In this document: one piece after another, positions 1-64,000 of the stretch | How the letters are laid out: the number at the start of each line of letters is the position of its first letter | How positions within the stretch are numbered: the first letter of the stretch is position 1 | NCBI GenBank assembly: GCA_964016885.1 | Contig: OZ024753.1 | Span: 9,796,001 to 9,860,000, forward strand | Source of the DNA: Eledone cirrhosa | Lineage: Eukaryota | DNA length: 64,000 nt | Direction: 5' to 3' | Made by a program: the position numbers and the translations under genes | Notes under the pieces: generated by a model | Told to the model about the DNA's origin: nothing | Databases searched by the model: none | Seen by the model: only the letters and a program-made list of their open reading frames with translations

Positions 1-240
1 TGGTGTGTATGTGTGTGTGGTAGTGGTGGTGCTGCTGTGGGTGGTGATGGTGGTGGGGGTTATGTGGTGGTGGTGGTGTGTATGTGTGGTGGTGGTGGTG
101 TGGGGGAGTATGTGTGTGGGTGGTGGTGGTGGTGGTGGTGGCGGGGTTATGTGTGTGTAGTGGTGGGGTTATGTGGTGGTGGTGGTGTGTATGTGTGTGT
201 GGGGGTTATGTGTGTGTGGTGGTGGTGTTGTGGGTATGCA
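1..240. repeat. (GGT)n/(GT)n low-complexity tract
   Basis: Mixed GGT/GTGT repeats read directly; the ORFs here are compositional artefacts. Confidence 0.9.
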
Positions 241-492
241 TAATTTGGTTTCATGGTGAGGTTTTAATCTAGCAACTCTGTGTCTGTGCAACTCGGGCGG
301 AACAAACATTACAAGGGTGGTCGTTTGAAAGTAACGCTTTGTCAGGTTTCTACTCTTTGTTTACATCTTTTGACGATATACTGTACATCATCGATATACG
401 CAGACAAATACATGCCTGGCTGGTTGGCTGGCTGGCTCGATGGATAGATGATGGACGAACGGACCGACGGATCGATGGATAGATGGACGAAC

Positions 493-544
<52 letters not shown>
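493..544. repeat. (GATA)n microsatellite
   Basis: Perfect AGAT run abutting the 3' end of the Tx1-like LINE. Confidence 0.95.
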
Positions 545-545
<1 letters not shown>

Positions 546-547
546 TG

Positions 548-3500
548 TTTCGTTATTAGCCACAGGGGCACAAAAGAAGGGGACAAATACAAAGGGGGAA
601 GTTTAGATACAATAAAAACGTGTAAAATATTATCACAAATGCAATTGAAAAGTTAATCGATTTTCCCCAATAGGGGGAGACAGTACATATGGGTAACACA
701 TACCCCCGAAAAAATGTGCAACCCTCATCTCCAGGAGTACGAAGAGTTTGTACCCCCTTCCTCTTTTCCTCCTTTTCCTCAACCTACAGGCTGATATAGA
801 GAGAAGGCCCATTCACTCGGGCCATTCTCGCCACTTTCACCCACCTTTCATAAAACTTGCTGGGGTACAGCACCTCTCTCTCCATCCTGATTCTTCTTCC
901 AAAGTGGTATTTGAAAAAAAGAATCAGTTGTTGGCTGGAGAGAAAGGTGTCCGACCTCAGCCCTTTCAACCTCGTCCACCATACAACTTCTTTCGCCATA
1001 GCTATCACACAAAGAAAAACCGCCTCTCCTTCGTTTTTGAATGAGGGTGGCGGTTTGATCATGACAATGGACTCGGTGGTCAACCGGATTAGCCCCACCC
1101 GCGACAATAGTCGTTCTACATAGCCCCACAGGTCGGTAACGCCCGGGAAGTGTATGAATGCGTGCGCGACGGTTTCTTCGTCTCGCACGCATCTCGGACA
1201 GATCTTTTTCGAAGGGTCCCTGCTTGGGCGCCCGTGTCTGTAGAGCTTGTATCGAACAGGTAGAGCTCCTCGGTAGCACTGCCAGGCCAGGGACTTTTGG
1301 AAGTTGTCCATCGGTCCCGGGCGGAAGGTCCTACCGAACAGACTGGCCAGTTCGTCTTCCTCTACGACTAGAGTTTCTCCGAGCGCGTCGTCGCACTTGT
1401 TGCGGATCAAACCTCTATAGAATGACGAAGTGGAGTCTCCACTGATCGCCGGGTCCGCCTGCCAGAGGGCTGTGAGCGCCTGAGCACATTCGATGTGCCA
1501 GTCGCCCATTTTCCTCGGTCTTTGCTTGACCCAGGACTGCAGCTCGGTCAGCGAGACGAGTCGTGGGAAGGCTCTCCTCACGAACGGGGCCCACACCGGT
1601 TGTCCGGTGAGAAATACGTAGAGATGCCGCAGCCTGAGCGCGTGTTTGCGCATCGTCAGCCACAGCATCCCCAACTCTCTGTTGGAAGGGTGTTGGCAGC
1701 AGATGGATCTTCTCACCAAAGGATCCCGCTTCTTCCAAAGGAATTGGAAGAGCGCGCGCTCCATTTTGGTGAGCGTTTTGGCTGGACAAGGCACGACGGT
1801 CAAGCGGCAGTAGATGACGGACGCTCTAAAAGTGTTCGCCACCTCCGCTTTACTTTTCAAGGATAGTTTGCACTCGGCCCACTTCTGGGTGAGTTGAAAC
1901 ACCTTGGCCGTCTCCTCGTCCCAGTTCTTCTCCACCTGGAGGTCCGGACCAAACCAGACCCCGAGCAGTTTCACCGGTCCTTCCATCCAGCGTCCGACGA
2001 CGCCATCGGAAGGCATCGGTTTGCCTCTCCACGATCCGAGTTGCAAACCGATAGACTTGTCCCGGTTCAGCTTCGCTCCTGTGAACCTTTCTTATTCCTT
2101 CAGAAAGGTGCCGACTTCCTCGATTTGTGAGGTGCTCGAAACCATGACTGTCACGTCGTCGGCATAGGCCGACGCTGCTTTCCAAAGTCCCGGTTCCAGA
2201 GGGATGCCCAGCAATAGCTCCAACTTCCGCAGTAGTGGATCGAGAGTCAGTACGTACAGAAGGGAGGAGAGAGGGCATCTCTGTCGGATGGGCCGCGTGA
2301 TATGGAAGGGCTCCGAGAGGTAGCCGTTCACCTTGACCCTTGAGCAGATGTTGCTGCTGTGCATTGCAGCAATCCAGCCCCTGAACACGGGTCCGAAGCC
2401 TGCCGCCTCGAGCACCGCATCCAGGTAACGATGGTCAACCCTATCGAAAGCCTTAGACTGCTCCAAGTTGATCAGGGACCCACCGAAGCCGGGTTTACAC
2501 CCAACCCTCTCTACGATGTATCGCATGAGGTGGAGGTTGTCGTGTATGGACCTGGTCGGGATTGCGCATGTCTGCGCTCTCCCACCAGGTTTTCGACAAG
2601 CGCCAGCCTCTTTGCCAACACCTTGGCCAAGATCTGTAACTTTGTGTTTAGCAGAGTTATGGGCCGGAGGTTGCCTATGTCATCCCCCTTATTCTCGTCC
2701 TTCCTGACTAGCGTGACTACACCCCTGGTCACAGAACTGGGAATTATCCCGTTCTGCTGCCAGTTGCAGTAGACCGCTTCCAGGAGAACAGAGAACAAGT
2801 CCGGCATTGCTACGTACAATTCGTAGGGTAGACCGTCGAGACCTGGAGATTTGCGTTTGCAGCATTGGCTCAGCGCGTCCCCTATCTCAGCGGCTGAAAT
2901 AGGCCTTTCGCAGAACTTCGCCTCGCTGTCCGAAAGTCGCGGCAGGCCGTCGAGGTATGGACAGAAATCCATAGCCCCTCCCGGCGCGTCGCCCTGCCGA
3001 ACAGCTGAGCAAAGTGCCGCTGAAAGGCCGCGCACATCTGCTTCGGCTCACGTATCACGCGTCCGTCTTGGTCCTTCAAAGACCCAATCGTGGACTTGTT
3101 GCCACTTTTCGCCTCCGTCACCCGGGCCCAGCTAACAGCTTTGGCTCCCAGGTTACCCAGAGCACGTATTTTGCTTCTGACAACGCAGCCCTCGTGCTTT
3201 GCGTCGAAGAACTGGTCCAAGGCCGTTCTCGTTGCTAGCACGCTGGCTACGTTGCCACTTCTAATTGCCTCTTCTACTTTATCTACCAGTTCCTACTCGG
3301 TCCTATTTCTATCTAACGTTAATTCTTTGATTTCCATGTGTCTAACACACGTGGACATGCCCACAAAGTCAGAAAACAGCGCGGTTCCCATGACTTTCGG
3401 AAACATTTTTTCACGCTCAGAGTTGCTGAAGCATGGAACAAACTACCTACATCGGTTGTTAGCTGTCGAGACACTGCATCCTTTAAAACCTCCAACACTA

Positions 3501-3860
3501 CACCTAATGTGCCCCCTCCATACACATATGTTTATCATGACTCATATACTATTCACTTTCCTGACATTTGTATATGATTCTATGTACTATACATGCACCT
3601 TTGACGAGGTGTACTGCACCTGAGCACTTTACACAATAATTTCATTATTATTATTTACTGAAAACTAACGAGTCTAATCTAACTGCCCTCTTGAGAGAGT
3701 ACCACCATCTGTTGTTGACAATGGCCCCTGTCAAGTGCTGTTTAACTAAAGTGCTAATCCGTCTACTCTAGGCTTTGCATGTCAGTAACGACAAGTTCAG
3801 CTTCCAGTAGCCGGGTCCTTCTCTATGGGTTCTATCAAGGTTGACCATGCAGGTCGAGCG
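548..3860 (-). mobile_element. 5'-truncated, frameshifted L1/Tx1-clade non-LTR retrotransposon (ORF2 RT + zf-RVT, 3' UTR), interrupted by a CR1 fragment
   Basis: Minus-strand frames carry GPGYWKLNLSLL (~3790-3820), KSPGLDGLPYELY, LRPITLLNTKLQILAKVLAKRL, EQSKAFDRVDH, RQRCPLSSLLYV, YADD and C-terminal CPRC...ETVAHAFIHFP. Split over ORFs 2882-3241, 2511-3035, 2092-2526 and 784-2046. Confidence 0.9.
3322..3654 (+). mobile_element. CR1/L2-type LINE 3' end nested in the Tx1 element
   Basis: NTRGHAHKVRKQ...RKHFFTLRVAEAWNKLP is the typical CR1 ORF2 C-terminus. It ends in a (TTA)n tail, and Tx1 coding sequence resumes on both sides. Confidence 0.8.
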
Positions 3861-3879
3861 TGTTGTGCAAGTGCTCCTT

Positions 3880-4078
3880 TCTTCCTTTTGCTCTCTTCTT
3901 TAACCTACAGGCTTATAAACAGAGAAGACCCAATCACTCGGGCCATTTTCGCTTCATTCACCGACCTTTCAGTAAATTTACTGGGGTGCAGTGCCTCTTT
4001 CTCCACTCTGATTCTCCTTCTAAAGTGATACTTAAAGAAGGGAATCAATTGTTGTCCGGTGAGAAAGGCATCTGTCCT
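3880..4078 (-). mobile_element. Second Tx1-like 3' ORF2 fragment, tandem to the first
   Basis: DAFLTGQQLIPFFKYHFRRRIRVEKEALHPSKF...SLFISL is paralogous to the C-terminus of 784-2046. Confidence 0.85.
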
Positions 4079-4080
4079 AC

Positions 4081-4081
4081 G

Positions 4082-4164
<83 letters not shown>

Positions 4165-4200
4165 GGATGGATGGATATATGGATAGATAGATGGATGGCT
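4081..4200. repeat. (GATA)n/(GATG)n microsatellite
   Basis: Read directly. Confidence 0.95.
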
Positions 4201-4842
4201 GGGTGGGTAGACAGACGAATGGGCAGGCGTCTACGAAACTACACACAAAAGGCAACCCGATGCTATGGTTTGAGTTACTTGCTCAAGGTATCATGCAGTG
4301 GAATCGCGTCCGGGACAAGTTTACGAAACGAACGCCTTCACCGCATAGTCATACTAGTGTTATTTGAGTGACATTTCACTACTATTTCTAGTACAACATA
4401 TAGGCTCCTTTCACACGAGTGTTGTTACTTGACTCTATGTTTACTGAGATGGGGGAGACCCACAATCAAAGACGTTCCAGTCGTAACCATCTCGTCGTTT
4501 TCTAAATACTCAGAACTGCATTATTCAGTGTATCCTTCTCTTCTTTAGACAGTAGGTTGTAATTTAAAAAAAAAAGATTTTGCTGCTATTACTAGCAGTT
4601 TGAGCAGCCAGGTAGAGGGACTCTCTTTGTACCATTCGTACATGGCTGTTGTGTGCTGTTGCTGCTTCTGTCACAGCTGTTGTTGATCCCCGGGCCTGCT
4701 CTAATCATACAGATTCATAACCAATGTATTCCACCTATAATCATCTAGTCTTTTTATTTTTATTTTTGAAGCCGGTTGGGTGGTGGGGGAGAATATCAGA
4801 AACTACCTAAACGGTGAGTGCTTCCCCCCCCCCCCCCATATA

Positions 4843-4879
4843 TATTGGGTCGTCAAATTTCATACTTGACGATCCAATA
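4843..4879. mobile_element. Tc1/mariner-type TIR-only remnant (37 bp)
   Basis: TATTGGGTCGTCAA...TTGACGATCCAATA; same TIR family as 51718-51800. Confidence 0.6.
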
Positions 4880-4917
4880 AATATATATATATATATATAT
4901 ATAATTTCAAGTTATCA

Positions 4918-5056
4918 ATAATTGTCTCTACTTTAGGCACAAGGCCAGCAATTACCCAGTGCATTACTGGTACTTTATTTTATCGACTCCGGAAGGATGA
5001 AAGGCAAAGTCAACCTCGGCGGGATTTGAACTCAGATCGTAAAGGGACGTAACTTA
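4918..5056 (-). mobile_element. tRNA-derived SINE (family A), partial
   Basis: Box-B-like GAGTTCAAATCC followed by GCCGAGGTTGACTTTGCCTTTCATCCTT..GTCGATAAAATAAAGTACCAGT, repeated about 20 times in the window. The central domain resembles Nin/Deu-type SINE domains (from memory, unverified). Confidence 0.85.
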
Positions 5057-5153
5057 TCAATAATGTAGTGATCACATATCGTCACGTTAGGGATGAACAG
5101 CGTAAGTTTAGGTTTGGTCAACGAGTATAAATTATATTCCGGAGAAAATTTAG

Positions 5154-5192
<39 letters not shown>

Positions 5193-5211
5193 ATGTATAC
5201 AGATTAAAGTA

Positions 5212-5281
5212 TAAGCAAAGAATCGCTGCTTTCACCCCCTTATGGGATCGTAAATGGGTGAAAGCAGTGATTCTTTACTTA
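5212..5281. repeat. Palindrome built from an HHR 3' half (stem II-GAAA-stem III-CUU)
   Basis: TAAGCAAAGAATCGCTGCTTTC ACCC..GGGT GAAAGCAGTGATTCTTTACTTA. Left arm on minus reads GAAA GCAG CGATTCT TTGC TT. Confidence 0.55.
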
Positions 5282-5369
5282 AACGGGTTTATATATATGC
5301 TTTTGTTATAAATACAATCCTTATCGAGCTCTCTTTGGATTTTGGACTTCGTAATTATTATTACTATAT

Positions 5370-6883
5370 ATATAGTTTAATACCCAATTATTATTACTAT
5401 ATATTTAGTTTAATACCCAATCCATAAATTTTTATGAAACTTATCTATAACTCTAAATTTTTAATGAGTTTTTTTATCTATTATTTATAGTATAATATAG
5501 CATATATTTCTTTTAAATATATTTACTGCACTATAAAATCTAAAATTTAAGACAGATTCAAACTTATATATAAATGTGAATTTTTTGCTGCGCTTTCGAT
5601 CTCTTATTTATTTATAATATAATGTATTATAATATGTATGTAGTTATATATTATATTTTCTATATTTTTAAATATTTTTAAATATACCTACCACATTTCT
5701 ATATATATGATTCAAATATAGAGAAAATATCCAAACTAAAAATTATTATAGACATTATTTTGAACTCTTAGACATTATCCATGCACTCATTGTGGTTTTT
5801 CTTATATATATATATTATGTGTATTTAAATGTGACACGTTGATAAAATTATAACTGTTATCATTTACCTAAAGTATACTACACTAATAATACCTAATATA
5901 TATCTAGATATATACATCCCTGTATCTAATAATATGTTGATATCTTGGTTGAAGAATAATTACTGCATTTATACATAGGTATATATTTATCCTTAACATC
6001 CTTCAATATATTATCTTATTTTATTTTTATCTTCGTCGTTATTATTTACCTTAAACATACTGGTTCATTAATATACACCTATATACATAATAGTTATTTA
6101 AATATGTATAACAATAAGTACTTCAAAAGCTTTACATACCTAATATGTTGGTATATTTGTGAAAGTTTGAATTTAGGTAAACAATCAACAGTATAATATT
6201 TCATTCTTTATGTGCCAGCTAAATCCTTTAAATGTTACCCTCATAAAATTCAGAAGTTTAAAAATGATAACACACTTATCGAATTTATACAAATAATATA
6301 TAAATAACCAGCAAATAATCCTGAAATCTGGAGTCTTCACCCTAATATTATAAATTAAATATTTTCAAGTTTAACCGTTTAACTTTCGAAAAAATATATC
6401 ACCCCGTCCCCGCCACACTTTATTTTTCCCTCTTTATAAATCCTTTTCCAGTGGCTATCACTGGCTGTTATGATTCATGAGACGTTTTTCCTAGGTATAT
6501 CGTAGTATCATACACTTTAAAACTTTTAGAACAGTTACAGCATGCAACGTTCTTTATTACTCACACATTCTCTAATGAATTTATTACGTTTTCGCATAGA
6601 GAGGATATAAGTAAAATTTTCTCTTGGGTTAATCACTACCTTGATTAAATCTTAACCATTTAACATCTCAGGGTATGTCATGTATCATTATATTTTGTCT
6701 GATGAGGACGTACTGTTGTACATCCGAAATATGTATAATAAAATGTAATTCATCAAAAGAACATCTATTTATTAATACTTATATTTTAATATTAATAACT
6801 CCAGAAAATTATTTTACCGTTGAGTGCTTCCAATCTACTGTAAAACTCATTCTTTGACATAATCATTGAATATTGTTTAACCC

Positions 6884-6888
<5 letters not shown>
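5370..6888 (+). mobile_element. AT-rich putative Penelope-like 3' region ending in an HHR-containing terminus, followed by (TA)n
   Basis: HHR near the 3' end; 6712-6888 recurs rearranged at 60841-61001; no coding motif recognised. Confidence 0.45.
6687..6749 (+). ncRNA. Type I hammerhead ribozyme
   Basis: ATTATATTTTGT-CTGATGA-GGACGTAC-TGTT-GTACATCC-GAAA-TA-TG-TA-TA-ATAAAATGTAAT. 12-bp stem I with GU pairs, stem II with one mismatch, AUA triplet, predicted cut after 6737. Confidence 0.8.
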
Positions 6889-6943
<55 letters not shown>

Positions 6944-7067
6944 ATAATAATAATAAATGTGAAGGCTAAAATCCAAAGAGGGCTCGATAAGGATAAATAT
7001 ATATCAAATATATAAGAACCATAGAGCAGCGATTCTTTGCTTAAACTTTAATCTGTTATTTTAATGT

Positions 7068-7113
<46 letters not shown>

Positions 7114-7207
7114 GTAGAACATTGTGGGTTATATCTGCAGTAGCAGAACACTCAGTCCTTGGGATGAGTTTGGTAGAAGTAGATCCACAACAGTGAATAC
7201 ACCATTT

Positions 7208-7249
7208 CCGAGAACAATTTGTTTCACCTCAAACAGATCATCAGCTCGG
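7208..7249 (-). ncRNA. Type I hammerhead ribozyme (weak stem II)
   Basis: Minus strand CCGAG-CTGATGA-TCTGTTTGAGGT-GAAA-CAA-A-TTG-TT-CTCGG. Perfect 5-bp stem I, GUU triplet. Confidence 0.7.
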
Positions 7250-7285
7250 TTTAAATGATCTGATGTGTGTGTGGGGGGGGGGGGG

Positions 7286-7495
7286 TGAAAAGAGTCAGGA
7301 CCGGCGTCTGAGCTCCGGCCGTTTCGACAGCTAAATCCGAACAGTTCGGATGTAGCTGTCGAAACGGCCGGAGCTCACCCGTCGAGCTCATGACTCTTTT
7401 CATATTACCCACTCTACTACCCTAAGTATCGAGTACCCTGGTGCCTTATGGTCCACCTCTGGTGCGTTATGGTCCACATCTTCTTTCTTTTATAT
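7286..7495 (+). mobile_element. Short fold-back retroelement, family P (palindrome + unique 3' tail)
   Basis: Palindrome 7286-7402 centred on GACAGCTAAATCCGAAC/GTTCGGATGTAGCTGTC, then GAAA CGG..CCG TC. The tail ATTACCCACTCTACTACCCTAAGTA..TTATGGTCCA is shared with 52315-52504 and 61031-61224. Confidence 0.75.
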
Positions 7496-7550
7496 ACATA
7501 TATATATATATATTGCCAGGTTTTTGATATGAAATCGTGTGTTGAAACAA

Positions 7551-7926
7551 ATATTGTTATATTTGGGGAGGGTCATATTGTTGTAATAATATTGCCAGAA
7601 ATAATAGCAGAACGTACTCACACAGAGACAGAGACAAGAATAAACAAATAAATAAAATTAAATTAAAATGGCATAGGCATTACAATACAATGGGGGAAAA
7701 CATAATAGTACCACTGATGATGTCACAGATGTGTGACGAAAGAACTTTGATAGAATATATATATATATATATTTTAACCGTTGGTCAATCAATGATAAAC
7801 ATTGATTGCCAGATAAATTAACTATGGAGATATAAAATATACAGAAGCGAAAACCAACCCAAACCAAACAGTGAGTGTGTTCTGTTATTATTTCTGGAAA
7901 TATTAAAACATGACCCTCCCCAAATA

Positions 7927-7932
<6 letters not shown>
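7551..7932. repeat. Imperfect inverted repeat (7551-7622 / 7871-7932) between (TA)n tracts
   Basis: GTTATATTTGGGGAGGGTCAT..CCAGAAATAATAGCAGAAC versus GTTCTGTTATTATTTCTGG..ATGACCCTCCCCAAATATAAC. Confidence 0.75.
7709..7752 (+). ncRNA. Type I hammerhead ribozyme (extra U after A9)
   Basis: TACCA-CTGATGA-T-GTCACA-GATG-TGTGAC-GAAA-G-AA-C-TT-TGATA. Perfect 6-bp stem II, minimal stem III, CUU triplet, stem I 4/5 paired. Confidence 0.7.
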
Positions 7933-7961
<29 letters not shown>

Positions 7962-8464
7962 GTGTGACGACAACGTATTTCTTATCAAATGATAAACGAC
8001 AGTGACACTTCATTTCACTCATGTGAATCGTAAGGGATAATTTCAAATGTCATAAGAAAACAGATTCTGTTGTTATTTCCATATTTCGTCAGAAACTACC
8101 GAATACCGAGAAGTCATCCATGTTGATTGATGGCTTATTAATGGATAATCCTTGAGATAAAAGGTCAAGCTATGTCTCCATTTATCATGTTGTTGTATGG
8201 GATAATTGATTAAATTTGTATATTTTCTATATCTTATATACTTCGTTAATTAGTACTGAATTTGTAACTATATACAGCTAAGTTGAACTGAGATATTTGT
8301 AATTATGTTATGTAGCTTGGTCACATATACAAACCACTCTATCAATGTCAGTGATTTTCTTGGTACTAACCAGCAATCTCTCTAACACACTTTAACAAGT
8401 TGACCATCTGCTACACTTCTCATCTCCTCTAGTATACTAAATAAGGTAGGAAGGAAAGGAATGA

Positions 8465-11400
8465 GATATCACAGTTCCGGTACTATGGGCATGTGGTTAG
8501 AATGTCTCAGGAAAAAATTGCTGGACAGATTTGTAGCTTGGCGATCAGAGAGTCACTCCAGGTAGAGCCGCTACTTCTCCGAATTGAAATATCACAGCTC
8601 CGATACTATGAGCATGTGATTAGAATGTCTCAGGAAAAAATTGCTAGACAGATTTGTAGCTTGGAGATCAGAGAGTCACTCCAGGTAGAGCCGCTACTTC
8701 TCCGAATTGAAATATCACAGCTCCGATACTATGAGCATGTGATTAGAATGTCTCAGGAAAAAATTGCTAGACAGATTTGTAGCTTGGAGATCAGAGAGTC
8801 ACTCCAGGTAGAGCCGCTACTTCTCCGAATTGAAATATCACAGCTCCGATACGATGAGCATGTGGTTAGAATGTCTCAGGAAAAAATTGCTGGACAGATT
8901 TGTAGCTTGGAGATCAGAGAGTCACTCCAGGTAGAGCCGCTACTTCTCCGAATTGAAATATCACAGCTCCGATACTATGGGCATGTGGTTAGAATGTCTC
9001 AGGAAAAAATTGCTGGACAGATTTGTAGCTTGGCGATCAGAGAGTCACTCCAGGTAGAGCCGCTACTTCTCCGAATTGAAATATCACAGCTCCGATACTA
9101 TGAGCATGTGATTAGAATGTCTCAGGAAAAAATTGCTGGACAGATTTGTAGCTTGGCGATCAGAGAGTCACTCCAGGTAGAGCCGCTACTTCTCCGAATT
9201 GAAATATCACAGCTCCGATACTATGAGCATGTGATTAGAATGTCTCAGGAAAAAATTGCTGGACAGATTTGTAGCTTGGCGATCAGAGAGTCACTCCAGG
9301 TAGAGCCGCTACTTCTCCGAATTGAAATATCACAGCTCCGATACTATGAGCATGTGATTAGAATGTCTCAGGAAAAAATTGCTGGACAGATTTGTAGCTT
9401 GGCGATCAGAGAGTCACTCCAGGTAGAGCCGCTACTTCTCCGAATTGAAATATCACAGCTCCGATACTATGAGCATGTGATTAGAATGTCTCAGGAAAAA
9501 ATTGCTAGACAGATTTGTAGCTTGGCGATCAGAGAGTCACTCCAGGTAGAGCCGCTACTTCTCCGAATTGAAATATCACAGCTCCGATACTATGAGCATG
9601 TGATTAGAATGTCTCAGGAAAAAATTGCTAGACAGATTTGTAGCTTGGCGATCAGAGAGTCACTCCAGGTAGAGCCGCTACTTCTCCGAATTGAAATATC
9701 ACAGCTCCGATACTATGAGCATGTGATTAGAATGTCTCAGGAAAAAATTGCTGGACAGATTTGTAGCTTGGAGATCAGAGAGTCACTCCAGGTAGAGCCG
9801 CTACTTCTCCGAATTGAAATATCACAGCTCCGATACTATGGGCATGTGGTTAGAATGTCTCAGGAAAAAATTGCTGGACAGATTTGTAGCTTGGCGATCA
9901 GAGAGTCACTCCAGGTAGAGCCGCTACTTCTCCGAATTGAAATATCACAGCTCCGATACTATGAGCATGTGATTAGAATGTCTCAGGAAAAAATTGCTAG
10001 ACAGATTTGTAGCTTGGAGATCAGAGAGTCACTCCAGGTAGAGCCGCTACTTCTCCGAATTGAAATATCACAGCTCCGATACTATGAGCATGTGATTAGA
10101 ATGTCTCAGGAAAAAATTGCTAGACAGATTTGTAGCTTGGAGATCAGAGAGTCACTCCAGGTAGAGCCGCTACTTCTCCGAATTGAAATATCACAGCTCC
10201 GATACGATGAGCATGTGGTTAGAATGTCTCAGGAAAAAATTGCTGGACAGATTTGTAGCTTGGAGATCAGAGAGTCACTCCAGGTAGAGCCGCTACTTCT
10301 CCGAATTGAAATATCACAGCTCCGATACTATGAGCATGTGATTAGAATGTCTCAGGAAAAAATTGCTAGACAGATTTGTAGCTTGGAGATCAGAGAGTCA
10401 CTCCAGGTAGAGCCGCTACTTCTCCGAATTGAAATATCACAGCTCCGATACGATGAGCATGTGGTTAGAATGTCTCAGGAAAAAATTGCTGGACAGATTT
10501 GTAGCTTGGAGATCAGAGAGTCACTCCAGGTAGAGCCGCTACTTCTCCGAATTGAAATATCACAGCTCCGATACTATGAGCATGTGATTAGAATGTCTCA
10601 GGAAAAAATTGCTGGACAGATTTGTAGCTTGGAGATCAGAGAGTCACTCCAGGTAGAGCCGCTACTTCTCCGAATTGAAATATCACAGCTCCGATACTAT
10701 GGGCATGTGGTTAGAATGTCTCAGGAAAAAATTGCTGGACAGATTTGTAGCTTGGCGATCAGAGAGTCACTCCAGGTAGAGCCGCTACTTCTCCGAATTG
10801 AAATATCACAGCTCCGATACTATGAGCATGTGATTAGAATGTCTCAGGAAAAAATTGCTAGACAGATTTGTAGCTTGGAGATCAGAGAGTCACTCCAGGT
10901 AGAGCCGCTACTTCTCCGAATTGAAATATCACAGCTCCGATACTATGAGCATGTGATTAGAATGTCTCAGGAAAAAATTGCTAGACAGATTTGTAGCTTG
11001 GAGATCAGAGAGTCACTCCAGGTAGAGCCGCTACTTCTCCGAATTGAAATATCACAGCTCCGATACTATGAGCATGTGATTAGAATGTCTCAGGAAAAAA
11101 TTGCTAGACAGATTTGTAGCTTGGAGATCAGAGAGTCACTCCAGGTAGAGCCGCTACTTCTCCGAATTGAAATATCACAGCTCCGATACGATGAGCATGT
11201 GGTTAGAATGTCTCAGGAAAAAATTGCTGGACAGATTTGTAGCTTGGAGATCAGAGAGTCACTCCAGGTAGAGCCGCTACTTCTCCGAATTGAAATATCA
11301 CAGCTCCGATACTATGAGCATGTGATTAGAATGTCTCAGGAAAAAATTGCTGGACAGATTTGTAGCTTGGAGATCAGAGAGTCACTCCAGGTAGAGCCGC

Positions 11401-12684
11401 TACTTCTCCGAATTGAAATATCACAGCTCCGATACTATGGGCATGTGGTTAGAATGTCTCAGGAAAAAATTGCTGGACAGATTTGTAGCTTGGCGATCAG
11501 AGAGTCACTCCAGGTAGAGCCGCTACTTCTCCGAATTGAAATATCACAGCTCCGATACTATGAGCATGTGATTAGAATGTCTCAGGAAAAAATTGCTAGA
11601 CAGATTTGTAGCTTGGAGATCAGAGAGTCACTCCAGGTAGAGCCGCTACTTCTCCGAATTGAAATATCACAGCTCCGATACTATGAGCATGTGATTAGAA
11701 TGTCTCAGGAAAAAATTGCTAGACAGATTTGTAGCTTGGAGATCAGAGAGTCACTCCAGGTAGAGCCGCTACTTCTCCGAATTGAAATATCACAGCTCCG
11801 ATACGATGAGCATGTGGTTAGAATGTCTCAGGAAAAAATTGCTGGACAGATTTGTAGCTTGGAGATCAGAGAGTCACTCCAGGTAGAGCCGCTACTTCTC
11901 CGAATTGAAATATCACAGCTCCGATACTATGAGCATGTGATTAGAATGTCTCAGGAAAAAATTGCTGGACAGATTTGTAGCTTGGAGATCAGAGAGTCAC
12001 TCCAGGTAGAGCCGCTACTTCTCCGAATTGAAATATCACAGCTCCGATACTATGAGCATGTGATTAGAATGTCTCAGGAAAAAATTGCTGGACAGATTTG
12101 TAGCTTGGCGATCAGAGAGTCACTCCAGGTAGAGCCGCTACTTCTCCGAATTGAAATATCACAGCTCCGATACTATGAGCATGTGATTAGAATGTCTCAG
12201 GAAAAAATTGCTGGACAGATTTGTAGCTTGGAGATCAGAGAGTCACTCCAGGTAGAGCCGCTACTTCTCCGAATTGAAATATCACAGCTCCGATACTATG
12301 AGCATGTGATTAGAATGTCTCAGGAAAAAATTGCTGGACAGATTTGTAGCTTGGAGATCAGAGAGTCACTCCAGGTAGAGCCGCTACTTCTCCGAATTGA
12401 AATATCACAGCTCCGATACTATGAGCATGTGATTAGAATGTCTCAGGAAAAAATTGCTGGACAGATTTGTAGCTTGGCGATCAGAGAGTCACTCCAGGTA
12501 GAGCCGCTACTTCTCCGAATTGAAATATCACAGCTCCGATACTATGAGCATGTGATTAGAATGTCTCAGGAAAAAATTGCTGGACAGATTTGTAGCTTGG
12601 AGATCAGAGAGTCACTCCAGGTAGAGCCGCTACTTCTCCGAATTGAAATATCACAGCTCCGATACTATGGGCATGTGATTAGAA
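8465..12684 (+). repeat. 111-bp tandem array (~38 units) derived from an RTE-clade LINE ORF C-terminus; open as a 1417-aa repetitive frame
   Basis: The 37-aa unit IRESLQVEPLLLRIEISQLRYYGHVVRM.. matches the RTE/Rex3 motif IREELGVEPLLL.IERSQLRWFGH..RM. Units differ at only about 5 sites. Confidence 0.9.
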
Positions 12685-12980
12685 ATATGGCTTTTGGGGG
12701 GTATTTTTATCCTGGGGGAGCCCATTTCCTGTCCAGGTCTGAGTAAAGAAGATTTCTTCCAAAGAAGGATAGAAAGTGTGATAGAGGGGGGGGGGGGGGA
12801 GAAAGAAAGAGATATAGAAGAACAGTCGACCCCAGAACTAGACTGGTACTTCTTTTATCGACTTCGGAATGATGACAGGCAACGTTTACCTCGGTGGGAT
12901 TTGAACTCGAACTCAAAGAGCAAAGAGTCGGAACGAATACCACAGAACACTCTTTCCGACGCTCTAGCGACTCTGCCAAT
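12685..12980 (-). mobile_element. SINE family A variant with long 3' extension
   Basis: Reverse complement of the element at 27410-27720. Confidence 0.7.
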
Positions 12981-13385
12981 TCGTCGTCTTACGGAAGTCA
13001 GTATAGATTGGTTAATTTTTCAAACACCAAAATGAGGACGAGGACGTGGTTGGTAGGTGGTAGGATCTAAGCTTTATATAACTTGCATCCTGGTTGTACC
13101 ATACACAACCAATGCCTATGGATAATAGGATCATACGTCAGTATATTTATATATAATCCTTATATTTGTAACTTTATCTCTCAAGAAATTAATATGCCAA
13201 TAAACTATACACGGCTGTATTATTTGTCATATCACATTACAAATATTGTTGGAAATTGTAGCTTATCGAGGCCGCACGTTATTTTAGTATTTTATAAATG
13301 AATGAGTGATTTTTCTGTAAAGAATTGGTATTTTCATTGATTGACTTACGAGAGTTAGCTGAAAAGTTCATAGATTGTTTATGAA

Positions 13386-13824
13386 GGAGAGATGCTAGTG
13401 CTGTGAAATCTTGCATGCATTCATTCCAACTCTTCTTATTAATAACTGCTTTGTTTCTTTCCAAGGAGTATGTTGAAAAATAAACCTCATTTGGTCATTC
13501 CATGAGAGTATCTTGGTCATAGGCTGACTAGGAAGGAGAGATGCTAGAGCTGTGAAATCTTGGATGCATTAATTCCAACTCTTCTTATTAATAAACCGCT
13601 TTGTTTCTTTCCAAGGACTATGTTGAAAACTAAACCTCATTTGGTCATTCCATGAGAGTATCTTGGTCAGGCTATGAACTTTTCAGCCTATATAGGAACG
13701 ATGCTAGAGCTGTAAAATCTTGGATGCATTAATTCCAACTCTTCTTATTAATAACTGCATTGTTTCTTTCCAGGGACTATGTTGAAAAATAAACCTCGTT
13801 TGGTCATTCCATGAGAGTATCTTG
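13386..13824. repeat. Three direct copies of a ~135-bp unit
   Basis: GATGCTAGAGCTGTGAAATCTTGGATGCATT..CATGAGAGTATCTTGG at about 13390, 13540 and 13700. Confidence 0.85.
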
Positions 13825-13825
13825 G

Positions 13826-14636
13826 GACTTTATTTTATCAACCCCGTAAGGATGAAAGGCAAAGTTAACCTCGACGGCATTTGAACCCAGAACGTAAAGG
13901 GATGTAACTCTATGTCGCAATACATGTTGTCCGACGCTCTACCGATTAATGCTTATCCACCGCCCTTGTCGCCTTTAATAATAATTCTTCCTACTTTTGG
14001 CACAAGGCCAGCAATTACCCCAGTGTATTACTGGTACTTTATTTTATCAACCCCGTAAGGATGAAAGGCAAAGTTAACCTCGACGGCATTTGAACCCGGG
14101 TCCATAAAGGGCCGTAACTCTTCGCTGTAAAGCCTGCTGTCCGACGCTCTACCGATACTGCTAATTCACCACACTAGCCGCCCTTAATAATAATAATAAT
14201 AATTGTTTCTACTTTAGGCACAAGGCCAGCAATTACCCAGTGCATTACTGGTACTTTATTTTATCGACCCCGTAAGGATGAAAGGTAAAATCAACCTCGG
14301 CGGGATTTGAACTCAGATCGTACAGGGACATAACTATGCTGGAAAGCATGGCGTCTGACCCTCTACCGATACTGCCAATCCACCATAATAATAATTGTTT
14401 CTACTTTAGGCACAAGGCCAGCAATTACCCAGTACGTTACTGGTACTTTATTTTATCGACCCCGTAAGGATGAAAGGTAAAGTCAACCTCGGCGGGATTT
14501 GAACTCAGATCGTACAGGGACATAACTATGCTGGAAAGCATGGCGTCTGACCCTCTACCGATACTGCCAATCCACCATAATAATAATTGTTTCTACTTTA
14601 GGCACAAGGCCAGCAATTACCCAGTACATTACTGGT
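13826..14636 (-). mobile_element. Head-to-tail cluster of 5 SINE family A copies, including a near-perfect ~188-bp tandem duplication
   Basis: Repeated TTGTTTCTACTTTAGGCACAAGGCCAGCAATTACCCAGT..GGATTTGAACTC. Confidence 0.9.
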
Positions 14637-14929
14637 AATAATAATGATTTCATTTATTAGCCACAAGGGCCGACATGTAGGGGACAATAATGACAGTAAT
14701 AGATTAAATTAAAACGCAAAAGAAAAATCCAAAGAAAACCAAAACAGAAATAAAACAATATAAAATCGATAATCAATTCTATGTTTCATCATAACAAAAC
14801 ACTCGGCTCCCACGAAATATTCAAACAGTTCTTTCATTTTTGACATACTTAATAGAGAACCGCATCTCTTTTGCTAACTATTTCCGGTACATATGATGAA
14901 ATTCTTTCATATTGCCATCTTCATTTTAT

Positions 14930-16895
<1,966 letters not shown>

Positions 16896-16999
16896 AATAA
16901 AGGTAAACTCACAATACATATTGTTGAATTTGGCCGAACTAACAGCAACTATATTTGTTCAGAGTTGCTTAAATTAATGGCAGAAATGACATAACGATA

Positions 17000-17194
17000 G
17001 GTTGGTTGTTGTTATGATGGTGGTGGTGGTGGTGGTGGTGGTTAGTTGTGGTTGGTTGTGGTAGTGTTGATAATGATGGTGGTGGTATTGGTGATGGTCG
17101 TGGTGGTGGTGGTGGTGGTGTTGTTGGTGGTGGTGGTGGTGGTAGTATAGTAGTAGTGGTGGTAATAGTAGTAGTAGATCTTGTGGTGGTGGTG

Positions 17195-17227
<33 letters not shown>

Positions 17228-17258
17228 ATACTGGTGATGGTAGTAGTAGTAGTAGTAA

Positions 17259-17299
<41 letters not shown>

Positions 17300-18492
17300 A
17301 TGGTGCTGCCGCAGAAGAGGAGGCTAGGTACAATGCCAGTGACGACCATAATGGTGATTAGATTAGAGATCATATCGATGATAAAGAATTTAATTTTCTT
17401 CTGTTTGTCATAGCAGCCTTTGTGATGGAACACAGAATCTGTTGATGTTCAAGTTGAAAGTAGAGAGAGTTGCTCACGTCGTTTCAGAGTGCAAGTACAT
17501 AGAAAAGGTCAGACATGGTATGGTGGCTACCATTGTTACACTGGAGCTTGTGTAAACTGTATGGATCGCCATGTGTAGAACACAATCTACAAACATGGTG
17601 CCAGCATGCACCATTATCACCACAAACATCATCAACAACAACAACACCACAAACAACAACAACAACACCACCACCACCATCACCAACAACAACAACACCA
17701 CCACCACCACAAGCAACACCACCAACAACAACCACCACCACCAACACCACCACAAGCACAAACAACAACACTACTGCCACCACCAACACCACCACTACCA
17801 AGACCCCCACCAACACCACCACCACCACCACCACCAGCACAAACAACAACAACACTACTGCCACCACCAACACCACCACTACCAACACCCCCACCAACAC
17901 CACCACCACCAGCACAAACAACAACAACACTACTGCCACCACCAACACCACCACTACCAACACCAACACCACCACCACCAGCACAAACAACAACAACACT
18001 ACTGCCACCACCAACACCACCACTACCAACACCCCCCACCAACACCACCACCACCAGCACCAGCACAAACAACAACAACACTACTGCCACCACCACTACT
18101 AACACCCCCACCAACACCAACACCACAATCAACATCATCAACACCAACACCAACACTAACATCACCACCAACACCACCACCGTCACCACAAGCACAACAA
18201 CGACAACACTACTGCCACCACCAACACCACCACTACCAACACCACCACCAACACCACCACCACCACAAGTACAACAACAACAACACTACTGCCACCACCA
18301 ACACCCCCACCAACACCACCACCACCACCACCACCACAATCAACACCACCAACACCAACACTAACATCACCACCAACAACACTACCGCCACCACAAGCAC
18401 AACAACGACAACAACACCATAACTAACCACCACAATCAACACCATCAACACCACCACCATCACTACCGCCAACACAAGCCCCAGCAGCAGCA
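17000..18492. repeat. (GGT/GTA)n then (CAC/CAA)n trinucleotide low-complexity region
   Basis: Read directly; includes a ~60-bp higher-order repeat ACAAACAACAACACTACTGCCACCACCAACACC. Confidence 0.85.
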
Positions 18493-21400
18493 CCAAGGAG
18501 GTGGGGTGTTGTAGGAAAAGCCACTGTCAACCAGGGAGGTGGGGTGTTGTAGGAAAAGCCACTGTCAACCAGGGAGGTGGGGTGTTGTAGGAAAAGCCAC
18601 TGTCAACCAGGGAGGTGGGGTGTTGTAGGAAAAGCCACTGTCTACCAAGGAGGTGGGGTGTTGTAGGAAAAGCCACTGTCAACCAGGGAGGTGGGGTGTT
18701 GTAGGAAAAGCCACTGTCAACCAGGGAGGTGGGGTGTTGTAGGAAAAGCCACTGTCTACCAAGGAGGTGGGGTGTTGTAGGAAAAGCCACTGTCAACCAG
18801 GGAGGTGGGGTGTTGTAGGAAAAGCCACTGTCAACCAGGGAGGTGGGGTGTTGTAGGAAAAGCCACTGTCTACCAAGGAGGTGGGGTGTTGTAGGAAAAG
18901 CCACTGTCAACCAGGGAGGTGGGGTGTTGTAGGAAAAGCCACTGTCAACCAAGGAGGTGGGGTGTTGTAGGAAAAGCCACCGTCAACCAGGGAGGTGGGG
19001 TGTTGTAGGAAAAGCCACTGTCAACCAAGGAGGTGGGGTGTTGTAGGAAAAGCCACCGTCAACCAAGGAGGTGGGGTGTTGTAGGAAAAGCCACTGTCAA
19101 CCAAGGAGGTGGGGTGTTGTAGGAAAAGCCACTGTCAACCAGGGAGGTGGGGTGTTGTAGGAAAAGCCACTGTCAACCAGGGAGGTGGGGTGTTGTAGGA
19201 AAAGCCACTGTCAACCAGGGAGGTGGGGTGTTGTAGGAAAAGCCACTGTCAACCAGGGAGGTGGGGGTGTTGTAGGAAAAGCCACTGTCTACCAAGGAGG
19301 TGGGGTGTTGTAGGAAAAGCCACTGTCAACCAGGGAGGTGGGGTGTTGTAGGAAAAGCCACTGTCAACCAGGGAGGTGGGGTGTTGTAGGAAAAGCCACT
19401 GTCAACCAGGGAGGTGGGGTGTTGTAGGAAAAGCCACTGTCAACCAGGGAGGTGGGGTGTTGTAGGAAAAGCCACTGTCAACCAGGGAGGTGGGGGTGTT
19501 GTAGGAAAAGCCACTGTCTACCAAGGAGGTGGGGTGTTGTAGGAAAAGCCACTGTCAACCAGGGAGGTGGGGTGTTGTAGGAAAAGCCACTGTCAACCAG
19601 GGAGGTGGGGTGTTGTAGGAAAAGCCACTGTCAACCAGGGAGGTGGGGTGTTGTAGGAAAAGCCACTGTCAACCAGGGAGGTGGGGTGTTGTAGGAAAAG
19701 CCACTGTCAACCAGGGAGGTGGGGGTGTTGTAGGAAAAGCCACTGTCTACCAAGGAGGTGGGGTGTTGTAGGAAAAGCCACTGTCAACCAGGGAGGTGGG
19801 GTGTTGTAGGAAAAGCCACTGTCAACCAGGGAGGTGGGGTGTTGTAGGAAAAGCCACTGTCAACCAGGGAGGTGGGGTGTTGTAGGAAAAGCCACTGTCA
19901 ACCAGGGAGGTGGGGGTGTTGTAGGAAAAGCCACTGTCTACCAAGGAGGTGGGGTGTTGTAGGAAAAGCCACTGTCAACCAGGGAGGTGGGGTGTTGTAG
20001 GAAAAGCCACTGTCTACCAAGGAGGTGGGGTGTTGTAGGAAAAGCCACTGTCAACCAGGGAGGTGGGGTGTTGTAGGAAAAGCCACCGTCAACCAGGGAG
20101 GTGGGGTGTTGTAGGAAAAGCCACTGTCTACCAAGGAGGTGGGGTGTTGTAGGAAAAGCCACTGTCTACCAAGGAGGTGGGGTGTTGTAGGAAAAGCCAC
20201 TGTCAACCAGGGAGGTGGGGTGTTGTAGGAAAAGCCACCGTCAACCAGGGAGGTGGGGTGTTGTAGGAAAAGCCACTGTCTACCAAGGAGGTGGGGTGTT
20301 GTAGGAAAAGCCACTGTCAACCAGGGAGGTGGGGTATTGTAGGAAAAGCCACTGTCAACCAGGGAGGTGGGGTGTTGTAGGAAAAGCCACCGTCAACCAG
20401 GGAGGTGGGGTGTTGTAGGAAAAGCCACTGTCAACCAGGGAGGTGGGGTGTTGTAGGAAAAGCCACTGTCAACCAGGGAGGTGGGGTGTTGTAGGAAAAG
20501 CCACTGTCAACCAGGGAGGTGGGGTGTTGTAGGAAAAGCCACCGTCAACCAGGGAGGTGGGGTGTTGTAGGAAAAGCCACTGTCAACCAGGGAGGTGGGG
20601 TGTTGTAGGAAAAGCCACTGTCAACCAGGGAGGTGGGGTGTTGTAGGAAAAGCCACTGTCAACCAGGGAGGTGGGGTGTTGTAGGAAAAGCCACCGTCAA
20701 CCAGGGAGGTGGGGTGTTGTAGGAAAAGCCACTGTCAACCAGGGAGGTGGGGTGTTGTAGGAAAAGCCACCGTCAACCAGGGAGGTGGGGTGTTGTAGGA
20801 AAAGCCACTGTCAACCAGGGAGGTGGGGTGTTGTAGGAAAAGCCACTGTCTACCAAGGAGGTGGGGTGTTGTAGGAAAAGCCACTGTCAACCAGGGAGGT
20901 GGGGTGTTGTAGGAAAAGCCACTGTCAACCAGGGAGGTGGGGTGTTGTAGGAAAAGCCACTGTCTACCAAGGAGGTGGGGTGTTGTAGGAAAAGCCACTG
21001 TCAACCAGGGAGGTGGGGTGTTGTAGGAAAAGCCACTGTCTACCAGGGAGGTGGGGTGTTGTAGGAAAAGCCACTGTCTACCAAGGAGGTGGGGTGTTGT
21101 AGGAAAAGCCACTGTCAACCAAGGAGGTGGGGTGTTGTAGGAAAAGCCACTGTCAACCAGGGAGGTGGGGTGTTGTAGGAAAAGCCACTGTCTACCAAGG
21201 AGGTGGGGTGTTGTAGGAAAAGCCACTGTCAACCAGGGAGGTGGGGTGTTGTAGGAAAAGCCACTGTCTACCAGGGAGGTGGGGTGTTGTAGGAAAAGCC
21301 ACTGTCTACCAAGGAGGTGGGGTGTTGTAGGAAAAGCCACTGTCAACCAAGGAGGTGGGGTGTTGTAGGAAAAGCCACTGTCAACCAGGGAGGTGGGGTG

Positions 21401-24400
21401 TTGTAGGAAAAGCCACTGTCTACCAAGGAGGTGGGGTGTTGTAGGAAAAGCCACTGTCAACCAGGGAGGTGGGGTGTTGTAGGAAAAGCCACTGTCTACC
21501 AGGGAGGTGGGGTGTTGTAGGAAAAGCCACTGTCAACCAAGGAGGTGGGGTGTTGTAGGAAAAGCCACTGTCAACCAGGGAGGTGGGGTGTTGTAGGAAA
21601 AGCCACTGTCTACCAAGGAGGTGGGGTGTTGTAGGAAAAGCCACTGTCAACCAGGGAGGTGGGGTGTTGTAGGAAAAGCCACTGTCTACCAGGGAGGTGG
21701 GGTGTTGTAGGAAAAGCCACTGTCTACCAAGGAGGTGGGGTGTTGTAGGAAAAGCCACTGTCTACCAAGGAGGTGGGGTGTTGTAGGAAAAGCCACTGTC
21801 AACCAGGGAGGTGGGGTGTTGTAGGAAAAGCCACTGTCTACCAGGGAGGTGGGGTGTTGTAGGAAAAGCCACTGTCAACCAAGGAGGTGGGGTGTTGTAG
21901 GAAAAGCCACTGTCAACCAGGGAGGTGGGGTGTTGTAGGAAAAGCCACTGTCTACCAAGGAGGTGGGGTGTTGTAGGAAAAGCCACTGTCAACCAGGGAG
22001 GTGGGGTGTTGTAGGAAAAGCCACTGTCTACCAGGGAGGTGGGGTGTTGTAGGAAAAGCCACTGTCTACCAAGGAGGTGGGGTGTTGTAGGAAAAGCCAC
22101 TGTCTACCAAGGAGGTGGGGTGTTGTAGGAAAAGCCACTGTCAACCAGGGAGGTGGGGTGTTGTAGGAAAAGCCACTGTCTACCAGGGAGGTGGGGTGTT
22201 GTAGGAAAAGCCACTGTCTACCAAGGAGGTGGGGTGTTGTAGGAAAAGCCACTGTCTACCAAGGAGGTGGGGTGTTGTAGGAAAAGCCACTGTCAACCAG
22301 GGAGGTGGGGTGTTGTAGGAAAAGCCACTGTCTACCAGGGAGGTGGGGTGTTGTAGGAAAAGCCACTGTCAACCAAGGAGGTGGGGTGTTGTAGGAAAAG
22401 CCACTGTCAACCAGGGAGGTGGGGTGTTGTAGGAAAAGCCACTGTCTACCAAGGAGGTGGGGTGTTGTAGGAAAAGCCACTGTCAACCAGGGAGGTGGGG
22501 TGTTGTAGGAAAAGCCACTGTCTACCAGGGAGGTGGGGTGTTGTAGGAAAAGCCACTGTCTACCAAGGAGGTGGGGTGTTGTAGGAAAAGCCACTGTCTA
22601 CCAAGGAGGTGGGGTGTTGTAGGAAAAGCCACTGTCAACCAGGGAGGTGGGGTGTTGTAGGAAAAGCCACTGTCAACCAGGGAGGTGGGGTGTTGTAGGA
22701 AAAGCCACTGTCTACCAAGGAGGTGGGGTGTTGTAGGAAAAGCCACTGTCAACCAAGGAGGTGGGGTGTTGTAGGAAAAGCCACTGTCAACCAGGGAGGT
22801 GGGGTGTTGTAGGAAAAGCCACTGTCAACCAGGGAGGTGGGGTGTTGTAGGAAAAGCCACTGTCAACCAGGGAGGTGGGGTGTTGTAGGAAAAGCCACTG
22901 TCAACCAGGGAGGTGGGGTGTTGTAGGAAAAGCCACTGTCAACCAGGGAGGTGGGGTGTTGTAGGAAAAGCCACTGTCAACCAGGGAGGTGGGGTGTTGT
23001 AGGAAAAGCCACTGTCAACCAAGGAGGTGGGGTGTTGTAGGAAAAGCCACTGTCAACCAGGGAGGTGGGGTGTTGTAGGAAAAGCCACTGTCTACCAAGG
23101 AGGTGGGGTGTTGTAGGAAAAGCCACTGTCAACCAAGGAGGTGGGGTGTTGTAGGAAAAGCCACTGTCAACCAAGGAGGTGGGGTGTTGTAGGAAAAGCC
23201 ACTGTCTACCAGGGAGGTGGGGTGTTGTAGGAAAAGCCACTGTCAACCAAGGAGGTGGGGTGTTGTAGGAAAAGCCACTGTCAACCAAGGAGGTGGGGTG
23301 TTGTAGGAAAAGCCACTGTCTACCAGGGAGGTGGGGTGTTGTAGGAAAAGCCACTGTCTACCAGGGAGGTGGGGTGTTGTAGGAAAAGCCACTGTCTACC
23401 AGGGAGGTGGGGTGTTGTAGGAAAAGCCACTGTCTACCAGGGAGGTGGGGTGTTGTAGGAAAAGCCACTGTCAACCAGGGAGGTGGGGTGTTGTAGGAAA
23501 AGCCACTGTCTACCAGGGAGGTGGGGTGTTGTAGGAAAAGCCACTGTCAACCAGGGAGGTGGGGTGTTGTAGGAAAAGCCACTGTCAACCAGGGAGGTGG
23601 GGTGTTGTAGGAAAAGCCACTGTCAACCAGGGAGGTGGGGTGTTGTAGGAAAAGCCACCGTCAACCAGGGAGGTGGGGTGTTGTAGGAAAAGCCACCGTC
23701 AACCAGGGAGGTGGGGTGTTGTAGGAAAAGCCACTGTCAACCAGGGAGGTGGGGTGTTGTAGGAAAAGCCACTGTCAACCAGGGAGGTGGGGTGTTGTAG
23801 GAAAAGCCACTGTCTACCAGGGAGGTGGGGTGTTGTAGGAAAAGCCACTGTCTACCAGGGAGGTGGGGTGTTGTAGGAAAAGCCACTGTCAACCAGGGAG
23901 GTGGGGTGTTGTAGGAAAAGCCACTGTCAACCAGGGAGGTGGGGTGTTGTAGGAAAAGCCACTGTCAACCAGGGAGGTGGGGTGTTGTAGGAAAAGCCAC
24001 CGTCAACCAGGGAGGTGGGGTGTTGTAGGAAAAGCCACCGTCAACCAGGGAGGTGGGGTGTTGTAGGAAAAGCCACTGTCAACCAGGGAGGTGGGGTGTT
24101 GTAGGAAAAGCCACTGTCAACCAGGGAGGTGGGGTGTTGTAGGAAAAGCCACTGTCTACCAGGGAGGTGGGGTGTTGTAGGAAAAGCCACTGTCTACCAG
24201 GGAGGTGGGGTGTTGTAGGAAAAGCCACTGTCAACCAGGGAGGTGGGGTGTTGTAGGAAAAGCCACTGTCAACCAGGGAGGTGGGGTGTTGTAGGAAAAG
24301 CCACTGTCAACCAGGGAGGTGGGGTGTTGTAGGAAAAGCCACCGTCAACCAGGGAGGTGGGGTGTTGTAGGAAAAGCCACTGTCTACCAAGGAGGTGGGG

Positions 24401-24940
24401 TGTTGTAGGAAAAGCCACTGTCAACCAGGGAGGTGGGGTGTTGTAGGAAAAGCCACTGTCTACCAAGGAGGTGGGGTGTTGTAGGAAAAGCCACTGTCAA
24501 CCAGGGAGGTGGGGTGTTGTAGGAAAAGCCACTGTCTACCAAGGAGGTGGGGTGTTGTAGGAAAAGCCACCGTCAACCAGGGAGGTGGGGTGTTGTAGGA
24601 AAAGCCACTGTCAACCAGGGAGGTGGGGTGTTGTAGGAAAAGCCACTGTCAACCAAGGAGGTGGGGTGTTGTAGGAAAAGCCACTGTCAACCAGGGAGGT
24701 GGGGTGTTGTAGGAAAAGCCACTGTCAACCAGGGAGGTGGGGTATTGTAGGAAAAGCCACTGTCAACCAGGGAGGTGGGGTGTTGTAGGAAAAGCCACTG
24801 TCAACCAGGGAGGTGGGGTGTTGTAGGAAAAGCCACTGTCAACCAGGGAGGTGGGGTGTTGTAGGAAAAGCCACTGTCAACCAAGGAGGTGGGGTGTTGT
24901 AGGAAAAGCCACTGTCAACCAGGGAGGTGGGGTATTGTAG
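18493..24940. repeat. 38-bp G-rich minisatellite, ~170 copies (CCAGGGAGGTGGGGTGTTGTAGGAAAAGCCACTGTCAA)
   Basis: Uninterrupted tandem units without spacers. Variants TCA/TCT, CCAG/CCAA, CACT/CACC and occasional G5. Confidence 0.97.
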
Positions 24941-25075
24941 GATCTCAGCTCTCATTCTCTCCTTCGGAAGATATCCGCTGTGTTCGGATCTAGAGGGTGG
25001 GCTCCATCTGGTTTAAAATACCCCCAAGAAACACCATATGTCACTACGGCACCTCTACGACCCCCATCAAGAGTT
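24941..25075 (+). mobile_element. Fragment of the SINE 3' extension seen at 27580-27720
   Basis: GGTTTAAAATACCCCCAAGAAACACCATATGTCACTACGGCACCTCTACGAC is similar to GGTTTTAAATGACCAAGAAACGCCGTATGTCAATATGGCGCCTCTACGAC. Confidence 0.65.
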
Positions 25076-25257
25076 CATCCGTTTATTCCTGAGAGGGTCG
25101 TGGTCGCAGAGCCTTCAAACACTCCCTCCAACGGGTCCTGTCAGAAGCAACCGTCCCCAACTGATCCGGCTGGATCCGCAAGCGTGACCAGCCGAGCTAG
25201 GGGTCGACCCCCTGGGTCTCTTGCCGGTTGGAGTTAACGTGTCTATAGGTAAATAAA

Positions 25258-25446
25258 CAATTGTTTCTACTTTAGGCACAAGGCCGGCAACCACCCAGTG
25301 CATTACTGGTACTTTATTTTATCGACCCCGTAAGGATGAAAGGCAAAGTCAACCTCGGCGGGATTTGAACTCAGATCCTAAAGGGACGTAATATGCTGGG
25401 AAGCATGACGTCCGACCCTCTACCGATACTGCCAATCCACCGCCCC
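25258..25446 (-). mobile_element. SINE family A, full length
   Basis: Family consensus; flanked by the direct repeat CTATAGGTAAATAAA (putative TSD). Confidence 0.9.
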
Positions 25447-25590
25447 TATAGGTAAATAAATAATATCATGGATAAGTAAGTGTGTTTTTGAAACAGCGAG
25501 CGAATTTGAAATTAGAAATAGAAGCTTTCGCCGTATTTTTTTTTACTAAAGAAATTTTAGCCTGATAGTGGGGTTTAGAACTCTCTAAGA

Positions 25591-25868
25591 CAGGCATGTG
25601 CAACCTTTTTGGGGAAGCTGGCCGCATGAGATATGGCTCATCATCAGACGGGCCGCAAGCGCTAATTTAGATTCGTGCCCACATTAAAAACAAAGGTTGT
25701 TTTGATTTGTTTCTTCAGAATTCATACACGTTGTTTTCCTCGATCGTGAAAATGATAGAAAGATAAATTACGACTGAAAAGTTGGGGTAAAAAATCAGAA
25801 AGATTTCACTTGGGTGACTTAGGCGAACCATTCAGAAAGCTTCGCGGACCGCAGGTTGCCCATGACTG
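25591..25868. mobile_element. hAT-type MITE
   Basis: TIRs CAGGCATGTGCAACC / GGTTGCCCATGACTG; perfect 8-bp TSD CTCTAAGA at 25583-25590 and 25869-25876. Confidence 0.9.
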
Positions 25869-26584
25869 CTCTAAGAAATGGAAAAAGATGATTATTGCCG
25901 TAAATGGTTTGTATTATCTTCAAGAGTTCACCTCAACTCTCAACTCCAATAATTATAAGCACAGTTATTCACGTAATAATTCTATAATTTTAAAAACAAT
26001 GACCATTTCATCTTCTTTATATTTTATCTTACGTGTATCTAACGCAGCTCATAAACGAATTTTGTTGTTGCTGTTGTTGTTTTCTTTCTAAATAGAAATA
26101 TTAATGATATTAATATAAATTCCTGCTTTCTTTTCACAGCGAAAAACATTCCAAGCTGGTATGTCTTCTTGTCTTATATTTACGACGTTAATAAAGCCCA
26201 CACATTTTCTAAACTTCTATTCAACATCAAAGCCAAGTAATCTTCAGTCAGTTTTAGAGAAATCCAATTTCCAGTATTCTGTGCTGTGTTAGTGAGTTAG
26301 GTAAAAAGTAATCCAAACAGGCTTATTGAGAATATCAACTCAGGTGAAATACGCGCCACATATAATTTATGCAGCACCACTGTTGAAAAAGAGATGCCTT
26401 TGCTGGTTCTATATTAATGTAGTCTTCACTATAATGGTATAGTACATATTTTTGTGTGGGAGGGTAAAAAAATATACTACAAAAATAAGTTATTAGAGAC
26501 GAAGTAGTTATTGCAGTTTACATTCATTACCAATATTTACACACACACACAAGCACACACACACACACACACATCAAGCATAAT

Positions 26585-40850: not shown

Positions 40851-41620
40851 ATGTGTGTATGTGTTGCGCGTGTGTGTGTGTGTATTTATATCTTTTTATA
40901 TGTGTATGTGTATGTTCGTGTAAATGTATGTGTGTGTATGACAGTATAGGTATGTGTGTATGTATGTATGTGTAGATATCTCTATGTGCGCGTACATGTA
41001 TGTATGTGTATGTATATCTGTATGCGTATGTACATTATATTATATGTATTATATTTATTGTTTTTATTTTTTTATTTTTCTTAATTTATAGATACATTTA
41101 TATTAGGCTGTCTGGTCTGACAATCTAATACTGACCCCTCCCCCCCCCTCCCACCTAATTTCTGTATCTTGATCTTGAAATGTGTGTACCAGTGTTTTTA
41201 TGTGAGTGACTTAATTTCTATTTGCTTATGATTTTATATCCACATATATAAATGTGAGTGGGGGAGTGTGTGTGTTTGTGTGTTCGTGGTTATGTGTATA
41301 TTTATATATATACGCACATGTATGTGTGATTATACTGATATGTGTGAGTATGAAAAAAATATATTTATATGCTTGACTCTATAAGTATCATTGCGTATCT
41401 TATCAGCGCATTAAGCTTACAGAGATATTAACCTTGAAATTTTATATTTGCATCCATCTTTTTAGTATGCACATGCAAATTATACACACATTATTGTAAA
41501 ATATGTGTAAGATTTTTACATGTATATACACACACCAAACTGCTTTTTAACCCTTTGTGTTTTCATTGGTCAATTTTGAACTGATATTTTGAATTGTTGT
41601 TATTATCAATAAATATACTT

Positions 41621-41771
41621 CATTATTTCTGAAGACGGCGTATATATGAGTTAGGTATGTATATTTAATCTTGATAATTTGTATAATTTTGTATAATTTT
41701 GTACATAGATCTGTTAAATATGCATACCAATTATAACACATATATACCCTAGAAACGATCGTTAAATAGTG
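41621..41771 (+). ncRNA. Type I hammerhead ribozyme with ~115-nt extended stem II
   Basis: CATTATTT-CTGAAGA-[CGGCGTATATATG..GGTATGTATATTTAA....TTAAATATGCATACC..CATATATACCCTA]-GAAA-CGATCG-TT-AAATAGTG. 8-bp stem I and palindromic stem III; base of stem II imperfect. Confidence 0.7.
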
Positions 41772-41823
41772 AACTTTTTTTGTTTAATATAAGGAATTGT
41801 TTGTTCATTATTTGCTTAATATT

Positions 41824-45648
<3,825 letters not shown>

Positions 45649-46566
45649 CAGTGGCGGACTGGTCAGGTTACCAGGTTGCCCAGTGGCAAGTGGACCCCAT
45701 GGAGCCCACAGTAGCACTACAGGGTTCCACGATAGCATTGCACGGGTCCACTGTAGTATTTTAGGCGATAATGCTTTGATTTCAAAAAATATCTTTAAAA
45801 AATTGTCTGAAAAAGAATCTGTTAGAACACGAAAAGTGTGAAACACAGAATGTTCACTTTTCGTGTTCTAATAACATAACATATATGCCTAGCTTCTTTA
45901 AAAAATTTTCGGGGATAGCCGTGGTGGTGATCGTATGTCATTGGCTAATTTTCAACCAATCAGAGTACCTCTCTCTATATCTCTTCCACTGTTACTTACG
46001 CCTGTTTCTCTCTATCTGTTCCGTCTCTATTTATATCTCTTACTCTTTCGCTTTGCACTCCTCCCCTTCAATACCATCTCTCCCCCTCTCTATATATTTG
46101 TTACTCTATCGCTGCACGCTCCTCTCCTTCAATATATCAATTACACACGCTTTACACTCCTTTATCCCCAGCGCCCCTATATATACACCCCCTCTCCCGC
46201 ATCTATATTTTAATGTACCGTTGCACCGTGAATACATGTGTCTATATATATATATACATATATATTGTATATACACATTCATGTATGTGTATACACACTC
46301 ATGTATGTATATACACTGGTTTTATGTGTGTATTGTAAATTTGTACTGTTAAAACACGAAACTAACATTCGATTGACACTTTGATTACCTGTACAGGCAA
46401 TAGTTATTAGAATGCTGTTGAAGTGTGTATATATTTTTGGGGGACATCCTGTATATACACACATTATATATAATACAATAAACAGATAAATACACACATA
46501 TATATATGAGCTTATTTAATTATAAATATTGTGAATTTTTAACTCAGTTCAATTATATATATAAAT

Positions 46567-46617
46567 GGCTTCTACAGGACTAGAACTGTTTCATTCGAAA
46601 GAAATCATCATAATATT
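46567..46617 (-). ncRNA. Degenerate copy of the HHR at 54104
   Basis: Minus strand ATGATGA-TTTC-TTTC-GAAT-GAAA-CAG-TTCTAGTC-CTG-TA. C3 is lost and stem I is broken. Confidence 0.5.
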
Positions 46618-47013
46618 GAGAGGGGGGACTAGATAAAATATTTCAAATCAAATGTGTATAAGTTATAAGTTAAAATGTATAAATAGAGACGATAGTGGAG
46701 GTATATCTGTTTAGTGGAACAGTAGACGATAGAATTAAATACAGACGATAATCTCCCTTTAATGAAACAGCAGACGATAGAATTAAGGCAATTTAAATTT
46801 TAAGCATTTGCATTTTTGCCTTTCATCGTTACGGGGTCGATAAAATAAAGTACCAGTAATACACTGTCACTAGACGACTTTCAAATTGAATTGTTGGTTC
46901 CATTTCTTTAGTATTTTCAATTGTAGTTATCTACTTAAAAAGCGTTACACGGTTAGAGACATAATTCGTAAGTTATATCTTCCCTATTAAACCATTGCAT
47001 TATTTCGCCTACA

Positions 47014-47423
47014 GGGCGGTGAATTGGCAGTATCGGTAGAGGGTTGGACGCCATGCTTTCTAGCATAGTTACGTCCCTTTACAGTCTGAGTTCAAATCCC
47101 GCCGAGGTTAACTTTGCCTTTCATCCTTACGGGGTCGATAAAATAAAGTACCAGTAATGTACTGGGTAATTTGCTGGCCTTGTGCCTAAAGTAGAAACAA
47201 TTATTTCGCCTACAATAGAACAAAAATGAAATGTTCTTTAAAGAAACAGGAATATAACTTTATAAAAAAAAAAGTTGCATCCGCTTCTTTTATCATTGAT
47301 AATTTTTTCGTTTTAATATTAATTGTTTTTTGCAGTTGTTTATATTAAAAATCTTACTGTAATATTTACTTAAACGAAGGCAAACATCTAAACTTATAGA
47401 TTAATCTTGAGCGAAGGACTAGA

Positions 47424-47522
<99 letters not shown>

Positions 47523-48080
47523 GAAGAATGATAAAATTTCAAGCAAAGAGTTTAATTAGGTATATTTTGTAATATTATTAACTAATTATTATAATTAACG
47601 CGCATATTTTGCTATCCTCAAACACGTTTACACATGGCATGAAATATAACTAATCCGAGATGGCTAGGTTTCATCTTCTAACTGGATAAACGAAATCCAT
47701 TATGTCTTGACAACAACATGAGGTAACATTATGTTATTCACAGACACACTTTGTACACTGTTCCATATCAGAATGTATTTCCTTCGTCACATTCACAAAC
47801 AGTATTGAAAATATGTTCTTCGGCAAATAAAAATGTTTTGTTCATAATATTTCAACTAGCGATTGCTCTACTTCACGCACGACCACCATAAATTAATGAC
47901 CAGCTCAACACAAGTATTGGTAGAGCGTCAGACACCATGCTTTGCAGTATTGTTATGGTCCTTTGCATTCTAAGTTCAAATCCTGCCGAGGTTAACTTCG
48001 ACTTTCATACTTACTAATTCGATAAAATAAAGTACCAGTAATGGACTGCCGTAATGGATTTGTGCCGAAAAATAGAAACA
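47014..48080 (+). mobile_element. SINE family A copies (47014-47203; diverged copy 47915-48080)
   Basis: Family consensus; the first copy is flanked by TTATTTCGCCTACA direct repeats. Confidence 0.8.
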
Positions 48081-48632
48081 CTATTAATGTGCAATAAGAG
48101 CAAAATATAACGACATTGCTCAATTATTTTATCTAATGTTGTAATAACACAAGGAAATGTTGTTTGTGTATTTTTTTTTATATTTGCTCATAGGCTTTTA
48201 CAATTTCGCTCAGCCAACAACTATTAAAAAGTGAGTTGCTTAAGATAACAATTTAATCACAAATTGTTGCTATCTTTTAATACACTCCAACAAGTCATCA
48301 AATTATGTACAATAAAAACAAATCTTATTAATTTGCTCAGGGAATATAAAGAAAATGTATATACACTGATAATTGCAAATGTATGTAAATATTTTGTTTT
48401 TGTATTGTATATTTTATGTTTTCTATTATGTATAATATATTGATTTAATATTGATTGTTTTTTGTAGTTGTTTATATTAAAAGTCTGAAAATATTTTTAT
48501 ACATCTTACACTAATATTTATAAGATAATTTAGAATAACAATTACATAATCTAATTACATTACAACGATAATTTATTATTAATATATATCCTGTTTAACT
48601 AGAGTTATTACAAGCGTTGCCTTAAAAAAATA

Positions 48633-49597
48633 TTAAACTAGACATGAAAAATGCGCAAGCTCAAAAGTGCCACAGAATGTTATAATAAACCTTCAAAAGT
48701 GTGGGACTAGAGTTGTTGCTAAAAAATATTGTAATCATTATATATCGTACATTCTGTGGCATCCTTTATAAAAATAGCTTAAACCAACGAAGCCTTTATT
48801 TTTACGCTATTTCACTTAGTTAATTCTTAGAGTGTAACATATAAAAATAAATACATCTATGTTTAATGTAATAACAGCTATAAATAATTACGTAATATTA
48901 TTATCATATACTCATAGTAACAAAATAATTGTGTTGAAACTTAATATGATGCTTATATGAACGATCAAATCTATAATGATAATTTCTTAAATATACTAAT
49001 AGTAAAATAATTTAGTTATCTATTGTTACATTTTCATAGAACTATAATATTAACAATCGTATTGCATTATCAAATTTTTATCACTACAAACTTTCATATT
49101 GGAATTACCTTAAGCCACTTATTATTACTTCGCTTTCGTACTTTTACAGCTGTAGATATTGCGCTGTATCTTATATCTAATATCAATATCTCGTGGTAAT
49201 TTGCATGAAGTGTAAAATAGGTTTATTAATAACTTTAATATGAAATGTATTATACAGGGCTGCGGAGTCGGTCAAAAATTGACTGGCTCCAACTCAGGAT
49301 CCGATACTCCATTATTTCCTAAATTTCAGCTCCGCAGCTCTGTTATTATATTAATTAATTTATTTTATAGTTGTAAATCATATTTTTATATGTTACACTC
49401 TAAGAATTAACTAAGTGAAATAGCGTAAAAATAAAGGCTTCGTTGGTTTAAGCTATTTTTATAAAGGATGCCACAGAATGTACGATATATAATGATTACA
49501 ATATTTTTTAGCAACAACTCTAGTCCCACACTTTTGAAGGTTTATTATAACATTCTGTGGCACTTTTGAGCTTGCGCATTTTTCATGTCTAGTTTAA
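48633..49597. repeat. ~217-bp perfect inverted repeat (48633-48849 / 49381-49597) with ~530-bp spacer
   Basis: TTAAACTAGACATGAAAAATGCGC...GTGTAACATATAAAAATA and its reverse complement. Confidence 0.9.
49255..49342. mobile_element. Small hAT-like MITE
   Basis: CAGGGCTGCGGAG...CTCCGCAGCTCTG termini; near-TSD GTATTATA/TTATTATA. Confidence 0.6.
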
Positions 49598-49679
49598 AAT
49601 GTTTAAAATAAATAAACAAATACGTAAAGCATTTGGTCAAACAATTCCCTAGGGAATTAATAGAAACCAAAATATATTA

Positions 49680-50060
49680 TAGTGCTAACATTGCGCTTGC
49701 AATCAGAAGGATGTGAGTTCGATTCTCGAACCTGGTAATGCGTTGTAACCTTGAGCAAGACACCTTATTTCACGTTGCTCCAGTTTACTCAGCTGTAGAA
49801 ATGAGTTGCGATGTCACTGGTGCGAAGCTGTATCGGTCATTGCCTTTCCCTTGGACATCATCATATATAGTGTATATATAATGTATATATACTGTACATA
49901 GAGTATATATAATATATATATATATATAATATATATATATATAGTATGTTGTGACGTCACTGGTGCCAAGCTGTATCGGTCATTGCCTTTCCCTTGGACA
50001 TCATCATATATAGTGTATATATAATGTATATATACTGTACATAGAGTATATATAATATAT

Positions 50061-50119
<59 letters not shown>

Positions 50120-50260
50120 TGTTGTGACGTCACTGGTGCCAAGCTGTATCGGTCATTGCCTTTCCCTTGGACAAATCATATATAATGTATATATAATGTA
50201 TATATACTGTACATAGAGTATATATAATATATATATATATATAATATATATATATATAAT

Positions 50261-50327
<67 letters not shown>

Positions 50328-50530
50328 TGTTGTGACGTCACTGGTGCCAAGCTGTATCGGCCATTGCCTTTCCCTTGGACATCATTGGAAGTGTGAAGAG
50401 AGTGGGGGGCTGGTGTACATGGGCGACTGCTGGTCTTCCACAAAACGAACCTTGCCCGGACTTGTGACTCGAGGAGGGGGGAACTTTCTAGGTGCCAAAC
50501 CATGTTCATTCGTGACCGAGTGGGGCCTAA
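49680..50530 (+). mobile_element. tRNA-derived SINE family B with internal tandem amplification
   Basis: Box B GAGTTCGATTCTC, then CCTTGAGCAAGACAC..CAGTTTACTCAGCTGTAGAAATGAG (minus copy at 61620-61760). GTCACTGGTGCCAAGCTGTATCGG occurs 4 times, separated by TA tracts. Confidence 0.75.
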
Positions 50531-50683
50531 GTAGTTGTTGATATTGTTTTCGTCGTTGTGGTCCTTGTTGTTGTTGCGGTTGTAAACAACAGATAAATGT
50601 TGTTTTTACTGTTGTAAACAACAGATAGATCAATATACAACTCCATGGAAGTTTCAGATTTACTATCTTTGAATTTGATTTTT

Positions 50684-51389
50684 GGCACTACAACGCTATT
50701 AGCTGTCAGTCCAAGCAGCCGATGGAAACAGGCGAAGGTGACGTCACTCGTCAAACATCGTTTATTTCCGTATTACTACCACGCGTAACGCGTTTTTTTT
50801 TTTGGAGAGAGAGAGAGGAGGAGAGGGGGAGAGAGGGAAGACTTAAAAGGGCCAAATTAGAAAACAAATGGAAAAAACAAATAGAAAACAAGTCATGGTT
50901 ATAAAGCATATCGATGTAAGTGGAGTTACTTAAATGAAAATATAGATAGCACTTACAAGGGCCAAATTAGAAAACAAATTTAAGTTAATTAGAAAACAAG
51001 TCATGGTTATCAATGTAGAAAACAAGTCATTCATAAATTTAAGTTTTATAATCAAATTTGTTTTCTAATTTGGCCCTTTTAAGTGCCATCTATATTTTCA
51101 TTTAAGTAACTCCACTTACATCGATATGCTTTATAACCATGACTTGTTTTCTATTTGTTTTCTATTTGTTTTCTAATTTGGCCCTTTTAAGTCTTCCCCC
51201 TCTCTCTCTCTCTCTCTCTTCCCTCTCTCTCTCTCTTCCCCCTCTCTCCCCCTCTCTCTCTCAAAAAAACGCGTGAAAACTCTACATACGCGTGGTAGTA
51301 ATACGGAAATAAACGATGTTGACGAGTGACGTCACCTTCGCCTGTTTCCATCGGCTGCTTGGACTGACAGCTAATAGCGTTGTAGTGCC
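50684..51389. mobile_element. Long-TIR foldback DNA transposon derivative (GG..CC termini)
   Basis: GGCACTACAACGCTATTAGC.../...GCTAATAGCGTTGTAGTGCC with arms of ~300 bp. Flanks TGATTTTT / TGATTTAT match 7/8. Superfamily (Merlin or Mutator-like) uncertain. Confidence 0.8.
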
Positions 51390-51717
51390 TGATTTATGTT
51401 TTATATTTATGTTTTATATAATTATTTTCATGGTCGCTTTTGTCCTTGCAATGTTAAGATTTTAGATTTGGTAAGCCCTCGTTTACTAAGTATCTAAGAA
51501 GGCTTCACCTGAGTGAGATGGTTTAGAGAAATACAAACCAGAATAGAGATTATACTGTTCACACGCTCGGGGGGGGGGGGGATATTTATAAAAGCATTAT
51601 CATACAGTTGAAGGAATTCAACCAAAGAAGAAGAAAATGACAGTTAGACAGCCATATTTACAAATAAAACAGACATTGGTACCTACAGAGAGAGATAGGG
51701 AGAGAGAAGGAGCAATA

Positions 51718-51800
51718 TATTGGGTTGTCAAGTATGAAATTTGTAGAAATTTATAGGAAAAAAACAAATTTCTACAAATTTCATACTTGACAACCCAATA
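51718..51800. mobile_element. Mariner-type MITE with TA TSD
   Basis: TATTGGGTTGTCAAGTATGAAATTTGTAGAAATTT...AAATTTCTACAAATTTCATACTTGACAACCCAATA. Confidence 0.8.
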
Positions 51801-52314
51801 TTACTAATAGCCTCGCTACTGTGGCGAGCTGAATATACTTCGGCTTCTTAAAAAGAATAACATGAGAGATATACAATATATTTCGAAGGATAGTGCTTCA
51901 TTGCCCGACAAAATTCATTCAGGAACGAGCAAGAAGAACTATAAATATATTTTATATACTTTTATTTTGTTTTAAAAAATTATTCAGCATATTTAAGTTG
52001 AAAATCAAATTTCGTTTGATGTTAAAAGTTACAAAGCTAACTATTTACGAGTCTCATAAAAATATTCTCGTTCTAACGATTGTCAAATTACATTAGAATT
52101 TAAGTTTTAAAACTTATTTAAAATATTATAAAACAACTTACTTGGTTTTGTTTCAAAACATTCATTTCTTATCTGTTTATGTAATTACCTCAGCTAGCTA
52201 TATTGAGTTTTTGTTTTAATGCACAGACGAAGTCACGTGATGAACCTCAACCAATCAAATTGAATATAGTTAATATAGCAATTTGAGCCATGATCTCTAT
52301 ATATGAGATTTATA

Positions 52315-52504
52315 GAAGAAAGTATGACCCCGACGGCAGAGCTCAAGCCGTTTCGACGGCTATTTCTGGACTGAAATAGCCGTCGAAACAGCTTGAGCTC
52401 TGCCGTCGGGGTCATACTTTCTTCTATTACCCACTCTACTACCCTAAGTATTGAGTACTCTGGTGCGTTATGGTCCATCTGGTTCCTTACCACAACTCCT
52501 TCGT
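52315..52504 (+). mobile_element. Family P fold-back element with 15-bp TSD
   Basis: Palindrome 52312-52427 plus tail; TATATGAGATTTATA at 52300-52314 and 52505-52519. Confidence 0.85.
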
Positions 52505-52659
52505 TATATGAGATTTATATATATACATATATACAAATCCAGGGAGTGTAACGCGGAGTTACTGTAGGTTTACCCGGGTGAGCACTCGATGTTTAGGTTC
52601 ACGTATGTATCGAGGTATCGAGCTTCAAAAAGAAAAGTTAAACGGCCACCTGGAAGAAA

Positions 52660-52729
<70 letters not shown>

Positions 52730-52749
52730 TAGTTGTATAAAAAGAAATA

Positions 52750-52927
52750 TAATTCTTTCTACTTTAGGCACAAGGCCAGCAACTACCCAGTGCATTACTG
52801 GTACTTTATTTTATCGACCTCGTAAGGATGAAAGGCAAAGTCAACCTCGGCGGGATTTGAACTCAGATCGTAAAGGGACGTAACTATGCTGGAAAGCATG
52901 GCGCCCGACCCTCTACCGATACTGCCA
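52750..52927 (-). mobile_element. SINE family A
   Basis: Family consensus. Confidence 0.9.
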
Positions 52928-53240
52928 TATAATGATACAATAACATTACAAATCGTTTGCAATTCTTTCAGAATGAAAATATAAACAGAGCATATAAATA
53001 AATTTACGGTAGAATAACATAACAAATAAATTTCAAATATATACACAAACAACACCACAAATGATTAGACAACATTATAAATAGCTCGCTATTTATAATG
53101 TTGTCTAATGTTGTCTTCAATTAGAAAGATATATTCTTTTAATGTTGCAATATTAAAGAAAATGTAAAGGAAGGGATGAACAACGGAGCCAACACCAGAG
53201 CAAAATATAACAACGTCGCGAGGAGTACTGGGCAACCTCT

Positions 53241-53568
53241 CTAATGATTTCTGAGGCAAGCCAGCCGACTCGCAGCGTTGCTTCGGGTGATGCCGATGCT
53301 GATATGCTGAAACAGCCAAGCGCCCTCGCGAGATTCGCCAGTTACCTCTATTAGGCGAGCCGCCAGTGAAGAGAGGAACCTCGCAGTCAGCGGCCCGACT
53401 CCCCCAAATGTCTCGAAAACCACAGGCTGAAAAATGTAGCTGGCCGACAGATCAGAGTATTTGAGGGTCTTGCTCCGCTCGGCTGCGGAAGCTGGCTCTC
53501 GTCCTAACCGCAGGATCCAGGATGTGGTAAAGAGCAAAAGAGTCATTAACAGTGACGTCCCAGACAAG
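53241..53568 (-). pseudogene. CRE-like non-LTR retrotransposon, C-terminal restriction-like endonuclease fragment
   Basis: WDVTVNDSFA (frameshift) AAERSKTLKY..FQPVVFETFGGVG..LFQHISIGITRSNAAS. Confidence 0.75.
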
Positions 53569-53606
53569 ATATATAGATTTATGTATTTGTACAAATACAT
53601 GTATAT

Positions 53607-53652
<46 letters not shown>

Positions 53653-53762
53653 CATATATATATATATATATATATATATACGTTATTCCGGGTTGAATCG
53701 GAGGTAACCACAGTAAGTAAGGTACTCAATACATAGCAGAGTATAAAAGTTTTAATATAGAT

Positions 53763-54154
53763 GAGATTCTACAGGACTAGAACTGTTTCATTCATTAGAA
53801 ATGATCAGGAATCTGGGTATCAAAAAATAAATATGGTATTTATAGGTCTCTACAAGTGGTAGGAGAGGGTGGGGAGTGGGATGGGTGCAGGTCATTGGTT
53901 GATAGAAAAGGGAATTCATTAAAAGCTAATTTATTTATTTATGTTTTAAAAACATAAATAAATAAAAATAAACTATAGCTTTGTAGAATTAGCTTTTAAT
54001 GAATTCCCTTTTCTATCAACCAATGACCTGCACCCATCCCACTCCCCACCCTCTCCTACCACTTGTAGAGACCTATAAATACCATATTTATTTTTTGATA
54101 CCCAGATTCCTGATGATTTCTAATGAATGAAACAGTTCTAGTCCTGTAGAATCT

Positions 54155-54155
<1 letters not shown>
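53763..54155. repeat. ~168-bp inverted repeat (53763-53931 / 53987-54155) carrying an HHR in each arm
   Basis: Arms are reverse-complementary apart from about one site; bounded by (TA)n tracts. Confidence 0.9.
54104..54154 (+). ncRNA. Type I hammerhead ribozyme (U.U at base of stem II)
   Basis: AGATTC-CTGATGA-TTTC-TAAT-GAAT-GAAA-CAG-TTCTAGTC-CTG-TA-GAATCT. 6-bp stem I, 4-bp stem III, GUA triplet. The mirror copy at 53764-53814 (-) has CTGATCA. Confidence 0.75.
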
Positions 54156-54219
<64 letters not shown>

Positions 54220-54284
54220 GAAAAGTATAGAAATTATAAAGAAATTATAATGAGCAAGAAGCACACATTATTTCATAATATATA

Positions 54285-54450
54285 GGTGGTGGATTGGCAG
54301 TATCGGTAGAGGGTCGGGCGCCTTTATGATCTGAGTTCAAATCCCGCCGAGGTTAACTTTGCCTTTCATCCTTACGGGGTCGATAAAATATAGTACCAGA
54401 AATGCACTGAGATAATTGCTGGCCTGGTGCCAAAAGTAGAAACAATTATT
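54285..54450 (+). mobile_element. SINE family A (internal deletion)
   Basis: Family consensus; flanked by TTATTTCATAATATATA direct repeats. Confidence 0.85.
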
Positions 54451-55227
54451 TCATAATATATAAGTGACTATAGCGTCAAAATGGGAAAATCGTTAACGTA
54501 AGATGTGGGGAAAATAATTCAAACTCAATTCAAAAAGAATTAGGATATAGATTCATCCAACAGAATTTAGTGAAATTCAGGGGAAAATCAATAGAGCCTT
54601 AACTCATGATAAAATAAAATTTAAAATACTCATCCTTCATATATATAAAGAGAGAGAGAGAAAGAAAGAGAAGCTCTACTAATTTTAAAGCTGTTGAGCA
54701 ATCAAGAATGATAAGAAGAAATAATACTTGTTCTAACAGAAGCTACAATGTAGAACACCTTTAGATAGACAGTGATTCTCTTTAATTAACAACCAACGTG
54801 TGGCATATTACATTTTCTGCCATCCATGGCAGTAATTTGAAGAATTATCACCTGATTTCAAATTGCTTTTCCCACCGCCGATGTAAATTTTTCGTTGTCG
54901 TCTTTTATCATTTGAAATTGTGGAAATTTAGCCAATAGAAATTATTGGCTTCCAGTTACTGTTTGTTAATCGTTTCCTCTTGGTCATATCATGAATTGAC
55001 AGTCATTCTGTTCGGCATGGCGATATCATGCAGACTTATTCTTTTACTATTTAATTATTGAAGAAATGTCATTTACAATGCTTCTCTGACAGCCTATTTA
55101 TACAACACACTTACAAGTAGTTAATGTCAACTACTTTTAAAAATTACATGACACAGGCTAACTGCATATAATTGTCGAAATTACACTACATTACAATGAA
55201 CTCATTATTGTTGTTGTTATTTAAGAC

Positions 55228-55862
55228 GCTGGATTGGCAGAATCGTTAGAGCGTCAAACAGATGTTTCAGTGGTTTCAGTGTATTTATTTCGTCTGGTCC
55301 TTTACGTTCTGGGTTCAAATCTCGCCGAGGTTGACTTTGTGTTTTATCCTTCCGGGGTGGGGGGGGGTCAATAAAATAAAATGCCAGTCAAGTACTGGGA
55401 TAGATATAATCGATATCCCTCCCCCCCCCACCTCTCTCCCTAAATTGCTGGTCCTGTACCTAAATTAGAAACCCTCCCAGGGTCAATGAAATATAGTACC
55501 AGTCAAGTACTGGGGTAGATATAATCGATACACCCTCCCCACCTCCCTCCCTAAATTGTTGGTCTTGTGCCTAAATTAGAAACCATCCCAGAGTCAATGA
55601 AATATAGTACCAGTCAAGTACTGGGGTAGATATAATCGATACCCTCCCCCACCTCTCTCCCTAAATTGCTGGTCTTGTGCCTAAATTAGAAACCATCCCA
55701 GAGTCAATGAAATATAGTACCAGTCAAGTACTGGGGTAGATATAATCGATACACCCCCTCCCCCACCTCTCTCCCTAAATTGCTGGTCTTGTGCCTAAAT
55801 TAGAAACCATCCCAGAGTCAATGAAATATAGTACCAGTCAAGTACTGGGGTAGATATAATTG
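55228..55862 (+). mobile_element. SINE family A variant with its 3' part tandemly amplified 4-5 times (~113-116 bp)
   Basis: GTCAATGAAATATAGTACCAGTCAAGTACTGGGG..GTGCCTAAATTAGAAACC repeats. Confidence 0.85.
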
Positions 55863-56079
55863 ATTTTGAGCTTCCTTCAAATTTCCATAAATTAGAAATC
55901 ACTAATGTTGTTGTTACAGTTGTTGCTGTTACACAGCATTGATGCTTTGACCAGTATAAGTCCGCTTCATATAGGACCACAACCCATGGTCAAGGAAGAG
56001 AGGAATTCTTGCTTTTTCTCCTATTAAGATATTTCCATAATGTTCATAGCTGTCCACTTTCTCTCAAGGATGTCCCGGA

Positions 56080-56350
56080 TTCTTCTTCTTGTCGTGTCCA
56101 CAAGAGTGTCAGTTACAAAGCTTGGCTAGATGTGGTTCCGCCACAGCTAAACACATTGCTGTCCTTTCTCATTAAACTCTGCCAAGTCCAATGTTGTGCA
56201 GGGGTGTTCCAGCAGGGGGCATATCAAGAGGTGCTGCGTAGTCTGTGGTTTGATGCCAGAGTCACATACAACATACCCATCCTTTAAATATCCCCATTTT
56301 GCCAGATTGGCTTTTGCACAACCAACACCCTTACCACTAGGCCATGTGCT
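56080..56350 (-). mobile_element. Ingi/Vingi- or RTEX-like LINE 3' end
   Basis: GVGCAKANLAKWGY..CDSGIKPQTTQHLLICP zinc-knuckle-like motif; 3' end GGACACGAC(AAG)n. Confidence 0.65.
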
Positions 56351-56352
56351 TC

Positions 56353-56395
<43 letters not shown>

Positions 56396-56784
56396 TATAC
56401 ATATCTATCCAAGTGCCATCTCTTCTTTTGATAAAGGGATTTTATCCCAAAGATTATTAAACACCACTGAAGTTACATTCCAACAATTTTATCATTATTT
56501 TTAACATTTAATGTCCCATTTTCTATGCTGAAGTCCTCTAGTAATCACATGGTTTTCTATAAAGAAAGAAGTTTGAAGGTTGTGCTTTAAACAGCCTTAA
56601 ACTGTGAAAGGAAATCTAAGACATAATTCAAATTTTTACCATAATAAAACAATATTGTGGACATGTATAACTGTATGCATCAAAACAGAAATAAGAACTT
56701 TTATATAACAACACAGAATCAGGTTTCACTTGTTAAATAGAATTTTATTAAATGAATATAAGATGATTTTTTGGCAAGGATTAA

Positions 56785-57005
56785 CCCTTTAGCATTCACA
56801 TTACTCTATATTCACTATTATATTTTCACGGTAAAGGCTTTATCTCTCATAATTATCTCACATAATATCGAATCTATGAGATTTTGATATTATTTATTTT
56901 GAGAACAATACCTTAATGTCACAATGAAGGGCTGGTTATGACCAGTTTGAACAGAAAGAGGTGAGAGAATTCTGGCCAGATATGGCTGGTTTAAATGCTA
57001 AAGGG
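56785..57005. mobile_element. piggyBac-type MITE
   Basis: TTAA|CCCTTTAGCATT ... AATGCTAAAGGG|TTAA. Confidence 0.85.
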
Positions 57006-57273
57006 TTAAACAATAATTAACAGACATTGCTTTTACATTTGAAATTTAAATGTTTTCTTTGATAAAGAAAATATGGAAATTAAAAACTTTCAATAATTAA
57101 TACCGAGGCTGAACGAGTTGGTAATTAAGTATGCAGCAATGATAAAGAGGAATTTAAGGTGAGGTATTCGGCAAGGGAAACTGTTAAATACTGGCTAAGG
57201 AAAGAATAAAAACATAGAACTCATTCATGTTACAATTTAATGTTTCCTTTCTTTTTAGTGTCCCCATCAATAT

Positions 57274-57595
57274 TGATGATAGGGACCTTATGATGTCGTC
57301 TTTAGTGTCTTTCAGGGCACAGGATGATAAGGACCTTATTATGTTGTCGTCTTAGGGTCTTTCTGGTGACTAAATGTCATCTTCAGTACCTTTCAGGGCA
57401 CTGAATGATAAGGACCTTATTATGATGTCATCTTCAGGGTCTTTCTGGTCACAGGATGATGGGGACCTTATCTTCAGTACCTTTCAGGTCACTAGATGTC
57501 ATCTTCAGTGTCTTTCAGGTCACTAGATAATGGGGACCTTAGATGTCATCTTCAGGGTCTGTCTGGTGACTAGATGATAGGGACCTTATTATTAT
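57274..57595. repeat. Degenerate tandem repeat (GATGTCATCTTCAGGGTCTTTC / GATGATAAGGACCTTA modules)
   Basis: Read directly. Confidence 0.75.
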
Positions 57596-57844
57596 GTATT
57601 TAGTACCTTTCTGTTTTCTGGGCAAGTAAAGTTCCTGAAAGAGCACAGCCATTCTTTGTCTGCTTTCTTCATATATATACACTCACACACAGCCATATAC
57701 ATACATACATACCAAGACACACATATGTACACTATTGTATATACACATAAGCTATTGTATATATACACAGCCATACAGAGACACATAAACTATTGTATAT
57801 ATACACACACCCATACAGATAAATACAGACCAAGACACATATAT

Positions 57845-57985
57845 AATTGTTTCTACTTTTGGCACAAGGCCAGCAATTACCCAGTGCATTACTGGTACTT
57901 TATTTTATCGACCCCGTAAGGATGAAAGGCAAAGTCAACCTCGGCGGGATTTGAACTCAGATCGTAAAGGGACGTAACTATGCTG
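57845..57985 (-). mobile_element. SINE family A, truncated
   Basis: Family consensus; flanked by AAGACACATATATAAT-like repeats. Confidence 0.85.
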
Positions 57986-58289
57986 AAAGACACATATATA
58001 ATATTGTGTATATATATACACACATGTACACTATTGTATATACACATAAGCTATTGTGTATATATATATATACACAGCCATACAGATACATATATACTAT
58101 TGTATATATACGCACAAGTTATTGTATACATACATACCAAGACACACATATATATATTATTGTATATATACACACTAGCTATTGTATATACACACACAGC
58201 CATACACATATATATATATTATTGTATATACACATATAAACTACTGTATACACATACAGCCATATATACATGCATATATACATATGCAC

Positions 58290-58585
58290 AGTAGTGGAAA
58301 TTAGCTGCCCAGCAGATGCCAATATAATATCAAAGATTAGCAAAAAGGAGAATATTTATGCAGAACTAATGAGAAATCTGCAGATACTCCACCTTGATTA
58401 TACCTTCAGATTTATACCTGTGATTATTGGGGGCACTGGGGTATGTTAGTAACTGCCTCAATACAAATCTTGAGAAGTTAGGCTTCACAGGAACAGAAAG
58501 AACACAACTAGTTAGGAAATTACAAGTACAATCCATTAATGGAACAGTAAAAATATGTAAAACATTCCAAATATTTTGCATCTAA
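58290..58585 (+). pseudogene. R4/Dong/NeSL-like restriction-like endonuclease C-terminal fragment
   Basis: VEISCPADANIISKISKKENIYAELMRNLQIL..FIPVIIG(A)LGYV..LEKLGF..LQVQSINGTVKICKTF, with a frameshift in the G run. Confidence 0.65.
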
Positions 58586-59043
58586 TAACTGCATATACAC
58601 ATGTACAGATACAAAGCATATACACATGCACTCATACAACTCAAAACATCCACATCCACACATACAATATCTACACATGCATGCGTACATACATATTCTA
58701 CCTAGTTGATGTGTAAATTCCAATGAGAGAGTCTTGTGTCTATGTTAGAAACCGACTCTCTCTCTATTGGGAAAAAATTTGTGAAATTATAAAACCAGAA
58801 GAACATACATATATACCATATATAAATATACTATTGTTTATACACATATACTATTGTATATATATATATATATATACACACAAAAACTTTTGTATATACA
58901 CATATGTATACAATTGTATATACACACAAATATACTATTGTATATACACACAAGCTATTGTAAAGACACACATAGCCATACAGATATATACACACCATGG
59001 CACACATACATACTATTGTATATACATATATACTACTATATAT

Positions 59044-59100
<57 letters not shown>

Positions 59101-59177
59101 TTGAAATAGATATGAAATTATTGCACTGGTTTAGTTATTATTGCTTATATTTACAAATAAACTGAAAAAGGAATATC

Positions 59178-59518
59178 AATATGTTCTGGGAATTTATCCC
59201 CTTCTATTGTCCTGGGAGTTTATCCCCTTCTATTGTTAATATGTTCTGGGAGTTTAACCCCTTCTATTGTCCTGGGAGTTTATCCCCTTCTATTGTTAAT
59301 ATATTCTGGGAGTTTAGCCCCTTCTATTGTTAATATGCCCTGGGAGTTTAGCCCCTTCTATTGTTAATATGCCCTGGGAGTTTAGCCCCTTCCATTGTTA
59401 ATATGTCCTGGGAGTTTAGCCCCTTATATTGTACATATATCCTGGTAGTTTAGCCCCTTCTATTGTCTTGGTAGTTCATCCCCTTCTATTATTAATATGT
59501 CCTGGGAGTTTAACCCCT
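59178..59518. repeat. ~27-34-bp minisatellite (CTGGGAGTTTAGCCCCTTCTATTGTTAATATG)
   Basis: About 11 degenerate units. Confidence 0.85.
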
Positions 59519-59680
59519 GCTGTGTAACTAAGAGTGTGTGTGAATGAGTATGTAAAAATGTGTGTATGGGTGAGTGTGCAAATCAAAATATGTGTGTATG
59601 TGTGAGAGTGTATGTGGTTAAGATATATATATATATTCATACTCAAAATACACATACATGCTCACATACGTGTATATGTC

Positions 59681-59746
<66 letters not shown>

Positions 59747-59754
59747 AGTATGTA

Positions 59755-60200
59755 TACGTACATACATATATGTATACAGACGTACAGTAGTATGTATATA
59801 CATACATACATGCACACATAAATATATATATACGTATGGGTTTACAGAACATTTATTATAATGTCCGGTTTGTTCGTAAACAAACAGCCCGAATTAAGCC
59901 ATACAGTGTTCGGCAACCATCGTTGCCCTTTTGTTCAACACTGACAAAGGAACGATGAACTAGTTTCGAGCTTATTAGCTGTCATCAGCACCGTATACCT
60001 TCCTATCAATCGATTGAATGTTTGAAAGTATATACTTTCCTTATGCATATTAACGGTTGAGCAGCTTAATTCGGACTGTGTTTACAAACAAACCGAACAT
60101 TATAATAAATGTTCGGTAAACCCATACGTACATCTATATATGTGTGCATGTATCTATCTATATACATACTACTGTACGTCTGTATACATATATGTATGTA
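59755..60200. mobile_element. Inverted-repeat element (59755-59898 / 60063-60200) enclosing an HHR
   Basis: TACGTATGGGTTTAC.GAACATTTATTATAATGT.CGGTTTGTT versus its reverse complement at 60080-60130. Confidence 0.75.
59952..59994 (-). ncRNA. Minimal type I hammerhead ribozyme
   Basis: Minus strand ACGGTG-CTGATGA-CAGC-TAATAA-GCTC-GAAA-CTAG-TT-CATCGT. Palindromic ACTAGT stem III; C.C at 10.1-11.1 (likely G>C decay). Confidence 0.75.
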
Positions 60201-60290
60201 CATATAACATACTTATATTTAAGTATCAGCAGTACTAAGAGTGAGAAATGAAATTACATTTTTTCCATTTATATATATATATATATCTAT

Positions 60291-60815
60291 CTAAGGCGGG
60301 TAAAATTCCTGAGATCCATGGACTAGTTCTCTCCAGCGGTCTCTGTCCCTCATTATCGCTGCCATGTCCTGCGTCTCCAACAGACCAGTGTCTGTCCTTA
60401 GGGCATCAACATACGTTAACCTTGGTCTTCCTCTTCTAGTGTGTCCATGTAGGGGCTCCCAAAGGAGCACTGAGTGCAATGTCAACTCTGGATGTCGGTG
60501 AGCATGTCCAGCTAACCTCAGTCTCCTCTATGTCACTTTTGAGCTAACTTTTGGGATGCTCCCATACAGCTCTGAGTTTTTCATCCTCAGTGTATACTGA
60601 TTAATGTTCAGAGCCATCTTCAACATTCTCGTGTAGCACCCATCCACCATCTGAGTGAGTTTCTTGGTCAGTGTCCAAGTCTCAGACCCATACAGCAGCA
60701 CAGACTCCACTACAGCAATGTAGAGGCGGACTTTCAGGTCTTTACGAAGGTCCGACTTCCACACCGATCTCAAGCTGTGGCACGCCGCCCAGGCCTTGCT
60801 CTTCCTCTCAACCAC
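60291..60815 (-). pseudogene. RTE-clade LINE 3' fragment
   Basis: ESVLLYGSETWTL..DGCYTRML..RRLRLAGH..LLWEP..RRGRPRLTYVD with an internal stop. Confidence 0.85.
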
Positions 60816-60840
60816 ATCATCTTCCGTATTCCCGTATATA

Positions 60841-60995
60841 TTAAAGTGTTAAACAATATTCAATGAGTACATCAAAGAATGAGTTTTACAGTAGATTGGA
60901 AGCACTCTTGTAGATTGGAAGCACTGTTGTACATCCGAAATATGTATAATAAAATGTAATTGATCAAAAGGACATCTATTTTATTAATATTTATA

Positions 60996-61001
<6 letters not shown>
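60841..61001. mobile_element. Rearranged copy of the 6712-6888 terminus (inverted piece + HHR 3' half)
   Basis: 60841-60907 is the reverse complement of 6822-6888; 60923-61001 corresponds to 6712-6790. Confidence 0.8.
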
Positions 61002-61030
<29 letters not shown>

Positions 61031-61032
<2 letters not shown>

Positions 61033-61224
61033 CAAAGGAAATGTGGTAAGGAACCAGGTGGACCATAACGCACCAGAGTATTCAATACTTAGAGTAGTAC
61101 AGTGGGAAATAGGAAAAAGTATGACCCCGACAGCAGAGCTCAAGCCGTTTCGACGGCTATTTCAGTCCAGAAATAGCCGTCGAAACGGCTTGACCTCTGC
61201 CGTCGGGGTCATACTTTTTCCTAT
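61031..61224 (-). mobile_element. Family P fold-back element between (TA)n tracts
   Basis: Reverse complement of 52315-52504; palindrome 61109-61224. Confidence 0.85.
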
Positions 61225-61427
61225 ATATATATATATATATATAATCATCACCGTTTAACATCCATTTTCCTTGCTAGCATCATCATCACTGTTTAATGTC
61301 TCTCTCCCTCTCTCTCTATCTATATATACATATACATATATATATATATAGATATATAGATACAACCGGTCCTTGCATTGATAAATATGCTGGGTCCGTC
61401 AACTCCTTATTATCTTATTATATATAT

Positions 61428-61767
61428 ATCATCATCATCATCATCATTTTACGTCCACTTTTCCCTGCTTGCAAGGGTGGGACGGGAACTGATTCTGGCT
61501 TGATTTCTACAGCTGGATACCCTTCCTAACACCACCTCATTTACAGTGAGTGCTGGGTGCTTTTTGCCGTGGCACCTCCACGACCACTTTGCAGTGGAAT
61601 GATAGGGACCCCAGTCCCTATCATCTCATTTCTACAGCTGAGTAAACTGGAGCAATGTGAAATAAAGTGTCTTGCTCAAGGAAACAACACATCACCTGGT
61701 CTGAGAATTTAACTCACAACCTTTTGATTGCAAGCCCAATGCTCTAACAACTAAGCCATGTGCCTCC

Positions 61768-61798
<31 letters not shown>

Positions 61799-61888
61799 GA
61801 TAGACACACTTATTCACATTTATTCACTCACTCACTCACTCACTCACACATAATCACACACCTATTCACTCACACACACACCTATTCA

Positions 61889-61936
<48 letters not shown>

Positions 61937-62933
61937 AACACACACACACACACATTGGAAGGTGTCTGAATTGTTATGAAATAAATAAAACAAGATTTTG
62001 TTCAAATTAAAAAAAAAGCTTCTATAACATTGGCACGGGGCCAGCCATATTGGAGAGGCAGGGGTTAAAGACAAGTTAATTTTACCAACCTCAGTATTTG
62101 ACTGGTACCTATTTTATCGATCTCAGAAGGATGAAAGGCAAAATTGACTTCGGCAAAATTTGAACTCAGAAAGTAAGGAGCTGAAACAAATACTGCCCTT
62201 TCACCCTCCTCCTTTAACTAATAACAATTTCTGATTTAGGCAAAAGGTCAACAATTTTGGGGGTAGAGGAAAGTCGTAACTCTATGCCACAAATCATGTT
62301 GTCTGATGCTCTACCAATACTTTCAATCCACCAACCGCTTCTTTTTCATCTTCTTCTTCGTCTTCGAATTAATAATGATTTCTAGTATAGGCACAAGGCC
62401 AGTAATTTGGGGGGAGGGGAAAGTCGATTAAATCGACCCCAGTACGTTACTGGTGCTTTATTTTATTGACCCCCGTAAGGATTCAAGGCAAAGTTAACCT
62501 CTTCAGGATTTAAACTCAGAACGTAAAGGAGCATAACTCTATGCCACAAAGCATGTTGTCCGACGTTCTACCGATACTGCCAATCCAACACCATCTTCTT
62601 CTTCTTGTTCTTCTTGTTCTTCTTGTTCTTCTTGTTCTTCTTCAAATTAATAATAATAACAATAGTAGGAAGATTCTGAGCAACAGTTGTTAGAGGAAAT
62701 CTTGCAAGGATTCCAAGTAAGTATTTACTGAAGGTAGAATCTGCCAAAAGTTGGTCAAGATTGAAACTGCAGTTTTACTTGTCATACACTTGAGCTTCAT
62801 CAGCAGGTGGTGTTGTGGAGGTAAGAATATAGCACAGTGGACTGTCTCTGACAATGACAAAATCAAAGAAAAATAATTATATACAGATGTACACATAAAT
62901 ACACATAAATACACACAAACACACACACACACA

Positions 62934-62976
<43 letters not shown>

Positions 62977-63324
62977 TCATCATCATCATCATCATCACCG
63001 TTTTACGTCCGTTCTTCCACGCTAGCATGGGTTAGACGGGTTGTCCTGTTGTGGGCAGTGTCTGGTCGGCTGACCATGCCTTGCTCATACAGGAACTGAT
63101 CTGGCTTGATTTCTACAGCTGGATGCCCTTCCTAACACCAACCTCATTTACAGTGAGTGCTGGGTGCTTTTTCGTGGCGCCTACACGTCCACTTTACAGT
63201 GTGGGCTGGGTGCTTTTTTGCCGTGGCACCTCCACGGCCACCTTGCGGTGGGGGGGGGGGGGGGGCATATTGTTTATATGCTTCAGCATGTACCCATGGG
63301 AGGTCGGGTACCCTGTATTACTGC

Positions 63325-63325
<1 letters not shown>
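61428..63325 (-). mobile_element. SINE-rich stretch: (ATG)n-tailed SINE-like family (61428-61600, 62975-63325), family B head (61620-61760), family A copies (62090-62590)
   Basis: GATTTCTACAGCTGGAT.CCCTTCCTAACACCA shared by both copies; family A and B motifs. Confidence 0.7.
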
Positions 63326-63363
<38 letters not shown>

Positions 63364-63536
63364 AATAAATTATCGAGAATCGGAACTTCAGCCCACGAAA
63401 TAACGAAACACAATCTTCGAAATGTGCGGCAAAGTGCTCAATGGTTCGGATAAACCAGAGCTATAACTAACGTTTAATACCAACACACTGAGACGATGCT
63501 TAAACAATCATTCGCACAGCCAAAAATACGACCAAG

Positions 63537-63609
<73 letters not shown>

Positions 63610-63655
63610 AAATAAAATAAATAAGTCAAATGTTTAAAATTTGGCTTCGTTTATT

Positions 63656-63710
63656 ACTGCTATATATATTTCGGTGATAGCCATCTTTGGCTGTGACCTC
63701 TTCGGGCAGT
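63656..63710 (-). ncRNA. Hammerhead ribozyme-like motif with U4>C
   Basis: Minus strand ACTGC-CCGAAGA-GGTCACAGCCA-AAGA-TGGCTATCACC-GAAA-TATATA-TA-GCAGT. Perfect stem I, 9/11 stem II. Confidence 0.65.
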
Positions 63711-63773
63711 CCGAATTAGTGTGGTAGAGACGAGTACACATGTTGTTGAGGTGTATAACTTTGTCAATACTCT

Positions 63774-63831
<58 letters not shown>

Positions 63832-64000
63832 CAAGTAGATAGATATAAGCATCACACAGACACAACTGAAGATGAAGACACATGCTATCTTACCATTGTT
63901 ACTGTAGACAACATAAGGATGGAGTATTGATTCTTTGAGCTTCTTCAGACCTGTCTGGTTTATTGGAAGAATCTTGATGGACTGAAGAGCAGTTGGACTG

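Follow-up and report, generated by a model that had tools for sequence, protein, structure and literature searches.

The window analysed here, a 64,000-nucleotide stretch of the Eledone cirrhosa genome, carries a 190-bp insertion at 52315-52504, flanked by an exact 15-bp target-site duplication (TSD) whose two plus-strand copies (52300-52314 and 52505-52519) are identical and form a repeat that cannot be extended; the insertion that an earlier note on this DNA had named family P is real. We number the element from an initiator-like A located 18 nt before the hammerhead GAAA (+1), so that the C of the GUC triplet is +41. A tail-less inverted pLTR arm on the minus strand (52315-52372; +1 at 52372, +58 at 52315) is joined head to head to a tailed pLTR arm on the plus strand (52373-52504), which runs from +7 to +138 through the 3' strand of stem II, the GAAA (52385-52388), stem III, the GTC triplet (52405-52407), the 3' strand of stem I and an 80-nt tail (52425-52504). 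Ahead of the tail, 52315-52424 forms a hairpin with one arm mismatch and a 6-nt unpaired centre. The GAAA, stem III, GTC triplet and GGGG all lie where the earlier note had placed them, and the predicted hammerhead scissile bond (+41/+42) falls at 52407/52408 on the plus strand, by the core numbering of PMC4209133 (here and below, papers are cited for the parts of their text available to us). At both 3' ends the unit stops immediately ahead of an element TAT, a match to the (TA)n target; the last 3 nt of the left TSD overlap the TAT at +59 to +61 on the other strand.

The unit retains only the 3' half of the ribozyme. What had been described as a palindrome centred on a long stem II is the 3' strand of that stem paired with its own mirror image, and the 5' strand and loop insert of the parent (~30-40 nt) are missing. 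The possibility that the perfect hairpin represents the parent's stem II was dropped after parents with the true 5' strand and loop had been found.

Two further units in the window share this layout, as had been claimed: a sister unit at 61031-61224 (minus strand), which lies in (TA)n, is 93% identical and has the same +1/+7 junction, and a 77% identical unit at 7286-7495 (plus strand), which belongs to a diverged subfamily (hereafter the 7k subfamily) and whose arms end at +2 and +1. Two tail-less, internally deleted 7k-subfamily relatives face each other across (TA)n at 33503-33634 (strand undefined), forming a perfect tail-to-tail hairpin that resembles an inverted duplication. Across the 3.0-Gb genome, four queries returned 100, 3811, 2995 and 1899 first-look candidates, amounting to thousands of candidate copies, nearly all within (TA)n. 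TSDs were surveyed in 8 candidates, of which 3 look clean (13, 14 and 15 bp) and the others are unreadable inside (TA)n. Identity as a MITE, a DNA transposon, was rejected on the tail outside the repeat, the varying centres, the 13-15-bp TSDs and the RT-encoding parent described below. Non-LTR retrozymes were likewise rejected, as the units are inverted and lack the 5' core, and are not direct tandem repeats of whole hammerheads.

Other elements populate the window. A tail-less pLTR arm of a second PLE (Penelope-like element) family, with a minimal hammerhead and a short palindromic stem III, lies at 63572-63777 (minus strand); this family has 1222 first-look candidates in the genome, also forms head-to-head units, uses two alternative 3' ends, and has 5' ends that cluster at a short palindromic, initiator-like site. 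PLE ORF remnants are found at 36857-38625 (minus strand, 43-45% identical to the family P parent ORF) and 32300-32620 (plus strand, 32%), and a long array of a 38-bp tandem repeat, with at least 169 copies, spans approximately 18400-25000. An Rfam search of the window gave only chance miRNA-type matches among the matches listed (150 of 450).

The parent element and its putative hammerhead motif

One copy with an unusually long centre (L035) led us to 15 longer copies that carry the upstream pLTR and run on into the end of an RT/GIY-YIG-type ORF. An intact 717-aa ORF, starting at +232, was found in 3,531-bp tandem units (L209/L210) that agree at 3530 of 3531 positions, and a protein search of the genome returned many uninterrupted frames of it. 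Reading the ORF by eye, we identified what we take to be an RT-type YRDD motif, a Cys linker and a YIG motif. Its closest homolog (P0001) carries Pfam GIY-YIG, and a Pfam search with the 717-aa ORF itself gave no match. The pLTR precedes the ORF at many loci, and pLTRs also occur in tandem, as in the 3,531-bp units. An inverted 5'-truncated copy with a tail on one end characterizes all 8 long insertions with both ends visible (13 fetched) and 127 of 133 short units, with two tails in 4 and none in 2, the short-unit queries having required at least one tail and therefore favouring tailed units. Membership of family P in the EN+ PLEs is near certain, and the 190-bp hairpin is one of thousands of head-to-head stump insertions of such an element. 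The region G000:C1:437198000-437216000 (L209/L210), together with many of the protein-search matches, represents a subfamily that is very young, its 717-aa ORFs intact and its tandem arrays near-identical; recent activity of the subfamily is likely.

The parent bears out the proposed origin of the unit: a Penelope pLTR carrying a putative type I hammerhead motif. The pLTR contains, in order, stem I, the core U3-U-G-A-N-A8-A, stem II with its ~30-40-nt insert, GAAA, stem III, GUC and stem I. The earlier note had suggested looking for a parent with CCCC-CTGANGA linked to a Penelope ORF; the CCCC, an upstream core and the ORF are all present, but the core is mostly of the U3-A8 type and not CUGANGA. 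A search for the canonical CUGANGA form missed the parent for this reason, yielding 11 matches, none with the core directly before stem II; a search for a closely spaced core in the 7k subfamily gave 1 match. A core-plus-loop search in the same subfamily returned 328 matches versus 0 in the control, and the first 100 of these are mostly U3-A8, with 5 C3-G8 and 6 U3-G8 (hand count; here and below, hand counts cover the first listed rows, contigs C1-C3). For the subfamily of the 52315-52504 unit, the parent search gave 2 matches and also 2 in the control; L168 suits as parent by sequence, but is 5'-truncated.

All core positions and the three stems are present by inspection, and the pairs hold in 93.5% of cells across 18 parents. 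Covariation over these parents was not above shuffles (68/500 and 44/500), Rfam gave no hammerhead match on the parent pLTR, and its MFE folds differ. A U3-A8 variant has been reported for Schistosoma PLEs (PMC4209133), and a literature search on C3U/G8A returned nothing relevant. Indirect support for the putative hammerhead motif comes from the arm ends at its predicted cut site, described next.

Arm ends near the initiator-like A and at the predicted cut

Flanks of 267 loci supplied 77 incidental arms, of which 45 begin between -4 and +10, 5 between -40 and -5, and 5 pass -41; none begins at +42, marking arms with that end as a minor class. The A at +1 is part of a T-x-A-G-T core that resembles the initiator consensus, is invariant in the 18 parents despite a varying adjoining insert, and keeps the same distance from GAAA across subfamilies with different loops. 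A transcript starting at this motif, which lies inside loop II, would begin with half a ribozyme. An internal Inr/DPE promoter has been described for the Penelope element of D. virilis (PMC2377424).

In the parent, position -1 is T or C. Among the first 100 of 710 matches with a purine at this position (hand count), G outnumbers A by 75 to 25, 39 of the 75 Gs have no explanation from the mirror arm, and there are 7 occurrences of (TA)n-G-AGT compared with 1-2 of (TA)n-A-AGT. An extra G can arise when a reverse transcriptase copies the cap, and this base bias makes a copied cap the likely source of the non-parental G at -1; a literature search on cap-derived G returned nothing relevant. Of 57 solo arms adjoining (TA)n (hand count), 15 are ambiguous because the parental TA at -1/+1 matches the target, 11 reach -2/-3, 7 carry G, a different base precedes +1 in 3, and 21 begin between +2 and +4. 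A C often precedes the solo arms that begin at +2, perhaps as a remnant of the second cDNA. Many arms in the subfamily of the 52315-52504 unit extend to -4 to -9. Long arms that enter the ORF behave differently: 0 of 28 start between -10 and +10, the nearest being at +15 and +42, with some of these bounds set by alignment limits. A simple capped monomer is thus not the template of full-length copies, which need multimeric, circular or jumped templates.

A second position emerged from L193, in which the base directly following GUC is the first of an ORF-bearing arm. A directed search then revealed shorter palindromes centred near +42, comprising 273 units by pattern. In the first 50 of these (hand count), 25 contain a non-parental insert, 18 are blunt or ambiguous, and 7 pass the site; in the 25 insert-bearing units, 45 of 50 arm ends lie at +42, 4 at +43 and 1 at +41, and the added bases are mostly A/T, not G. 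With a control pattern open to both sides (776 matches), the furthest arm in the first 100 (hand count) ends at +42 in 42 cases (34 unambiguously), at +41 in 1, at +40 or beyond in 19, and at +43 or shorter in 24 (~7 at +43), with 14 blunt or ambiguous. The arm ends have a sharp edge at the predicted scissile bond, as counted in sister subfamilies ~85-90% identical to the 52315-52504 unit. Ends at +42 also occur in copies whose tail variant matches the subfamily without the local mini-hairpin. Some units are mixed, their arms ending at +42 on one side and at +1 or +2 on the other; they were seen in the L054 flank and among the matches with a purine at -1, and suggest either two templates or cleavage between two primings.

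Assembly of the units

If the arms chose their 3' ends independently, the proportions among the 77 incidental arms (39 tail-less, 30 tailed, 8 in between) would yield far more two-tailed units than were found. The arms also differ in their 5' reach. Across the 127 short units the tail-less arm extends farther in 61, the tailed arm in 31, and the two are equal in 35, and the tail-less arm is the longer one in 6 of the 8 long insertions. Fold-back of a tail-primed cDNA demands a longer tailed arm and cannot yield this asymmetry.

The centres are varied, with 107 different ones among 114 units, supporting the view that the arms are rebuilt at each insertion. Concordance between arms was assessed in 126 parsed units from query-selected loci: variants are mirrored at 43 of 310 sites, against a permutation mean of 9.6 and maximum of 32 (80 of the 126 units, same modal class). 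The earlier note had described differences between loci as mirrored in both arms. This holds at the subfamily level, but the C>T cited for its locus is mirrored in only 1 of 15 carriers (among 70 common-type units, a query-selected sample). Varied centres and shared arm variants together indicate that the two arms arise at insertion, both from one kind of template. An apparent anti-correlation of the arms at one site was an artefact of query selection. Two direct head-to-head chimeras join family P to the second PLE family (L031/L247, G000:C1:55904499-55904850; L248, C4:28702000-28702400), a structure that adjacent insertions plus a deletion could mimic. At L032, a family P arm is joined to a fragment of a third PLE's endonuclease in inverted orientation.

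We favour a model, to which we assign a probability of roughly 65% based on these sequence patterns, in which both target strands prime cDNAs that run off the 5' end of the RNA and are then joined. The enzyme would nick (TA)n at two sites ~13-15 bp apart, and each target 3' end would anneal to a UAU in the RNA, at +59 for the tail-less arm and +139 for the tailed arm. Ends at +1 would correspond to the capped transcription start, the extra G being the copied cap, and ends at +42 to RNA cut in vivo by the U3-A8 hammerhead. Joining of the two cDNA ends may involve microhomology, a blunt junction or a short stretch of snap-back synthesis, and templates that are multimeric, circular or jumped would account for the long arms. 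For a PLE protein studied in vitro, nicking and extension of both strands have been described, as have two RT start sites bounding the tail (PMC11167929).

An inverted copy could also form if one cDNA folded back, at stem II or another mini-hairpin, and copied itself, with the tail removed from one end during resolution. Both steps have been proposed for PLEs, as self-priming on an antisense template at junction palindromes (PMC3846280) and as EN-mediated tail resolution (PMC8557442), and fold-back would account for the subfamily and rare variants shared between arms. Several centres contain short snap-back-type inserts copied from the neighbouring arm (L158, L148, L161, L163, L006, L142), and some fit fold-back at a GAC mini-hairpin (5 of the first 50 of the 273 units; ~10 of the first 100 of the 776 matches), the trimming of whose loops would also yield +42 ends. 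The route is nevertheless unlikely as the origin of the units. The earlier note had envisaged a cDNA that copies stem II and folds back there, but the arms end on the 3' side of the stem II loop, close to the initiator-like A, and the true 5' strand and loop of stem II are never included in short units. The longer tail-less arms, the occurrence of the same centre in both orientations, and the two-family chimeras also speak against it. The short snap-back inserts show a contribution of fold-back to the join, but not as its cause.

Dual priming might instead operate with +1 and +42 marking stalls of the RT at RNA structure, followed by joins through TA and CG microhomology, and not RNA ends. The parent does have TA at -1/+1 and CG at +41/+42, the ends are spread from -9 to +10 with long arms passing +1, and +42 sits at the three-way junction. 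Stalling sits poorly, however, with a non-parental G that is specific to -1, as opposed to A/T at +42, and with insert-bearing joins, which use no microhomology and have 45 ends at +42 and a single one at +41. An RT stalled at stem III would moreover be expected to copy the unpaired C41, and the initiator-like motif keeps its distance from GAAA despite different loops. We consider this reading improbable. Less probable still is that palindromic masters of a non-autonomous hairpin element, SINE-, retrozyme- or MITE-like, are copied whole; the earlier note had named a non-autonomous hairpin retroelement as its alternative. Thousands of copies, a nearly constant centre in the 7k sample and the recurrence of some centres in several subfamilies agree with such an element, but the 7k sample was selected by its query and the centres overall are too diverse; furthermore, the same layout extends without a break to ORF-bearing insertions of several kb, readable TSDs measure 13-15 bp, and the ribozyme core is absent from short units.

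Building on the two-strand priming model, we tentatively propose a broader reading, which we hold at somewhat below even odds. Stump palindromes would record the 5' ends of template RNA, namely the capped start in loop II and the ribozyme cut, and integration of PLEs would require priming at two sites and on both strands. The repeat from +1 to the cut might act like the R region of an LTR, letting a strong-stop-like cDNA jump across to the RNA 3' end, with the stumps representing failed jumps. The stumps give base-exact predictions for such RNAs and their priming: a capped 5' terminus at +1, a 5'-OH terminus at +42, two UAU priming sites, and one tail in each unit. If true, the +42 class would constitute in vivo evidence that an animal PLE hammerhead with a U3-A8 core cleaves, and mapping of palindrome centres could read RNA ends without RNA data in any PLE-rich genome. 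The young subfamily, with many intact ORFs in the same genome, suits in vitro work.

Comparison with known systems

In LINE-1 twin priming, both target strands prime cDNA to produce an inversion, with a different part of the RNA copied into each cDNA, whereas in family P one and the same 5'-proximal segment is copied into both arms, starting at fixed sites. Family P units resemble non-LTR retrozymes in being short, pLTR-related and hammerhead-linked (PMC7229834; bioRxiv 10.64898/2026.07.22.740005), but retrozymes are direct tandem repeats with whole ribozymes, whereas the family P units are inverted and coreless. The parental motif shares with metazoan PLE minimal hammerheads, including the U3-A8 form of Schistosoma Cercyon (PMC4209133), the type I topology, a short stem I, a palindromic loop III, a long stem II that has unpaired nucleotides at its base, and a U3-A8 core that is C3-G8 in some copies, and differs from those described there in a stem III of 4-5 bp and a ~30-40-nt loop II insert that holds the initiator-like motif.

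The Poseidon element PAc of Anolis (PMC11167929) is similar in its two RT starts bounding the tail, the nicking and extension of both strands, and its AT-rich target. In family P the start sites lie at a TAT that matches the target, whereas PAc starts are reported to be non-homologous to the cleaved DNA, and, unlike in PAc, the family P pLTR tail lies ~90 nt upstream of the ATG (PMC11167929). Genomic copies of family P end at the predicted hammerhead cut, whereas in the RNA-seq data described for Anolis no reads ended at the cut site (PMC11167929).

The closest counterparts are EN+ PLE insertion units (PMC3846280; PMC8557442). The earlier note knew of no description of the family P architecture, but its inverted arm, single tail and junction palindrome correspond to the pattern published in those two papers. 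Both have arms joined head to head, one tailed end, insertion into (TA)n, partial tandems, an RT followed by a GIY-YIG-type region at the C terminus, and a linker rich in Cys, as described for Neptune/Nematis; the tail measures 30-40 nt in the published units and 80 nt in family P. How the tandem and inverted insertions of PLEs are assembled, and what role the hammerhead plays, are stated as open questions (PMC8557442; PMC11167929). A literature search spanning main texts, with a minority of subscription journals, found no PLE junctions mapped to a cap or cut site, and the supplements of the cited papers may hold similar end maps. Not seen in that search was the placement of junctions at a likely cap site in loop II and at the predicted cut, in combination with arms whose asymmetry speaks for two primings. 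In PMC3846280 the palindromes are attributed to self-priming; the arm asymmetry of family P fits two primings better, and its junctions, unlike those described for the published EN+ PLE units, map to two defined positions in the element.
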